Shown here piece after piece: positions 1 through 64,000 of a stretch of 64,000 bases of DNA. Every line of letters begins with the position of its first letter. Within the stretch, counting starts at the first letter, position 1. The translations under genes were made by a program, and so were the position numbers. Origin of the DNA: Hyphomicrobiales bacterium (GTDB taxonomy: Bacteria; Pseudomonadota; Alphaproteobacteria; MED-G09); NCBI GenBank assembly GCA_028339975.1, contig JAOLDG010000008.1:2154-66153 (forward strand). The letters are read 5' to 3'. The notes under the pieces were generated by a model, which was not told the origin of the DNA, did not search any database, and worked only from the letters and a program-made list of their open reading frames with translations.

Positions 1-456
1 ATAGGTAATTATTTAGATTATTCATTGGAGGCTAGTCTCGAAATGATAAAAAGTGAGCATTCTCTTCTCGGCCTTGGTGATGGAGGTGCTCATTGTGCAA
101 CGATTTGTGATGCAAGTTTTACAACTCATATGCTTACTTTTTGGGGTAGAGACAGGACTAGGGGAGAAAAACTAGAACTTCCATGGATCATAAAATCTTA
201 TACCCAAGATAATGCTCTCGCCATTGGACTTAAAGATAGAGGTGTAATATCTGAGGGAATGAAGGCGGATATTAATATAATAGATTTCGATAATTTGACT
301 CTTTATTCACCTGAATTGCTTTACGATCTTCCTGCCGGAGGAAAAAGATTGGTTCAGAAAGTTGATGGCTATAAATATACTATTGTTTCTGGAAGTGTAA
401 CTTATAAAGATGGTGTCTCAACCGGTGAGTTACCAGGAAGGTTAATAAGGGCGTAA
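1..456 (+). CDS. C-terminal part of an amidohydrolase (N-acyl-D-amino-acid deacylase / D-aminoacylase-like); the 5' end lies outside the window
   Basis: The reading frame is open from base 1 and in frame with the ORF at 25. The C-terminal motifs (DGGAHCATICDASFTTHML, KADINIIDFDNL) are typical of the amidohydrolase-3 / D-aminoacylase C-terminal domain. Confidence 0.55.
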   Translation: MGNYLDYSLEASLEMIKSEHSLLGLGDGGAHCATICDASFTTHMLTFWGRDRTRGEKLELPWIIKSYTQDNALAIGLKDRGVISEGMKADINIIDFDNLTLYSPELLYDLPAGGKRLVQKVDGYKYTIVSGSVTYKDGVSTGELPGRLIRA

Positions 457-462
457 GTTAAA

Positions 463-990
463 ATGATTATTCAAAAAAATTCTATTTTTCAACAAGCTTA
501 CTTTGTTAATAGTATTGAAGAATCTGTAAAAAGTTGGAGCAAGACATTTGGCGCCGGACCATTTGTTTTTACACATCACCATAAAACAGACAAATTTGAG
601 TATAGAGGTACCCCGCAAGAGTCTGATGTTTCCTATGCCTTCGGGTATCTTGGTGATACTATGATCCAGTTTATTGAGCAGCATGATGAAACACCATCCA
701 TCTATAGGGATATGTATAAACGGGGGGAAGAAGGCTTTCATCATATAGGTATTTTAGTTTCAGATTTTGACGAGGAGCTTGATAGATATTTAGATATGGG
801 TTTTGACTTAGCCTGCCGGTTATGGGCGGATGGAGTGGATGCGGCCTATATCGATACAAGATCTTTGAATGGAGTATTTACAGAGCTTCATGGAGATCCG
901 AATCATATTTTAGGAGAGTTTTCCCGCTGGAGGAGGGCTCATGAAAAATTTGTACCTGGAGATTCTTATAAACTAGAAAGAGTTAAATAA
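463..990 (+). CDS. VOC (glyoxalase/bleomycin-resistance/dioxygenase) family protein
   Basis: 175-aa protein with a duplicated beta-alpha-beta-beta-beta-like pattern (FHHIGILVSDFDEE) typical of the VOC superfamily. An SD-like AGG lies upstream. Confidence 0.5.
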   Translation: MIIQKNSIFQQAYFVNSIEESVKSWSKTFGAGPFVFTHHHKTDKFEYRGTPQESDVSYAFGYLGDTMIQFIEQHDETPSIYRDMYKRGEEGFHHIGILVSDFDEELDRYLDMGFDLACRLWADGVDAAYIDTRSLNGVFTELHGDPNHILGEFSRWRRAHEKFVPGDSYKLERVK

Positions 991-1011
991 AGGAGAACTA
1001 ATTTTAGGTTA

Positions 1012-1584
1012 CTAAATATAGTCTGGCTCATTTCCTTTATTCCATTTTATATTACACCCCATACTAGGATGCTGATCTTTTGAAGTAGGTATGCCATTAT
1101 TGATATTGTTAATTACTTTCCGTAAATCAATTCCGGTTACTGGTATTTTGTTACCGGGACTACTTTCATCAAATCTACCTCTGTAAATAAGCACCTTTTT
1201 ATTATTGAAAACGTAAAATTCAGGCGTACACATTGCTTGAAATTTCTTTGCAACAGATTGATTGGTGTCGATTAAATACGGAAATTCATATTTAAACTCA
1301 ACAATATCATTTTTCATCATATGAATATTATCCAAAGGATAATTATCCATATCATTTGAGTTGATTGCAAATACTCTAAAGTTATCTCTATGCGCCTGAT
1401 TTAATAACTCAGACATTTTTTCTTTAATATTAATTACATACGGACAGTGATTGCAAATAAATGAAAAAATATAACCCTTAAAGCTTCCTTCACTTATTTG
1501 GTATTTTATTTTATCTGTATCCATTAGTAATGATGAGGGTATTTTACTATCAAGTGGCAGCATAGTCGAATAAGTAAGGCTCAA
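1012..1584 (-). CDS. thioredoxin-fold protein (AhpC/TSA / thiol-disulfide oxidoreductase-like) with a CxxC motif
   Basis: Carries a CNHC(P) active-site-like motif in a thioredoxin-like context (FICNHCPYV). It is ~190 aa. Confidence 0.5.
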   Translation of the reverse strand: MSLTYSTMLPLDSKIPSSLLMDTDKIKYQISEGSFKGYIFSFICNHCPYVINIKEKMSELLNQAHRDNFRVFAINSNDMDNYPLDNIHMMKNDIVEFKYEFPYLIDTNQSVAKKFQAMCTPEFYVFNNKKVLIYRGRFDESSPGNKIPVTGIDLRKVINNINNGIPTSKDQHPSMGCNIKWNKGNEPDYI

Positions 1585-2162
1585 CTATCTTTTAACACTT
1601 TGTTATAAAGCATATCAATTCTATCTTGGCCCCAATATCTTTCATTTTTATATAAGAATGTAGGAACACCAAATACTTTATTTTCTCTCATAATTTTAGT
1701 AAACGACTTTAATCTTGTATCATAACCTTCATCATCCATAGCGCTTATTGCTAAATCCTTGTCAAATCCAATTTTAATACATATTTCCTCAATTACTTCT
1801 TTATTTCCGATATCAAGTTTTTCTTTCCATCTAGCATCAAACATTTCAATCATGAAGCTATCACCAAATCCATTTTCTTGAGCACATAGCCATGAAGCAT
1901 GAACTTTTGGCCAGTTTGCTTCTTTTGATATAGTTTCACTAACATTTTCAATTCCAATTTCTTTAAAAAGACGTTCGCAATCTTCAAATAAGTAGGATCT
2001 CTTATATTCGTTCTCTGAAGCAGTCGAAAGAAATTTTATAAGCTCTTTTGGAAGGTAGCAAACCGGAATATAGTCTAATTTTATTCCTCTCTCTTGAGCT
2101 TTTTTTACACCCAAATATCCATAAGGGCTTCTGAAATTAAAAAAACATGTTATTTTTTCCAC
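1581..2162 (-). CDS. DsbA-like thioredoxin-domain protein (2-hydroxychromene-2-carboxylate isomerase family)
   Basis: The N-terminal FNFRSPYGYLG matches the HCCA-isomerase / DsbA-like signature (FDFxSPYSYL). There is a 4-bp overlap with the upstream gene, consistent with an operon. Confidence 0.6.
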   Translation of the reverse strand: MEKITCFFNFRSPYGYLGVKKAQERGIKLDYIPVCYLPKELIKFLSTASENEYKRSYLFEDCERLFKEIGIENVSETISKEANWPKVHASWLCAQENGFGDSFMIEMFDARWKEKLDIGNKEVIEEICIKIGFDKDLAISAMDDEGYDTRLKSFTKIMRENKVFGVPTFLYKNERYWGQDRIDMLYNKVLKDS

Positions 2163-2210
2163 TTTAATCCTCCGTATACATTAAGAATATATTATAAATA
2201 ACTGATTTAT

Positions 2211-2660
2211 TTAAAATTTTTCTAATTTTAATGTGATTTCTTGATTGATTTCATTAAATATAAAAACTGCATCATCCCATTTAGGGGGACCAAACTTACC
2301 TTTTGCATTATTTGAGAAACCAAATGGCTCCTTTGGTATGCCAATAAAATTTCCTGATATTACTCCATTCCCATCAAAATCTTGAAAGCCTGAAACAACA
2401 TAAGAACCAAAAGGAATATCAAGTTTTACAATACCTTTTTGATTCACTATTTGCGTCACTGCACCAGTAAGAACCTTTTCTGTATTAAGTTTTTTATTAA
2501 CTTTTGCCTTACCAAAATTTTCCTTTTTATCGTAAATGCCAACAAGTGCTATACCTTTATTATAATCACTCTCTACGTTTATTGTTAAAATTTCAGCAAC
2601 TAAAACAGAGTTTAGAATAAAAAACACAATTAGCGATTTTAATATAGTTTTGTAAATCAT
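2211..2660 (-). CDS. secreted DUF2141-family protein
   Basis: Has a signal peptide and the conserved GIPKEPFGFSNN motif typical of DUF2141. Confidence 0.5.
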   Translation of the reverse strand: MIYKTILKSLIVFFILNSVLVAEILTINVESDYNKGIALVGIYDKKENFGKAKVNKKLNTEKVLTGAVTQIVNQKGIVKLDIPFGSYVVSGFQDFDGNGVISGNFIGIPKEPFGFSNNAKGKFGPPKWDDAVFIFNEINQEITLKLEKF

Positions 2661-3149
2661 TTACTTTACCATTAATTTCTTGGCAACATCTGCAGCTATT
2701 TTAGCACAATTTTCATCATTACCACCGCTATCGCCAGAAACACCAACCCCGCCAATATGATAACCGTCATCTAAAATAATTGGAACTCCACCTTTAATAA
2801 GTATTACACCTGGTAATGTTAATATTCCATTATTTGCAGAGTCTCCTTCAAATGCCATATCTCTTAATTCAGCAGTAGAATATGGTAAGCCCGCCGATGT
2901 CTTGCCCTTTAGACGCGATATCTCTTCAGATGCTGGATAGGTTCCATCCATTGATGAGTAATATTTTAATGATCCAGGAGATTCGTATATTGCAATATTT
3001 ACTTTCCAGCCGCTTTCTTTAGCAAGATTTATACAGGAATTTGCCATTTTTGATGCAATATCAAGTGTCAAAACTGGTTTTGTTGTAATTTCAGCATTTA
3101 AATTTATTGAAACTAGTATAATTACAAAAAAAGATAATATTCTGTTCAT
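2661..3149 (-). CDS. GlcG/HbpS-like (DUF336) heme-binding protein, secreted
   Basis: Has a signal peptide. The C-terminal GGVPI...GGVGVSG motif is characteristic of the GlcG/DUF336 family. Confidence 0.6.
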   Translation of the reverse strand: MNRILSFFVIILVSINLNAEITTKPVLTLDIASKMANSCINLAKESGWKVNIAIYESPGSLKYYSSMDGTYPASEEISRLKGKTSAGLPYSTAELRDMAFEGDSANNGILTLPGVILIKGGVPIILDDGYHIGGVGVSGDSGGNDENCAKIAADVAKKLMVK

Positions 3150-3232
3150 TTAATTTCCCCAAAGTTATAAATATGTTTATATTTGAAACTATAATTTTAA
3201 ATATAACAACAATAAAAATAATAGAGGTTAAT

Positions 3233-4663
3233 ATGAGCATACAAGCAACTGCTGCCAAATTACTTTTTAAGCTTCCAAAGCCAATATTAAGTAAAATTAT
3301 GAAGTCAATTCCTAAAAGTAATAATCCTCATGATCTTGTTGAAAAGCCATGGCACTTAAAGGGTAACTGGGCTCCCGTTAAAGATGAAATTATTGTAGAA
3401 AATTTGGAAATCAAAGGAGAAATTCCAAAGGAAATTAATGGAATGTACTTGAGGAATGGAATGAATCCAGTTTCTGGTCACAGTGATCATTGGTTTTTTG
3501 GAAACGGAATGCTTCATGGAGTTAATATTAGTGATGGCAAGGCCTCTTATATGAACAAGTATGTAAGGACACCTTACTTTGATGAAGATATGGGAATGAT
3601 GGAGAGTTCTTTTGATCTAAAAGCATCTCCTGCCAACACCCATGTAATAAGACATGCGGGTAAGATTTTAACACTTGAAGAAGCTCATCTTCCTTGGATT
3701 GTAAATGAAAATTTGGATACCATAGATTCCTATGATTTTGATGGAAAACTTGATGGCCCAATGACAGCTCATCCTAGGGTATGCCCAGAGACTGGAGAGC
3801 TTTTATTTTTTGGTTACCAGATGATGAAGAAACCATACTTAACCTATCATAGGGTTTCAAGGGAAGGTGTATTGGTTCAGTCAGAAGAAATTGATATACC
3901 AAGACCTGTTATGATGCATGATTGGAATATAACAAGAAATTATGTTGTATTTATGGATTTACCATTAGTATTTGATATTAATGACGCCGTTAGCGGGTCT
4001 GATCCATTTGGGTTTAAACCTGAGTGTGGGGCCAGGTTAGGTGTTATGCCAAGAAATGGATCTAACTCAGATATTAAATGGATTGATATAAATCCATGTT
4101 TTGTTTTTCATCCAATGAATGCATATGAAGAAGATGATAAGATAATTCTTCACGTTTGCAGACAAAACAAAGCTATGGTTGGTGGTATGGATGAAATTTA
4201 TGGAGGAGAGGATTCCACTGGAAAACTATGGAAATGGACCATTGATTTAACTTCTGGAAAATGTTCTGAAGAGCAAATTGACGATAGGCCATGTGATTTT
4301 GCAAGAATTGATGACAGATTGGTAGGCCTTAAGGCTAAAAATGGATACGCAATGGCCTTGGATGAAAAAGCTGAGACCTTAACATTTGATCAATATTTAT
4401 ATAAATTTGACTTAGAAAATAATAAACGTATTGATCATGATTTAGGCAATAATGTTTTTGGGGGGGAGCCAATTTTTGTTCCTAAATTTGATAATTCTTC
4501 AGAAAATGATGGTTGGGTTATGGCAATTGTGTATGATGCAAATATTTCTAAATCAAAATTAATCATCGTTGATACTGAAAACTTTGATAAGAAGCCTATT
4601 AGTGAAATTATTTTACCTCAAAGAGTACCATTTGGAGCGCATGGCAGTTGGCTGTCTAATTAA
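3233..4663 (+). CDS. carotenoid cleavage oxygenase (RPE65 / apocarotenoid dioxygenase family)
   Basis: Carries the four-His-containing motifs of the family (HDWNITRNYVVFMDLP, FHPMNAYEE, FVFHP, GAHGSW). The start is chosen at the ATG at 3233, which is preceded by GAGGT; the track ORF begins earlier at 3173. Confidence 0.8.
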   Translation: MSIQATAAKLLFKLPKPILSKIMKSIPKSNNPHDLVEKPWHLKGNWAPVKDEIIVENLEIKGEIPKEINGMYLRNGMNPVSGHSDHWFFGNGMLHGVNISDGKASYMNKYVRTPYFDEDMGMMESSFDLKASPANTHVIRHAGKILTLEEAHLPWIVNENLDTIDSYDFDGKLDGPMTAHPRVCPETGELLFFGYQMMKKPYLTYHRVSREGVLVQSEEIDIPRPVMMHDWNITRNYVVFMDLPLVFDINDAVSGSDPFGFKPECGARLGVMPRNGSNSDIKWIDINPCFVFHPMNAYEEDDKIILHVCRQNKAMVGGMDEIYGGEDSTGKLWKWTIDLTSGKCSEEQIDDRPCDFARIDDRLVGLKAKNGYAMALDEKAETLTFDQYLYKFDLENNKRIDHDLGNNVFGGEPIFVPKFDNSSENDGWVMAIVYDANISKSKLIIVDTENFDKKPISEIILPQRVPFGAHGSWLSN

Positions 4664-4667
4664 ATAA

Positions 4668-4973
4668 ATGAAAGCATTGATTTATAAACCATCAAAATCT
4701 GTCACCCAGTCTGGAAGTAAAAAAACTGATAAATGGATTTTAGAGTTCTCCAGATCTTCAAGTCCTACGATTGATCCACTAATGAAATGGACATCCTCAA
4801 CAGATACACAGAATCAAGTCAAAATGAAATTTAGTTCAAAAGACCTTGCAGTTGCCTATGCTGAAAAAAATTCTATTGAGTACAGAGTTAAAGAACCAAA
4901 AAAATCTAAAACTCGACCTAAGTCATATTCAGATAATTTTTCTTATGATAAAAAGACACCTTGGACACACTAA
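4668..4973 (+). CDS. ETC complex I subunit conserved-region protein (NDUFS4-like)
   Basis: ~100 aa, with the LEF...PLMGWTSS.D...QV.L.F.....A..YAEKN..EY pattern of the alphaproteobacterial NDUFS4 homologue (pfam ETC_C1_NDUFA4). Confidence 0.7.
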   Translation: MKALIYKPSKSVTQSGSKKTDKWILEFSRSSSPTIDPLMKWTSSTDTQNQVKMKFSSKDLAVAYAEKNSIEYRVKEPKKSKTRPKSYSDNFSYDKKTPWTH

Positions 4974-4991
4974 CTTTATCGAGAATCTTAT

Positions 4992-5549
4992 ATGGATACT
5001 ATCAAAACATTACTTACAAGAAAATCATCTCCAAGGCTAGATGAACCGTCGCCATCACCAGAAGAGCTTGATTTAATCTTTCAATCTGCCTTAAGGGCTC
5101 CTGATCATGCCGCGCTAAAGCCATGGAAATTTATAAAAGTTTCTGGTGAGGGAAGGGGTAAGCTAGCAAAAGCTTCTCTAGAAGCTCTTAAAAAAATTAA
5201 TCCTAGTAAGGCCAATGAAAACGAAGAAAAAATTCTTAATGCCCCCTACAGAGCACCATTAATAATAATAGTTGTTGCATCAATTAAAGATCATCACATC
5301 GTTCCAGATATTGAGCAAATTCTATCGGCTGGCGCTGCAGCCCAAAATATATTAATTGCAGCCCATTCTATGGGTTATTCTGGTATTTGGAGAACAGGAC
5401 TTATATCTTTCAATAAAGAGATTTCAAGATCTTTTGATTTGGATGATAATGATGTTGTTATTGGTTATTTATATATAGGAACATCTGAAAAAGAAATGAC
5501 ATTACCGCCAAAATCTAATATTAATGATTTTGTTATAAACTGGGATTAG
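4992..5549 (+). CDS. nitroreductase family protein
   Basis: Has the RKS.R signature near the N-terminus, and its overall ~185 aa length matches the NAD(P)H nitroreductase fold. Confidence 0.7.
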   Translation: MDTIKTLLTRKSSPRLDEPSPSPEELDLIFQSALRAPDHAALKPWKFIKVSGEGRGKLAKASLEALKKINPSKANENEEKILNAPYRAPLIIIVVASIKDHHIVPDIEQILSAGAAAQNILIAAHSMGYSGIWRTGLISFNKEISRSFDLDDNDVVIGYLYIGTSEKEMTLPPKSNINDFVINWD

Positions 5550-5570
5550 TAAACTGTAAAAGAGGGTAAT

Positions 5571-5999
5571 ATGAAAGAAACAAACAAAGAAGATTTAGCT
5601 AAAATTCAAGAACTTTTCGATACATGGGACGCAGCTGTTGAATCTGGGGATAGAGATGGCTACGTAAGTGGTTTAGATGAGAATATTACCCTGATGCCTC
5701 CTGGTGGAGTTGTTATCAAAGGAAAAGAAAATTATAGAGAATTCTTGGGTCCAGTTTTTGAGTCAGCAACCTATAGGGTGGAGAACAATAGTCCTAAAAA
5801 AATTGAAATATTCGAAGACATTGCAATAATTCATTCACACCTTACTGTTTACTTAACTTTTTTAGAAGGAGCGTCATCCATAGCATCCGAAGGGGCAATT
5901 CAGAACAACGTTTCTGAAGGAAAATACCTTGATGTTCTTAGAAGGCAAGAGGATGGATCTTGGAAATGTTTAGTTCATACTTGGAAGCAGATCAGTTAA
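5571..5999 (+). CDS. SnoaL-like / DUF4440 (NTF2-fold) protein
   Basis: A 142-aa protein with the NTF2-like pattern (IQELFDTWDAAVESGDRDGY ... GSWK). Confidence 0.45.
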   Translation: MKETNKEDLAKIQELFDTWDAAVESGDRDGYVSGLDENITLMPPGGVVIKGKENYREFLGPVFESATYRVENNSPKKIEIFEDIAIIHSHLTVYLTFLEGASSIASEGAIQNNVSEGKYLDVLRRQEDGSWKCLVHTWKQIS

Positions 6000-6639
6000 T
6001 AAACTCTTTTTCTGGGTTTTCATATTTTATAAATATTGATTGCTGGTCGTGATCTTTCCAAGTCATCAAGACCTCTGTTTCATGCTCTAAATAAATCAAT
6101 TTGATTTTATTAAAAAAATTCCAAATAGAGTTTTGATATTCGTTTATTTTTTTTTCAATATCATTATCACTAAGACTAGGAAATTCTTTTTCTAAATCAA
6201 TTTTAAGATTCAATCTGTAATCCAAGTATTCATTTAATACCTGACTTGCCTCTATGCTATCTTTGCCAAAATCATTAATCATTTTATCATGTTTTTGTGA
6301 TAAAAAGACAAGACTTTCAACATATGACAAATACTTTTTAGGGTTTTTTTGTTTATATTTTTTAGCTTCTTTTAGTGAATTAAAATAAAGCTCAAGTATA
6401 TTTTTTGTAATAATATTCAATTTTAAATTATTTTTTAAATTTTCTGTGCAACTTTCTTTTAAATTTATTAGATCAGATAAATCATGTGTCCAATTGAAAA
6501 TCTTAAAGGCCTTTATAAAGCCTATAAAGAGAGCATCACTGTAAAATTTTGATAAATCGTTTACCATTAAAGCCTTTCTAATTTTAATTAATATAAATTT
6601 AATTGATGATATCAGTAAAGTATTTTCTTGATACCCCAT
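5992..6639 (-). CDS. hypothetical protein
   Basis: A 215-aa lysine-rich ORF with no recognisable motif. It is the last gene before the tRNA hotspot. Confidence 0.35.
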   Translation of the reverse strand: MGYQENTLLISSIKFILIKIRKALMVNDLSKFYSDALFIGFIKAFKIFNWTHDLSDLINLKESCTENLKNNLKLNIITKNILELYFNSLKEAKKYKQKNPKKYLSYVESLVFLSQKHDKMINDFGKDSIEASQVLNEYLDYRLNLKIDLEKEFPSLSDNDIEKKINEYQNSIWNFFNKIKLIYLEHETEVLMTWKDHDQQSIFIKYENPEKEFIN

Positions 6640-6767
6640 CAGTGAATTTTAAACAAGATATTGCATCTTACTCATTATTGATTTAACTAGTATTTTTCTC
6701 CTAGTTATTTGACTTAATTATTAAATTTATTGGTTTTTATGTTAAAGTTATTAGTAAGTGAATTTGT

Positions 6768-6844
6768 GGTCCCGTAGCTCAGCTGGATAGAGCAACGGAT
6801 TTCTAATCCGTAGGTCAGTAGTTCGAATCTACTCGGGATCACCA
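6768..6844 (+). tRNA. tRNA-Arg (anticodon TCT)
   Basis: The 77-nt cloverleaf can be read directly. The acceptor stem is GGTCCCG/CGGGATC, the D-arm is GCTC-AGCTGGATA-GAGC, the anticodon stem is ACGGA/TCCGT with loop TTTCTAA (anticodon TCT), and the T-arm is AGTAG-TTCGAAT-CTACT, with an encoded CCA. Confidence 0.85.
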
Positions 6845-6850
6845 TTTAAA
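6800..6850 (+). repeat. attL core: 3' 45 nt of tRNA-Arg plus TTTAAA, the 51-bp direct-repeat partner of 15114-15164
   Basis: The string TTTCTAATCCGTAGGTCAGTAGTTCGAATCTACTCGGGATCACCATTTAAA is identical at 6800-6850 and 15114-15164. Confidence 0.85.
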
Positions 6851-6898
6851 TTTCATTGTAATACAACAGTTATCCTTAGTAAATAGCCAAATAACCAT

Positions 6899-6928
6899 CT
6901 GTACGTACATTCATCTCTAACTGTACGT
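6899..6928 (+). promoter_or_regulatory. putative integrase arm-type binding sites (CTGTACGT x2, 22-bp spacing) at the attL arm
   Basis: CATCTGTACGT is at 6896-6906 and AACTGTACGTTT at 6919-6930. Their reverse complements (ACGTACAG x2) are at 14945-14972 at the other end of the element. Confidence 0.5.
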
Positions 6929-7045
6929 TTTTATACCTTGATATACATTTCAATACATTTATACTTATTATGTTGTATAAAACGTTGTACAAAAATAATA
7001 ATAAAGCTTATTTCGGACAGTTAATCCGAAATTTGAGCATACGAG

Positions 7046-9190
7046 GTGTTACTGGTGACGAAATATCTAAATGTTCCTAAGATTAAAGAAAAGGATTATT
7101 CTATTAAGTACAAAGATGAGCCAATTTTTGTAATAGAACAATTCAGCAAGCTATCATTACGAATAGGTAAATTTAAAATCGCCTATTATTACAGAGATAG
7201 AAAGCAATCAATTAAACTTGGTGAGCATCCTCATCTATCCTTATATGAGGCTCGTCAAAAAGCTCGTGAGATTGAAGGCGAAGTTTCAGTTCCAGAACAA
7301 TACAGGGATAAAAAAACCCTCTTAGAAGCAATTTATGGGAATCCAGAGCTTTACTGTCAAAACTCTTACCACTCAAATGAACATATAAGAGAGAGTGTAT
7401 TAGAAGGAAGCTATCTGGCTCAATATAAGGATAGGACAAATACATCCTCTTTTATTGATAAGAAAAACAAAATTCGCCTTCTTGCTGACCATTATGTTGA
7501 TATTAATAACAACTGCTCGATAACTATTGATAAGCTTGATGGCTTGGAAATAAAGAAAATTGCAGAGGATTATCATTTAATTGATGGTAAATCCGCATTA
7601 GCTTCAAAAAGATTATTTAATGAATGGAAAACTTTCTTCAAATGGTTATCAAAAAATGAAGGTATTTCAAATATTCTTGCTGACCAAGAAGTAAGCAAAG
7701 TTAAAGTTCGGGTTAAAAGGCGTGAATATAGAGATCCAAGATTTAAACCTGAGGAAGTAAACTCTTTAATTAATTCTTATGAACAAATGAATGAGCCTTA
7801 TAAATGGATACATCCGTTTATGATGTTTACAGGTAGAAGAATGGCATCTGTTTTACGATTAGAGAAAACTGATATTGATTTCGATAAGAATATTATCAAT
7901 TTTAGAGCTGATAATGAAAAAATGTCTATGAATAACTCAGACAGCATTCCACCTGCATATACTGAGATTCCTATGTGTAAATCCTTAGAATCTCTTGTTA
8001 AAGATAGAATACTTCCTTTTAAACCTGATAATAAGTTTCTATTCGCTCATCCAACTATTAAAGATATTCCCCTTAAGGTTAACGATAGGGAGATGCGAGA
8101 TAAAGTTAGAGAGGTAACAGGTATCAAAAACTTTACCTACAAAGATATAAGAACCAACGTTAATACAGCCATGATTAATCTGGGTATAGACCTTAGAATA
8201 AGGCAATTCATATTAGGACAGAAATCAGAGAAGGTTGAGAGTAGGGAGCTACAGCAACCCAGATCATTATCTGTAAATGAGATATTCTATGATAAAAACA
8301 CGCATCTTGAGGAAAAAAGAGAAGCACTTAACAAGATTGAAGGCCTTTGGATTAAATTTTCAGAACAAAATCATAAATTAGATGATAAAATTAGTGAAAT
8401 AACTGAGGATGATGAACTTTCTTTTATTCTTAAGAAAGACTCAGATTTAGAAATAATTAACGATTATCTGAAAAGTATAAAATCTAAGCCAATAACAAGT
8501 ATTAGCGAGTATTTAACTAAAAGAGATGGTCTACATCATGAAGCATCCGATTTCATGCATTGTGTTACACAATTCTTTTTGTACAAACAATACGTTGATT
8601 TTTTAAAGGCAAAAAAACATTTTACTAGCGGTGTTAAATTATACTTAAAAGCATTTATTTACAGACAGTTAAAAACTAATCCTAATTATCATGGTCGTGA
8701 TTATTTAAAGAACTGGAATAAATTGCAAAGCCTAGTTGCGGAATTACCCGCTTCTCATTGGAAAAATAAATACGATTATGAGAAATTAAAAATAGCTAGT
8801 CAAATTCACTATTATCAAGGTGAGTACAATAATTGGAAAATAAAGAAGGAAAAACCTGATTGGACAAAGATTAAAAATTACGATCCAAAAGAAGATGGAT
8901 CTAAAGGTGAGCTTAATGACATACTTTCAGGTAAAGATGGTTTAAATTCAGCGATAGAGCGGTTTAATAATACTTTTTTAAAAGACGGAAAAGATCCTTC
9001 TCCAGAAACATTAGGGCATAGTAAAAGAGTGTATTTGAAATATTATGAAAGTCTAAAAGCCCTAGATTCTATCGCTTTTGTGCAACTATATAACTACCAA
9101 CTTGTTGCTGATATACCAGATGAAAAATTTGAGAGAATGATATCTTCTTCGCAAAGAGATGCTGTTAAAGAAATGGCTAAAGAGTTATAA
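7046..9190 (+). CDS. int: tyrosine-type integrase/recombinase (P4-like N-terminal arm-binding domain) with a long C-terminal extension
   Basis: Starts at GTG. The N-terminal DUF4102-like arm-binding motif is GEHPHLSLYEARQKAREI. The catalytic region contains TGRRMASVLRLEKTDIDF (box I Arg), YKDIR (the HxxR box with His replaced by Lys), and LGQKSE...NEIFY (candidate Tyr). It lies directly next to the tRNA attL. Its 714 aa are about 300 aa longer than typical integrases. Confidence 0.75.
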   Translation: MLLVTKYLNVPKIKEKDYSIKYKDEPIFVIEQFSKLSLRIGKFKIAYYYRDRKQSIKLGEHPHLSLYEARQKAREIEGEVSVPEQYRDKKTLLEAIYGNPELYCQNSYHSNEHIRESVLEGSYLAQYKDRTNTSSFIDKKNKIRLLADHYVDINNNCSITIDKLDGLEIKKIAEDYHLIDGKSALASKRLFNEWKTFFKWLSKNEGISNILADQEVSKVKVRVKRREYRDPRFKPEEVNSLINSYEQMNEPYKWIHPFMMFTGRRMASVLRLEKTDIDFDKNIINFRADNEKMSMNNSDSIPPAYTEIPMCKSLESLVKDRILPFKPDNKFLFAHPTIKDIPLKVNDREMRDKVREVTGIKNFTYKDIRTNVNTAMINLGIDLRIRQFILGQKSEKVESRELQQPRSLSVNEIFYDKNTHLEEKREALNKIEGLWIKFSEQNHKLDDKISEITEDDELSFILKKDSDLEIINDYLKSIKSKPITSISEYLTKRDGLHHEASDFMHCVTQFFLYKQYVDFLKAKKHFTSGVKLYLKAFIYRQLKTNPNYHGRDYLKNWNKLQSLVAELPASHWKNKYDYEKLKIASQIHYYQGEYNNWKIKKEKPDWTKIKNYDPKEDGSKGELNDILSGKDGLNSAIERFNNTFLKDGKDPSPETLGHSKRVYLKYYESLKALDSIAFVQLYNYQLVADIPDEKFERMISSSQRDAVKEMAKEL

Positions 9191-9196
9191 CTTAAT

Positions 9197-9631
9197 ATGT
9201 CAGTTCCTTGTCCAAATCCAAAATGTGGAATACTTGAAGGCAGAAATTATGAAGGGGCTAACCCAATTCTCTTTTTTATTCCTTACATTGCTCCATGGCT
9301 CTGGTTTGATGCAATTATTCCTAGAGATAAAGATATTGCTCAAATTATTACCGAGTCAGACAGAGAGGATTGGGGTATCGACGATTGGGTTGAACTTGGT
9401 GTTTGCGATAGGTGTGGTTATAGACTTGGTGACCCACAACCATGGCAAAAGAATGTTAGAATTAAAAGATTTATTGTATGGATACTAATAATCCTTTTTT
9501 TCTCTTGGGCGACTATTTACTCACTGCTAGAGGATAGTGGTTATTTTTGGGTTAGTTTATTTTTCCTATTCTTTTCCTTAATCTATTTTCGTTCTAACGA
9601 AATTTACGAATTATCGGATGATGACGAATAG
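9197..9631 (+). CDS. hypothetical zinc-ribbon membrane protein
   Basis: Has CPNPKC...CDRC (a CxxC pair) followed by two predicted TM helices and an acidic tail. It begins 7 nt after the integrase stop. Confidence 0.4.
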   Translation: MSVPCPNPKCGILEGRNYEGANPILFFIPYIAPWLWFDAIIPRDKDIAQIITESDREDWGIDDWVELGVCDRCGYRLGDPQPWQKNVRIKRFIVWILIILFFSWATIYSLLEDSGYFWVSLFFLFFSLIYFRSNEIYELSDDDE

Positions 9632-9636
9632 GTTAT

Positions 9637-9790
9637 GTGTAGCCGAGACAAACACGCTCTTGGTCGATAAGGGGATGAAGAGGTACAGAAGATAACCTAG
9701 GAAAACCCTATCAGAGCAAAACTCGACTACACAACGCTATCTGGGAAACAGGGTGAAAAAGATAATCCCCATAACCCAGACGCAAGCTAT
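9637..9790 (+). ncRNA. candidate structured RNA or recombination/packaging element (GC-rich intergenic region)
   Basis: There is no ORF here, and the local GC is ~48% against a ~29% background. A long-range helix pairs GTGTAGCCGAG (9637-9647) with CTCGACTACAC (9722-9732), 10 of 11 bp, and encloses nested hairpins (CTCTT/AAGAG and GATAACCTAGG...CCCTATC). A second helix pairs CTGGG with CCCAG at 9741-9778. Confidence 0.3.
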
Positions 9791-9826
9791 TTGCCTTTTG
9801 AGGCTTTCTTTTTAGCTACATATAAC
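9785..9826 (+). terminator. possible intrinsic terminator downstream of the int-orf operon
   Basis: Hairpin AGCTA-TTT-GCCT-TTTG-AGGC followed by a TTTCTTTTT run and closed by TAGCT. The stem is short, so the call is weak. Confidence 0.3.
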
Positions 9827-9944
9827 TCAGCCTTTCCTAAATTTATTAGGAATTGACCTTCGTTATCTTCAACATCAAGAACTTCATTAGCGGAAACAAT
9901 ATTCCCACTAACTATGATTGTATTTAATATTCTAACTTTCATGA

Positions 9945-11711
9945 TTACGTCGTTACAATATCGTTGATTGCTGAGAAGCCTTGAATGTGTCGAATACCAA
10001 CATCTACAAATCCAAAGATAGTCACTATCACATCACCTCGTGTTGAGAATGTGTAAGGGTCGACTATAAGTTCTGGAGCACCAAACTCACCAATAATAAC
10101 ATTACTCCAATCACCAAAGATGAGAGCTGATAGATTAGCACCAGTTCCTTTCGTTAGAGTGTTTGGAACGTTCTGGGATTGTAAATATCTATATCCTAGA
10201 AGCTCGTCACGATTGTTAGAGATGTATGTCGCATCAGTACCAGCCGGATTTCTCAATGTTGTTCTAAGTTTATTAGCAACCTGAGAGTTCGTGACAAATG
10301 TACCTCGACCAGTTAACAGGCCGTTAGCTGTATCAACGTTGGCAATCATAGTAGAGATATTATCATAAGTGATAGCACCACCATTTGCACCAGATGAAAC
10401 AAGAGATAGACCAGTAGTATTTAGAATACCTGTTGGTTGAACTCCACCAGTTCCATTAATAACGGCTTTATCTATCGCTTCTGATACGCCCATCATTAAA
10501 TCATTCCTCATTAAGTTTTCTAGAGGAGGTAACATCTGGGTTAGAGCTTGTCTGGTATAAGACACTCTAGATGATATTCCATTAGGACTTAGTGTGAGCT
10601 GGTCAAAAGTAGGTGTTGATTCAGTCGCTGGACTTCCTTCAGCTACCCATTCACCAGCAGACGCTAATGTCTTTCTTGGAATTGCTACGTTCTGATTCAG
10701 TCCAGCCATAGTGGTTGCACCAGCATCAATAGAAACATTGAAAGGTCTTAAAACATCAATGAAGGATTGAGGCATATACTCTGTACCAACTAGATTTGAA
10801 GTATTAGTTGTATCGAGTAGAGTTCTTTGTCCAAAAGCTGATGGTGGAACAAATGCACCAGTCGTTGTTCTATTTTGGCGAGTTGCTATTTCTTGAGACA
10901 TTTCTCTCTCAAAACCAGCATTAGACCAATCTGAATTTAACTGAGCTGATATCACTTTGCCTATTGAGTATTCTCTTTTAGACATTGCTTGGTCTTGTTC
11001 AAAGCTAGTGTAAGCAGAAGCAATAGGCTCTGTCTTAACTCTATCTAGTAATTTTGAACGGAACTCATCAAGAGGCATATCTTTCATTGCACAATCTGTA
11101 GCAAATTCGATTTGTCTGTGATGCTTTCCTAGGGCTAGTATTTCTTTAGAAGCTCTTTCATTGGATGCTTCTTTTATTTTAGTTTCGATTTTATTTTCCA
11201 TAATGGATTCCTTTGGTTTTGGATATGATCTTTGAATACCAATACTGTGATCTGCCGGTACTCCAACAACTGACACCTCGTAAGGTTGCCATGATGTAAC
11301 GAGTTGATTGCGACCAACTTCTTTGACTTCATCGATTGAATATCCGATTGATAGAAAGCGTAAGACCTTTGACTTGATGTCATTCCAAACTTCGGTTGCT
11401 CTGGTACTTTGTCCAAGTCTCAGAGTTCCTCTTAGTTTTTTATCCTCAGATATTCTAACGTTCTCAACTGTCCCAATGGGATCTTGTTGATCATGTCCGA
11501 ATAGAAGGGGTAAGCCTATATCCGCTCTTTCCATGTTTATTGCTGATGGTTCATGAACCAGTATCTCGTTATATTCACCACGAGGAACTGGTAACTCAGA
11601 AGAAAGACTGGCTTCAATAGTCCGGTTTTCTCCAGCACGTTCATCTAACTCAATGAGCAGAGTCCTGTGGTTTAAGTCATCACGAGCATCAGACACATTT
11701 TCATGAGTCAT
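9945..11711 (-). CDS. fused prohead protease (S78/U35, HK97 gp4-like) and HK97-fold major capsid protein
   Basis: The N-terminal ~170 aa carry LPLLFGHDQQDPIG and SIGYSIDE, matching the prohead-protease His/Ser regions. A coiled-coil linker follows, then a C-terminal MCP-like region (...IFGDWSNVIIGEFGAPELIVDPYTFSTRGDVIV...). An AGGAAA SD lies 8 nt upstream of the ATG. GC is ~43-45%, well above the surrounding ~29%. Confidence 0.75.
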   Translation of the reverse strand: MTHENVSDARDDLNHRTLLIELDERAGENRTIEASLSSELPVPRGEYNEILVHEPSAINMERADIGLPLLFGHDQQDPIGTVENVRISEDKKLRGTLRLGQSTRATEVWNDIKSKVLRFLSIGYSIDEVKEVGRNQLVTSWQPYEVSVVGVPADHSIGIQRSYPKPKESIMENKIETKIKEASNERASKEILALGKHHRQIEFATDCAMKDMPLDEFRSKLLDRVKTEPIASAYTSFEQDQAMSKREYSIGKVISAQLNSDWSNAGFEREMSQEIATRQNRTTTGAFVPPSAFGQRTLLDTTNTSNLVGTEYMPQSFIDVLRPFNVSIDAGATTMAGLNQNVAIPRKTLASAGEWVAEGSPATESTPTFDQLTLSPNGISSRVSYTRQALTQMLPPLENLMRNDLMMGVSEAIDKAVINGTGGVQPTGILNTTGLSLVSSGANGGAITYDNISTMIANVDTANGLLTGRGTFVTNSQVANKLRTTLRNPAGTDATYISNNRDELLGYRYLQSQNVPNTLTKGTGANLSALIFGDWSNVIIGEFGAPELIVDPYTFSTRGDVIVTIFGFVDVGIRHIQGFSAINDIVTT

Positions 11712-11967
11712 ACTTCGTTTCCTAATATGTTAAGTGAATTCCTCGACCAGAGGATTTGCCTGAGTCTACCCTGACTCATCTTACTCTTATATAAAACTTA
11801 ATCTCTAGAACCGAGTAAGAGTTCTATTAAGTTGAAAAGGTTTTGCTCTTAACATTCCATGTATTGAATCTCCGCTACCAGCAGAAAACAAACAAACCTG
11901 ATAGATTTAATATGGGATGATTTGCATTCTTATTCAAGTGAAGTAATCTAATTTTAAACGAAATGGG

Positions 11968-12219
11968 ATGGAGATGATTATGGGTATATTTTTGGTTATT
12001 TTTTATATTGTAGTTGGCATAATGTTTTTTTCGGCTTGGGTGGGTTTGTTTATAATAAATAACTCCATACAAAGCCTACTTAGTTATGTAAGAATTCAAA
12101 ATGTCCTTTTGAAAAATATTGTTAATAAAGATAGAACACCATCTCAAGAGAATTATTTTTTAAATCAGCAAGCAGAAAACGATGATTCTTTTTATAAGGG
12201 CGTTACACCAATAGAGTGA
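11968..12219 (+). CDS. small hypothetical membrane protein (cargo)
   Basis: An 83-aa ORF with two hydrophobic helices and no homology that I recognise. Confidence 0.3.
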   Translation: MEMIMGIFLVIFYIVVGIMFFSAWVGLFIINNSIQSLLSYVRIQNVLLKNIVNKDRTPSQENYFLNQQAENDDSFYKGVTPIE

Positions 12220-12232
12220 TTAGGAAAAGGTA

Positions 12233-12655
12233 ATGAATAAAATACTTATAGCGTTAGTCATGGCAGTTGTGATGTGTGGAAATGTTTATGCTTGGACAGA
12301 GAGAGGTGAGCAGATTGATGAAGGGTTATATATTTCTCATTATTTCGATGAGCAGAATATTAGGCATCAGGGTAAATATCTCTGGTATTGGACTTTAATG
12401 AACATACATCGTGATGATAAACAAATTTATGGAAAAGGTGTAAAAAGTTGGCTTAATTATTGGAGAATAGATTGCAATCAGAGGACTAATGCAGTTTTTA
12501 AACTTGTTAAATATTCAAAGTTAGGTGGGCAAGGCAGAGTTCTTGAATCAGAAGATTATGAAGGCGGAGCTAATGCACAAGGCACTCCAAATACTTTTTC
12601 ATATATTATTCCAAATTCTCAAGGCGATTTCATAGCACAGTCTTATTGTAAGTAA
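12233..12655 (+). CDS. hypothetical secreted protein (cargo)
   Basis: Has an N-terminal signal peptide (MNKILIALVMAVVMCGNVYA) and is 140 aa. It sits inside the element, separated from the small membrane ORF by 13 nt. Confidence 0.4.
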   Translation: MNKILIALVMAVVMCGNVYAWTERGEQIDEGLYISHYFDEQNIRHQGKYLWYWTLMNIHRDDKQIYGKGVKSWLNYWRIDCNQRTNAVFKLVKYSKLGGQGRVLESEDYEGGANAQGTPNTFSYIIPNSQGDFIAQSYCK

Positions 12656-12901
12656 ATTAAAGGGTATATCGAAACTATCTTTAGATGACTTCATTTAAGG
12701 GTATTTCTCGTTGAGGCCTTCTGCTAGGCACAGAGAATCCTCAATGCGTTTCGTTTAATAGCATATTCAAACTAAAAAATACCGCTTGTATGGTCTTTAA
12801 ATAGGTTGACGAAGTGCTTCTAAGTGTCTGTTACTAGGAGACTATCGTGATATACAGTGCCCACAGTGTGCAAAGGCTCAGAAGAACCTCGAACATACCC
12901 C

Positions 12902-13375
12902 TTAGTTAAGTTTTAATGGGTCTAAAAAACCTTCAGGATTATCTTTTACATTTGTACGACTAGCAACAATAATATCGGCATAATGCTCTCTATCTTCTCT
13001 ATCTTGAAAGATAGTCTCTACTTTATGCCAATCCCTGTCACTTACCTTGCATTCATATGGATACAATATAGACCATCCCATATTCATAACCCAATCAGCT
13101 TCTTTCTTTGTACTTTTAAATATCTTATGATCTGCCTCTTTTGAATCTATTTTCCATCCAAAATAACAGGCTACACTTACTGCTTTTTTTTGCATACACC
13201 ACAAGTCATATAGATTAGCTATACTCATCTCTGTTGGCCCTGTTCCAATAACGCTATTGATGGATATTTTTACATCTAACATACTCATCTGTTTTTTTTC
13301 TGAGTCACTGAAACCTCTAAAGTGTTCGTTTTCCAAAGCTTTTGAAAGGTTAAAAAATACATATTGTGGATCCAT
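12902..13375 (-). CDS. hypothetical protein (element-borne)
   Basis: A 157-aa ORF with no recognised motif. It has the same orientation as the replication/excision module. Confidence 0.35.
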   Translation of the reverse strand: MDPQYVFFNLSKALENEHFRGFSDSEKKQMSMLDVKISINSVIGTGPTEMSIANLYDLWCMQKKAVSVACYFGWKIDSKEADHKIFKSTKKEADWVMNMGWSILYPYECKVSDRDWHKVETIFQDREDREHYADIIVASRTNVKDNPEGFLDPLKLN

Positions 13376-13464
13376 TTTAATCTCCTGTTGTTGTTTTTAA
13401 ATTCTGTAAATTAAGTAGACAGACACTACTATTGCTAACCAAATTAGAATGAGGATTAACTCAA

Positions 13465-14283
13465 TCAATTTGCTATGCTCTTAAAAAGGTTGGTTGTTGT
13501 TTGTAAGTCTCGGTTATTATCGTGCCAATGCTGACCAATCTCATCGATTTCAAAGTCACTAAGATGACCCTTCCAAATATCATATCGCATTATGACATCA
13601 CCAGAATTATGCTTTTCTAGTTCCTTCCAGAATTCATTGAACTTATTTTCAGTAAAGGTCTTAGTCTTAGGCTTATCTGGATTTTCACCCCCATCAAGGG
13701 GAGGGTGAAAAGACTGATTAACTTCAGCATTAGTGTCTAATATATCTCTAGTTTCTTTTTTTTTATTCTTTTCTTCTCTTTTCTTATGCTTAAGTCCAAC
13801 TAACTCACTTTCCTTGTTTTCTGGGAAATTATCATCATCGCTATGTATAGGTTTGTCAGAGACTTGCTCAGAGTTTGTGGTCGACTTGTTGTCCTTTAGT
13901 AACTCATTGTATTGATCTAGTCGCTCTTTCGCCATTTCTCGTTTGGCTGTTGCACCTTTCTTGCCTTTTTCAACATTAGTGAGATGCTTTGCCATAGTTT
14001 CATAATATAGTTTTTCTCCGAATTCAAAGTAATATCCTTTATTGGGAACTTTCCTAAAGAATGGCTTTATAACTTCACATACTGCTTGATATTGTCTTGG
14101 ATCTAACTTGGTTCTATATAGAAACCAACTTTTATCATCCAAATTAACGGCCTTATATTCTTGCATCCATTGTGCATCTAATATGTCTCTTAAAGCTCCT
14201 CGCTCTATACCCTTAAGATGTCCAGTCATGTAATGAAATTCTGCTACCGGAAACGGCATCGTATGAAGTGTAATAGTAGACAT
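13465..14283 (-). CDS. DUF1376 (YdaU-like) prophage replication-associated protein
   Basis: The N-terminal FHYMTGHLKGIERGALRDILDAQW fits the DUF1376 signature (HL...E.GAYRRLLD). It is followed by a low-complexity lysine/glutamate-rich region. Confidence 0.55.
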   Translation of the reverse strand: MSTITLHTMPFPVAEFHYMTGHLKGIERGALRDILDAQWMQEYKAVNLDDKSWFLYRTKLDPRQYQAVCEVIKPFFRKVPNKGYYFEFGEKLYYETMAKHLTNVEKGKKGATAKREMAKERLDQYNELLKDNKSTTNSEQVSDKPIHSDDDNFPENKESELVGLKHKKREEKNKKKETRDILDTNAEVNQSFHPPLDGGENPDKPKTKTFTENKFNEFWKELEKHNSGDVIMRYDIWKGHLSDFEIDEIGQHWHDNNRDLQTTTNLFKSIAN

Positions 14284-14675
14284 TAGTTCTTAACCTTCTC
14301 GGCAACTGTCTGGGCTTGCGAACAAAACCTCATGCCTTTGTAGAGAAATGGTAAAAGATTGATCACAGGTCTACCCAAGTCGAACTGCTCTAATAAATCT
14401 TCCCTTTCATGGAAATAATGAAGTCTCCATCCATTACTTGATAACTCAAGAGCCATATAAGAGCTTATGCCTTTCTGGTAGTTCTCATGAATCATATCTA
14501 GGTTATCTAAATTAGCTATAACTTGAGCTGATAGATTGCTTGCATCTTGGACTTGCATACCAAAGCTCTCAAAGGTCGGAACTAGCTCACTCATCCAGAA
14601 ATTAACAATATTGATAGTTTCCTGAGGAAGATCATTAAAATCATCTGATTTAAGCATTAGACTTAATCCATGCAT
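14283..14675 (-). CDS. hypothetical protein, translationally coupled to the DUF1376 gene
   Basis: The track ORF extends to 14783, but that N-terminus overlaps the AlpA gene in another frame. An internal Met at 14675 or 14657 is the more likely start. The stop overlaps the start of the DUF1376 gene. Confidence 0.3.
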   Translation of the reverse strand: MHGLSLMLKSDDFNDLPQETINIVNFWMSELVPTFESFGMQVQDASNLSAQVIANLDNLDMIHENYQKGISSYMALELSSNGWRLHYFHEREDLLEQFDLGRPVINLLPFLYKGMRFCSQAQTVAEKVKN

Positions 14676-14880
14676 TAACTTCGCTTTCACGATACATAGC
14701 TTTGCACTTGTTATTAGGTCTCTTACTTTTTGGAAACAAACCTTCGCTTTCCCATCTCTGGATAGTTGCTGATGATTTACCAACTAAAGTCGCTACCTCA
14801 GTTCTTGATAGTAGGCGATTTTTAGTCTGACTAAGTTTTTCTAGTATTTTGTAAATTTCTGTTTCTAATTGTTTGTCCAT
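14650..14880 (-). CDS. AlpA-family phage transcriptional regulator / excisionase (HTH)
   Basis: A 76-aa protein with LLSRTEVATLVGKSSATIQRWESEGLFPKS...YRESEVNAWI, matching the AlpA/Xis-type HTH. It is the first gene inward from attR. Confidence 0.65.
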   Translation of the reverse strand: MDKQLETEIYKILEKLSQTKNRLLSRTEVATLVGKSSATIQRWESEGLFPKSKRPNNKCKAMYRESEVNAWIKSNA

Positions 14881-14944
14881 GAAGACCTCCTTTAAATGTA
14901 TAAGAAGTCTAACTCCATGATAGTGACGTTTAACATCAAATTTG

Positions 14945-14972
14945 ACGTACAGATGAAGCTAAAAACGTACAG
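14945..14972 (+). promoter_or_regulatory. putative integrase arm-type sites at the attR arm (ACGTACAG x2)
   Basis: ACGTACAG occurs at 14945-14952 and 14965-14972, the reverse complement of the CTGTACGT pair at 6899-6928. The extended matches are CATCTGTACGT and AACTGTACGTTT. Confidence 0.5.
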
Positions 14973-15113
14973 TTTAACTTTGATATTGAAGTTACTTTGA
15001 GCGTAATGTATTACTTTAAACTACAAGTTATAGGGATTAGGTGTTGTACAGAACGATGTACAAAAATCGAGAAAGATAAGCAATTACTTACGTTTGACTA
15101 TGGTGTTTTATGG

Positions 15114-15164
15114 TTTCTAATCCGTAGGTCAGTAGTTCGAATCTACTCGGGATCACCATTTAAA
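15114..15164 (+). repeat. attR core: 51-bp direct repeat of the tRNA-Arg 3' end
   Basis: Identical to 6800-6850. The identity breaks immediately outside on both sides. Confidence 0.85.
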
Positions 15165-15243
15165 AATAGCCATAAACCAATATCCACCTTAACTTCTTTT
15201 CAAAAACTATAATGAAGTGATATTTATGTTGTTTTGACTAATT

Positions 15244-15900
15244 TTAAAGTAGGGACCAACCATAGAAAATGGATATAAAAATTGTATAAATAGCCAGAAG
15301 AATAACGTTGACAGGGTTTCCAGATAGTTTTGGTGTTTTTATTTGAGAAACATTTAATATTGCAAGACATATTCCGCTGGCACCAAGAAAAAATGAAAAA
15401 AATGTATCTTCAAAGCGCTCTGCAAACATAAATAAAAAAACTAGAATAATACTATTGTTATCAATGGCTAGGCCAGTGTATTTTGCATCGCTTGATAATC
15501 CAAAGGTGCTAAAATAACTTAATCTAATAGCACCAAAAACTAGCATTATGAATGCAGGAATTAAAAAGAGCGGATTAAAATTCGAATAACTTAATATCAA
15601 AATAGCGGGGGTGACTCCATAACTTACAATATCTATTAGTAGATCAAGTTGGCCTCCAAATTTTTGATCGTCACCTGTTCTTCCCTTTATTTTACGAGCA
15701 ATAAGGCCATCAGCCCAATCAAAGGCAACTGCCCAAATCATTCCTATCATTGCGGCTTCATATATACCTATTATCAGGAAGTATATTGCAAGTAGTGAGC
15801 AGCCTAAGCCTGCAAGAGAGCATATATTGGGAATATCTCCAATGTAAGACAGGATAGATTTTGTTGGAAACTTTGTTGATATTGATCTTTTAGTTGTCAT
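15244..15900 (-). CDS. CDP-alcohol phosphatidyltransferase family protein
   Basis: Has the D(x2)DG(x2)AR...G(x3)D(x3)D signature (DWADGLIARKIKGRTGDDQKFGGQLDLLIDIVSYG) and is a multi-pass membrane protein. Confidence 0.75.
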   Translation of the reverse strand: MTTKRSISTKFPTKSILSYIGDIPNICSLAGLGCSLLAIYFLIIGIYEAAMIGMIWAVAFDWADGLIARKIKGRTGDDQKFGGQLDLLIDIVSYGVTPAILILSYSNFNPLFLIPAFIMLVFGAIRLSYFSTFGLSSDAKYTGLAIDNNSIILVFLFMFAERFEDTFFSFFLGASGICLAILNVSQIKTPKLSGNPVNVILLAIYTIFISIFYGWSLL

Positions 15901-15993
15901 AGCAAGTAATTTAACCTAATATGTAAAAGCATAATTTTATGTTAGATTTCTAACACTTTGCTATCATCATTTATGAGGTAGTAAAAGGAAAAA

Positions 15994-16500
15994 TTGAAAA
16001 TAGTTGTATACACTGTCGGTACCTTTGATTTACTTCATGTTGGTCATCTTGCTTTATTGAACCATTGCAAAACACTTGGAGACATCCTCGCGGTTGGGGT
16101 TGCTTCAGATGAAGTTGTTAATATGTACAAACCTAATGTTCCTATTGTTCCCTTAGAACAACGTATGGAGATGTTGCGAGCGCTTGGGTGCGTCGATATA
16201 GTTCGCCCATATCATGAACTTGAGTATATTTCAGGTTGCAAAGCCTTAAATGTTGATATTTTTGTTGTAGGTGAGGATTGGGGAAAGAAATCACATAACC
16301 TTGATGTTGATAACTATATTAGAGATATTGGTAAGAAAATTGAACAGGTTCACTATAATCCAAGAACTTCATCAACTAAAATAAAACAAATGGTTTTATC
16401 TCAGAATCAACTTCAAACCAAAATAAATGAGCAGAAATTACAAAGGTTTTCTGTATATAAAAAGAGTCCGAGCTATCCTTTTGCAAAACAAACTAAATAA
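15994..16500 (+). CDS. cytidylyltransferase (TagD-like glycerol-3-phosphate / phospho-alcohol cytidylyltransferase)
   Basis: Has the HxGH motif GTFDLLHVGH, plus FVVGEDWGKK and NPRTSSTKIK, matching the TagD-family pattern (FVMGDDWEGKF ... PRTEGISTTKIK). Confidence 0.7.
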   Translation: MKIVVYTVGTFDLLHVGHLALLNHCKTLGDILAVGVASDEVVNMYKPNVPIVPLEQRMEMLRALGCVDIVRPYHELEYISGCKALNVDIFVVGEDWGKKSHNLDVDNYIRDIGKKIEQVHYNPRTSSTKIKQMVLSQNQLQTKINEQKLQRFSVYKKSPSYPFAKQTK

Positions 16501-16583
16501 TTTATATTCAATGTTATGATATATCCGCACAAGAGTTTCCCTCAAGCATGTAACTAGAAATTGCTTACGCTATAAAAATTAAA

Positions 16584-16627
16584 TCAGTAGATTAGAAGTT
16601 CAAATCTTCTCGGGATCACCATTTAAA
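16584..16627 (+). repeat. degenerate relic copy of the tRNA-Arg 3' end (old att site)
   Basis: TCAGTAG...AGAAGTTCAAATCTTCTCGGGATCACCATTTAAA aligns to the tRNA T-arm and acceptor (AGTAGTTCGAATCTACTCGGGATCACCATTTAAA). There are 3 substitutions, two of them compensatory in the T-stem (AGAAG/CTTCT). The tRNA 5' half is absent. Confidence 0.55.
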
Positions 16628-16738
16628 AAATAGACAATTATATCCTAAAAATTATAAAAATTAATGCTTGTATGTTTTTAATAACCATTATTAACTAGTT
16701 TTTTTTATAACAAAAACTTAAAAAAATAGGAATTAATT

Positions 16739-17479
16739 ATGAGTTGTATCAAAGGAAAAGTAATTTTAATTACAGGTGCTAGTTCAGGATTTGGCATGGT
16801 AACTGCCAAAAAATGTGTTGAACACGGCGCAAAAGTTGTTCTGGCTGCAAGACGTGAAAATAGACTAAAGGATTTATGCGAATCTTTGGGTAGTGATAAT
16901 GCAATTTTTATGGCCACAGACGTAACCAGGAAAGAAGATTTAAATAATATAGTAAAATACGGAATTGATACCTTTAATCAAATTGACTCCTTGGTTAATA
17001 ATGCAGGAATTATGCCCTTGTCTTTTATTGAGCAAGGTAGAACTGATGAATGGGATCAGATGATTGATGTTAATATAAAAGGTGTTTTATATGCCATTGA
17101 TGCGGTTTATTCCCACATGATGGAAAGAGGTAGTGGTCAAATTATCAATATTTCGTCAGTGGCGGGTAAAAGACTTATTCCTGGAAGTGCAGTTTACTCT
17201 GGAACAAAATTTGCTGTAGCGGCTATCTCAGAAGGCCTAAGAATAGAAAGTGAGGGAAAGCTGCAGGTAACTTGTATTTTTCCAGGTGCTTTTGAAACCG
17301 AACTTGGAGCGTCAATTAAAGATGAAAAAATGCTAGAATATCTTACCAGTGAGGCTAAGTACGCTAATCTTGCCCAGCCTGCCGAGATAGTTGCAGATGC
17401 AATAATTTATTCCCTAGAACAAAAACCTGGTGTTGCTGCAAATGAGATAGTTTTAAGACCAACAGCCCAAGATTTTTAA
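16739..17479 (+). CDS. SDR family short-chain dehydrogenase/reductase
   Basis: Carries the TGASSGFG Rossmann motif, NNAG, and a YSGTK catalytic Tyr-x3-Lys. Confidence 0.8.
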   Translation: MSCIKGKVILITGASSGFGMVTAKKCVEHGAKVVLAARRENRLKDLCESLGSDNAIFMATDVTRKEDLNNIVKYGIDTFNQIDSLVNNAGIMPLSFIEQGRTDEWDQMIDVNIKGVLYAIDAVYSHMMERGSGQIINISSVAGKRLIPGSAVYSGTKFAVAAISEGLRIESEGKLQVTCIFPGAFETELGASIKDEKMLEYLTSEAKYANLAQPAEIVADAIIYSLEQKPGVAANEIVLRPTAQDF

Positions 17480-17505
17480 TCTTATAAAATCAAAAGGATA
17501 ATATA

Positions 17506-17952
17506 ATGACTAAATTAAATATAGTATATGCATCAGAAATGGGAACAGCAATGGATGTAGCTGATAAGACTGAAGCAATAGCTAAAGATAAAGGTGTTGA
17601 TGTTGTTCAGTTTGGGATGGATAGCGTATCAATGGATGAATTAAAAACCATGAGTAAATTAATGATTATAACAAGCACAACAGGTGATGGCGACCTTCCA
17701 ATGATGGGTGAAAATTTTTGGAATGAATTATCGGAATCTGACTTAGACTTAAGCTCTATTGAATATAGCGTCTGCGCCCTCGGGGATAGCTCTCATCATG
17801 AATTTTGTGGTGCTGGCAAAAAAGTTGATGGAAGATTACTAGAGCTTGGTGCAAAAAAAATTCTAGATATGCATGAATGCGATGGTGATACTGAAGGATC
17901 TGAAGAATGGGCGACGCTAGCAATGGATAAGCTAGGGGTTCTGCCTAATTAA
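17506..17952 (+). CDS. flavodoxin-domain protein
   Basis: IVYASEMGTA...TSTTGDGDLP is an FMN-binding flavodoxin-like signature in a 148-aa protein. Confidence 0.6.
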   Translation: MTKLNIVYASEMGTAMDVADKTEAIAKDKGVDVVQFGMDSVSMDELKTMSKLMIITSTTGDGDLPMMGENFWNELSESDLDLSSIEYSVCALGDSSHHEFCGAGKKVDGRLLELGAKKILDMHECDGDTEGSEEWATLAMDKLGVLPN

Positions 17953-18097
17953 GTATGTTGATTAACTGGGAGTAAGAAAACATGTTTTTTGCTAAATTAT
18001 TTTTGGGAACAATTTCCTGGCTTATTATTACTTATTTTCTTTGGGATTGGGTTGTCACTTGAGAATGGAAATATAATTTATTATTTGGAGAAAGAAG

Positions 18098-18553
18098 ATG
18101 AAAACTAAGATACCCCCGCCTTTAGTTGCTTTAATTGTAATGCTTCTAACATTCCTGTCTAGAGATTATCTGGATATATTCTATCTCCATCCACATCTTC
18201 AACGAACTTTGTTTCTTTTATTTTTAGTAATTGGAGTTTCAGTGATTTTCTTGGCAACAAGACAATTTAAAATTTCAAAAACCACTGTTAATCCTTTGAA
18301 GCCTGAAACTGCCTCTAGCTTAGTTACCTCAGGTATTTTTCGTCGAACACGTAACCCTATGTACTTGGGTCTTACCTCACTATTAATATCGTTTAGTATT
18401 TATTTTTCATCAGTATTTGGAATTATTATTTACCTTCCTTTGTTCATTTCTTATATTACTATTTTTCAAATTATTCCTGAAGAAGATGCAATGAATAAAT
18501 TATTTAGCAACGACTATAAAAGCTATTGCTTAAAAGTGAGAAGATGGATTTAA
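18098..18553 (+). CDS. membrane methyltransferase of the ICMT/PEMT (phospholipid methyltransferase) family
   Basis: A multi-TM protein with the conserved SGIFRRTRNPMYLG motif, matching the isoprenylcysteine carboxyl / phospholipid methyltransferase family. Confidence 0.6.
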   Translation: MKTKIPPPLVALIVMLLTFLSRDYLDIFYLHPHLQRTLFLLFLVIGVSVIFLATRQFKISKTTVNPLKPETASSLVTSGIFRRTRNPMYLGLTSLLISFSIYFSSVFGIIIYLPLFISYITIFQIIPEEDAMNKLFSNDYKSYCLKVRRWI

Positions 18554-18566
18554 ATAATTGAATATA

Positions 18567-18713
18567 ATGACTAATTTAAAAAAAGAAACTAAATCTCTAA
18601 AAGAAAGAAATGGTCATATTGTTTGTTATAATTGCAATTTTTCTAATCCTATAAAGGATTTATCTAAGAATCTGTGCTTAAAGTGCAGTCTATCACTTCC
18701 ATTTATATATTAA
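18567..18713 (+). CDS. possible small zinc-ribbon protein (48 aa)
   Basis: An unannotated ORF, MTNLKKETKSLKERNGHIVCYNCNFSNPIKDLSKNLCLKCSLSLPFIY, with a CxxC...CxxC pattern. It overlaps the 3' end of the convergent DUF1289 gene by ~10 nt. Confidence 0.2.
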   Translation: MTNLKKETKSLKERNGHIVCYNCNFSNPIKDLSKNLCLKCSLSLPFIY

Positions 18714-18891
18714 TTTTTCTATTTTTTAATTCATTCATAATGTCTTCTCTCTCTTTATCCGATAATATTGTCCAATTACGAATTTCGTATGGCGTTCTTT
18801 TGCAGCCAGTACAAGATGTTATATCGTTTATTTTTTCGAGCATGCATATACCAACACATGGCGAAGCAATATAATTTGATGAATTATTCAT
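18703..18891 (-). CDS. DUF1289 predicted Fe-S/cysteine-cluster protein
   Basis: CVGICMLEKINDITSCTGCKRTPYEIRNW matches the DUF1289 (YdhL-like) pattern C.G.C.......C.GC.RT..EI..W. Confidence 0.55.
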   Translation of the reverse strand: MNNSSNYIASPCVGICMLEKINDITSCTGCKRTPYEIRNWTILSDKEREDIMNELKNRKINI

Positions 18892-18921
18892 TAAAAGCTT
18901 ACCTTAAAATAATGTTTATAA

Positions 18922-19221
18922 TTATAGTGCATCAAAATGTCTAATAATTGGTTCACCATCAAAGCAGTCCTTGAATAGTTTCTTAGCATTTTTTACATGA
19001 AGACTTTTTGAGTGTTTCTTAATACTTTCAATATTTTTGTAATTTTCCATAATTATATAGTTAAGTGAATTTTGTTTATCCCTTGAGACTTGATAAAATA
19101 TATTACCTTCTTCATTTTCTCTTATTTCATTTGAGAGATTTATGAATATTTCTTCAAATTGCTTTTGTTTACTCTCTTTCACTTTAATTTTAACCAAAAC
19201 ACATATCATTATATCTTCCAT
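18922..19221 (-). CDS. antibiotic-biosynthesis-monooxygenase (ABM) domain protein
   Basis: Has the ferredoxin-like ABM pattern (...VKESKQKQFEE...ENEEGNIFYQVSRD...IIMENYKNIES). The start is chosen at the internal Met; the track ORF extends to 19242. Confidence 0.45.
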   Translation of the reverse strand: MEDIMICVLVKIKVKESKQKQFEEIFINLSNEIRENEEGNIFYQVSRDKQNSLNYIIMENYKNIESIKKHSKSLHVKNAKKLFKDCFDGEPIIRHFDAL

Positions 19222-19416
19222 TGTTTTAATTTTTACTTGCAATCACAACTAAATTCTTTGATTAAATAACAATGTTTAGAATTATTTGTCTATTTATCTT
19301 TCCAGTAATTACAGTATTAGCTCTACTTGTGTATCTAAAATTTTATATATAAAAAATAAAGCTATCTATTATTGAATTAACAATATAAAAACCGTTCAAA
19401 ATACAATGGATACTTA

Positions 19417-21231
19417 ATGAATCAAGAAATTAGAAATATTGCAATTATTGCTCATGTTGATCATGGAAAGACTACCCTTATAGATTCAATTATGAAGCAA
19501 AGTGGATTGTTTAGAGATAATCAACTTGTTGATGAAAGAGTTATGGATTCTGGTGATCTTGAAAAAGAACGTGGAATTACAATTCTTGCTAAACCAACCT
19601 CAATACCATGGGGTGATATTCGAATTAATATTATTGATACTCCAGGTCATGCAGATTTTGGCGGTGAGGTTGAAAGGGTGTTGGGAATGGCAGATGGCGT
19701 CATTTTACTTGTCGATTCCGCTGAAGGTCCAATGCCACAAACTAAGTTTGTTCTTGGAAAAGCTCTAAAGCAAGGATTAAGACCCATTGTTATTATCAAT
19801 AAAATAGATAGGCCTGATAGGCGACCTGATGAGGTGGTAAATGAAATTTTTGACCTTTTTGTTGCTTTAGATGCAGATGATGAGCAACTGGATTTTCCAA
19901 TATTATATGCATCTGGTAGGGCTGGTTGGTGTGTAAAAGATCTAGAAGAAAGTTCTGATAATTTAGACGATCTTATGGATTTAATTATTAAACATGTTCC
20001 TATCCCTGTTGTTGATGAGGTTAATGAATTTGCTATGCTTGCCACATTACTTGATTACGATTCATATCTTGGAAGATGTTTAACAGGTAAAGTTATCTCA
20101 GGTAGCGCAAAAATTAATGATCAAGTTAAGTCTATCAATTTAAATTCTGAGTTAGTAGAAAATGGTCGATTAACAAAATTATTCAAATTTGAAGGGACAA
20201 GTAAGGTCCCTGTTGACGAAGTTTTCTGTGGTGACATTATTTGTATTGCTGGTTTAACAAAAACCTCCGTGTCAGATACAATTTGCTATCCATCTATAAC
20301 CACACCATTAAAATCAACTCCTATTGATCCCCCTACAATGTCTATTACAATAACCGTCAACGATTCACCTTTTGCTGGGAGAGAGGGCAAAAAAGTAACA
20401 TCAACTGTTATTCGTGAGAGATTAATTGCTGAGTCAGAAACTAATGTTGCCATAACCTTCGCGGAAGGTCAGGGAAAGGATTCATTTGAAATAGGCGGAA
20501 GAGGGGAACTTCAGCTTGGCGTTTTAATTGAGACTATGCGCCGTGAAGGTTTTGAAATGACAGTATCAAGACCAAAGGTGTTATATAAAAAAGATGAATT
20601 AGGTAAAAAATTAGAGCCAATTGAGGAAGTTATTATTGATGTTGATGATGAATTTTCAAGTTCTGTTTTAGATAGTATGAACAGACGTAAGGGTGAAATG
20701 ATTGATATGAGGTCTTCAGGATCTGGTAAAACTAGAATAATTTTTTATGCACCTTCAAGGGCTTTAATTGGATATCAGAATCGATTCTTAACCCAAACAA
20801 AGGGAACTGGAGTAATTAACAGGATTTTTCATGAATATGGTCTCTATAAGGGTGATATTGAAAGTAGAAGGAATGGTGTTTTAGTTTCAACTGAGACAGG
20901 ACCAGCTGTTGCTTATGCATTATTTCATCTTCAGGATAGAGGGATAATGTTTTTAGGTCCCCAGACAGAGGTCTACGGTGGAATGATAGTTGGTGAACAT
21001 AATAGAGAAAATGATCTTGGTATTAATGTTTTAAAAGGAAAAAAACATTCAAATGTTAGATCTTCTGGAGCAGATGAAGCAGTTGTTCTTGTACCCCATC
21101 AACAAATGTCCTTAGAGGAAATGATGGCGTATATTGATAGCGATGAACTCTTAGAGGTAACACCAACTAAGTTACGTTTAAGAAAAAAATATCTCGATCC
21201 AAATGAAAGAAAAAAGATGGGTAAGCTATAA
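19417..21231 (+). CDS. typA: translational GTPase BipA/TypA
   Basis: Carries the G1-G4 motifs (AHVDHGKTT, DTPGH, NKID). The 604-aa length and EF-G-like domain order match BipA. Confidence 0.9.
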   Translation: MNQEIRNIAIIAHVDHGKTTLIDSIMKQSGLFRDNQLVDERVMDSGDLEKERGITILAKPTSIPWGDIRINIIDTPGHADFGGEVERVLGMADGVILLVDSAEGPMPQTKFVLGKALKQGLRPIVIINKIDRPDRRPDEVVNEIFDLFVALDADDEQLDFPILYASGRAGWCVKDLEESSDNLDDLMDLIIKHVPIPVVDEVNEFAMLATLLDYDSYLGRCLTGKVISGSAKINDQVKSINLNSELVENGRLTKLFKFEGTSKVPVDEVFCGDIICIAGLTKTSVSDTICYPSITTPLKSTPIDPPTMSITITVNDSPFAGREGKKVTSTVIRERLIAESETNVAITFAEGQGKDSFEIGGRGELQLGVLIETMRREGFEMTVSRPKVLYKKDELGKKLEPIEEVIIDVDDEFSSSVLDSMNRRKGEMIDMRSSGSGKTRIIFYAPSRALIGYQNRFLTQTKGTGVINRIFHEYGLYKGDIESRRNGVLVSTETGPAVAYALFHLQDRGIMFLGPQTEVYGGMIVGEHNRENDLGINVLKGKKHSNVRSSGADEAVVLVPHQQMSLEEMMAYIDSDELLEVTPTKLRLRKKYLDPNERKKMGKL

Positions 21232-21249
21232 TTTTTACTGAGGTTAAAA

Positions 21250-21402
21250 ATTCCTAAACAAATCCTAAAAAAAAATTTAGATACAAAAATTTGTCTTGTC
21301 TGTAAAAAAAGTTTTTCGTGGAGAAAAAAATGGAAATTTTCTTGGAAAAATGTTTTGTATTGTTCTGAAAGATGCAGAAGAAGTAAGAAGGGTAATGTTT
21401 AG
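21250..21402 (+). CDS. DUF2256 zinc-ribbon protein, apparently initiated at AUU
   Basis: The frame translates to (I)PKQILKKNLDTKICLVCKKSFSWRKKWKFSWKNVLYCSERCRRSKKGNV, a strong match to the DUF2256 consensus K.C..C.R.F.WRKKW...W..V.YCSERCR. There is no in-frame ATG, GTG or TTG, but GAGGT lies 6 nt upstream of ATT at 21250. Confidence 0.45.
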   Translation: MPKQILKKNLDTKICLVCKKSFSWRKKWKFSWKNVLYCSERCRRSKKGNV

Positions 21403-21829
21403 AAGAAATTTATCAAATTTATTAATATTATTTGGGAGCACACCTTTTGTTTTTTTCTCAATACTAAGTCTTTTTTCTTTAAATAATTTTTTAAATTACA
21501 ACATTATTTACCTTGCATCTCTTTACATCCTAACAATTGTTAGTTTTATATGCGGTACTTATTGGGGAATTTTTTTAAATAGCAAAAAAATTACAATTAA
21601 TTTATTAATTATAAGTAATTTATTAACTCTTTTAGTTTATTTTGGATTTTTAATTTTAAGTAGCTTTGCTTTTATTCTGTTATCAATACTTATATTTATA
21701 GTTCTTTTATTTGTTGATTTTTTTATTTTCAAAAATGATATGATTTTATTGAATTACCTAAAGGTTAGGGTTTATGTTTCTTTAATAGTATTGATTTCAT
21801 TATTTATTATTTTGTTTAATTCTTTTTAA
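21395..21829 (+). CDS. hypothetical 4-TM membrane protein
   Basis: An ATG at 21395 overlaps the DUF2256 stop (ATGTTTAG). The protein is hydrophobic and 144 aa. The track ORF starting at 21296 is a frame chimera in its first ~33 codons. Confidence 0.4.
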   Translation: MFRRNLSNLLILFGSTPFVFFSILSLFSLNNFLNYNIIYLASLYILTIVSFICGTYWGIFLNSKKITINLLIISNLLTLLVYFGFLILSSFAFILLSILIFIVLLFVDFFIFKNDMILLNYLKVRVYVSLIVLISLFIILFNSF

Positions 21830-22222
21830 AATACCGCTAAATGTTGAAATAGTTTCTTTTTTATTAAAAACCTCACCTTTTATGAAGAGCATTGAACCTG
21901 TTTCATTTGTAATTTCTCCTTTTCCATAAATGATATCATCATTAATTGAGGGTCTTAAAAACTCTGTAGAGCAGGATATAGTTACAAAAGATTCCTCCTT
22001 AACTTGCTTTAGTGAAACAACAAATAAAGTATAATCAATAAAGGACATTATCATTCCTCCATGGAGAGAACCCATTCCATTTAAGTGCTTTTTTTCGCAT
22101 CTAAAAGCTGCAATATTATTGTTATCATTTTCTAGATAATAAAAAGGACCTACATAATCTTCAAAGGGCTCTTCATTATGCCAACCCTTTTTAAAATTTT
22201 TTATATCAATTTCATTTTTCAT
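21800..22222 (-). CDS. PaaI/4HBT hotdog-fold thioesterase
   Basis: Has the HGG motif (GSLHGGMIMSFIDYTL) and a ~140-aa hotdog architecture. Confidence 0.65.
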   Translation of the reverse strand: MKNEIDIKNFKKGWHNEEPFEDYVGPFYYLENDNNNIAAFRCEKKHLNGMGSLHGGMIMSFIDYTLFVVSLKQVKEESFVTISCSTEFLRPSINDDIIYGKGEITNETGSMLFIKGEVFNKKETISTFSGILKRIKQNNK

Positions 22223-22508
22223 ATTGCTTATCTTCTTTTAAGTTTTAATTTTTTAAATAATATTAAATCATAGCAGAAATCGATATTCTTTGAAATAATT
22301 AGAAATATATCTTAAAATACTAAAATGAATAAAATTAAAGAAAACTGGAAAAAAATTGTAATGAATCCAAGAATATTTAATACCTCTTTTGGCTCTATTT
22401 CGTATTTACCACCGGTACAAAACACTGATAATAATTTTATTCATCCACCGCTAAGCATTTCTAAAACCGGTTTAGCTCAATTTAATCAATTTTGTGAGGG
22501 GAAGAAAG

Positions 22509-23018
22509 ATGAGTAATAATGAAGACTTAACTAGTAGTGAGATAAAAGCTTTAAGGGATTTACTTGATGTTGAGCAGATAAAAGAATTAAGGCTGCGATA
22601 TTCATACCATATGGACGCAAGAGATCTTGATAGCTTAATGCATGTTTTTGCAGAAGGAGCTGTTTGTGGTTATGGTCCGTATGGTGATTGGGTTGGTAAG
22701 GATGTTATTTATAACAACTACAAAGAAACATTTAAAGATACCCTTGATACTCCTTTTGTTAGTATGCATGTTAACACAAATCATCTAGTAAAAATCACTG
22801 GTCCAAATGAAGCCAAAGGAAGGGTCTACCTTCTAGACGGTATGACAAAAAATATGGATGGATCAGACATAAAGGAAGGCCAAAGTAATTTTTTATGGCT
22901 TGCTCTTTATGATGAAAATTATGTTAAGATTGATGGAAGCTGGAAAATAAAAAATATGAATTTAGAGTTTTTCTGGCCTGAAAGGCACATTTCAGATGGA
23001 TTTTCAGTAGATTTTTAA
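22509..23018 (+). CDS. SnoaL-like (NTF2-fold) protein
   Basis: NTF2-like pattern (ELRLRYSYHMDARDLDSL...DGSWKI). The start is chosen at the ATG at 22509, behind a GAGGGG SD. Confidence 0.45.
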   Translation: MSNNEDLTSSEIKALRDLLDVEQIKELRLRYSYHMDARDLDSLMHVFAEGAVCGYGPYGDWVGKDVIYNNYKETFKDTLDTPFVSMHVNTNHLVKITGPNEAKGRVYLLDGMTKNMDGSDIKEGQSNFLWLALYDENYVKIDGSWKIKNMNLEFFWPERHISDGFSVDF

Positions 23019-23027
23019 AGGATTTTA

Positions 23028-23573
23028 ATGACTAGATTTATATTTATATTAACTTTATTTCTTTTTTTACAAACGGCTAATGCCAATGCAGCAATTTCAA
23101 TCTTGGGAGATTCTGAGGCAGCTATTTGCTATAAGCATGCTAAATTAGGCTACTCATCGAGGTCATCAATAAATATTTGTTTAAATATCTTATCTGATAA
23201 GCCTTTACCGTTAAATATCAGGGATGCTACGAGGATAAATTTAGGTATCATATACAATAACGGCTTAAAACCTAATTTAGCTCTTGAGCAGTTTAATAAA
23301 GCTATTAAAAATGATTCTGTAAAAGCTGAAGCACTCTTAAATCAAGGAAACAGCCTTTACCTCCTTAAGAATTTTAGTGGTGCATTAGATAAATATGAGG
23401 AATCTCTAAAGAGTAATATTAATGATGTTTCTGCGGTTTATTATAACAAAGGCCTTGTTTTTGAAAAATTAGGTAATACGAAAGATGCAGTTTTATTTTA
23501 TAAGAAGGCTTTATCATTAAATCCCGATCTTATTTCCATTTTTGATAGAAGGTCTTCTTTAAATGAAGGATGA
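23028..23573 (+). CDS. secreted tetratricopeptide-repeat protein
   Basis: Has a signal peptide and three to four TPR-like 34-residue repeats (AEALLNQGNSLYLLKNFSGALDKYEESL ...). Confidence 0.55.
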   Translation: MTRFIFILTLFLFLQTANANAAISILGDSEAAICYKHAKLGYSSRSSINICLNILSDKPLPLNIRDATRINLGIIYNNGLKPNLALEQFNKAIKNDSVKAEALLNQGNSLYLLKNFSGALDKYEESLKSNINDVSAVYYNKGLVFEKLGNTKDAVLFYKKALSLNPDLISIFDRRSSLNEG

Positions 23574-23798
23574 AGAACCTAAAAAACCTAGATTAGAAAG
23601 GCAAAAGCAGGGTACTTACGAAAGAATTGTAAAAAGTAAAAAAATCTATAATAGAAAAAAGGAAGAACTTAATGATTAGGATAATATTTGGATTTATTCT
23701 TGGTGTTTTGTTTGCCTCTTATTTAAGTGTAGATTTAAAGGATGCAATATTATATTACTTTAATTCCTTTATATATAGTATTGAAAACTAAAACTAAA

Positions 23799-24536
23799 TT
23801 AATAATCAAAACTAAATTTAACACCATAAAATGAATTTGATTTGTCTGTAAGAGGCGGAGGAGATGAATCGTGGGTGTTTTCATATGTTATTATAGATGA
23901 AAATCGTTCTGATATTTTTAGTCGTAAGCCAAGAACTAGATAAGATCTTAATTCTGAAAAATCCTCAATATCAGGTTGAATGTATAATGTAGATTCAAGC
24001 GAAGCGTTATCAGAAATGTTAAAAGAATTAGTCGCATATGAGTTAATTCGAATTGTTTTCCTTGCGTCAGATAAAATTCTTTCCTCATTTTCATTAAATA
24101 TACCTAGTCCAAGCTTTACTGATTTATAAGGACTAAGCCTAATACCAGCTCCTACCAGCTCTCTTCTTTTAATCTTTTGAAGAGGTTTTTCGCTTAATTG
24201 AATAAATCCCTCAACTGCAAGAAGTGGTGATATTTTTCTAACACCCCTTAAATGCATAAATGTGTTGTTTGAGGTAATTGAATTATCTTTCTCTTCTCTT
24301 TTGTAGGAAAATATAGCAAACCTTTGCCACTCATTTGAATTAATATCCACTCTACCCTCAAGGCTATAATTTGTTCTGTCAACTGTACCGCTAGAGCCAT
24401 TTAAACCAAGGTTGAGTTGAAGATGTGATCCAAGTAAGTTTTCCTTCCTAGATGACTCCATATTAACGATTTGCGACAAACCAAGATTAGGATATACGAA
24501 TACAGATAGAATGAAGATTATTTTTATTAAATTCAT
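23799..24536 (-). CDS. outer-membrane beta-barrel protein (DUF481-like)
   Basis: Has a signal peptide (MNLIKIIFILSVFVYPNLGLS), alternating amphipathic beta-strands, and a C-terminal aromatic residue (FSFDY). The start is chosen at the internal Met at 24536, abutting the mscS stop. Confidence 0.5.
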   Translation of the reverse strand: MNLIKIIFILSVFVYPNLGLSQIVNMESSRKENLLGSHLQLNLGLNGSSGTVDRTNYSLEGRVDINSNEWQRFAIFSYKREEKDNSITSNNTFMHLRGVRKISPLLAVEGFIQLSEKPLQKIKRRELVGAGIRLSPYKSVKLGLGIFNENEERILSDARKTIRINSYATNSFNISDNASLESTLYIQPDIEDFSELRSYLVLGLRLKISERFSSIITYENTHDSSPPPLTDKSNSFYGVKFSFDY

Positions 24537-24537
24537 T

Positions 24538-25494
24538 TTAAACCTTTCCGTCCCTAATATGAATATCTCTCTGTGGATAAGGAATTTCAATACCATTATC
24601 TTTAAATTTGTTCCAAATGGAGAACAAAACATCACTTCTGGGTCCGTACCTTCCTTCAACTACATCGTTAACCCAGAATAAGAGGATAAAATTAACTGAG
24701 CTATCAGCAAACTCTTCTAGAAAACATAGAGCTTCTGGAGTTTTTGTTGTTCTTGGATGTTCTTTTGCAGCCTCTAATATTAGTGTTTGAGCTTTTTTGA
24801 TATCACAGTCATATGATACGCCAATACTAATCTTAATTCGGGCTTTTTTGTTACTGTGTGTGTAATTTATAACCCTATTTGTAATTAAGTCTTCATTTGG
24901 AACCATCACTTCTTTTCCGTCAAATGTTTCAATTAATGAAGCTCTTGAACCAGTATTTCTTAAAAAACCTAATGTTCCATCATTTAATTCTATCAAATCA
25001 TCGTTCTGCACAGTTTTTTCAAACAAAATAATAATACCGCTAATAAAATTCGATGTTATTTTTTGTAATCCAAAACCAATACCTATGCCAAGCGCACCAC
25101 TAAAAACAGCAAGAGCAGTTAAATCAATACCTAAAAAATTCATACCTATTTGAAAGGCAATAAAATAGATGAGTATCTGAAGTGCTTTGGTTATTAAGTT
25201 TCTATTGTTGGAATTGATTCCAGGGATCTTTTTAACAAATTTTGCGGCAATATCAGACAGCAAACCTGTAACCCATAATAATGTAGCAATTATCAATACG
25301 CCTTGGATAATTAAGTATGCAGAAAACTTAGATTCCCCAATACTAATAGACAAAGCATCTGCGGCTAGAAAATTTTTAATTGGCGATAAAAAAGGAAGAA
25401 ATTCAAGAGAAAAGAAAAACAAAACAAAGGCTAATAAGAGGAATTTTGCAAGACCCGATTCAGGTTTAAGTAATTTTTTCCAAAAGTTAGTCAT
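24538..25494 (-). CDS. small-conductance mechanosensitive channel (MscS family)
   Basis: Three N-terminal TM helices are followed by the MscS beta-domain (GIIILFEKTVQNDDLIELNDGTLGFLRNTGSRASLIETFDGKEVMVPNEDL). Confidence 0.8.
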   Translation of the reverse strand: MTNFWKKLLKPESGLAKFLLLAFVLFFFSLEFLPFLSPIKNFLAADALSISIGESKFSAYLIIQGVLIIATLLWVTGLLSDIAAKFVKKIPGINSNNRNLITKALQILIYFIAFQIGMNFLGIDLTALAVFSGALGIGIGFGLQKITSNFISGIIILFEKTVQNDDLIELNDGTLGFLRNTGSRASLIETFDGKEVMVPNEDLITNRVINYTHSNKKARIKISIGVSYDCDIKKAQTLILEAAKEHPRTTKTPEALCFLEEFADSSVNFILLFWVNDVVEGRYGPRSDVLFSIWNKFKDNGIEIPYPQRDIHIRDGKV

Positions 25495-25597
25495 TAATAG
25501 TTATTATCAGATTCGTTTGATTTATGTTAATATTCAAAAGATGGTTAATTATTGTATTGTAGTTGATTTAAACTTTTACTGAAAATGGAGAATTGTA

Positions 25598-25975
25598 ATG
25601 AAAAGTATATTTATTATTACTTTTATTAATATTTTTGCTTCAAGCCTTTTAAATGCTGAAGTTGCAGAATCTTATAAGTGTAAACTTAAAGAGGGTGTTT
25701 CGAGAGATCAAATTATAAGTTTGGGTGAAAGCTATATAGCTGTTGGAAAAAAAGATAATATGGACTTTAAATTAAGTATTCTTTTTCCAATGTATTCTTC
25801 AGATATATCAAATGGAGTTTTTTATTGGAACGGAACATCTTCCTCTTTAGCTTCTTTAGAGGAAGCAGTTAAAATTTGGGAAAGCGAGAAAAATATCGAC
25901 GCAATCAATCGTTGGGTTGCGATAGTTGATAATTGCCAAAACGCTAGCTTGTTCTACTCATTCAAAGTTAACTAA
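25598..25975 (+). CDS. hypothetical secreted protein
   Basis: Has a signal peptide and is 125 aa. Confidence 0.35.
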   Translation: MKSIFIITFINIFASSLLNAEVAESYKCKLKEGVSRDQIISLGESYIAVGKKDNMDFKLSILFPMYSSDISNGVFYWNGTSSSLASLEEAVKIWESEKNIDAINRWVAIVDNCQNASLFYSFKVN

Positions 25976-25979
25976 TACA

Positions 25980-26579
25980 CTATGGAAGTGTTTTTTCTAC
26001 TACTGACTGCCTATATTTAATAACGTAGCTTTTTATTTTCCATATTTCTTTTAGATCCTTTTCTACTGAAAAAATATATCTAGCTGTGCCAGTGATTTTA
26101 GTATTATTTAAGGTTTCCTCGGGTAGGTTTAGTCTAGAGGTATCAAGAGGAACATACATTACGTATGTCTCAACAATTGCTGAGTTACTTGTTTGTTCTT
26201 TTATATTAAGATTTGAAATAAAGTGAAGAGGGCCAACATTATTTTTTAGGGCACTGGACCTAAGTCCCAACATAAACTCTCTAAAACCATCACCTTGAAT
26301 AGTGACAGGATCACTGTCGTTTGTATAAACAGTACATTTAATGTCTTTAGAAAAAAGCTTTAGATATTCACTAAAGTTATTGTGATCATAATCATCCGCA
26401 TAAGAGTTAACCAAATTGATTATTGCCAGCCTATCCTTTACATTGAAGTTGGTTTGTCCAGGATGTTTAAAGTCTTCTGATATGGCTATAGCCGGAACCA
26501 AGCTTAAAATTAAAAAAACCAAACAAAGTTTAGCAACTGAGGTTAGAAAGTGAAATTTTTTTGTATTAATTTTCATCAT
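25980..26579 (-). CDS. hypothetical secreted protein (NTF2-like?)
   Basis: Has a signal peptide and is 199 aa. Confidence 0.35.
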   Translation of the reverse strand: MMKINTKKFHFLTSVAKLCLVFLILSLVPAIAISEDFKHPGQTNFNVKDRLAIINLVNSYADDYDHNNFSEYLKLFSKDIKCTVYTNDSDPVTIQGDGFREFMLGLRSSALKNNVGPLHFISNLNIKEQTSNSAIVETYVMYVPLDTSRLNLPEETLNNTKITGTARYIFSVEKDLKEIWKIKSYVIKYRQSVVEKTLP

Positions 26580-26638
26580 ATTTGATTACCTTATTTGAGA
26601 TTTTACGATCTATCAAAATTTTATTAAAGGAAAGTAGC

Positions 26639-27436
26639 ATGCAATTCAATGATTACAAGACTATTAAGTTTGAAAGAAATGAAAGGATACTGACTGTAAC
26701 TTTAAATCTTCCTGAAACTATGAATGCTGTTGGTGAAGAGTTACATACAGAATTATCTAAACTTTTTTATGACCTGCAAACGGATAAAGTTAGCGATATT
26801 ATTATCCTAACAGGTGCTGGAAAGGCCTTTAGCGCTGGAGGTGATGTTGATCAAATGAAAAAAAATAATGAATCGAAAGATCTTGATACAAATCAATTAG
26901 TAGAGGCAAAAAAAATGATCTTTGGATTGTTGGATCTTGAGAAACCTATTATAGCAAAAATTAATGGTGATGCTATGGGTTTGGGTGCAACAATTGCATT
27001 ATTTTGTGATATTATTTTTGCTAACGAAGAGGCTAGAATTGCCGACCCGCATGTCAGCGTAGGAATTGTTGCTGGAGATGGTGGAGCTGTAATATGGCCT
27101 CAATTAATCGGCTATGCTAGAGCAAAACACTATTTGATGACTGGCTCTATGATAAAAGGAAAAGAAGCTGCTGAAATTGGGTTAATTAACTTTTCATTGC
27201 CGTTATCTGATCTGGATGAAAAAGTAGATTCCTATGCAAGAAAACTTTCATTAGGATCCACAGATGCTATTAGATGGACAAAAGTTGCAGTCAATATAGG
27301 TTTAAAACAACTTGCCAGCAGTATAATGGATGTTGGTCTTGGCTATGAAGCTATCACAATTCGCTCCTCTGACCATGCTGAGGGTATTGCTTCTTTCCTA
27401 GAAAAACGTAAACCAAACTATGGTTCAAGAAAATAA
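26639..27436 (+). CDS. enoyl-CoA hydratase/isomerase (crotonase) family protein
   Basis: Has the crotonase oxyanion-hole motifs (GAGKAFSAGGDV, GDAMGLGATIALFCD). The start is chosen at the Met at 26639. Confidence 0.75.
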   Translation: MQFNDYKTIKFERNERILTVTLNLPETMNAVGEELHTELSKLFYDLQTDKVSDIIILTGAGKAFSAGGDVDQMKKNNESKDLDTNQLVEAKKMIFGLLDLEKPIIAKINGDAMGLGATIALFCDIIFANEEARIADPHVSVGIVAGDGGAVIWPQLIGYARAKHYLMTGSMIKGKEAAEIGLINFSLPLSDLDEKVDSYARKLSLGSTDAIRWTKVAVNIGLKQLASSIMDVGLGYEAITIRSSDHAEGIASFLEKRKPNYGSRK

Positions 27437-27498
27437 ATTAGTGTTACTTATTTAGTTTTTATGCTATTATTATTTCATTAAAAAATTGTTTACAAAAA

Positions 27499-28515
27499 AT
27501 GGGGAAACACATGTCTGAAACTTTTAAAAAACTAGTTGCAAATAAATACACAAAGGATTTCCGTGATGCTGGTGAAGTTATTGAGGTTCCCTTGGAACAA
27601 CCTGGGGCAAGGCAGATATTAATGCGTAACCATTTTGGTGGTGTTAATGCATCAGATGTAAATATTAGTGGTGGAGTATATTTTTCTGACGGATCCTTTC
27701 CATTCGACCTTGGGTGCGAATCTATTGGTGAAGTTGTTGCTGTCGGCGAAGATGTTACTGAGTTTTCTATAGGAGACAGTATTGTTTCACCTTGGCTTGG
27801 AAGTGCTTATACCGAAATGCTTTGTCGTAGTGTTGATGAAGGTGAGTTCGTTAAAGTACCTAAATGTACGCCAGCATATATGGGCGCAGCTGTTGCAGGC
27901 CTTACTGCATCAATTGGCCTCAAAGAGGCTGGAGAAATGGGCACGGGGGAAACTATTCTAATTACTGGTGCTGCTGGTGGTGTAGGTAACTGGTGTGTTC
28001 AAATTGCAAAGCTAGCCGGTAATCATGTTATTGGGACATGTAGTTCTGAAGAAAAGGCTAAGGAATTAAAAAGATTGGGTTGCGATAGGGTTATTATTTA
28101 TACAAAGGAAAATTTAGGCGAAGTGTTGTCCTCTGAGTACCCTGATGGAATAAATTTGATTTTTGAACAGATTGGAACAGATACTTTTGACGCATGTGTT
28201 GATAATTTAGCAACAAGAGGGCGTTTATTAATTTGCGGTTTTGTTTCTGAGTATATGGGTGATCCCCAAGAAGTGCTTGCTCCAAGAATTTATCACAAAC
28301 TATTATGGAAATCTGCTCAACTTAGAGCATTTTTATACAAAGATTGGCCTGACAAAGTATCTAGTCATATCAAAGATTTAGTTCAATTAGTTGATAGTGG
28401 AAAGATTGATCCATTGGTCGATAACACCCTTTTTAAAGGTGTTGATAGCTGTATAGATGCTGTAGAATATTTACATAGTGGCAAAAACATTGGCAAGGTT
28501 GTAGTTACATATTAA
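27499..28515 (+). CDS. MDR-family NADPH:quinone oxidoreductase / zinc-type alcohol dehydrogenase-like
   Basis: Has a GroES-like N-terminal domain and the GAAGGVG Rossmann motif. Confidence 0.7.
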   Translation: MGKHMSETFKKLVANKYTKDFRDAGEVIEVPLEQPGARQILMRNHFGGVNASDVNISGGVYFSDGSFPFDLGCESIGEVVAVGEDVTEFSIGDSIVSPWLGSAYTEMLCRSVDEGEFVKVPKCTPAYMGAAVAGLTASIGLKEAGEMGTGETILITGAAGGVGNWCVQIAKLAGNHVIGTCSSEEKAKELKRLGCDRVIIYTKENLGEVLSSEYPDGINLIFEQIGTDTFDACVDNLATRGRLLICGFVSEYMGDPQEVLAPRIYHKLLWKSAQLRAFLYKDWPDKVSSHIKDLVQLVDSGKIDPLVDNTLFKGVDSCIDAVEYLHSGKNIGKVVVTY

Positions 28516-28527
28516 TTGGGGGTTATA

Positions 28528-29925
28528 ATGGCAAACGGAAAAATACAAAAAATTTCAGAGAGATCTCCTTTTGAAAGTTATGAGGATATTTTAAATAACG
28601 ATACTGTGCCTTCGCCAGATTATCTTAAGGAAGGGCCAAATCCTGATATTAAGTCTGATCCAATTTCTGCGTCTCGTTACCATGATCAGGATTTTTTTAA
28701 TAAAGAGGTTAAGTATGTTTGGCCCAAAGTATGGCAATGGGTGTGTAGAGAGGAAGATATTCCAAATATTGGGGATCATCATATTTTTAATAATGTTGGT
28801 AAATCTTTGATAATCGTAAGAACTAAAGAAAAAGAAATTAAAGCTTTAGTGAATTCCTGCCTTCATAGAGGACGTCAGATTCTGGCTGATGATGGTAACC
28901 TTGATGAGTTTCGATGCGCATTTCATGGCTTATCCTGGAATTTTGATGGAACATTTAAAGAAAACCCTTTTGGTTGGGATTGTCCCCAGTGGAATGGAGG
29001 TGCACCGGATCTTCCTGAGGCTAAGGTTGAACTTTGGGGTGGGTTTGTATTTGTAAATATGGATTTAGATGCAGCTCCCTTGTCAACTGTTTTAGGCCCA
29101 ATGTCTGCTCATTTTGAAAGGTATGATCTTTCAAATAGATATAAAGCTGCGCACATATCAAAGAAAATTAATGCTAATTGGAAGCTTAGCACTGAGGCCT
29201 TTATGGAAAGTCATCATGTTCTTGGTACTCACCCTCAAGGCCTTCCTATGACCGGTGATATTAATAGTCAATATGATACATGGAATGATTATGTTGGGAG
29301 GCAATTATCAGCTCATACTGTAAAGAGCCCTCATATTAAACATGATATTTCTGAGCAAGAAATTTTTAATGCATTTACAGGAGCTGATCATGATTTAGAT
29401 AAAAATCCTGAAATGCGTGTTCCTGAAGGAGTAACTGCAAGAACTTTTACCGCACAAATGTTTAGAGATAATTTATCTAATGAAACTGGATATGATTATA
29501 GTCATGCAGGTGACGCTGAGATGGTTGACTCCCTTATATATAATGTCTTTCCTAACTATAGTATTTGGGCTGGTATGACATTTAATACAATTTATCGTTT
29601 TAGGCCAAACGGACTTGATCCCAATACATCAATTATGGATATTGTTTTGCTAAAACCAGTTCCAAAGAATGGTCCTCGCCCTGAACCAGCAAGCATTAAG
29701 CATCTCGATTTCCATGAGCCTGTAACGGATGCATCTGATGAACTTGGTGCTGGACTTGCTATGGTTTTTGAACAAGATGCAATTAATTTGCCTTATGTTC
29801 ATGATGGTTTAAGGGCTAGCGGTACACAAAAAGTTGAATTTTCTAACTACATGGAAAAAAGATTAAGGATGCATCATATTATGCACGATAGGCTTATAAA
29901 AGAAGGCGAGTCAAAAGAGGGCTAG
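28528..29925 (+). CDS. Rieske [2Fe-2S] non-heme iron oxygenase alpha subunit
   Basis: Has the Rieske motif CLHRGRQI...CAFHGLSW (CxH-x17-CxxH) and a C-terminal catalytic domain with His ligands. Confidence 0.75.
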   Translation: MANGKIQKISERSPFESYEDILNNDTVPSPDYLKEGPNPDIKSDPISASRYHDQDFFNKEVKYVWPKVWQWVCREEDIPNIGDHHIFNNVGKSLIIVRTKEKEIKALVNSCLHRGRQILADDGNLDEFRCAFHGLSWNFDGTFKENPFGWDCPQWNGGAPDLPEAKVELWGGFVFVNMDLDAAPLSTVLGPMSAHFERYDLSNRYKAAHISKKINANWKLSTEAFMESHHVLGTHPQGLPMTGDINSQYDTWNDYVGRQLSAHTVKSPHIKHDISEQEIFNAFTGADHDLDKNPEMRVPEGVTARTFTAQMFRDNLSNETGYDYSHAGDAEMVDSLIYNVFPNYSIWAGMTFNTIYRFRPNGLDPNTSIMDIVLLKPVPKNGPRPEPASIKHLDFHEPVTDASDELGAGLAMVFEQDAINLPYVHDGLRASGTQKVEFSNYMEKRLRMHHIMHDRLIKEGESKEG

Positions 29926-29977
29926 TAATTTTTAAATTAACCAGTATCTTCTACGTTAACTTGAATTGGAGCTAACT

Positions 29978-30334
29978 ATGGAAAAAACTGAAATTATTAT
30001 TACGGCAGTATTTGATTTTCCTCCTGAAAATATAGACAAAATTATTAAAACATCTAAAGATTTAATTGATGGAGCTCTTGATGAGGTGGGGTGTCAGGCT
30101 TACAGCTGGACCTTAGATCCTTATAAACCTGGACGCATATGGGTTATGGAGCGTTGGGAGACAGAACAGTCTTTAAAAGATCACTTTGATAGTAACTGGT
30201 ATAAAGATATGAGCGCAAATCTTAACGCCTCTGGTTTATTGGGAGGCGATGCTTTGAAATATAAAATTAGTAAACAAGAACCCGTTTATGATGAATCAGG
30301 TGTTCCTAGAGCTGACTTTTTTAGTAAGGATTAA
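29978..30334 (+). CDS. ABM-domain putative monooxygenase
   Basis: ~118 aa with an ABM-like fold pattern. It is co-oriented in the Rieske cluster. Confidence 0.45.
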   Translation: MEKTEIIITAVFDFPPENIDKIIKTSKDLIDGALDEVGCQAYSWTLDPYKPGRIWVMERWETEQSLKDHFDSNWYKDMSANLNASGLLGGDALKYKISKQEPVYDESGVPRADFFSKD

Positions 30335-30337
30335 ATT

Positions 30338-30796
30338 ATGAGCGATAAAGAAGAAATTAGAAATTTAGTAGAAAAATATGCCGATGCTGTTTGTCGTCGT
30401 GATGAGGCTGATTGGTCGTCTACATGGCATGATAATGCTATATGGAGCCTTGGAAGTATTCCTCCGGTTGAAGGTAAGGAGGCTATTGTAGGTCTTTGGG
30501 TTCAAGCTATGACCGGCTTTCCATTTGTAGCTCAGCTTATTCAAAATGGAACTGTTGAAGTTAATGGAGATAAAGCAATGGGTCGCTGGTACATTACAGA
30601 ACATCTTCAATTTCCAGAAAAAGATACGGAAGGAAATCCTACAGGCATGTTTAATATTGGTGTTTATCAAGATAAATATATAAAAGAGAATGGAAAATGG
30701 CTTTTTTCTGAAAGACATTATGGTGTTATTTATAATGATGATGGGAAAGGAAATATGTCAGGTACTGGAAACCCTTACCCAGAACTTATTAAATAA
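30338..30796 (+). CDS. SnoaL-like / NTF2-fold protein
   Basis: LVEKYADAVCRRDEADWSSTWHDNAIW is typical of the SnoaL_2/DUF4440 family. It lies 3 nt downstream of the previous gene. Confidence 0.5.
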   Translation: MSDKEEIRNLVEKYADAVCRRDEADWSSTWHDNAIWSLGSIPPVEGKEAIVGLWVQAMTGFPFVAQLIQNGTVEVNGDKAMGRWYITEHLQFPEKDTEGNPTGMFNIGVYQDKYIKENGKWLFSERHYGVIYNDDGKGNMSGTGNPYPELIK

Positions 30797-31675
30797 TTAG
30801 AATTCTTTAAAATCTTTCCCTAGCGGTATTTCTTTAGAAACCCAAAATGGATTAATTTTATAAGTAATATCTCTTAGGTATTTTGATAATTCTGTATTTG
30901 TTAGGCTTTCATCAATTTGATCGTATCGAATTGGATCACCAATGATTACAGGCACCTCAGTATTAACCCTTCTTTTAACTTCGTGAAAAAGTAAAGAAGA
31001 CCTGAGTGTTTCACTTAGATGACTTGCTGTTTGAAAGAGAAAGCTATTTTGACCCGTAAAATGCAAGGGGAGAATCGTTGGCTTTGATCTTTTTATTAAA
31101 CGCGACGTGAAGTTTCTCCACTCAGGATCTAGAGCAGTCTTATTATAGAATTTCTTAGTTGTTGATACTGTTCCACCAGGAAAAACAACAATTGTTCCGC
31201 CGTCATCTAAAATCTTACGTGCAGTTTTTCTTGTTTCAAGATTTGTTTTCATGGCATCTTTGCTTTCACTAAAATCAATGGGAAGAAGGTGATTTCTTGT
31301 TTCGGGCGCCCTTAATAGCATTGAATGAGTTAAAACTTTAAATTCAGATCTTATTTTGCTTGTTAGCCAGCATATTATTAAACCGTCAAGAACACCAAAG
31401 GGGTGGTTTGCCACTATCATTAATGGACCATCTTTTGGAACATTTTTAATTTTTTCTATGTCAAATTTAACATTTAACTCTAATAATTCAACACAACCAT
31501 CCCAGAAGCTCTCCCATCTATCAGGATTTTTTTGATATTCTTTATAGATGTTGTAAAGGTAGGGTTGCCCTGAGAAAAACTCTATTGATCTTATTAATGC
31601 CTTTCTATGAATAGGATCATCTGGGCTTGCATAGCTAAAGTATTTTGTATCTAAGTATTCCATTAAAGATCCCAA
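30797..31675 (-). CDS. lysophospholipid acyltransferase (PlsC-like) family protein
   Basis: Has the HX4D motif (ANHPFGVLDG) and a VFPGGT motif (equivalent to FPEGT). Confidence 0.6.
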   Translation of the reverse strand: MGSLMEYLDTKYFSYASPDDPIHRKALIRSIEFFSGQPYLYNIYKEYQKNPDRWESFWDGCVELLELNVKFDIEKIKNVPKDGPLMIVANHPFGVLDGLIICWLTSKIRSEFKVLTHSMLLRAPETRNHLLPIDFSESKDAMKTNLETRKTARKILDDGGTIVVFPGGTVSTTKKFYNKTALDPEWRNFTSRLIKRSKPTILPLHFTGQNSFLFQTASHLSETLRSSLLFHEVKRRVNTEVPVIIGDPIRYDQIDESLTNTELSKYLRDITYKINPFWVSKEIPLGKDFKEF

Positions 31676-32433
31676 AAATTATTCTTCGTTTTTTTATTTT
31701 TCCCAAGTTTTGGGATGTGTTTAAGCGAAGATTCTTTTTTAATATTTTCTAAAATATATGATTTTCTATCATTATGTCCAAAGATTTTTGTATCCTTTTT
31801 TTTAAAAAAAGGAGTGAGGATTACACCACAGATAAAACCACCCACGTGTGCTGAATATGCTACACCTGAAACACCTTGATCAAAAACATTCATAACCTGT
31901 AGGCCTATCCATACACTTATTACTATAAAAGCTGGGATTTTCAATATTTTTACAAAAATAACAACCCAGGCAAAAACAAATATTTTTGCCCTAGGATACA
32001 ATACTATATAAGCTCCCAATGTGCCGGCTATTGCCCCACTTGCTCCTATCATAGGAACATTACTCTCAGTATTAAAAAGTATTTGTGCTATTACGGCCCC
32101 AACTCCACAAAGTATATAGAATAATATAAAATTAAATCTACCAAACTCATCCTCGACATTATCTCCAAAAATCCATAAATAAAGGAGGTTTCCACCAAGG
32201 TGCATTAGACCTCCATGAAGAAACATTGAGCTAATTGAGGAATACCAGTAAATAAAGGTTTGATTTGTAAGAAGTATAGGTGTTGCACCATAGTTTTTAA
32301 TTAGAAATATTTCTTGGTTTTGACTTAACGAAGATTGAAATAAATAAACCAAACAACATATACCAATTATAATAAATGATATTATTGGAGTAGATTTTGT
32401 TGGGTTATCATCTTTAAAAGGGAAAAAAAACAT
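31663..32433 (-). CDS. rhomboid family intramembrane serine protease
   Basis: Has the GASGAIAG catalytic-Ser motif and a downstream His (AHVGGF), with 6 TM helices. Confidence 0.75.
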   Translation of the reverse strand: MFFFPFKDDNPTKSTPIISFIIIGICCLVYLFQSSLSQNQEIFLIKNYGATPILLTNQTFIYWYSSISSMFLHGGLMHLGGNLLYLWIFGDNVEDEFGRFNFILFYILCGVGAVIAQILFNTESNVPMIGASGAIAGTLGAYIVLYPRAKIFVFAWVVIFVKILKIPAFIVISVWIGLQVMNVFDQGVSGVAYSAHVGGFICGVILTPFFKKKDTKIFGHNDRKSYILENIKKESSLKHIPKLGKNKKTKNNFWDL

Positions 32434-32563
32434 TATAATCCAAATAGTTAATAATCAATTCTAACAAAAATTTTAAGTTACATAATGAAACAAGAGTTTA
32501 TTTCAATTTAGGCATGATTCATTAGATATTAGTCAATTATATTACATAGGCATTATTTCAAAT

Positions 32564-33916
32564 ATGAAAGATAAAAATATAGCTATAATACTTGCCGCTG
32601 GCAAGGGCTCGAGGATGAATTCATCTATACCAAAGCCTTTGCAAGAGGTTGCTGGAAGATCAATTCTTGATCATATTCTTTATAATATTAAGTCGGCTGG
32701 CTTTGATGAGACAATCGTTGTTATCAATAAAGATCATTTAAACTTTTTTGAATATTTAAATGCTTCAGATGAAAATATTAAAATTTCATTTCAGGAAAAT
32801 CAGTTAGGAACAGGCGATGCTGTAAAGTCTGGTCTAATTGGTCACGATTTATCTGAGGTAAATAATGTCTTAGTAGTTTTTGGCGACACCCCTCTACTCA
32901 CAAAAGAAACATTAGAAAATTTATATGAGTCTAATAATCAGAATAACCTCTCTGTACTTGGGTTTTTTGCTGATGAGCCTGGTAGGTATGGAAGGCTTAT
33001 TACAAAAGGAAATTCTTTAATAAAAATTGTTGAAGCTCTCGATGCTAACGATGAGGAAAAAAATATAAAACTCTGCAATGGCGGTGTAATGATGGTTAAA
33101 GCAAAAAACCTTAATGAGCGCCTTTCTTTAATGGGAAGTGATAACGCAAAAAATGAAATTATTCTTTCTGATTTAGTAGAAATAACAAATAACTCTGGGG
33201 AAAGCTCTGCCTATATTGAATGTTCTCATGAGGAAACTTTAGGTGTTGATACAAAAAAAGGTCTCAGTAAGGCTGAAAAAATCTATCAAAATCGATTAAG
33301 AGATGGCTTTATGAGCAATGGAACAACAATGTTAGATCCTGAGACGGTATTTTTTTCTTGGGACACATCCGTGGGAAAGGATGTAACAATTGGAGCAAAT
33401 ATTGTTTTTGGAGCAAATGTTATAATTGAAGATGGCGTTACCATTAACTCATTTTGCTCAATAGAGAGCTCTATTATAAAAGAAGGGGCATCTGTCGGCC
33501 CTTTTAGTCGTTTAAGAAATGGCGCTGAAATTGGTAAAAATTCGAAAATTGGAAATTTTGTAGAAATCAAAAACTCTTCTTTAAAAAGCGAGGTTAAGGT
33601 AAGCCATTTATCTTATATTGGAGATGCAGATATTGATGACAATGCAAATATTGGCGCTGGAACTATCACATGTAATTTTGATGGTACTAATAAAAACAAA
33701 ACTGTTATTGGCAAAAGAGCTTTTATTGGCTCAAATTCATCCTTAATCGCACCAATTAATATTGGTGATGATGCTAATATTGCTGCTGGATCTTCTATTT
33801 CAAAAGATGTAGAACCCGGATTTCTGGCAATAACAAGATCTCCAATAAAATTTATAAGTAATTGGTCAAAAAAAATTAAAAGAACAAATAATGAGGAAGA
33901 AAAATGTGTGGAATAA
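32564..33916 (+). CDS. glmU: bifunctional N-acetylglucosamine-1-phosphate uridyltransferase / glucosamine-1-phosphate acetyltransferase
   Basis: The N-terminus carries LAAGKGSRM, and the C-terminal domain has left-handed beta-helix hexapeptide repeats. The gene is followed by glmS. Confidence 0.85.
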   Translation: MKDKNIAIILAAGKGSRMNSSIPKPLQEVAGRSILDHILYNIKSAGFDETIVVINKDHLNFFEYLNASDENIKISFQENQLGTGDAVKSGLIGHDLSEVNNVLVVFGDTPLLTKETLENLYESNNQNNLSVLGFFADEPGRYGRLITKGNSLIKIVEALDANDEEKNIKLCNGGVMMVKAKNLNERLSLMGSDNAKNEIILSDLVEITNNSGESSAYIECSHEETLGVDTKKGLSKAEKIYQNRLRDGFMSNGTTMLDPETVFFSWDTSVGKDVTIGANIVFGANVIIEDGVTINSFCSIESSIIKEGASVGPFSRLRNGAEIGKNSKIGNFVEIKNSSLKSEVKVSHLSYIGDADIDDNANIGAGTITCNFDGTNKNKTVIGKRAFIGSNSSLIAPINIGDDANIAAGSSISKDVEPGFLAITRSPIKFISNWSKKIKRTNNEEEKCVE

Positions 33917-35733
33917 TTGGCTTAGTAAGCAATAAAGAGGTTTCCTCTACATTACTTGAAGGATTAAAGAGGCTTGAATATCGAGGCTATGATTCATCGG
34001 GTATAGCCACAATCAATGATAATAAGATTGAAAGAGTTCGATCAAAAGGTAATTTAAGCTTTTTAGAGGAAAAGCTTCTTAATACAACTTTGCCTGGAAA
34101 TATTGGAATAGGTCATACTCGATGGGCAACCCACGGGACGCCAGAAGAAAAAAATGCTCATCCTCATATTACAGATAAGGTAGCAATCGTTCACAATGGT
34201 ATCATTGAAAACAATAATCAGTTAAGAAATCAACTAATTGAGTCTGGAGTTGAGTTTTCTAGCGATACAGATACCGAGGTTGTATGCCATGTCTTAACGT
34301 CTTATCTTAATTCAGGCTTAAACGCCTATGATTCAGTTAGAGCAACAATGAATGATATTAGAGGTACATATGCTCTTGGGGTTTTAGTTCTTAATGATCC
34401 AGATAAGCTTTATGCTGTTAGGGGAGGTAGCCCTATAGCCATTGGTTCTGCTGAAAATCAAAATTTTATTGGATCAGATACTTACTCTTTGAGCGCTTAT
34501 TCAAATAATATAACCTACCTAAAGGATGGTGATATTGCTGTAATTGAAAGTAATTCTTATGATATTTATGATCATTCAGATTCCCCAGCTATTCGAGAAA
34601 AACAAAACATTATTGAAAGCGTAACACTTGCCGAAAAAGGAATTTTTAAACATTTTATGTCAAAGGAAATACACGAACAACCAGAAGTTGTTAGTAAATC
34701 TTTAGCAAATTATATAGATATGGATAGCAGTACACTTAATATGCCAAATTTACCTTATGATTTATCGAGTATTAGTAATGTTACTTTAGTTGCTTGTGGA
34801 AGTTCATTTTACGCAGGATTGATATCAAGAGATTGGTTTGAGAAGTTCACAAATGTTAAGGTTGATGTTGAGATAGCTTCAGAGTTTCGATACAGAGAAC
34901 CACCTATGGATGTTAACGGCTTAACTGTATTCATTTCTCAATCTGGAGAAACTGCTGATACTTTAGCTGCACTTAGACACTGTAAATCTCTTGGACAAAA
35001 AACAATTTCAATTGTCAATGTTGGTGATTCATCAATGTGTAGAAATTCGGATTCTTCTCTAAAGATTTATGCTGGACCTGAAATTGGTGTGGCATCAACA
35101 AAAGCCTTCACATGTCAGCTAGTTGTTCTTGCTTGTTTGGCTATTAAGATAGGCGTTTCAAATGGGTCTTTGAGTACTGAACAAGAAAAAGAATATGTTC
35201 AGTCTTTGTTGTCTGTTCCAAGACTGATATCAAACACTCTTGATAAAGAAGATGAGATTATTGATCTTGCTCATGGACTTTCCAATATTTCAACAACATT
35301 GTATCTCGGAAGAGGGCAAATGTATCCAGTAGCAATGGAAGGTGCCTTAAAACTAAAAGAGATTTCGTATGTTCATGCAGAAGGTTATCCTGCGGGAGAG
35401 ATGAAGCATGGCCCTATCGCGCTTCTTGAAAAAGATCTTCCAGTGTTTATGATGGCTCCAACCAATAAGCTTTATGAAAAAACTATATCAAATTTAAATG
35501 AAGTTATCGCAAGAGATGCGTCTGTTATTTTATTAACCGATGAAGAGGGTCTCAAAAATATAGGATATTTAGCAGGTAAGGTTAAAACGTTTATTTTGGA
35601 TAAGACTGACTTTATAACTGCTCCTTTTGTTTATACACTTCCTAATCAGTTAATTGCTTATCATATAGCTCTTCTTAAGGGTACCGATGTTGATCAGCCA
35701 AGAAATTTAGCGAAATCCGTAACGGTAGAGTAG
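33904..35733 (+). CDS. glmS: glutamine--fructose-6-phosphate aminotransferase
   Basis: MCGIIG at the N-terminus places Cys at position 2 (Ntn amidotransferase). There are two SIS domains. The gene overlaps the glmU 3' end by 13 nt. Confidence 0.9.
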   Translation: MCGIIGLVSNKEVSSTLLEGLKRLEYRGYDSSGIATINDNKIERVRSKGNLSFLEEKLLNTTLPGNIGIGHTRWATHGTPEEKNAHPHITDKVAIVHNGIIENNNQLRNQLIESGVEFSSDTDTEVVCHVLTSYLNSGLNAYDSVRATMNDIRGTYALGVLVLNDPDKLYAVRGGSPIAIGSAENQNFIGSDTYSLSAYSNNITYLKDGDIAVIESNSYDIYDHSDSPAIREKQNIIESVTLAEKGIFKHFMSKEIHEQPEVVSKSLANYIDMDSSTLNMPNLPYDLSSISNVTLVACGSSFYAGLISRDWFEKFTNVKVDVEIASEFRYREPPMDVNGLTVFISQSGETADTLAALRHCKSLGQKTISIVNVGDSSMCRNSDSSLKIYAGPEIGVASTKAFTCQLVVLACLAIKIGVSNGSLSTEQEKEYVQSLLSVPRLISNTLDKEDEIIDLAHGLSNISTTLYLGRGQMYPVAMEGALKLKEISYVHAEGYPAGEMKHGPIALLEKDLPVFMMAPTNKLYEKTISNLNEVIARDASVILLTDEEGLKNIGYLAGKVKTFILDKTDFITAPFVYTLPNQLIAYHIALLKGTDVDQPRNLAKSVTVE

Positions 35734-36039
35734 TTTATAACCGTTATTCGGTAAAAACTTTATCCTTGAACATTAGTTTTAGAAAAGTAACTAATCCGCT
35801 AAAAAAAAGCGACCATTATTAACTCATCAAGTTTATCCTTTTTATGAAAATAATGAAGAAAGAATATCAATTGCAGGTAACTTAGGGGTAATAGAGGTTA
35901 ACAATTAAAATAATTAATTAAATTCGAAGTCAATATGGTTGGTAACTGTTAAAAGCAACTTCTTAACAGTGGAGTGATCTAATCATTTAATTAGTAGGTT
36001 TTTCTGTTCAAATATTAAATTTCATCCTATCTTAATAAT

Positions 36040-37164
36040 ATGGATCAAATTGTAATTAGTGGTACAGGTGTTTTTACACCAGAAGAGTCAATTACAAACA
36101 AAGAATTGGTAAAAGCTTATAATACATATGCTGACATTTATAATTCAACAAATAAGAGCGATATAAGCCAAGGAAATAAAGTTGCTTTAGAGCTATCAAG
36201 TGAAGAATTTATTTATAAAGCATCAGGAATAAAAAATCGATATGTGATGGATAAGACTGGTATTCTTGATCCTAACATTATGCACCCAATTTTAAAAAAA
36301 AGAAGTAATGCCGAGCCTTCAATTCTTGCTGAAATGTCTGTAAAGGCTGCAAAAAAAGCTATGGAAAGTGCTGGAAAAACATCCAGTGATATTGATGCGG
36401 TTATCACCGCATGTTCAAACCTTGAAAGAGCATATCCTGCTATCTCTATCGAGGTTCAGGAGTTACTAGGAATAAAAGGTTTTGCTTTTGATATGAATGT
36501 AGCCTGTTCATCAGCCACTTTTGCAATACAAGCAGCTGCAGATATGATCAGGTCCGGAAGCGCTAAAACTATTTTAATAGTAGATCCTGAAATTTGCTCT
36601 GGACATTTAGATTTTAAAGATCGCGATTGTCATTTTATCTTTGGTGATGTCTGTACTGCTATGATACTCGAAAATAAAGAAACAGCTAATTCAAATAATT
36701 CTTTTGAAATATTATCAACGAAATGTGTTACTCAATTTTCAAATAATATAAGAAATAATTCTGGATTTTTAAATAATGCAAAAAAATCTACACCTCTAGA
36801 TAGAGATCTTTTATTTATGCAGGAGGGTAGGAAGGTTTTTAAAGAAGTTGTTCCTATGGTAAGCCAACTTATTACCGATCATATTAAAGAAGAAAAAATC
36901 AACGTAGAGAATATAAAAAGATTATGGCTTCATCAGGCTAATAAAAGTATGAATGATTTTATTGGAAAAAAGGTTTTAGGAAGAGTTCCAGAGGATCATG
37001 AGCAACCAAACATATTACAAGATTATGCAAACACATCGTCAGCGGGTTCAATAATAGCATTCTCTTTTTATAGCAAAGACATGAAAAGTGATGAAATTGG
37101 AGTTTTATGTTCTTTTGGAGCAGGGTATTCAGCTGGAAGTATAATTCTCAAGAAAATATCTTAA
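36040..37164 (+). CDS. 3-oxoacyl-ACP synthase III (FabH-like KAS III) family protein
   Basis: Has the active-site Cys context ACSSATFAIQAA, HQAN, and a C-terminal GAGYSAG. Its 374 aa are longer than canonical FabH. Confidence 0.7.
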   Translation: MDQIVISGTGVFTPEESITNKELVKAYNTYADIYNSTNKSDISQGNKVALELSSEEFIYKASGIKNRYVMDKTGILDPNIMHPILKKRSNAEPSILAEMSVKAAKKAMESAGKTSSDIDAVITACSNLERAYPAISIEVQELLGIKGFAFDMNVACSSATFAIQAAADMIRSGSAKTILIVDPEICSGHLDFKDRDCHFIFGDVCTAMILENKETANSNNSFEILSTKCVTQFSNNIRNNSGFLNNAKKSTPLDRDLLFMQEGRKVFKEVVPMVSQLITDHIKEEKINVENIKRLWLHQANKSMNDFIGKKVLGRVPEDHEQPNILQDYANTSSAGSIIAFSFYSKDMKSDEIGVLCSFGAGYSAGSIILKKIS

Positions 37165-37248
37165 TTTTTAGAGTTTAAAGAGTAACTTTTAAATTTCATT
37201 ATTGTTAAATAAGTTTGATTTAATTTTAGAACGCCTTATTATTAAATT

Positions 37249-37659
37249 ATGGATTTTAAATTTACAAAAATTACGAAAGGTCTTCACTGGACAACAGTTT
37301 CAAGCGAGAAAGTTCTTCTAGCTATTATTGGAATAGCAACTTGTATAGCCGCAGGTCAATATTTAATTTCAATGTATGAAGCAAGGGAGATTCAATTAGC
37401 TGATCTCTTTTTGTTGTTTATTTATGTTGAGATAATAGGAATGGTTGGGGCTTTTTATAGCACCAATAGAATTCCAGTCACTCTTCCAATTATTATTGCA
37501 ATAACAGCCCTTTGCCGATTAATTATTATGCAAAGTAAAGATATGGATGCTTTAATGCTGGTTGGAGAGGCAGCGGCAATACTAATTTTATCTATATCTG
37601 CATATATTATGAGCCTAAAAGATAAGTTGAGCCTTGAAAAAAAGAAAGATACTAAATAA
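37249..37659 (+). CDS. PsiE-family (phosphate-starvation-inducible) membrane protein
   Basis: A 136-aa 4-TM protein that aligns to E. coli PsiE (ADLFLLFIYVEIIGMVGAFY...IIIAITALCRLIIMQSKD). Confidence 0.55.
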   Translation: MDFKFTKITKGLHWTTVSSEKVLLAIIGIATCIAAGQYLISMYEAREIQLADLFLLFIYVEIIGMVGAFYSTNRIPVTLPIIIAITALCRLIIMQSKDMDALMLVGEAAAILILSISAYIMSLKDKLSLEKKKDTK

Positions 37660-37697
37660 TAATTAATTCAAATAAAGCTTTATAAATTAGGGATAAA

Positions 37698-38318
37698 ATG
37701 GGGTTTTACGAAAAGTTTATACTTCCTAGATTCTTAAACTGCGCATGCGCATCGAAACCAATTACATTTCAAAGAAATAAAGTTGTTCCTCTAGCCGAGG
37801 GTAAGATCTTAGAAGTTGGAATTGGATCAGGTTTAAATTTACCTTTTTACGATAAATCTAAAGTTGATGAATTGTGGGGTATAGATCCATCAGAAGAACT
37901 TACTTTGATGGCACAGAAAGTTGCTTTAGAGGAGGGTATTGAAGTAAACTTTATTTCATCAGGTGCAGAAGACATTCCTATGCAAGATGAATACTTTGAT
38001 ACTGTTTTAGTTACCTACACTATGTGTACTATTCCAGATGTTTTAAAGGCTAATAAAGAAATTAAAAGAGTTTTAAAAAAAGACGGTAAACTGATTTTTT
38101 GTGAACATGGGTTATCTCCCGATGAAAAAATACAGAAATGGCAAAATAGAATAAATCCCTTCTGGGGTAAAATAGCTGGAGGTTGTAATATCAATAGAAG
38201 TATTCCTCAATTAATAAGAGATTCTGGGTTTGATATTATTGAAATGGAAGAAATGTATCTCCCTAAAACACCTAAAATTGCAGGATATAATTATTGGGGT
38301 TATGCTTTAATAAGCTAA
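37698..38318 (+). CDS. class I SAM-dependent methyltransferase
   Basis: Motif I is LEVGIGSGLN, in a Methyltransf_11-like architecture. Confidence 0.7.
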   Translation: MGFYEKFILPRFLNCACASKPITFQRNKVVPLAEGKILEVGIGSGLNLPFYDKSKVDELWGIDPSEELTLMAQKVALEEGIEVNFISSGAEDIPMQDEYFDTVLVTYTMCTIPDVLKANKEIKRVLKKDGKLIFCEHGLSPDEKIQKWQNRINPFWGKIAGGCNINRSIPQLIRDSGFDIIEMEEMYLPKTPKIAGYNYWGYALIS

Positions 38319-38457
38319 ATTAATATCTATTTTTAAAATGACGATCTAATTTTGACTGGAATGTCACCAGATATCCTAAATAGCGATTTATTATCATCAA
38401 TTTATGAAATGCCTGTTAAGGTTAATAAAGAAACAAATAATATTAGGTATTATTAAT

Positions 38458-39180
38458 ATGAGCATTAAAAAAGCTAAATATGAAAATGAAGCTATTTCTC
38501 TTATGAGATCTAACGATGTGGCAATACTTTCAACATTATCAAAAAAACAAGATGAATATCCATTTGGAAGCTTTGTCACTTACTGCTCTGGGATTGATAG
38601 ATCTATCTATATTTATGCAAGTGATATTGCCGAACACACAAGAAATATTAAGAATAATCCAAAATCTTGTTTAACAATTTTCAAGATTAACAATGAATTT
38701 GATAAGCAAAATAGTCCAAGGCTAAGTATAATGGGAGATTTGAAGAAAGTAAGTGATAGTGAGGTCGAATATTGCAGTGAAAGATTTATTAAATTCCTAC
38801 CTGATAGTAAGGAATATTCTAAGATGCATGACTTTAATTTTTATAAACTAGATACAACTAAAGTTAGATGGATAGGCGGATTTGGTCAAATAGGGTGGCT
38901 AAAAAATGATAATTGGCTGAAGAAAGATTTAGATTGGTTGGGCAAAGAAAAATCAATGCTAAAACATATGAATGAAGGCCATAGCGATTCACTTTCTGCA
39001 GCTTTATGGTCACTTAAGGGTATTAAGGATGATAAATCAAAAATATTAGCGATTTGTATTGATGGTTATTACGTCCAATCAAATGAAGATATTTATTTTA
39101 TTCAATTTGAGGATATATCCTTTACCTCAGCTGAAATTAAAGATTCTTTAGTTATTCATGCTAAAATGTTTAAACATTAA
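38458..39180 (+). CDS. HugZ-like heme-utilisation protein (PNPOx-like FMN-binding fold plus DUF2470)
   Basis: Has an N-terminal pyridoxamine-5'-phosphate-oxidase-like split barrel (AILSTLSKKQDEYPFGSFVTY) and a C-terminal DUF2470-like region. The start is chosen at the Met at 38458. Confidence 0.55.
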   Translation: MSIKKAKYENEAISLMRSNDVAILSTLSKKQDEYPFGSFVTYCSGIDRSIYIYASDIAEHTRNIKNNPKSCLTIFKINNEFDKQNSPRLSIMGDLKKVSDSEVEYCSERFIKFLPDSKEYSKMHDFNFYKLDTTKVRWIGGFGQIGWLKNDNWLKKDLDWLGKEKSMLKHMNEGHSDSLSAALWSLKGIKDDKSKILAICIDGYYVQSNEDIYFIQFEDISFTSAEIKDSLVIHAKMFKH

Positions 39181-39191
39181 CGTTCTTATTT

Positions 39192-39638
39192 TTATTTATT
39201 ATTCCCTCTGATTAAGAAAAATAATCCTAGTACCAATAAAAAAAGTTGTTCACTTGCAAATAAAACCGCACCTCTTTCGCCAATAAAAATACTCCAATGA
39301 GAGTGGCCTATAAATAAAGCATTTATCATAATAATTACTATAGTTAATGCTGAAAATCTTGTTATTAAATTTCCTAAAGTTGAAGATCTTAATGATAAAA
39401 TCCCCCCTATAATCAAACCTAATCCAGACAATATTTCGGCCCAAGCTACAATATAAGCGGATATGTTGGAAAACGGAACTCCCTTTGAGGACAAGAAGTC
39501 AATAAATCCCTGGCTAATTGGTATTTTACCATAACCATGCAAGAAAAAAGATATACCAAGGCAAAACTGGACTAAAAGTTTAACAAAATAGTCTAGGGGA
39601 GAGGTTGCTTTATTTAAAAAGTTATTAATTTTTTCCAT
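39192..39638 (-). CDS. DoxX family membrane protein
   Basis: Has 4 TM helices and a DoxX-like pattern (FLHGYGKI...AWAEILSGLGLIIG). Confidence 0.6.
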   Translation of the reverse strand: MEKINNFLNKATSPLDYFVKLLVQFCLGISFFLHGYGKIPISQGFIDFLSSKGVPFSNISAYIVAWAEILSGLGLIIGGILSLRSSTLGNLITRFSALTIVIIMINALFIGHSHWSIFIGERGAVLFASEQLFLLVLGLFFLIRGNNK

Positions 39639-39732
39639 AATTTTCCTCGAATATATAAATAATATGTATAAACTATTTTATTATAAAATATTAACAACAA
39701 AAATAACTATATTTTTTTAATCTAATCAATTC

Positions 39733-40704
39733 ATGAGATCATTAATGTCCTTTTTCAAAAAAAATAACTCTTTTTTCATAAGTCTATCCGCCTCTATACT
39801 ATTTTTTATTGGTTATTTTATTTTAGGTAGTGCCGGTCTTATAACAACTCTTGAGCCCCAGGAATCAATTGGTGATATTTCTCGTTGGTGTGAGAGGGTT
39901 AGTTCGGGCATCTTTAGGGAGCCAGTTAATGCCCTTAGTAATTTGGGTTTTATGTTCATTGGTTTGTTAATTTTTTGGACTTTATCAAAAGATAAAGAGG
40001 GTAATGAGAACCAATTCATTGGCCTGACAACTATCTCAATTTTATATGCAAGTGTAGTAATTTTCTTAGGACCTGGATCGTTACTAATGCATGGTACTCA
40101 TTCATATTGGGGTCAGTGGATTGATAACGTTAGTATGGTTATGTTTATAATTTTACCCTGGCTATTAAATATTAAGCACCTTGCTCGATGGACGGATAAG
40201 ACTTTTTTTGCAACCTACGTCTCAATAGTTATTTCCTTCTCTTTGTTAAGTTGGTTTTTTGGTACCAATATGGGAATTAATCTTGATTTATTCGGAGTCT
40301 CTATTGCTTTATGGGTAATTTCAGAAATTTTATATAGATTTTGGTCACCTTCTCTTAGAGTCTTATCAGGATTTGTCGGCTTTTTCGTTGCTGCAATTTT
40401 TGGAATAATGCCATCGGAAATATTTGGTAATTTAACTGAATACTGGTGGATTATCCTTTTTTGGCTTCCCGCCTTATTTTCTTCAAACAAACCAATGACT
40501 ATAAGAGTCTATTCTCCCTGGTTTTTTTTAGGAATGGGGACTTACATGCTTGCTTTCGTTATATGGCTTCAAGGGTATCCAGGCACAAAGCTATGCAATC
40601 CAGATTCCCTTATTCAACCACATGGAATTTGGCATTTACTAACTGCCTTTTCTACTTTATGCTTTTTTAAATTCTTTAGAACTGAAAAATTAATCACAAA
40701 ATAA
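39733..40704 (+). CDS. alkaline ceramidase-family membrane hydrolase (putative)
   Basis: Has the RWCE...REPVNALSNLGF motif (ceramidase WCE...EP.N..SN..F) and a C-terminal HGIWHL (H..WH), with 7 TM helices. Confidence 0.5.
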   Translation: MRSLMSFFKKNNSFFISLSASILFFIGYFILGSAGLITTLEPQESIGDISRWCERVSSGIFREPVNALSNLGFMFIGLLIFWTLSKDKEGNENQFIGLTTISILYASVVIFLGPGSLLMHGTHSYWGQWIDNVSMVMFIILPWLLNIKHLARWTDKTFFATYVSIVISFSLLSWFFGTNMGINLDLFGVSIALWVISEILYRFWSPSLRVLSGFVGFFVAAIFGIMPSEIFGNLTEYWWIILFWLPALFSSNKPMTIRVYSPWFFLGMGTYMLAFVIWLQGYPGTKLCNPDSLIQPHGIWHLLTAFSTLCFFKFFRTEKLITK

Positions 40705-40774
40705 ATATGACAAAATAAAGCTTTCATTATTGTTAATAATTTGCTGTATATGTTTATAAAAAAGAGGTGTTTAT

Positions 40775-42229
40775 ATGTCTGATGTAGGAATTTCATCAAT
40801 TGCCGGATACTTACCGCGCCTAAGATTATCAAAAAAGTCTGTTTCCCAAGCAAATGCTTGGTTAGCTCCAAATTTAGTTGGTAAAGGCAAAGGTACTCGG
40901 GCTATGGCTAATTGGGATGAAGATAGTGTAACAATGTCTGTGGAGGCAATTAGACGAATTTTAGGCACGAATGATGATAGATCTCATGTTGATAGTCTTT
41001 TCTTTGCTTCTACAACCATGCCTTTTAGTGATCGTTTAAATTCAGGAATTATTAGAGCAGCATTAACCCTTGAAGAGCAAACAGAATGTATAGATATTGC
41101 TTCAACTCTAAAATCAGGAACATCTGCCTTAATTCAAGCCTTAGATAAGGTTAAAAGTGGTAATAGTAAATATTCAATAGTTTCTGCAGCCGATAAGAGA
41201 AAGGCGAGGGCAGCAAGCCCTCAGGAGCTTGACTTTGGTGATGCCTCAGTAGCCTTGTCCGTTGATACAGATAATTTGATAGCAAAATACATTAATAGTT
41301 CATCATTAAGTATTGATTTTATTGATCATTTTCGTCAACCAGGTGAAGAATTTGATTATAATTGGGAAGAGCGATGGATTCGTGACGAAGGGTTTTTAAA
41401 AATCGTACCCAAAGCTATTAATGATTTATTTGATAAAACTGATATTGATGGCTCTGAAATTGATCATTTTATTATCCCTAGTGTTTTTCCAAGGGTTGAT
41501 CAGATGATTGCTAAAAAATGTGGCATTGATCCTGATAAGGTAGTTGGTAACATGGCTCTTACTGTTGGAAATACAGGATCAGCTCACTCTTTATTAATGC
41601 TAGCCTCGGTTTTAGAAAGGGCAAAGCCTGGAGAAAAAATACTTGTTTGTAGTTTTGGCAATGGCTCGGATGCAATACTTTTTGAGACAACCGATAATAT
41701 AAAAAACTTTAAACCTCATCAAACAATTGAAAATCTTATTGAGACCGGTGTTGAAGAGAATAATTATTTAAAATATTTAACTTTTAATGATCTTGTTAAG
41801 TGGGAAAAGGGTATGCGAGGCGAACAAGATCGTAAAACAGCCCTAACAACTCTTTATCGTCATAATGATGCAATAATGGGTCTAGTTGGGGGTAAATGTT
41901 CAAAAACTGGTACAATTCAATACCCTGCATCACCAATATCTGTAAGTCCAAATAGTCCTGAATTAAATACACAACAGCCTTATAAGTTTGCTGAAAGGAA
42001 GGCCAAGATTTTATCCTGGTCTGCTGATTACCTATCCTTTTCTATAAATCCCCCTAATCATTATGGTGTAGTTGATTTTGAGGGCGGTGGAAGGATTATG
42101 ATTGATTTTACTGATATTGAAAAAGGTGAAATTGATTCAGGAATGGAAGTAAAAATGGTTTTCAGAGTAAAAATTGTTGATGACATAAGGGGTTTTACTA
42201 GATATTTCTGGAAAGCAATTCCAGTTTAA
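40775..42229 (+). CDS. HMG-CoA-synthase-like condensing-enzyme domain fused to a DUF35 OB-fold/zinc-ribbon domain
   Basis: The N-terminus has the thiolase fold with a GYLPRLRLS start typical of HMGS/FabH-like initiators. The C-terminal ~130 aa carry the DUF35 pattern (CSKTGTIQYPASPIS ... GVVDFEGGGRIMIDFTD). Confidence 0.55.
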   Translation: MSDVGISSIAGYLPRLRLSKKSVSQANAWLAPNLVGKGKGTRAMANWDEDSVTMSVEAIRRILGTNDDRSHVDSLFFASTTMPFSDRLNSGIIRAALTLEEQTECIDIASTLKSGTSALIQALDKVKSGNSKYSIVSAADKRKARAASPQELDFGDASVALSVDTDNLIAKYINSSSLSIDFIDHFRQPGEEFDYNWEERWIRDEGFLKIVPKAINDLFDKTDIDGSEIDHFIIPSVFPRVDQMIAKKCGIDPDKVVGNMALTVGNTGSAHSLLMLASVLERAKPGEKILVCSFGNGSDAILFETTDNIKNFKPHQTIENLIETGVEENNYLKYLTFNDLVKWEKGMRGEQDRKTALTTLYRHNDAIMGLVGGKCSKTGTIQYPASPISVSPNSPELNTQQPYKFAERKAKILSWSADYLSFSINPPNHYGVVDFEGGGRIMIDFTDIEKGEIDSGMEVKMVFRVKIVDDIRGFTRYFWKAIPV

Positions 42230-42263
42230 TAATTTAAGTTTTTATACTATAGTTAATAAAAAA

Positions 42264-43478
42264 ATGGAGAGTTCTATGGCTACTGGCATTAGAGATAAGG
42301 TTGCAATACTTGGTATGGGGTGTTCTAAATTTGGAGAACGTTGGGATGCAAGTCCTGAAGACTTAATGGTTGAGTCTTATGTTGAAGCTATGGATGATGC
42401 TGGAATTGAGCCAAATCAACTTGACGCAGCATGGTTCTCTCATCATATAGATGATATTGGAGCAGGTAAGGGAGGAACCCCTATGTCGATAGCCCTAAGG
42501 CTTCCTAATATTGCCGTTACAAGAGTTGAAAACTATTGTGCCTCTGGCTCTGAAGCTTTTAGAGGAGCTGTATACGCTGTAGCTGCAGGTGCTGCGGATA
42601 TTGCTATCGCCGTTGGAATGGAAAAACTTAAAGATACTGGTTTTGGTGGTTTGTCGCCAACAAATTACGGAACTCTTACGCCACAAATTGGTCCATCAGG
42701 TTCTGCACCAGGGAATTTTGCTCAACTAGCAACTGCCTATAGAGCCAAACATAATGTTTCTGCCGAAGACTTGAAAAGAGCGATTGCTCATGTATCAGTT
42801 AAAAGTCATGCAAATGGAGCAAAAAATCCAAAAGCTCACCTTCAGAAAGTTGTTACTGAAGAGCAAGTTCTTAATGCACCAATGATCGCTGAGCCTTTAG
42901 GCTTATTTGATTGCTGTGGTGTTTCAGATGGAGCTGCCGCCGCAATTGTTACTACTCCAGAAATAGCCAGAAGCTTAGGTAAAGATAATTTGATTTCTGT
43001 TAAAGCTCTTCAGCTTTCAGTTTCGAACGGTTTAGAAAATCAACATAATAGTTGGGATGGTTCTTATTTTCATACTGTGAGGATTGCTGCTAAAAAGGCT
43101 TATGCTGAAGCTGGAATTACAAAGCCTCGTGAACAAGTTTCAATGATGGAGGTTCATGATTGTTTTTCAGTGACTGAGCTTGTTACCATGGAAGATCTCT
43201 TTATTTCAGAAGAAGGTGCTGCAGTAAAAGATGTTATGGATGGTTTTTACGATGCTGATGGTAAGATTCCATGTCAAATTGATGGTGGATTAAAATGTTT
43301 TGGGCATCCAATTGGTGCTTCTGGTCTTAGAATGCTTTATGAGATGTATCTGCAGCTGCAGGGTAAGGCCGGGCCAAGGCAATTAGCAAATCCATCAATT
43401 GGCCTAACGCATAATTTAGGTGGCCAACCAGCTAATAATGTTTGCTCTATTGCTATCATTGGTGCTCACGACGCCTAG
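42264..43478 (+). CDS. SCP-x-type thiolase (nonspecific lipid-transfer protein / propanoyl-CoA C-acyltransferase-like)
   Basis: Has the thiolase active-site Cys context (VENYCASGSEAF) and a C-terminal GHPIGASG. It is a frequent partner of DUF35 proteins. Confidence 0.7.
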   Translation: MESSMATGIRDKVAILGMGCSKFGERWDASPEDLMVESYVEAMDDAGIEPNQLDAAWFSHHIDDIGAGKGGTPMSIALRLPNIAVTRVENYCASGSEAFRGAVYAVAAGAADIAIAVGMEKLKDTGFGGLSPTNYGTLTPQIGPSGSAPGNFAQLATAYRAKHNVSAEDLKRAIAHVSVKSHANGAKNPKAHLQKVVTEEQVLNAPMIAEPLGLFDCCGVSDGAAAAIVTTPEIARSLGKDNLISVKALQLSVSNGLENQHNSWDGSYFHTVRIAAKKAYAEAGITKPREQVSMMEVHDCFSVTELVTMEDLFISEEGAAVKDVMDGFYDADGKIPCQIDGGLKCFGHPIGASGLRMLYEMYLQLQGKAGPRQLANPSIGLTHNLGGQPANNVCSIAIIGAHDA

Positions 43479-43849
43479 GGTTTATTTTTTTCATCTAAAA
43501 AGCTCGAATAATTTGGTTGATCAATCTCAAGTTTTTCCATTGTTGTTTTAAATAAATGATCGATTAACTCGTTATTATCGATATCAATATTATTATTATC
43601 TATCTTTGAGCAAAGAATTTTATTCATTTCCTTAATTGTTTTGTCAGTTTTTAGGATTTTTGATAATCGATCTTTTTCTTTCTCACTAGAGACCTCTTCT
43701 AGTTTGAGTTGTCTAAGAACTATATTTAACGAATTTTTAGCAACATGAGCATGGAATCTTTTTTGCCCTTTTAATTCTTGAATGATGTCATTTTCTAAAA
43801 ATTCAATAATCGAAACAATTAGATCCTCTTTTGAAGGTGGATTAATCAT
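43475..43849 (-). CDS. hypothetical protein, coupled to the phosphotransferase gene
   Basis: 124 aa. The start overlaps the upstream APH-family gene by 8 nt. Confidence 0.35.
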   Translation of the reverse strand: MINPPSKEDLIVSIIEFLENDIIQELKGQKRFHAHVAKNSLNIVLRQLKLEEVSSEKEKDRLSKILKTDKTIKEMNKILCSKIDNNNIDIDNNELIDHLFKTTMEKLEIDQPNYSSFLDEKNKP

Positions 43850-44900
43850 TGTCTTGCTCCCTAGTTATCAATCTTAAAAGATCTATTTCTGTTTCTGATA
43901 CTCTTCTTCCAATTGAAGCTCTATCAACACTTCTATCGTAACCAGAATTATATATATTATACATTTTTAAACACATAATACCCCACTTTAAACTACCCAT
44001 AACTTCCCAGAATTTTAAAGAATCTTTGTTAAGTGTTTTTCCAGATATTTTTTGATAGGATTTATAAAAATCAATTCTTTTTCCAAACCCACCAACAGGT
44101 AGTTTTATTTTTCCAAATCGCCAACTATTCACACACATCCAGGCCAAGTCTTCATGCATATCACCTACATGAAGTAACTCCCAGTCAAGAACAGATGTAA
44201 TTCCCTTGTTGGGAGATACTAGTATATTGCCATTTCGAAAGTCCCCATGAAGAAGGCTCTTCTCATTGTCTTTGTTAGGAAGGTTATCTTCTAGCCATTT
44301 AAATGCCATATTGAAGACCGGAATGCTTAAAGAGAAATCTTTATAAACTTCTCTATATTTTATTAGTTCATCATTTGCCATTGAGGTATTCAAATTTTTA
44401 ATTTGAGAAAAGGGAATTGAGTGAATTTTAGCTAATATACTACCAGCCTGTGAGGCTAGGCTTGGATTTAATTCATGTATTTGAGTGTTTTGAACTATTT
44501 TATTTCCAAGTGACATTCCCTCAACAAATTCCATAAAAAATCCCTCACCAAGAATTGACTTATTATTTAATTTATAGATAATTTTAGGTACCGGAATGTT
44601 ATTGTTATATGCAATTTCCATTACCGATGCCTCTATTGATAAAGACAGAGGAGGGTATAGGTTGCTTTTGTCTTTAATGCCTGAATGATGGCGCCTTAGG
44701 ATGATTTTTTCTTCTTTATTGTTATCAAAGTAGTTAATTACCAAGGTTTCATTACTAGAACCTCCTGGAAGTTTTCCAATTTTTGATATTGAATTAAACT
44801 TTCTATCCTTATGAATTAAATATTCTTTAATCTGAAATTTTTTATCATTCATATTTATCAGTTTTGTAATAGTTTTTAATATAATCATTTTATGGTACAA
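43842..44900 (-). CDS. phosphotransferase (APH / choline-kinase-like) family kinase
   Basis: Has the Brenner motif HGDFRNGNILV and DWELLHVGD (the DxD of the APH family). Confidence 0.7.
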   Translation of the reverse strand: MYHKMIILKTITKLINMNDKKFQIKEYLIHKDRKFNSISKIGKLPGGSSNETLVINYFDNNKEEKIILRRHHSGIKDKSNLYPPLSLSIEASVMEIAYNNNIPVPKIIYKLNNKSILGEGFFMEFVEGMSLGNKIVQNTQIHELNPSLASQAGSILAKIHSIPFSQIKNLNTSMANDELIKYREVYKDFSLSIPVFNMAFKWLEDNLPNKDNEKSLLHGDFRNGNILVSPNKGITSVLDWELLHVGDMHEDLAWMCVNSWRFGKIKLPVGGFGKRIDFYKSYQKISGKTLNKDSLKFWEVMGSLKWGIMCLKMYNIYNSGYDRSVDRASIGRRVSETEIDLLRLITREQDND

Positions 44901-44907
44901 ACTAATT

Positions 44908-45552
44908 ATGGCAAAGAATAAAGATTCTAAAATAAAATTAAAACCAAAATTCTTTGGTAAAATTCGAACATATTTCCTAACAGGGATTGTTGTTGCGGCT
45001 CCTATTACAGTTACTGGTTGGGTTACTTTATGGTTTATTCAAGCTGTTGATGGATGGTTTTCTCCATTTGCACCAAACGGTTTTGAAACACTTCCATTAG
45101 GTATACCTGGCTTTGGTATAATTTCAGCTTTTGTTATCCTTACTTTACTTGGCGCCTTAACGACTAATTTTTTTGGTAAATCAATAATTGGATACGGAGA
45201 AAGATTAGTTGATAGACTTCCGGTTATTAGAAATATATATGGTGCTTTAAAACAAATTTTTCAAACAATCGCTTCAAAAAGTGAAAATAATTTTCAACGT
45301 GTTGTAATGCTTGAGTATCCAAAAAAAGATTGCTGGGCAATTGCTTTTGTAACAACAGAAGCAAAAGGTGAGATAGCCGCTAAGCATAAAAAAGAATTAA
45401 TATGTGTATTTTTACCTACCACACCAAATCCTACATCAGGATTTCTTTTGTTCGTTCCTAAAGATGATGTTATCGAGCTCGACATGACGGTAGAAAGTGC
45501 AGCAAAATTAATTATTTCTGCAGGACTAGTTATGCCTGAAAAGATCAATTAG
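44908..45552 (+). CDS. DUF502 family membrane protein
   Basis: The N-terminal FLTGIVVAAPITVTGWV and overall layout match DUF502. Confidence 0.6.
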   Translation: MAKNKDSKIKLKPKFFGKIRTYFLTGIVVAAPITVTGWVTLWFIQAVDGWFSPFAPNGFETLPLGIPGFGIISAFVILTLLGALTTNFFGKSIIGYGERLVDRLPVIRNIYGALKQIFQTIASKSENNFQRVVMLEYPKKDCWAIAFVTTEAKGEIAAKHKKELICVFLPTTPNPTSGFLLFVPKDDVIELDMTVESAAKLIISAGLVMPEKIN

Positions 45553-47654
45553 CCGGCATCTAAGTATTTTAATGCCTCTTCTTTGTTAAAGAGGTGCAAA
45601 AGTATCTTTAAATTTTTCCCTCTATCAGAGTTATTGAGAAGGTTATTTTCTATTATATAGTTTGAATCATTTCTTGCTGTTTCCAATAAGTCTCTATCGG
45701 TGGATAAATTAGCTATTTTAAAATACGGTAAACCAGATTGTTTTGTTCCTAATACTTCGCCAGCACCCCTTAAGATAAGATCTTCTTCGGCAATAATAAA
45801 CCCATCGTCAGTTTCCCTTAAGGTTTCAATTCTCTTTTTTGCATTTTCTCCAAGGGGGGATCGATAAAGAAGTAAACAACTGGATGCTTTATCACTTCTT
45901 CCTACTCTCCCTCTTAGCTGGTGAAGTTGGGAAAGACCAAATCTTTCAGAATGTTCTATGATCATAAATGTAGCGTCAGGGACATCTATTCCAACTTCTA
46001 TTACAGTTGTTGCCACGAGAATATTTTTATTACCATATTTAAATTCCTTCATAGTCTCTTCTCTTTCTTCAATTGACATCCTGCCATGAACCAATCCAAC
46101 CCTATTGCCGTATATGTTTTTAAGTGATGCAAAGCGATCCTCAGCTGCTGCTAAATCAATTTTTTCTGATTCCTCTATTAAAGGGCATACCCAATATGCC
46201 TTTTCACCATTCTCCATTAGTCTTTTTAAAGATTCTGTTGCCTCATCAACCTTACTCAATGGCTTTGCAATTGTTTTAATTGGTTTTCTACCAACTGGTT
46301 TATCTAAAAGCCTTGATACCTGCATTGAACCATAAGCTGTTAATTCTAGTGTTCTTGGTATTGGTGTTGCGCTCATTATTATAATATCGGGAGGATTGTT
46401 AGAATTTTTCGACGTTAGTGATAATCTCTGATGGACACCAAACCTATGCTGCTCGTCAATAACGACCAACCCTAAATTATGAAAAGAAATTTTATCTTGA
46501 AAGAGAGCATGTGTTCCCAATATTATATCAATATCACCCGCACTAAGATCATGAACTATTCTCTCCCTGTCTAATCGTTTAGTTTTCCCCGTTAGTATTT
46601 CTACTTTAATATTTGATTTTAAACATAAGTTCTTAATACTTTCAAAATGCTGTCTTGCTAAAAGTTCAGTAGGTGCCATCATAGCAGCTTGTTTTGAGTT
46701 ACCTGAAGCTTGAAATAAAGCTGCAAGAGCAACTATAGTTTTTCCTGAACCAACATCGCCCTGTAAGAGTCGAATCATTCTATTTGGCCTTTCTAGGCCC
46801 TGAGAAATTTCTTCAATTGCTACTTTCTGTGAGTTAGTTAATTCGAAGGGTATGTTTTTATAAAGTGAATTCAATAAGATATTATTTTTTTTAATACTTT
46901 GGCCAACAGGTGCTTCAAAATTCTTAGCAAGCAATGCTAAAGATAGCTGGTTAGCTAATAATTCATCATATGCTAGCCTTTGTCTTGCGGGATTTTTATG
47001 GTCTATATCACTTTCATTTTTTGGATTATGAGCATTTTTTAAAGCTTCTGAAAAACTTGGCCACTTCATACTTTTATAAAATTCAGCATCCTGCCATTCA
47101 GAAAAATCTGGAATAATATTAATTGCTCTATTAATATGATTTGATATTACTTTATTTGTTAGGCCTTGAGTTAGGCTATAAACTGGCTCTACATTAGGAA
47201 GACTTTTACTTTTAGTCGATAAAACAATATGTTGAGGATGAATTATCTGTTTTTTCTCTTTATAGGCTTCTAATTTACCGCTAACTATAAAATTTTCTCC
47301 AATTGGTAAAAGCTCTTCTAGGTATTGCCTTCTTCCATTAAACCAGATTAAATCTATCTCACCAGTTTCATCTATGCATTTAACCTTATAAGGTAAACCT
47401 CGCCTTTTAGAGGGATTATGCTTAAGGACTGTGACTTCAATTGTAACTATCCGATCTTTTTCTGCGTTAGAAATTGTCGGTGTGTAGCTTCTATCAATAA
47501 TATTGTTAGGTAGGTGCCAAAGAAGGTCAATAATATTTTCACCAATTAAATATTTCAAGCGTAGCTTGAGTCTTGGCCCTATACCTCTTGCTGTTTCAAT
47601 AGGTTTAAATAATTGATCTAGAATCTTTGGTCGCATTGCTCTATTAAAGTACAA
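45549..47654 (-). CDS. recG: ATP-dependent DNA helicase RecG
   Basis: Has a wedge domain plus SF2 helicase motifs (GDVGSGKT, DEQHRFGV, the QLRGRVGR arginine finger). It is 701 aa. Confidence 0.9.
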   Translation of the reverse strand: MYFNRAMRPKILDQLFKPIETARGIGPRLKLRLKYLIGENIIDLLWHLPNNIIDRSYTPTISNAEKDRIVTIEVTVLKHNPSKRRGLPYKVKCIDETGEIDLIWFNGRRQYLEELLPIGENFIVSGKLEAYKEKKQIIHPQHIVLSTKSKSLPNVEPVYSLTQGLTNKVISNHINRAINIIPDFSEWQDAEFYKSMKWPSFSEALKNAHNPKNESDIDHKNPARQRLAYDELLANQLSLALLAKNFEAPVGQSIKKNNILLNSLYKNIPFELTNSQKVAIEEISQGLERPNRMIRLLQGDVGSGKTIVALAALFQASGNSKQAAMMAPTELLARQHFESIKNLCLKSNIKVEILTGKTKRLDRERIVHDLSAGDIDIILGTHALFQDKISFHNLGLVVIDEQHRFGVHQRLSLTSKNSNNPPDIIIMSATPIPRTLELTAYGSMQVSRLLDKPVGRKPIKTIAKPLSKVDEATESLKRLMENGEKAYWVCPLIEESEKIDLAAAEDRFASLKNIYGNRVGLVHGRMSIEEREETMKEFKYGNKNILVATTVIEVGIDVPDATFMIIEHSERFGLSQLHQLRGRVGRSDKASSCLLLYRSPLGENAKKRIETLRETDDGFIIAEEDLILRGAGEVLGTKQSGLPYFKIANLSTDRDLLETARNDSNYIIENNLLNNSDRGKNLKILLHLFNKEEALKYLDAG

Positions 47655-47657
47655 ATT

Positions 47658-47918
47658 ATGATAAAAGAAACAGAAAATTTTAGAAAAAAATTATTATTTC
47701 GCTCCAGTCACCGGGGTACTAAAGAGATGGATATTATTCTAGGTACATATGCAGAAGAAAATCTTCCAAATATGAATGATATTGAATTAAGAAAATTTCA
47801 AGAATTTCTTAATTTATCAGATCCTGATTTATATAAATGGATTATGTCAGGAGATAAATCTTACTCTGATGAATACAAAGAAATTATAGAAGATATAATC
47901 TCTACCAAAGACCTCTAA
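47658..47918 (+). CDS. sdhE: succinate dehydrogenase flavinylation factor SdhE (DUF339)
   Basis: RKKLLFRSSHRGTKEMDIILGTY...DPDLYKW matches the SdhE/Sdh5 RGxxE signature. Confidence 0.65.
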   Translation: MIKETENFRKKLLFRSSHRGTKEMDIILGTYAEENLPNMNDIELRKFQEFLNLSDPDLYKWIMSGDKSYSDEYKEIIEDIISTKDL

Positions 47919-47929
47919 AGATATAATTA

Positions 47930-50900
47930 ATGATTAATCTAAGGGATATAATTCAAAATGAATACTTGGTTAATTCTGACAAAGTAAAAGAATTTAATGA
48001 AATTCCCGAGGGATCTGAGGCTCTAATTTTTAAAGAATTATCATCATCTACAGACAGAGATATAATAATTATTTCAAGAGATTTGAAGAGATATCAGCAA
48101 TTAAAGGATTCTATTGAATTTTTTTTAGAAAAAAATATTCTTTTTTTTCCACAATGGGACTGTATTCCGTATGACAGAATATCACCCAATAAATCAATTA
48201 CATCAAAACGTCTAGAGACACTATCCAGTCTAGCTGAAGGGGGTAGGCCTAATAAGATTATTTTAGCGACTATTCAGTCCTCATTTCAAAGAACATTGGC
48301 AGTTGATGAGATAAAAGATAAATCTTTAAATCTAAAACCTGGACAAGTATTAAATGTTGATGATCTTTTGTTGTTTTTTGTAAACAATGGTTATTCAAAA
48401 GTAGGTACGGTTAGGGAGTATGGGGAGTTTTCGTTAAGAGGGGGAATAATAGACTTTTATTCACCTTTAAATCTTCCGACTCGAGTTGATTTATTTGGCA
48501 GTACAATTGAATCAATTAAAAGTTTTGATTTAATATCTCAAAGATCTATTGAGCTTATTGATAGTGTCAAAATTTTTCCATCCTCTGAGGTATCACTAAA
48601 TAGCTCAAGTATTGAATTGTTTAGAAAAAATTTTAATAATACATTTGGAAGTCAGAGAAAAAAAATTAAAGTTTATGAAAGTATTTCAGAAGGCATTACT
48701 TATCCTGGAATGGAACATTGGCTTCCATTTTTTTATAAAGAGACAGGGACTATTTTCGACTATCTTGATAGTCCAATTGTTATTTTAGATTCATTATACA
48801 ATGAATCTCTAGATAATTTTATTGAAACAATAAATGATCATTATGAATCTAGAAAAGAATATGATGATAACGATTTATCAAAAGATGAGAATAAATATTT
48901 CTCCCTTAAGCCAGAGCAATTATATCAAAACAGAGATTTATTCTTAGAAAATCTATCAAATTCTAATAATATTGAGATAAGTACATTCAAGAAACCAACG
49001 GGTATTAATTTTAATGGAAAAAAATCAAAAAACTATTTTGGAAAAGATGTTAAGAGCAAAGATCTTGAGTTATATGATCAATTAAAAAATGATATTAAAA
49101 AATTTCTTAATGAAGGTAAGGTTGTAATTATATCATGCTCAAGCGAAGGTTCTTCAGATAGAATTTCTAAAATACTAAGAAATAAAAATGTTGAGAGTAA
49201 ATCATTAAACTCAGTAAATTTTATTAAAAATACAATAAATTCAGATATTTATACAATTATACTAAATCTAAACTCTGGATTTCATATTGATAATTATGTT
49301 TTTATTTCTGAGCAAGATATTTTTGGGGAAAAATTCTATAGACCAAGGGTTATTCGAAAAGCAGAAAATTTTCTCAGAGAGGTTTCTAGTATAATGCCTG
49401 GCGACGCAGTTGTTCATATCGAGCATGGCATCGGAAGATTCGAAAATTTAATAACTCTTGAAATCAATGACGCTAAGCATGAATGCCTACTCTTGAAGTA
49501 TGCAAATGATGATAAGCTATATCTTCCAGTTGAAAATATTGAGGTATTATCAAAATATGGGTCTGATATATCAGATGTATCCTTAGACAAGCTAGGTGGG
49601 GTTTCTTGGGGTTCACGTAAAGAAAAACTTAAAAAAAGGATTAAATTTTTAGCCGAAGAGTTAATGGCTGTTGCAGCAAAAAGACAGATGGCTATAGCTG
49701 ATATAATTAATGTTCCTGATGATTTTTACGAAGAATTTTGTTCTAAATTTCCTTTCGAGGAAACAAATGATCAATATAATGCTATAGACGATGTCATAAA
49801 AGACCTAGAGAGGGGTCAACCAATGGATAGGCTTATCTGTGGTGATGTTGGGTTCGGAAAAACAGAGGTAGCCCTAAGGGCATCTTTCTTATCGGCTATG
49901 AGTGGAAAGCAAGTTGCTATTCTCGCGCCTACAACTCTTCTTGCAAGGCAGCACTTTGAGACATTTAAGGCTAGATTTAAAGGATTCCCAATAAACATAA
50001 GTGAATTATCAAGATTATCATCTAATAAGGATGGGATAATTAAGGATATTAATTCAGGGTTTTCTGACATTACGATTGGAACACATTCCTTGTTGGGTGA
50101 AAAAGTTGAATTTAATGACCTAGGACTTCTTATTGTCGATGAAGAACAACATTTCGGAGTTAAACATAAAGAAAAAATAAAAAAACTTAAAAGTAATATT
50201 CATATTCTAACCCTTACAGCAACGCCAATTCCTCGAACTCTTCAGTTAGCAATGACTGGCGTGAGGGATTTATCTATAATTGCATCTCCACCTGTTGATA
50301 GACGAACAATTGAAACGTACGTTTTTCCTACAGACCCTTTAGTCCTTAGGGAATCTATATTGAGAGAGAGGCACAGGGGTGGTCAGGTTTTCTATGTAGT
50401 CCCTAGAATAGCAGACATAGATGAAATTGAGGACTTTCTCAGGGAAAGTGTTCCAGAGGTTAATTTTATAACCGTGCACGGCCAAATGCCAGCAAAACAA
50501 ATCGAGGATAGGATTAATGATTTTTATTCTGGTTCATATGATGTTTTAGTTTCTACAACTATAATAGAATCTGGGTTGGATATACCTAATGCCAATACAT
50601 TAATAGTTCACAGAGCTGACATGTTTGGTTTGTCGCAGCTTTATCAGATAAGGGGCAGAGTAGGGCGATCCAAGATAAAGGCATATGCTTATTTAACTTA
50701 TAAAAATAAACAGATATTAGGAAAAAAAGCACTGAAAAGGCTTGAGGTACTCCAGTCACTAGATTCTCTTGGGGCCGGGTTTAATTTGGCTAGTTATGAC
50801 CTTGATATTAGAGGTTCTGGTAACTTACTTGGCGAAGAACAATCAGGACAGATTAAAGAAGTTGGTATTGAGCTTTATCAAAATATGCTTGAAGAAACAA

Positions 50901-51397
50901 TTGAGGGTTTAAAAAATCAAACAAATGATATTGTTGAAAATGATTGGTCGCCAAAGGTTTCCTTGCCATTATCGGTACTAATTCCTGAATTTTATATTCC
51001 TGATCTAACAACAAGAATGGAAATTTATAAGCGATTATCCTTAATTGAAGACGAAAATGAAACTGACGAGATAGCTGCAGAGCTTATTGATCGATTTGGA
51101 AAACTTCCTGCTGAGGTCGAAACTTTAATTGACACCATTGATTTAAAAAATATTTGTAAACTAGCAAATATTGAAAAGATTGATTGTGGAAAAACTGGAT
51201 ATTTAATAAAATTTAAGAATAACGAATTTTCTAATCCTAAGGATTTAATATCCTATATTACATACCACAATAAGAACTTTAGTATCAGGCCAGATCAAAG
51301 GATATCAGTAAAATTTAATGCAAAAGATATATCTATAATTGATAATATTAAGACAACAGTTAGAGAGCTGGTTGAGCTATCACAAATTGAAAGTTAA
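47930..51397 (+). CDS. mfd: transcription-repair coupling factor Mfd
   Basis: 1155 aa. It has UvrB-homology N-terminal domains, an RNAP-interacting domain, and SF2 translocase motifs (GDVGFGKTE, DEEQHFGV, QIRGRVGRS). Confidence 0.9.
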   Translation: MINLRDIIQNEYLVNSDKVKEFNEIPEGSEALIFKELSSSTDRDIIIISRDLKRYQQLKDSIEFFLEKNILFFPQWDCIPYDRISPNKSITSKRLETLSSLAEGGRPNKIILATIQSSFQRTLAVDEIKDKSLNLKPGQVLNVDDLLLFFVNNGYSKVGTVREYGEFSLRGGIIDFYSPLNLPTRVDLFGSTIESIKSFDLISQRSIELIDSVKIFPSSEVSLNSSSIELFRKNFNNTFGSQRKKIKVYESISEGITYPGMEHWLPFFYKETGTIFDYLDSPIVILDSLYNESLDNFIETINDHYESRKEYDDNDLSKDENKYFSLKPEQLYQNRDLFLENLSNSNNIEISTFKKPTGINFNGKKSKNYFGKDVKSKDLELYDQLKNDIKKFLNEGKVVIISCSSEGSSDRISKILRNKNVESKSLNSVNFIKNTINSDIYTIILNLNSGFHIDNYVFISEQDIFGEKFYRPRVIRKAENFLREVSSIMPGDAVVHIEHGIGRFENLITLEINDAKHECLLLKYANDDKLYLPVENIEVLSKYGSDISDVSLDKLGGVSWGSRKEKLKKRIKFLAEELMAVAAKRQMAIADIINVPDDFYEEFCSKFPFEETNDQYNAIDDVIKDLERGQPMDRLICGDVGFGKTEVALRASFLSAMSGKQVAILAPTTLLARQHFETFKARFKGFPINISELSRLSSNKDGIIKDINSGFSDITIGTHSLLGEKVEFNDLGLLIVDEEQHFGVKHKEKIKKLKSNIHILTLTATPIPRTLQLAMTGVRDLSIIASPPVDRRTIETYVFPTDPLVLRESILRERHRGGQVFYVVPRIADIDEIEDFLRESVPEVNFITVHGQMPAKQIEDRINDFYSGSYDVLVSTTIIESGLDIPNANTLIVHRADMFGLSQLYQIRGRVGRSKIKAYAYLTYKNKQILGKKALKRLEVLQSLDSLGAGFNLASYDLDIRGSGNLLGEEQSGQIKEVGIELYQNMLEETIEGLKNQTNDIVENDWSPKVSLPLSVLIPEFYIPDLTTRMEIYKRLSLIEDENETDEIAAELIDRFGKLPAEVETLIDTIDLKNICKLANIEKIDCGKTGYLIKFKNNEFSNPKDLISYITYHNKNFSIRPDQRISVKFNAKDISIIDNIKTTVRELVELSQIES

Positions 51398-52020
51398 CTT
51401 TTGTTTAAATGTTCAAGCAACTTAACAATTGATATTACTGGTTGAGATCCGGTTAATGTTATTCCATCGTCAATTATATAAGCAGGAACACCCATTACTC
51501 CGTTTTGCCTATTTGTCTGTTCTTGATCTATAAGAGTCGTTCTATCATCATCATTATTAAATTTTTTTCTTATTTTTTGAGGATCTAATCCCACTTTTTC
51601 GGCTATATCTATCAATATATTAATATCTCCGATATCTTTTGATTCTTCGAAATATGATTTAAATATCTCTTCAACAGTCTCTAATTGAGAATTATTTTCT
51701 TTCGACCAATATATTAAACGATGACTATTAAATGTATTAGGTATTATTCCTATAGTATTGTTTATATTACTAATTCCAGATTTTATAGCTTCATTTTTAA
51801 TGTTATTTTTTATATTAATATACTGTTCTTTATCAAATTTTTTGGAAACATAGTCACTACGATCAATGCCCTCGGGAGGCATGTTTGGATCTAGTTGAAA
51901 TGTTGAGTATTCAAAAGAAACCTTAATATCAGGGACTTGTTTTAATGCTAAATCAAAATTTCTTTTACCTATATAACACCATGGACAGATTGTATCTGAG
52001 ATAACTTTTACTTTTATCAT
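51394..52020 (-). CDS. DsbA-family (FrnE-like) thiol-disulfide oxidoreductase
   Basis: The CPWC active site lies in SDTICPWCYIGK. Confidence 0.7.
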   Translation of the reverse strand: MIKVKVISDTICPWCYIGKRNFDLALKQVPDIKVSFEYSTFQLDPNMPPEGIDRSDYVSKKFDKEQYINIKNNIKNEAIKSGISNINNTIGIIPNTFNSHRLIYWSKENNSQLETVEEIFKSYFEESKDIGDINILIDIAEKVGLDPQKIRKKFNNDDDRTTLIDQEQTNRQNGVMGVPAYIIDDGITLTGSQPVISIVKLLEHLNKS

Positions 52021-52082
52021 AGTTAATTTATACCCTTAATAATAAACCAAAATCTTGCTTATTCTAAAATCTAAAGGCATAA

Positions 52083-52892
52083 GTGTCTATAATGGAATTA
52101 GAATCATCATATTTAGTTGATAGCCACTGTCACTTGAACTTTAAAGATTTTGAGGATGACTTTGAGGAAGTAATAAAAAGAGCGAGAGATTCTAATGTTG
52201 GAATTATGGTGTCGATTTCCACCGAGCTGGATGAAATTGATCAAATTATTAATATAGCTGAGAAGTATAAAAATATATTCTGTACTGTAGGTGTCCATCC
52301 TCATTCTGCAAATATTCAAAAAGATTTAAATGAGAGCTACTTAGTGGAAAAAGCTTCTAATCCTAATGTTATTGGAATAGGTGAGACGGGTCTTGATTTT
52401 TTCCATGAAAATTCATTAAAAGAGGATCAAATTGATAGTTTTATTAAGCACATAAACGTATCGAGAGAAACACAGCTTCCATTAATTATTCATACGAGAG
52501 AAGCTGATGACAAAACATGCGAAATTCTAGAAAGTGAGTATAGAAAGGGCGCTTTTCCAGGAATTATTCATTGCTTCACAGCAGGAGAAAATTTAGCAAA
52601 AAGAGTCATTGATCTAGGTTTTTATATTTCTCTTTCAGGAATAGTTACATTTAAAAATGCATCTGAGTTAAGAGAGACTATTAAAAATATTCCCCTAGAT
52701 AGGATAATTGTTGAAACAGATTCACCTTATTTATCTCCAGAGCCTCTGAGGGGAAGAAGAAACGAACCTTCACACGTTCTTCATACTGCAAAATTCTTAG
52801 CTAATTTTTATGAAAAGGATGAAAAAGACTTTTTTTCATTAACAACAAATAATTTTTTTAAAATCTTTAAAAAAGCCAATAGGCCAGTATAG
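52083..52892 (+). CDS. tatD: TatD-family metal-dependent hydrolase (DNase)
   Basis: Has the DSHCHLNF N-terminal motif, GETGLD, and the conserved His and Asp residues of the TIM-barrel. Confidence 0.8.
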   Translation: MSIMELESSYLVDSHCHLNFKDFEDDFEEVIKRARDSNVGIMVSISTELDEIDQIINIAEKYKNIFCTVGVHPHSANIQKDLNESYLVEKASNPNVIGIGETGLDFFHENSLKEDQIDSFIKHINVSRETQLPLIIHTREADDKTCEILESEYRKGAFPGIIHCFTAGENLAKRVIDLGFYISLSGIVTFKNASELRETIKNIPLDRIIVETDSPYLSPEPLRGRRNEPSHVLHTAKFLANFYEKDEKDFFSLTTNNFFKIFKKANRPV

Positions 52893-52896
52893 CACA

Positions 52897-53706
52897 ATGG
52901 GTGAAAGAGTTTTAGTTACTATTTTAGGTTGTGGTTCTTCAGGTGGGGTTCCTAGAATTGATGGTGACTGGGGTGATTGTGACCCGAATGAAATAAAAAA
53001 CTTTCGTTCACGTTGCTCTTTGCTGGTTCAAAAATTTAATGCCAAAAATGACGTAACATCAGTTCTTATTGACACATCGCCAGATATTAGAAATCAACTA
53101 TTAAAGGCAAATGTAAAGAATATTGATGCAGTTCTATACACACATGATCATGCTGATCAATCTGGTGGTATAGATGATTTAAGGGTTTTTGCACTTAGAA
53201 GACGAAAAAAAGTTCAAGTTTACCTAGATGAAAAAACAGCATCTAGGTTAATTCCTAGATTTAGTTATTGCTTCAATACATTCGACGATAAGGTTTATCC
53301 AGCAATATTAGAAAAAAATACAATCAACCCATACGAAGGTTTCCATATCGAAGGCCCAGGCGGTAATATTTATTTTATGCCGTTCTTACAAAAGCACGGT
53401 AAAATTGATTCAATTGGTTTCAAATTCAATAATGTCGCTTATTCCAGTGATGTGGTAGATTTTTATGATAAATCTTTTGATATGTTAGATAATCTTGATT
53501 ATTGGATTGTTGATGCTCTTAGGCATGATCCTCATCCAACTCACGCACACCTTAATAAAACACTTGGCTGGATTAAGGATCTTAATACTTCCAAAGGTAT
53601 TTTAACAAATCTTCATATAGATCTCGACTACAATAAATTAAAGAATTCTTTACCAAATAATGTAAAGCCTGCTTATGATAACCTTAGTTTTGAGATTCCA
53701 TTGTAA
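52897..53706 (+). CDS. MBL-fold metallo-hydrolase (PhnP-like)
   Basis: Has LGCGSSGGVPR at the N-terminus and the HTHDHADQSGG (HxHxDH) motif. Confidence 0.6.
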   Translation: MGERVLVTILGCGSSGGVPRIDGDWGDCDPNEIKNFRSRCSLLVQKFNAKNDVTSVLIDTSPDIRNQLLKANVKNIDAVLYTHDHADQSGGIDDLRVFALRRRKKVQVYLDEKTASRLIPRFSYCFNTFDDKVYPAILEKNTINPYEGFHIEGPGGNIYFMPFLQKHGKIDSIGFKFNNVAYSSDVVDFYDKSFDMLDNLDYWIVDALRHDPHPTHAHLNKTLGWIKDLNTSKGILTNLHIDLDYNKLKNSLPNNVKPAYDNLSFEIPL

Positions 53707-53739
53707 AGGTTTGTATATTAGTTATACATAATATATATT

Positions 53740-54672
53740 ATGCGCATAAATATGATTAAATTTATCACTAAAAGACTCCTTATAGCCATCCCCACTCTTT
53801 TAATAATAATTGCATTTGGCTTTATAATGATGAGAGTTGCTCCTGGCGGGCCTTTTACTAATGAGAGAGCTTTACCTCCTGAGATAGAAAGAAATATCCA
53901 AGAAGCTTATAATCTTAATAAACCATTGTATGAACAATTTTTTATTTATATTAAAAATTTAAGTGTTGGCGATTTTGGCCCCTCTTTTAAATATAAAGAT
54001 TTTACCGTAAATGAATTAATAATTAGTGGGCTTCCTGTAAGTGCTACTCTAGGCTTATCATCAATAATAATTTCCTTATTTTTAGGTTCATTTCTTGGTA
54101 TTATTGCTGCCGTTAAAAGAAATACTTATTTTGATTATTCTGTTATGAGTGTCTCATTAGTGGGAATATGTGTTCCGAGTTTTGTTATGGCCCCTATCCT
54201 TTCATTATTTTTTGGCCTCTATCTTGGTATTTTACCTACATCAGGATGGAATGGAGGAAGTATATTAAACTTAATCTTACCTATAACAGCCTTATCACTT
54301 CCGCAAATAGCAGTAATATCAAGAATGATGAGAGCAAGCACTATAGAGGTGTTAAATTCTAACTTTATAAGAACAGCAAGATCAAAAGGTTTAAAATCAT
54401 CCTATATAATAAGAAAACATGTGATTAGAGCATCAATACTTCCAATTATTGAATATTTGGCTCCTGCTTCAGCAGGTTTAATGACAGGATCTATAATAGT
54501 TGAACAAATTTTTGGATTACCTGGAATTGGACGATATTTTGTTGTGGGAGCCCTTCAACGTGATTACACTTTAGTTAGCGGGGTAATGATACTTTATGCT
54601 TCATTATTGATTATTTTAATACTTATTACAGACATTTTAAGGGCTTATTTAGATCCAAGGGTTAAAATTTAG
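53740..54672 (+). CDS. ABC transporter permease (OppB/DppB family)
   Basis: Has 6 TM helices and the EAA-like loop (IRTARSKGL). Confidence 0.8.
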   Translation: MRINMIKFITKRLLIAIPTLLIIIAFGFIMMRVAPGGPFTNERALPPEIERNIQEAYNLNKPLYEQFFIYIKNLSVGDFGPSFKYKDFTVNELIISGLPVSATLGLSSIIISLFLGSFLGIIAAVKRNTYFDYSVMSVSLVGICVPSFVMAPILSLFFGLYLGILPTSGWNGGSILNLILPITALSLPQIAVISRMMRASTIEVLNSNFIRTARSKGLKSSYIIRKHVIRASILPIIEYLAPASAGLMTGSIIVEQIFGLPGIGRYFVVGALQRDYTLVSGVMILYASLLIILILITDILRAYLDPRVKI

Positions 54673-54679
54673 GTTTATC

Positions 54680-55576
54680 ATGAGATTATTAAAAAAAACT
54701 GATAACCTAGAAATGTCTTATAGCTTAAAGGGAAGATCTCTTTGGGTTGATGCAAGAAGAAGGTTATTTCAAAATAAAGCCGCCGTTATATCATTGTTTA
54801 TATTAATTTTTATTTCAATTATTTCAGTTTTTGGTCCATTTTTTATCCAATATGGCTTTAGCGATACCGATTGGAGTTCTATCTATCAACCACCCAGCTT
54901 AGAAAATGGCCACTACCTTGGCACAGACGGTAATGGGAGAGATTTACTTGTTAGAATTTTACATGGCGGCAGGTTAAGCCTTTCAATAGGTGTAATAGCA
55001 ACATTTGTAAGTGTATTTATTGGCGTTATTTATGGTACTATAGCAGGGTTCTTTGGCGGTAAACTAGATACCTTTATGATGAGAGTTGTTGAGATTCTTT
55101 ATGCAATGCCATATTTGATCTTTGTTATTATTCTAATGGTTGTATTTGGAAGAAATATTTATTTTCTCTTTATTGCAATAGGCGCGGTAGAATGGTTAAC
55201 AATGGCCAGAATAGTAAGAGGTCAGACTATATCACTAAAAGAAAAAGAATTTATTGAAACAAGTAGAGCGCTTGGGCAATCAAATACCTTAATAATAATA
55301 AAACATATTATTCCTAATTTAGCTGGTCCCATCATCGTTTATATTACTTTAATGGTTCCATCGGTTATTATTTTAGAGAGTTTTTTATCATTCTTAGGTC
55401 TTGGTGTTCAAGAACCTCTAACATCATGGGGTGTTCTTATATCAGAAGGATCTAGAGAAATGGAAACTGCATGGTGGTTATTGATCTTTCCGGGATCTTT
55501 TATGGTTATTACTTTGGCTTCTTTGAATTTTATAGGGGATGGACTTAGAGATGCAATCGACCCAAAAGAATATTAA
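54680..55576 (+). CDS. ABC transporter permease (OppC/DppC family)
   Basis: Has the N-terminal OppC extension, 6 TM helices, and an EAA-like loop (IETSRALGQS). Confidence 0.8.
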   Translation: MRLLKKTDNLEMSYSLKGRSLWVDARRRLFQNKAAVISLFILIFISIISVFGPFFIQYGFSDTDWSSIYQPPSLENGHYLGTDGNGRDLLVRILHGGRLSLSIGVIATFVSVFIGVIYGTIAGFFGGKLDTFMMRVVEILYAMPYLIFVIILMVVFGRNIYFLFIAIGAVEWLTMARIVRGQTISLKEKEFIETSRALGQSNTLIIIKHIIPNLAGPIIVYITLMVPSVIILESFLSFLGLGVQEPLTSWGVLISEGSREMETAWWLLIFPGSFMVITLASLNFIGDGLRDAIDPKEY

Positions 55577-56372
55577 AAACAATGATTTATTACTCGAAGT
55601 TAATAATTTAAATGTTTTTTTTAATACAACAGATGGCTTAATCAAGGCTGTAAATAATATTAACCTTTCGATCAATAAAGGAGAATGTCTAGGTGTGGTG
55701 GGTGAATCTGGATCTGGAAAAACTCAAACATTTTTTTCCATAACAGGTCTTCTTTCAAACAATGGTTATTGCAAAGGTTCTGCTATATTTAAGGGTTTTG
55801 ATCTAATATCTTCATCAAAAAAAGAAAGAATGAAGTACCTTGGTAAATCAATTGGTTTTATTTTTCAGGATCCAATGACTAGCTTGACTCCTCATATGAA
55901 AATCGGTGATCAATTATCTGAGATTTCAATTTTTCATGATAATTTAACAAAAAAAGAATCATTGAAAAGAGCTCTAGAGGTTTTGGATATAGTAAAATTA
56001 CCAAAATCAAGGAATCTAATCACCTCTTATCCTCATGAGCTGTCAGGTGGAATGAAACAGAGAATAATGATTGCTATATCATTGATGTGTAGTCCTGAGC
56101 TAATAATAGCCGATGAACCAACAACTGCTCTTGATGTTACCACTCAATCAGAAATACTTAATATTTTCAATGATTTAAAGAACCAATTAGGTATTAGTAT
56201 TATTTTAATTTCTCATAATATTGGAGTTATTGCAGAAACTTCAGATAATATAATTGTAATGAAAGATGGTAGTATTGTTGAAAATGGATCGACTTATAAT
56301 GTTTTGACTAATCCTCAGGATAAATACACAAAACTCCTTCTTTCATGTATACCTCCTTGGCTGGACGTTTAA
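55539..56372 (+). CDS. ABC transporter ATP-binding protein (OppD-like)
   Basis: Has Walker A GESGSGKT, the signature LSGGMKQR, and Walker B IIADEP. Confidence 0.8.
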   Translation: MDLEMQSTQKNIKNNDLLLEVNNLNVFFNTTDGLIKAVNNINLSINKGECLGVVGESGSGKTQTFFSITGLLSNNGYCKGSAIFKGFDLISSSKKERMKYLGKSIGFIFQDPMTSLTPHMKIGDQLSEISIFHDNLTKKESLKRALEVLDIVKLPKSRNLITSYPHELSGGMKQRIMIAISLMCSPELIIADEPTTALDVTTQSEILNIFNDLKNQLGISIILISHNIGVIAETSDNIIVMKDGSIVENGSTYNVLTNPQDKYTKLLLSCIPPWLDV

Positions 56373-56376
56373 GTAT

Positions 56377-57189
56377 ATGAAAAATGAAGCAACAAACATT
56401 CTTACTGTAGATAATTTAAAGCTGCACTATTCTTCTGCTAAAGGTTTTTTTTCTAAAAAAGAAATAGTTAAGGCTGTTGATGATATTTCTTTTAATCTTT
56501 TAGAGGGCGAGACACTTGGTATTGTTGGTGAATCAGGATCTGGAAAATCAAGTATATGTCGATTAGTCCTTAACCTTATTTCAAAAAGTTCAGGAAAAAT
56601 AACTTGGTTTGATAAGGATTTAGATACATTTAACAAAAAACAAATGAAAGAATTTAGAAGAAAAGTTCAAATAATTTTTCAAGACCCTTACGGTAGTTTA
56701 GATCCAAGAATGACTATTGGAAGCATTATAAAAGAACCATTGGATATATTTAATAAGAAATTCCTTAAAAAAGAAAAAGAAAAAATAATAACTGAACTAA
56801 TGAATGATGTTGGTCTTTCAAATGAATTATTTAATCGATACCCTCATGAATTATCCGGTGGTCAATGCCAAAGAGTTGGTATTGCAAGAGCAATAATCAA
56901 TAAACCTTCGGTATTAATCTGTGATGAACCAGTCTCTGCATTGGATTTGTCAATTCAAGCACAAATATTAGATCTTCTTAAAAACTTAAAGAATAAATAT
57001 AGCCTTACATTAGTATTTGTAAGTCATGACCTTTCAGTAATAAAATCAATTTGTGATAATGTTATAGTATTGAGGTCTGGAAAAATTGTAGAGAATAGAG
57101 AAGTTAATGATTTATTTAGGAATCCAGAGAATGAATACACAAAGAAATTAATTTCTTCAGTTCCCTCCCCTATTCCACTTAAAAGATAA
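56377..57189 (+). CDS. ABC transporter ATP-binding protein (OppF-like)
   Basis: Has Walker A GESGSGKS, the signature LSGGQCQR, and Walker B LICDEP. Confidence 0.8.
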   Translation: MKNEATNILTVDNLKLHYSSAKGFFSKKEIVKAVDDISFNLLEGETLGIVGESGSGKSSICRLVLNLISKSSGKITWFDKDLDTFNKKQMKEFRRKVQIIFQDPYGSLDPRMTIGSIIKEPLDIFNKKFLKKEKEKIITELMNDVGLSNELFNRYPHELSGGQCQRVGIARAIINKPSVLICDEPVSALDLSIQAQILDLLKNLKNKYSLTLVFVSHDLSVIKSICDNVIVLRSGKIVENREVNDLFRNPENEYTKKLISSVPSPIPLKR

Positions 57190-57227
57190 GTCAGAATTTA
57201 ATCATAAAATCTAAACTTTAATTTAAA

Positions 57228-57680
57228 TTATTGAGCTCTTGGCGCCACAGCTAGAATAGTCTCAGCTCCAGACCTTTTTCTAGAAATGCTTATAATAGCA
57301 GTTCTTAAGTCTTTTTCATAAACTAAGAATATTTGATTGCCCTGTTGCTCCATAATTAAAAACCAACCTGTATCAGGCATATGCTCTTTAAAATAACTGA
57401 AAACCGAATTGGCATCTAATCCGGAGTTAAAGTAAATTTGACCAAACCAATTTTCATCACTTCCAACAACAACAGATTTAGTTAAGTCTAGATAAGTTTC
57501 AGGAGGAAAAGCCACGTCACTAAATTGATTTAAAACATCTTCCTGAGTTGGCTCTGCATCAATTGATATATCATCATTGCTTACAGTTGACCCACCAGGA
57601 TTTGTAATAGATTCAAGTTGGGCACAAGAAACCAAAAAAACTAGCATAAGAGAAGCTAATAAATTACGAAATAAAGACAT
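57228..57680 (-). CDS. hypothetical lipoprotein
   Basis: Has a lipobox (LVFLVSC) after the signal peptide and is 150 aa. Confidence 0.45.
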   Translation of the reverse strand: MSLFRNLLASLMLVFLVSCAQLESITNPGGSTVSNDDISIDAEPTQEDVLNQFSDVAFPPETYLDLTKSVVVGSDENWFGQIYFNSGLDANSVFSYFKEHMPDTGWFLIMEQQGNQIFLVYEKDLRTAIISISRKRSGAETILAVAPRAQ

Positions 57681-57746
57681 CGATGACCTCCTAAAGAAAT
57701 AATAGTTAATAATTAACCCTTTATTAATGAGTCGGTCAAATAATTG

Positions 57747-58130
57747 TTAAAATATACACATTAAAGACGCTAATATCATAATGCTCCAACTACCTAGCGC
57801 ACCAACCATTCTTGGTAAATTATCTGGCCCTAATCCTTCTTCTGCAATTATTCCATATGCATGTGCTATACGACTCAAAATAAAACCTATTCCAAAGATA
57901 TGAACAAAAAATTCACTACCTCTGTATTCCATTAACATTAAAAGAATTATCATTAATGGTGCATGTTCTATAAGATTTCCAAATGCTCTTGATCTTTTAA
58001 GAAGAATAGAGTCATCTCCACCTAAGGCTGTTTTTGTTTCCATTCTTCGGAAAGCTGTATTTAAGGCCAAAGCAACAGCCATAATAACTAATATACCAGC
58101 ATAAAAAGCTGATCCGTTTAATTCATCCAT
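57747..58130 (-). CDS. MAPEG-family membrane protein
   Basis: 127 aa with 3-4 TM helices and a conserved NLIEHAP...R motif typical of MAPEG. Confidence 0.55.
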   Translation of the reverse strand: MDELNGSAFYAGILVIMAVALALNTAFRRMETKTALGGDDSILLKRSRAFGNLIEHAPLMIILLMLMEYRGSEFFVHIFGIGFILSRIAHAYGIIAEEGLGPDNLPRMVGALGSWSIMILASLMCIF

Positions 58131-58232
58131 TTCGCACCCTTATAAATATAATTTATTAACCCTATGATTCTATTAAAACAGCAATATTTAAGATCTTATT
58201 TGTAATTAGAAAATTTTGTTATACTTTAGAGT

Positions 58233-59471
58233 ATGTCTTTAACAGTAAAAATTATCACAGGTATGATTTTAGGTTTTTTAACTGGATTATTGATAAATGT
58301 TCTTTCGTTAAATAGTAATGAAATGATCAATATATATTTAGTTAATGGTTTGTTTGATACTATTGGTTCAATTTTTATTTCATCTTTAAAGCTAATGGTT
58401 GTTCCTCTTGTCTTTTTTTCACTATCAACAGGGGTTGCGTCTTTTGACAAAGATAAAAAATTATCAGTAATAGCTTTAAAAACGATTTCTCTTTATTTGC
58501 TGACAACAGCTATAGCTATATCCCTGGGCTTATTTATTGCAATTTTATTCTCACCTGGTGAAGGCTTAAATTTAACATCATCTGCTGAGTATATCGCACC
58601 TTCTCCTCCAGGAATTAAATCAGTTATTATTGATATATTTCCAACAAATCCTATTTCCGCGATGGCTGAAGGTAAAATGCTTCAAATAATTATATTTTCT
58701 ATATTTTTTGGTGTCGCACTAAGGTCAATTAAGGATAAAAACTCAGAACTCGTTAAAATAATGGAGAGCACAACCAATGTAGTAATGAAGATGGTATTTA
58801 TTTTAATAAACTTAGCTCCTTTTGGCGTTTATTGTTTAATGGCAAATTTATTTGCTACTCAAGGAATAGGTATTGTGGGAAATTTATTTCAATATTTTTT
58901 ACTTGTTGTTTTTGTTTTAATTATTCATGGTTTTGTTGTTTATCCTGCATTGTTATATTCTTTTACAAAAATAAAACCTTTTGGGTTTTATAAAAAATTA
59001 CGTCCAGTTATGCTGTTTGCTTTTTCAACATCGTCTTCAAATGCAACAATGCCCGTTACCTTAAAAACAGTTACGCAAGATTTAGGTGTAAATCCAAAAA
59101 TTGCTTCTTTTACGATACCTTTAGGGGCAACAGTCAATATGGATGGAACAGCTATAATGCAAGGTGTTGCAACTATTTTTATTGCTAATGCTTATAATAT
59201 TGATTTATCAACTATTGATTATTTAATGGTCATACTAACAGCCACAATGGCATCTATTGGAACCGCTGGAGTGCCAGGTGTTGGTTTAATAATGCTAGCG
59301 ATGGTTTTATCACAGGTTGGACTTCCAACAGAGGGTATTGCTTTAATATTGGGTGTTGATAGACTCCTTGATATGATTAGAACTGTTGTAAATGTTACTG
59401 GGGATAGTACCGTCTCAACTATAGTGGCGCATTCAGAGGGTGCTTTAGATAATAATAAAAATAATAATTAA
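58233..59471 (+). CDS. dicarboxylate/amino acid:cation symporter (DAACS, GltP family)
   Basis: Has the conserved DAACS motifs (TSSSNATMPV, GATVNMDGTA, VDRLLDMIRTVVNVTGD). Confidence 0.8.
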   Translation: MSLTVKIITGMILGFLTGLLINVLSLNSNEMINIYLVNGLFDTIGSIFISSLKLMVVPLVFFSLSTGVASFDKDKKLSVIALKTISLYLLTTAIAISLGLFIAILFSPGEGLNLTSSAEYIAPSPPGIKSVIIDIFPTNPISAMAEGKMLQIIIFSIFFGVALRSIKDKNSELVKIMESTTNVVMKMVFILINLAPFGVYCLMANLFATQGIGIVGNLFQYFLLVVFVLIIHGFVVYPALLYSFTKIKPFGFYKKLRPVMLFAFSTSSSNATMPVTLKTVTQDLGVNPKIASFTIPLGATVNMDGTAIMQGVATIFIANAYNIDLSTIDYLMVILTATMASIGTAGVPGVGLIMLAMVLSQVGLPTEGIALILGVDRLLDMIRTVVNVTGDSTVSTIVAHSEGALDNNKNNN

Positions 59472-59495
59472 TTTATTTAAATAAAGGAGAAGTAA

Positions 59496-60545
59496 ATGAA
59501 AAGTGAAGCAATTGTTGAGTTTGGAAAACCTCTTAAAACTATCGAAAGCGAAACACCTAAGCCTAAGGGTAAAGAGGTTTTATTAAAAATCACATATAGC
59601 GGTGTCTGTCATTCAGATGTCCATCTTCATGATGGTTATTTTGATCTTGGTGGTGGAAATCAATTACCTGTTGGTGCGGCAATGAATTTACCACATACAC
59701 TTGGACATGAGATTGAAGGAGAGGTTGTAAGTGTTGGGCCTGATGTGTCTGATGTAGAGATTGGATCAAGTGTTGTTGCTTATCCATGGATAGGTTGTGG
59801 GGAATGTTCTACCTGCGAAACAGGTGATGAACATTATTGTAATGCACCTCAGCAATTAGGTATTCAACTACCTGGAGGTTTTTCCGACTTTTGTTTAATT
59901 CCTGATTCAAAGTATCTTCTAGATTATACAGGTATAAGACCAGGCTTAGCGGCAACTTATATGTGCTCTGGCTTAACAGCATTTGGTGCTTTAAAAAAAT
60001 TAGTAAATGTAAATGCTGACGATCATATTCTTATAATGGGATTGGGTGGAGTTGGCATGATGGGTCTTCAATTTGCAAGATCACTGTTTAATTGCAAAAT
60101 TTTAGCAGCAGATATTGACCCCAATAAACTTCAGGCAGCACAAGGAGCTGGTGCGGATGAAGTCTACGACACATCTGATGAGTTATCATTATTAAAACTA
60201 ATAGAAGATACCAAGGGCGGTGTTAAGGCAGCTGTAGATTTTGTTGGTGCAGAAAAAACACTTAAATATTCAATGGATTCAACAAAAAAAGGTGGTCAGA
60301 TTATTGTTGTTGGTCTTTTTGGCGGAGCATTTCAGATGCCTATACCGATGTTTCCTCTTTCAGCTAAAAGTATTGGTGGAAGTTTTGTTGGCAATCTCGA
60401 TGAAACAAAAGAAATGTTGGAGTTAGTAAAATCAGGTAAGGTTGACCCTATACCCGTAGCAAATCGTGAAATGAATCAAGCATCACAAACTCTTGATGAT
60501 TTAAGGGAAGGTGCAATTACAGGTAGGGTTGTTCTACAACCTTAA
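59496..60545 (+). CDS. zinc-dependent alcohol dehydrogenase
   Basis: Has GVCHSD at the catalytic zinc site, the structural zinc CGECSTCETGDEHYC, and the Rossmann motif GLGGVG. Confidence 0.8.
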   Translation: MKSEAIVEFGKPLKTIESETPKPKGKEVLLKITYSGVCHSDVHLHDGYFDLGGGNQLPVGAAMNLPHTLGHEIEGEVVSVGPDVSDVEIGSSVVAYPWIGCGECSTCETGDEHYCNAPQQLGIQLPGGFSDFCLIPDSKYLLDYTGIRPGLAATYMCSGLTAFGALKKLVNVNADDHILIMGLGGVGMMGLQFARSLFNCKILAADIDPNKLQAAQGAGADEVYDTSDELSLLKLIEDTKGGVKAAVDFVGAEKTLKYSMDSTKKGGQIIVVGLFGGAFQMPIPMFPLSAKSIGGSFVGNLDETKEMLELVKSGKVDPIPVANREMNQASQTLDDLREGAITGRVVLQP

Positions 60546-60580
60546 TATTTTAAATTAAATAATCTTGAGGGAGAATAATT

Positions 60581-61351
60581 ATGAATACCTGGAAGCATAT
60601 ATCGCCAAAAGACTATGACTGGAGTCTCTTTGGAGATAAAAACGGTCGAGAAACATCGATGGTAAAAACCTTTTTCGAAGGAAACCAATTTATTTGGGAA
60701 GCCTCTCTAAAACCTAACTATTTAGCAGAATCACACTGGCACCCATATGATATCGTACAGATATTTCTTGAGGGAGAATTTATATCTGAAGAAGAAGGAT
60801 CGTTTTTTCCTGGGGATGTTAGATGGGTAAAGGCTGGAAAGTCGACAATTGAAAGTGCTGGAAGTGAAGGATCTAGATTCTACTTAATAGCATTGGGCGG
60901 AAATATACCTTTAATGTGGGACGATCTATACGAAGTTCCCGATGATCTGAAAAATCAATTAACAGAAAGAGGCAGCCCAGTTGGAAATGCCAATATTAAT
61001 AAGCTTCCATTTATTCCCTTTGAGGATGAAAATGGTCGGCCTACTCAACCAGTACAGATAATATGTGATGAGTCCCCTTATATTGTAAGGACAACCTTTG
61101 AACCCGGATATTCAGCATCAGATCACTGGCATAAGTATGATACAATGTATTTTATAATGGATGGAGAAATGTCTTTCAGCAAAGATGAGCCGTTATATAA
61201 AAAGGGAGATATTAGAGTTGTTAAGGGTGGCTATTCTTATGGTCCAGAAAAGCCAGGAAAAGATGGAGTAACATTTATATTAATTTCCAACGGAGGACCC
61301 ATAGACTTAAATTGGTCAGATATTAAAAAACCACCTGTAATGCAACTTTAA
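60581..61351 (+). CDS. bicupin (two cupin-domain) protein
   Basis: Two repeats of ~120 aa each contain HWH...(beta-barrel)...G motifs (ESHWHPYD and SDHWHKYD). Confidence 0.45.
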   Translation: MNTWKHISPKDYDWSLFGDKNGRETSMVKTFFEGNQFIWEASLKPNYLAESHWHPYDIVQIFLEGEFISEEEGSFFPGDVRWVKAGKSTIESAGSEGSRFYLIALGGNIPLMWDDLYEVPDDLKNQLTERGSPVGNANINKLPFIPFEDENGRPTQPVQIICDESPYIVRTTFEPGYSASDHWHKYDTMYFIMDGEMSFSKDEPLYKKGDIRVVKGGYSYGPEKPGKDGVTFILISNGGPIDLNWSDIKKPPVMQL

Positions 61352-61364
61352 TATAGCATTTATT

Positions 61365-62639
61365 TTATTTTTTTCCAGCAAACCAGAACATTGGAATAGA
61401 TAAAGATGATATTAAGGTAAAAAATAATAGTGTTTTTGTATAAGGCTCTGAAATAGGAACCAAGGCATTCTCATTATACATGATTAATGTATCTAAAATA
61501 ATTCCAGTTCCAGTTGTTCCTATAAACATTCCAATCATATTTAAATTTAAAATAAAGAAAGCGATTACTGTAGCCTTCATATGCGAGGGTGCTAACTCTT
61601 GAACGGTTGCAAAAATAGGTCCATAAACTGCTCCTAATTGGAAAGATCCAGCCATCATTGCAATCCAAAATATATAGGTATCAGGCGAAACAATTCGACC
61701 CAAAATATTTAATGGGAGTAATAAAAGCATCACCCAAAATAAAAACATTGGCCTCCCAAGATTAAATTTCTTTGAAAACCAATCCGATCCTAATCCACCA
61801 AATAAGTTACCCAAAATACCAAATACTACAACAATATAACCTGTGTATTGAGCAATTTCGGCTTTATCAAAACCACGCTCTTTAACATACCAAACTTGAT
61901 CATAAACGGCTGCACCCAATACAAAGTGATAAATAACACCGCCATATATGCATAATGTTAAAGGTTTGGAATCTTTAAGGGCTTTAATTAAATCATTTTT
62001 AATTAATCGAAGATCAATTTTTTTCTTTTCACTATTATTTATTTTAATGGATCTAGGGGTTTCCTTAATAAAAAACATTATTAATGATAAAATTACTCCT
62101 AGGCCTCCAAGTATATAAAAGCACATTCTCCAACCAATAATTGGACCTAAGGAACCGGCTATTATCAAACTAAGACCAGCACCAATAGGTATACCCATGT
62201 AATAAGCGCCAGTAACAAAGCCCATTTTACTCTGAGGAAATCTATCTCCAAGTATTGATATTGATGTGGGAGTTAAAATTGACTCACCAACACCAATGAA
62301 CATTCTAGGAAGTAAAAGACCGGTAAATCCCTTTGCTGCTCCTGATAATGCGGTTAAAAAGCTCCACAGAGCTACACCAATAGCAATTAATCTTGGTCGA
62401 TGGACTTTATCAGCTAAAATACCCATAAAAAGACCCATAATTGAATAAAAAAATAGAAACCCAAATCCTGTTAGAATCCCAAATTGGGTATTTGAAAGAG
62501 AAAGGTCAGGGATTATAAAGTTTGCAAAGCTTGCTAATAACTGTCTATCAACGAAATTCATTACATTTAGTAATATTAAAAATACTAAAAATATATAATG
62601 TCTGGATTCAGTTTTTTCTTTTTCTTTTTTATCTATCAT
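61365..62639 (-). CDS. MFS transporter
   Basis: Has 12 predicted TM helices and the MFS motif A-like GILADKVHRPRLIAIG. Confidence 0.75.
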   Translation of the reverse strand: MIDKKEKEKTESRHYIFLVFLILLNVMNFVDRQLLASFANFIIPDLSLSNTQFGILTGFGFLFFYSIMGLFMGILADKVHRPRLIAIGVALWSFLTALSGAAKGFTGLLLPRMFIGVGESILTPTSISILGDRFPQSKMGFVTGAYYMGIPIGAGLSLIIAGSLGPIIGWRMCFYILGGLGVILSLIMFFIKETPRSIKINNSEKKKIDLRLIKNDLIKALKDSKPLTLCIYGGVIYHFVLGAAVYDQVWYVKERGFDKAEIAQYTGYIVVVFGILGNLFGGLGSDWFSKKFNLGRPMFLFWVMLLLLPLNILGRIVSPDTYIFWIAMMAGSFQLGAVYGPIFATVQELAPSHMKATVIAFFILNLNMIGMFIGTTGTGIILDTLIMYNENALVPISEPYTKTLLFFTLISSLSIPMFWFAGKK

Positions 62640-62708
62640 ATTAAATTATAAATTGTATGATAAAGACATAACATTATTTTATAAATTTAACTAAATTAAG
62701 ATGAAAAA

Positions 62709-63032
62709 ATGAAAAAAGCTTACGTACTTATTTTGATATTTACTTTTATTTCCCCATTTAATCTCGCACTTTCCAGTGAGAGAGAGTGTTTTGATACTAA
62801 GGATATTGAGAATATTAAATTCAAAAAAGATTATTTATTATTCAAAAATAGAAAAAATTTGAACTATTCAGTAACTTGCAAGGGTAATCGACATTTAACA
62901 TTTCAAAGTCCTTTAATTATTGAACCTCAGAAAATGGGTTATAAAATTTGTTCAAATGATGTTTTAAAGCTCAAAGAATACTCATGCTTTATCGATGAGA
63001 TTAAATTAATCGTCGATGAAAATAAAGATTAA
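62709..63032 (+). CDS. hypothetical secreted protein
   Basis: Has a signal peptide. It is 107 aa with 4 Cys. Confidence 0.35.
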   Translation: MKKAYVLILIFTFISPFNLALSSERECFDTKDIENIKFKKDYLLFKNRKNLNYSVTCKGNRHLTFQSPLIIEPQKMGYKICSNDVLKLKEYSCFIDEIKLIVDENKD

Positions 63033-63199
63033 TTATATATTTCAATTACTAATTTACTTATATTAATTTAGTTAAATTAAAAAAAATGAAAAAAATTCTT
63101 ATACTATTAACTGTAATATTATTATTTATAATTTTTTTATTAGGTTTTCTTGTGATGATAAATAAAATCCTATTATTTTTTTATGGTTTTTAAAAAATA

Positions 63200-63505
63200 C
63201 TAATCATCGTCAAGATCGAATATCTCTAAATTATCAAGTTCTTCATTCCATCCAGGAGTAAGGTAATTATCAATCTTTATAGCCTTCTTTATCTCAGGAT
63301 CACTTTTATCTAACTCATCCAAATAAAGATCAACTTCAGCCTTGCCTTTGCTTATTTCTTCCTCGGTAAGATTTTCAGAAAAACTTTCTGCTAGATATAG
63401 AGCCTCATTTGATTCCTCTTTGGTTGGAGCTGTTATATGAAGAACAAGAGCATTTTTAAAGGCTTCATAAAAATTTTCAGGCTCTTTCGTGGTATCAATA
63501 GTCAT
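63200..63505 (-). CDS. hypothetical acidic protein
   Basis: 101 aa, highly acidic. Its start overlaps the stop of the upstream small ORF (TAAATG). Confidence 0.35.
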   Translation of the reverse strand: MTIDTTKEPENFYEAFKNALVLHITAPTKEESNEALYLAESFSENLTEEEISKGKAEVDLYLDELDKSDPEIKKAIKIDNYLTPGWNEELDNLEIFDLDDD

Positions 63506-63665
63506 TTAAAAACTCTTATTCTTAAAATTTTTATTTCTCAATTCAACTTCAACTTCTTGCTTGGCTTTATCGATTTCTTGTTTTGTTAATTTATTTATAT
63601 AAAAAGAACCATTTTCACCAGTCAATAAAGCTGATTTATAAAAATTATAGTTTTTTTTACTCATT
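63506..63665 (-). CDS. unannotated 52-aa ORF (MSKKNYNFYKSALLTGENGSFYINKLTKQEIDKAKQEVEVELRNKNFKNKSF)
   Basis: Found by manual translation. It sits between the MazG-like gene and the acidic protein. It starts 5 nt after the MazG-like start-proximal boundary, and its stop overlaps the next start. Confidence 0.25.
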
Positions 63666-63669
63666 TAAA

Positions 63670-63966
63670 CTAACTGTCACCCTCTTTTATAAAAATTCCA
63701 TCAACCATTCGCCCCTTCCTGTCCTTAATATCGTTATATGCTGTAGAGAGACACTCCTCCATACTGACGCCCTGCCTTTCCATGATATTAAGCATTACAA
63801 CCATCATATCCCCTAGGTCATCCTTCACATCCTTTCCCTTGCAAACACTATCACTTAGCTCTCCAAGCTCTTGTATTAGCTTTAAAACCTGATCTTTGTC
63901 TGAACTTCCATCTATAAGATTTCTATCATGATGCCATTGAACAATTAAATTAGTTAGCTCTTCCAT
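63670..63966 (-). CDS. MazG-like nucleotide pyrophosphohydrolase family protein
   Basis: 98 aa with a MazG-fold E..E...E..D pattern (QELGELSD...DDLGDMMV). Confidence 0.55.
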   Translation of the reverse strand: MEELTNLIVQWHHDRNLIDGSSDKDQVLKLIQELGELSDSVCKGKDVKDDLGDMMVVMLNIMERQGVSMEECLSTAYNDIKDRKGRMVDGIFIKEGDS

Positions 63967-64000
63967 ATTATCTCCTTAATTTACTCAACAATGTCTAAAA

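Follow-up and report, generated by a model that had tools for sequence, protein, structure and literature searches.

How did a two-gene segment come to lie between copies of the 3' half of a tRNA gene, beside an integrative element, in a PS1-clade marine alphaproteobacterium? In the 64-kb stretch of DNA that we analysed (the window), ARAGORN found a single tRNA, an intact tRNA-Arg(TCT) at 6768-6844 on the forward strand, which was also aligned with the tRNAs of relatives and whose T stem is AGTAG/CTACT. A repeat search of the window returned a single 51-nt family with three copies, all on the forward strand. The first (6800-6850) extends from the anticodon loop of the tRNA to its CCA end plus TTTAAA and forms the attL core of island 1; the second (15114-15164) matches it at 100%, serves as attR for island 1 and marks where the segment in question, here called the islet (15165-16627), begins on the left; the third (16577-16627), designated relic B, matches the tRNA at 41 of 51 positions (80%). 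The copies are spaced 8314 and then 1463 nt apart, in exact agreement with the original prediction, which placed a further tRNA-end copy 1.46 kb downstream of attR. We consider it very probable that the islet represents one of the older layers in an additive island seeded by the tRNA, with the intact tRNA as the proximal anchor (seed) and a short-chain dehydrogenase (SDR) gene as the distal anchor.

Relic B stands well above background. Its 41 identities out of 51 in an ungapped comparison exceeded the maximum found elsewhere in the window on both strands (28/51) and the maximum across 200 shuffles (32), and a 25-mer with up to three mismatches matched the window at the three copies only and gave a match in none of 100 dinucleotide shuffles; chance similarity was thus ruled out, and the predicted likeness held against shuffled sequence. 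The relic had been placed at 16584-16627, which was real but too short, as the similarity reaches 5' to ~16581 and is clear over 16581-16621. In the T arm and acceptor strand, relic B (AGAAG-TTCAAAT-CTTCT-CGGGATCACCA) and the tRNA (AGTAG-TTCGAAT-CTACT-CGGGATCACCA) have three differences, two of which face each other in a single T-stem pair, just as had been described; relic B thus has a T stem AGAAG/CTTCT and a T loop TTCAAAT, its acceptor strand is intact and CCA is present. Further substitutions (TCCGT>TCAGT, AGGTC>AGATT) occur in its 5' stretch, which takes in the variable loop and then, as far as ~16581, the anticodon stem's 3' strand, and the anticodon-loop part of the core is absent (AATTAAA where the tRNA has TTTCTAA, with four further substitutions). 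The same relic B sequence was present in contigs L001 and L091. An Rfam search of 14900-16800 gave no match, as expected for half-tRNAs, and no 5'-half tRNA copies were found anywhere. Contigs L084 and L091 have an integrase upstream of the tRNA; 5'-half repeats, sought as an explanation, were not found.

Related genomes revealed the ancestral state of the site. In loci L004-L007, a single intact tRNA-Arg(TCT) lies 82-176 bp upstream of the same SDR gene that follows relic B in the window (16739-17479, forward strand; identified by Pfam and by the related loci), and none of these loci has any gene of island 1 or of the islet. Likewise, in a sister lineage whose SDR has 92% amino acid identity (L094), an intact tRNA is located 83 bp upstream of an SDR-flavodoxin-PEMT cluster, the site is uninterrupted, the island 1 and islet genes are absent, and the tRNA carries the T stem of relic B (AGAAG/CTTCT). 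Alignment with L004-L007 showed that the DNA between relic B and the SDR gene (16622-16738, forward strand) is homologous to the tRNA-to-SDR spacer of these relatives, including a conserved block AAATTAATGCTTGTATGTTTTTAATAACCATTATTAACTA at ~16660-16700, and that relic B is collinear with the ancestral tRNA position. The inserted DNA therefore breaks a synteny that is conserved in the relatives, and the islet lies outside the conserved core, as the original prediction required of it.

Both a displaced chromosomal tRNA end and the attP-borne copy of a different element had been suggested as the source of relic B, in either case a once-functional, distinct tRNA 3' end. We found AGAAG/CTTCT in the intact tRNA-Arg(TCT) genes of L085, L094, L095 and L109, which include the sister lineage with the uninterrupted site and conspecific strains; relic B thus descends from a functional tRNA end, and it matches the intact AGAAG-allele tRNA at 36 of 41 positions. 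These intact genes also settle the case against random GC-to-AT decay of the T-stem pair, for which the chance that two of six hits fall on one G-C pair was put at ~0.08-0.2 by rough combinatorial reasoning. A comparison with other tRNA-Arg genes and phages had been proposed to identify the donor; it yielded the bacterial alleles, whereas a phage donor was rejected, as AGWAGTTCRAATCTWCTCGGGATCACCA had no match in the viral contigs that were scanned. The T-stem alleles form a series, AGAGG/CCTCT (in sister species), then AGAAG/CTTCT, then AGTAG/CTACT, and the allele of the working tRNA varies with the adjacent right-hand cassette (AGAAG with the 2OG-oxygenase cassette, AGTAG otherwise). Judged from position and allele linkage, the displaced chromosomal end is the favoured, probable source.

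The islet itself is a mosaic, more than an element minus its integrase, and consists of a 47-nt left stub, a 1.3-kb two-gene block and a 64-nt right stub. The left-arm stub, F2 (15159-15211, forward strand), was recognized by flank comparison and from the ORFs of L098; it begins TTTAAAAATAGCCATAAACCAATATCCACCTTAACTT, and over its first 42 nt it agrees at ~36 positions with the sequence between the tRNA and a 692-aa integrase gene in L098. The 1.3-kb block (15212-16512), delimited by BLASTN, boundary reading and gene contexts, has sharp breakpoints at ~15211/15212 and 16512/16513 and shows 86-91% nucleotide identity to blocks that are not associated with a tRNA and occur in ordinary neighbourhoods of other marine Alphaproteobacteria, arranged as GST-block-DCC1 or block-rhodanese. 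The source names of the DCC1 and cytidylyltransferase homologues were 'Alphaproteobacteria', 'Hyphomicrobiales' and 'Puniceispirillales', and the DCC1 homologue search, which was meant to reveal any second 'home' copy of the module beside DCC1, gave no match from the 618-kb contig of a conspecific genome (L108). The right-arm stub, armX (16513-16576, forward strand), was defined by a match to L088 and by L108-L113 and is homologous to the last ~50 nt of the 265-aa ORF (ORF265) of another cassette plus the following spacer (98% identity between L088 1093-1143 and window 16508-16558). It occurs twice in L108 and L109, after the 265-aa ORF and again after the cytidylyltransferase gene.

The only genes of the islet are a CDP-alcohol phosphatidyltransferase family gene (15244-15900, reverse strand, 218 aa; Pfam PF01066, E=1.1e-10), with PssA-like NCBIfam matches below cut-off, and a divergently transcribed cytidylyltransferase-like gene (15994-16500, forward strand, 168 aa; Pfam PF01467, E=1.2e-18), for which 4431 homologues were found. 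Both are intact and under purifying selection (dN/dS 0.12-0.14 and 0.11-0.13, respectively), and their families suggest a lipid or head-group pair that may be Kennedy-pathway-like. Exact-sequence look-ups found neither protein on record. Apart from the two genes, the islet comprises 86, 93 and 76 nt of non-coding DNA and has no recombination or transfer genes; an integrase remnant was also rejected, as there is no room for one and tBLASTn with the window integrase found nothing there. The predicted content, two cargo genes and no integrase, was thus borne out by Pfam, whereas its description as decayed fits the mobility parts and not the two genes.

Island 1 (6845-15113) is an integrative element of 8.3 kb and the newest layer of the stack; it was absent from the conspecific contigs L089, L091 and L108. 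It encodes a 714-aa tyrosine integrase adjoining the tRNA (Phage_integrase domain, Pfam), together with a prohead protease-capsid fusion, an AdhesinE-like gene and an AlpA/HTH_17 excisionase-like gene; a DUF1376 match was below cut-off, and neither a primase nor a helicase was recognised by Pfam. Integrase homologues occupy the same position beside the tRNA in L087 and L098. Alignment and BLAST identified the 44-nt right arm of island 1 (armI, 15070-15113, forward strand) also as the right arm of a 752-bp SnoaL cassette in other strains. Of the 50 TGTAC/GTACA motifs in the window, 11 lie in the arms of island 1 and none in the islet flanks. A segment of armI, AATTACTTACGTT, resembles one of armX, AATTGCTTACGCT, at 11 of 13 positions with different spacing; this likeness was set aside as evidence.

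Variable cassettes between repeated tRNA fragments were expected in related strains, and conspecific metagenome contigs (98.6-98.8% identical to the window over 6.8-9 kb) proved to have them. L089 and L091 read tRNA, SnoaL cassette, relic A, islet, relic B, SDR, and L108 reads tRNA, SnoaL, copy, ORF265, relic, islet, relic, SDR, in each case without island 1; L109 is organized as L108 but with a 2OG-oxygenase cassette first, and L112 has ORF265, a relic and the native flank with no islet. Each of L089, L091, L108 and L109 contains three to four repeat copies, and tRNA-half copies mark every junction. The start of the copies always lies in the anticodon loop or immediately 3' of it, at TTTCTAA in most right arms and ~4-5 nt further 3' (AATC) in armX-linked relics; some internal copies match the tRNA exactly over 51 nt. 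The ~715-bp 2OG cassette (L095/L109) is nearly pure ORF plus tRNA half. The 752-bp extra segment of L089 and L091, considered as a possible integrase, is the SnoaL cassette and gave no tBLASTn match. These population data come from short-read metagenome contigs, many of which end at repeats, and L108 has an N gap, so chimeric joins are possible in places; the key junctions were, on the other hand, seen in more than one independent sample (L110/L111; L088/L113/L108; L089/L091).

Together with an intact proximal tRNA, repeats of its 3' part at the unit boundaries, an integrase in island 1 and units that vary among strains, these arrangements agree with the predicted tandem islands at one tRNA hotspot, and the following course of accretion would account for them. 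In the ancestral state, tRNA-Arg(TCT) would have been directly upstream of the SDR gene. Elements with large tyrosine integrases would recombine with the 3' half of the tRNA, approximately from the anticodon loop or stem to the CCA end; the newcomer's own 3' half would join the working tRNA, and the older insert with the displaced 3' half would be shifted distally. Relic B would be the most distal and oldest displaced end, with the AGAAG/CTTCT allele and later, mostly GC-to-AT, decay, and the exact copy at 15114-15164 would be the end displaced by island 1, the latest arrival. The islet would now represent the left-arm stub of an element, 1.3 kb of chromosomal DNA from another marine alphaproteobacterium and the right-end stub of another cassette. 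The action of integrases at the junctions, the place of the crossover and the order of events are inferred from these patterns.

Several observations do not follow directly from this course. The copy that precedes F2 is exact AGTAG in the window, whereas it has an AGAAG-type ending, GGGATTACCA, in all other arrays, so the window arrangement needs an extra deletion or conversion beyond simple sequential integration. Over ~24 nt, the sequence directly after relic B (TTTAAAAAATAGACA..ATATCC) is like that of an element-type arm (TTTAAAAATAGCCA..ATATCC), so relic B might instead be what is left of an even older element, and not the native end. Finally, the islet in L108 and L109 is flanked by ~115-nt repeats (armX plus relic) and the SnoaL cassette by ~130-nt repeats (tRNA half plus an 85-nt flank); both are longer than the att core, which suggests homologous recombination or capture of flanking DNA. 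A local duplication of 15114-15164 was also considered as the source of relic B and is contradicted by its different allele and its presence in contigs without island 1.

These long repeats bear on a possible, though not likely, alternative, in which the array is the same but the islet enters and leaves by RecA-type homologous recombination or unequal crossing-over with no integrase. A circle or an imported segment, either of them with relic-F2-module-armX, would use the ~115-nt armX-plus-relic unit as substrate and duplicate the resident armX-relic, and the reverse reaction would give the L112 state. The unit is on both sides of the module in L108 and L109 and single, with no module, in L112; the armX-linked relics share T48/A57, the islet flanks have no arm-type motifs, and a comparable 130-nt duplication surrounds the SnoaL cassette, where the last 32 nt of the duplicated flank belong to the module block, which indicates that the flank was copied locally. 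However, efficient RecA recombination usually calls for longer repeats than these, the units are still bounded by tRNA-half copies that site-specific integration must first have made, and in most arrays the tRNA allele follows the right-hand neighbour (2OG with AGAAG; F1 and F' with AGTAG), which fits an integrase crossover near the anticodon loop.

The place of that crossover also separates accretion with a displaced chromosomal end from a rather doubtful scheme in which relic B came in on attP, as a tRNA-like copy belonging either to the element that brought the islet or to an older element, with a crossover near the 3' end of the repeat and a T arm that moves with the right arm. In favour of this scheme, all armX-linked copies share AG(G/A)TT-AGAAG-TT(C/A)AAAT whatever their right neighbour, all of these relics have T48 and most have A57, positions that could have travelled with the arm and thus be attP-derived and not chromosomal, armI is linked to an AGTAG copy in five of six contexts, and the flank after relic B is like element arms. 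Against this, the working tRNA allele changes with the cassette directly to its right, the F2-linked copy keeps ..GGGATTACCA behind both armI (L089) and armX (L108), the similarity of all copies begins at the anticodon loop, and AGAAG is the native allele of the uninterrupted L094 site.

It is conceivable, if improbable, that the integrase-less units (islet, SnoaL, 2OG and ORF265) are still mobile: they would be cis-mobilizable and moved in trans by the ~700-aa integrases of co-resident elements such as island 1, with the tRNA-half copies as att sites, much as CIMEs or integron cassettes are. Combinations are varied (SnoaL before ORF265 or the islet, ORF265 before the islet or the native flank, 2OG before SnoaL or ORF265), some internal copies are exact, the SnoaL cassette and island 1 have a common 44-nt right arm, and the 2OG cassette is little more than its ORF and tRNA half. 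Yet the order is always 2OG > SnoaL > ORF265 > islet and never permuted, so accretion plus deletion fits equally well; in addition, relic B lacks the anticodon-loop core and differs at four further positions, the GTAC motifs present in the arms of island 1 are missing from the islet flanks, and neither circular forms nor viral-fraction copies were seen (0 matches in the viral contig scan). In its widest form, which we likewise regard as improbable, the locus would be an integron-like platform for recombinase-free cassettes of one to two genes (0.7-1.5 kb), each with a tRNA 3'-half site. The ~700-aa integrases of island 1 and other satellite-like elements would act on these in trans to capture, excise and reshuffle them, and the T-arm allele of the working tRNA would be swapped with every capture. 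That relic B reflects chance similarity, or was left by a tandem duplication of the tRNA gene with no link to mobile DNA, has next to no probability, as only the AT-richness of the region speaks for it, whereas the identity and 25-mer counts exceed both backgrounds, only 3' halves are repeated, starting within or just after the anticodon loop, and relatives have one tRNA and no intervening DNA.

Stacking of swappable cassettes at a tRNA is a well-known route to genome variation in marine bacteria, and the arrangement seen here has precedents in other marine and environmental bacteria. Read as stepwise accretion, the locus offers a clean, datable record of how a flexible region is built in a streamlined marine bacterium: each insertion would leave a displaced tRNA end, and the allele series points to repeated replacement of the 3' half by element-borne copies. 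On this reading the model of tRNA-seeded islands, known from Prochlorococcus, reaches the PS1 clade as well, and the locus indicates that ordinary foreign chromosomal DNA, here a putative two-gene lipid or head-group module, can become fixed in such islands. The natural conspecific haplotypes with and without each layer also make it a practical system for testing the mobility of integrase-less cassettes.

Among known systems, the repeat itself is comparable to the sublocation classes of tRNA integration sites that Williams reportedly distinguished in 2002 in Nucleic Acids Res: the block of identity starts in the anticodon loop and reaches the 3' end, and the replacement 3' half of the element keeps the tRNA intact. 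Accretion of CIMEs and ICEs was reportedly described by Pavlovic et al. in 2004 in Streptococcus thermophilus, where arrays are said to evolve by deletion and site-specific accretion; as there, one site houses integrase-less att-bounded units and, in tandem with them, an element that has an integrase, although the present locus has no conjugation machinery. CIMEs by definition retain functional attL and attR. The islet resembles them in having no recombination or transfer genes. Its left copy is exact, its right copy (relic B, 41/51) has no anticodon-loop segment, and the islet flanks have no GTAC arm motifs. Integron cassette arrays are similar in their recombinase-free units of one to two genes, each ending in a repeated sequence like a recombination site, and in strain-variable content; unlike integrons, however, this locus has no IntI-type gene, attI/attC sites or Pc promoter logic, its repeat is the 3' half of a tRNA, and the order was never permuted in our data.

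Tandem islands at ssrA in Dehalococcoides, where direct repeats of the small-RNA gene's 3' end bound every unit (McMurdie et al. 2011, PMC3146451), share with this array several tandem units downstream of one small-RNA gene, a strain-variable number of units and the presence of units without an integration module (PMC3146451). They differ in target (tmRNA), repeat (20 bp), recombinase (serine) and cargo (reductive dehalogenases), compared with 45-51 nt of tRNA and tyrosine recombinases here (PMC3146451). A further close parallel is provided by the tRNA-seeded additive islands of Prochlorococcus, which are built by tycheposons and have tRNA-Arg(TCT) among their seed tRNAs; similar elements were reported in Alphaproteobacteria (Hackl et al., bioRxiv 10.1101/2020.12.28.424599). 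Shared features include a streamlined marine host, an island adjoining a tRNA in which neighbours are separated by partial tRNA copies only, newcomers that push older material distally, scattered degenerate remnants and extra partial tRNAs, much non-element DNA thought to have been brought in as flanking DNA, and the occurrence of PICI-like (capsid-bearing) and cargo elements at the same site. One tycheposon feature is seen in island 1, L087 and L098 and not in the integrase-less islet. Set against the tycheposon hallmark genes for replication and mobility, which comprise a primase/helicase, xis and regulators, island 1 has an AlpA/HTH_17 gene and the sub-cut-off DUF1376 match with no recognised primase or helicase, and the islet has none of these genes. 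Unlike the Prochlorococcus islands, those described here belong to a PS1-clade alphaproteobacterial host and have integrases of ~700 aa with an unannotated C-terminal extension, for which a Pfam Phage_integrase match alone does not place the island 1 enzyme in the tycheposon recombinase lineage; the units are very small (1-2 genes in 0.7-1.5 kb), and the array keeps successive T-stem alleles of its tRNA.

The only tRNA gene in the window, tRNA-Arg(TCT) (6768-6844), contributes a 51-nt segment (6800-6850, anticodon loop to CCA plus six flanking bases) that recurs exactly at 15114-15164 and with 80% identity (41/51) at 16577-16627, the start-to-start distances being 8314 and 1463 nt. This third, degenerate copy (relic B) ends the islet, a two-gene segment at 15165-16627, and confirms the original prediction of a further tRNA-Arg 3' end about 1.46 kb past attR. 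Its T arm reads AGAAG-TTCAAAT-CTTCT-CGGGATCACCA, compared with AGTAG-TTCGAAT-CTACT-CGGGATCACCA in the tRNA; as predicted, two of the three differences affect the two partners of a single T-stem base pair, so that pairing is kept. The similarity is far above chance and held when scored against shuffled sequence, as had been proposed: the best unrelated match to the 51-mer on either strand of the window was 28/51 and the best of 200 shuffles 32/51, and a 25-mer with up to three mismatches matched only the three copies in the whole window and nothing in 100 dinucleotide shuffles. On the 5' side of the T arm the likeness continues: it takes in the variable loop and the 3' anticodon-stem strand, with extra substitutions there (TCCGT to TCAGT, AGGTC to AGATT), and ends inside the anticodon loop.

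Directly downstream of relic B is a short-chain dehydrogenase (SDR) gene (16739-17479), whose closest homologs (86-90% amino acid identity) were found in PS1-clade/OCS116/'Rhodobiaceae' SAGs and MAGs. In four relatives (L004-L007), SDR is preceded, 82-176 bp upstream, by an intact tRNA-Arg(TCT), and synteny with the window extends upstream (RPE65, nitroreductase, DUF4440, 215-aa ORF) and downstream (PEMT, BipA, DUF3429). The prediction was incompatible with a segment in the core synteny of relatives, and no genes of the islet or of island 1, the integrative element at 6845-15113, were present in the tRNA-SDR locus of these genomes. Relic B and SDR are separated by DNA that aligned to the spacer between tRNA and SDR in the relatives, one block (AAATTAATnCTTGTATGTTTTTAATAACCATTATTAACTA) being conserved; relic B is thereby placed at the ancestral position of the tRNA 3' end.

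The tRNA T stem is AGAGG/CCTCT in L004-L007. In a metagenome scan with AGWAGTTCRAATCTWCTCGGGATCACCA, the AGAAG/CTTCT stem of the relic turned up in intact tRNA-Arg(TCT) genes of L085, L094 and L095, and the conspecific contig L109 likewise contained such a gene. The site is uninterrupted in L094 (tRNA, 83 bp, SDR with 92% amino acid identity, flavodoxin, PEMT). The relic stem is thus a working allele, in agreement with the predicted origin from a once-functional, distinct tRNA 3' end; a chance pair of decay mutations is ruled out by its occurrence in intact tRNAs. Relic B matched the intact AGAAG-allele tRNA at 36/41 positions, and four of the five differences were GC-to-AT changes outside stems or unpaired, as would be expected for neutral decay in a 32%-GC genome.

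The proposed absence of an integrase and presence of two cargo genes in the islet were borne out. An intact CDP-alcohol phosphatidyltransferase family gene (15244-15900, minus strand) is divergent from an intact cytidylyltransferase-like gene (15994-16500, plus strand), and the remaining 86, 93 and 76 nt of non-coding DNA leave no room for an integrase remnant. NCBIfam gave only sub-threshold matches for the two proteins (PssA-like and RfaE-domain-II/TagD-like); judged from family membership, the pair would resemble a Kennedy-type pathway of two steps, in which a phospho-alcohol head group is activated and then transferred. The block 15212-16512 had 86-91% nucleotide identity to blocks in quite different neighborhoods. 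Homologous pairs occurred as MFS-GST-pair-DCC1 (L099-L102, L114, L115), as pair-rhodanese-AMP-ligase (L103, L104) and, with 72-74% identity, among transposases (L105-L107), and no tRNA or tRNA fragment was found near the pairs in these loci. Compared with such non-tRNA-context homologs, dN/dS of the islet genes was 0.11-0.13, indicating that they are kept by selection. Both breakpoints of the block are sharp (left, between ...CAAAAACTATA and ATGAAGTG...; right, between ...TTATATTCAAT and GTTATGATATATCC...). To its left, 15159-15211 (TTTAAAAATAGCCATAAACCAATATCCACCTTAACTT...) matched, at ~36/42 nt, the L098 sequence between the tRNA and a 692-aa integrase gene; to its right, 16513-16576 (armX) was homologous to the last ~50 nt of another cassette's 265-aa ORF (ORF265) and the trailing spacer. 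The islet is thus a mosaic in which a transplanted piece of chromosome lies between the stub of an element arm and that of a cassette end.

Conspecific contigs, which share 98.6-98.8% identity with the window across 6.8-9 kb of flanking sequence, have this tRNA and this SDR gene at either end of differing stacks, so that the proposed search for variable cassette content between repeated tRNA fragments was strongly positive. Here, copy denotes an exact tRNA 3' half and relic a degenerate one. L089 and L091 lack island 1 and read tRNA (AGTAG), 85-nt flank + SnoaL_4 ORF + 44-nt right arm (the same as that of island 1), relic A (TTTCTAATC-GTAGGTTAGAAGTTCGAATCTTCTCGGGATTACCA), islet, relic B, SDR. 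The 618-kb contig L108 has tRNA (AGTAG), SnoaL, copy, ORF265, relic, islet, relic, SDR; L109 has tRNA (AGAAG), 2OG-Fe(II) oxygenase ORF, copy (AGTAG), ORF265, relic, islet, relic, SDR; L095 has tRNA (AGAAG), 2OG, copy (AGTAG), SnoaL-type flank; and L112 has copy, ORF265, relic, native flank, the islet being absent. Further elements, some with different right arms, occupy the same tRNA in L084, L086-L088 and L096-L098; their integrases share 63%, 42% and 25% identity with that of island 1. Each unit boundary is a tRNA 3'-half copy. The anticodon loop (TTTCTAA) is where most of them start; in the armX-linked relics the start is shifted ~4-5 nt in the 3' direction. Copies of the 5' half were not seen in the sequences compared. 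These haplotypes derive from short-read assemblies, often broken at repeats (in L108 the islet is interrupted by an N gap), and the key array junctions recur in independent samples. The 2OG cassette (L095, reverse complement, 332-1000; L109 237-878) is a 715-bp unit, nearly all of which is one 213-aa ORF whose stop codon adjoins the next tRNA-half copy.

Tandem accretion at the tRNA, as originally predicted, is the best-supported account of these stacks. Integrase-bearing elements would recombine with the tRNA 3' half and bring a replacement half, each newcomer would shift earlier material distally, and older units would lose mobility genes while non-element DNA becomes embedded. The working-tRNA allele follows its right-hand neighbor (AGAAG where this is the 2OG cassette; AGTAG where it is the SnoaL cassette or island 1), and the copy ahead of the islet retains ...GGGATTACCA irrespective of which of two left arms precedes it. 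A crossover near the anticodon loop would account for both observations, and the most distal relic would then be the end that the chromosome had when the first insertion took place. One misfit is that the window has an exact AGTAG copy ahead of the islet, where other arrays have a ...ATTACCA copy; this state requires one more event, a deletion or conversion whose crossover fell in ...CCATTTAAAAATAG... Homologous recombination or flank capture, overlaid on the site-specific events, is indicated by extended repeats: ~115 nt (armX + relic) bracket the islet in L108/L109, and ~130 nt (tRNA half + 85-nt flank) bracket the SnoaL cassette. The 85-nt flank is duplicated, after the tRNA and after the next copy (L089 9354-10110; L108 9056-9812), and its last 32 nt are part of the CDP-OH transferase block, suggesting capture by aberrant excision or homologous recombination. 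Relic B itself, placed by its spacer at the ancestral site, may alternatively have been attP-borne, since armX-linked relics all share T48 and mostly A57, and ~24 nt after relic B look like element-type arms. Active, integron-like shuffling of the tiny integrase-less cassettes in trans is doubtful, and the array does not qualify as an integron.

With regard to mobility, the arms of island 1 (6845-7045 and 14881-15113; 434 nt) contain 11 of the 50 TGTAC/GTACA pentamers in the window and a 26-nt direct repeat (6971-6996 and 15042-15067, 88% identical), which are candidate arm-type integrase-binding sites. No such pentamers occur in the islet flanks and relic B has no anticodon-loop segment left, which makes it probable that the islet is fixed in place. 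Island 1 (8.3 kb, satellite-like) encodes a 714-aa tyrosine integrase, a 588-aa prohead protease-HK97 capsid fusion, an AdhesinE-like lipoprotein, a DUF1376 protein and an AlpA-like gene, and no terminase, portal or tail genes were seen in it. The hotspot integrases (window 7046-9190; L087 334-2346; L098, reverse complement, 243-2321; L084 2793-4952) are all ~690-720 aa, with a recognizable Phage_integrase domain ending near residue 400 and a ~300-aa C-terminal extension that has no Pfam match and aligns between homologs 25-63% identical. A second integrase type, 25% identical to that of island 1, is encoded on the opposite strand and abuts the tRNA 5' end (L084 2793-5165; L091 8267-11998); in L091 it is joined to an inverted segment that shares 97.8% identity with positions 9631-10618 of island 1. 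For this type, the DNA compared showed no repeat of the tRNA 5' half.

Variation was also observed in the flanks. A flavodoxin gene between SDR and PEMT (17506-17952) is absent in L004-L007, the closest genome relatives, and present in L094 and conspecific contigs, a separate small indel of the 'core' flank. The gap between the 215-aa ORF and the tRNA holds 2.6-4.5 kb of extra DNA in relatives (L004 5327-9839; L005 7208-9833; L006 7112-9747) compared with 0.13 kb in the window, so the upstream side is variable too. In a more distant lineage (L092 5220-5330; L090 800-935), where SDR is missing, a cassette containing a 51-aa Cys-rich ORF comes after the tRNA, and what may be a badly decayed tRNA end (TTCAATTGAATCCATCTAGGTGCCATT) then immediately precedes the conserved SDR-promoter block. 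SDR homologs in SAR86-labelled (Gammaproteobacteria) SAGs/MAGs (L012-L016, L020, L023, L025, L027) were 67-72% identical to the window's SDR, no more distant than those of some PS1 genomes, and could reflect horizontal transfer or a labelling issue; no tRNA was beside SDR in the three scanned (L012, L016, L027).

Overall, the predicted observation proved real and its reading was supported. No description of such islands in the PS1 clade was found in the literature searched. Island 1 resembles PICI-like, capsid-bearing tycheposons, and the layout matches the tRNA-seeded additive islands of Prochlorococcus (bioRxiv 10.1101/2020.12.28.424599), the CIME accretion concept and the tandem ssrA islands of Dehalococcoides, whose integrase-less units were discussed as cis-mobilizable or fixed (PMC3146451). 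The array adds an unusually well-resolved new case to a known process and does not represent a new kind of system.
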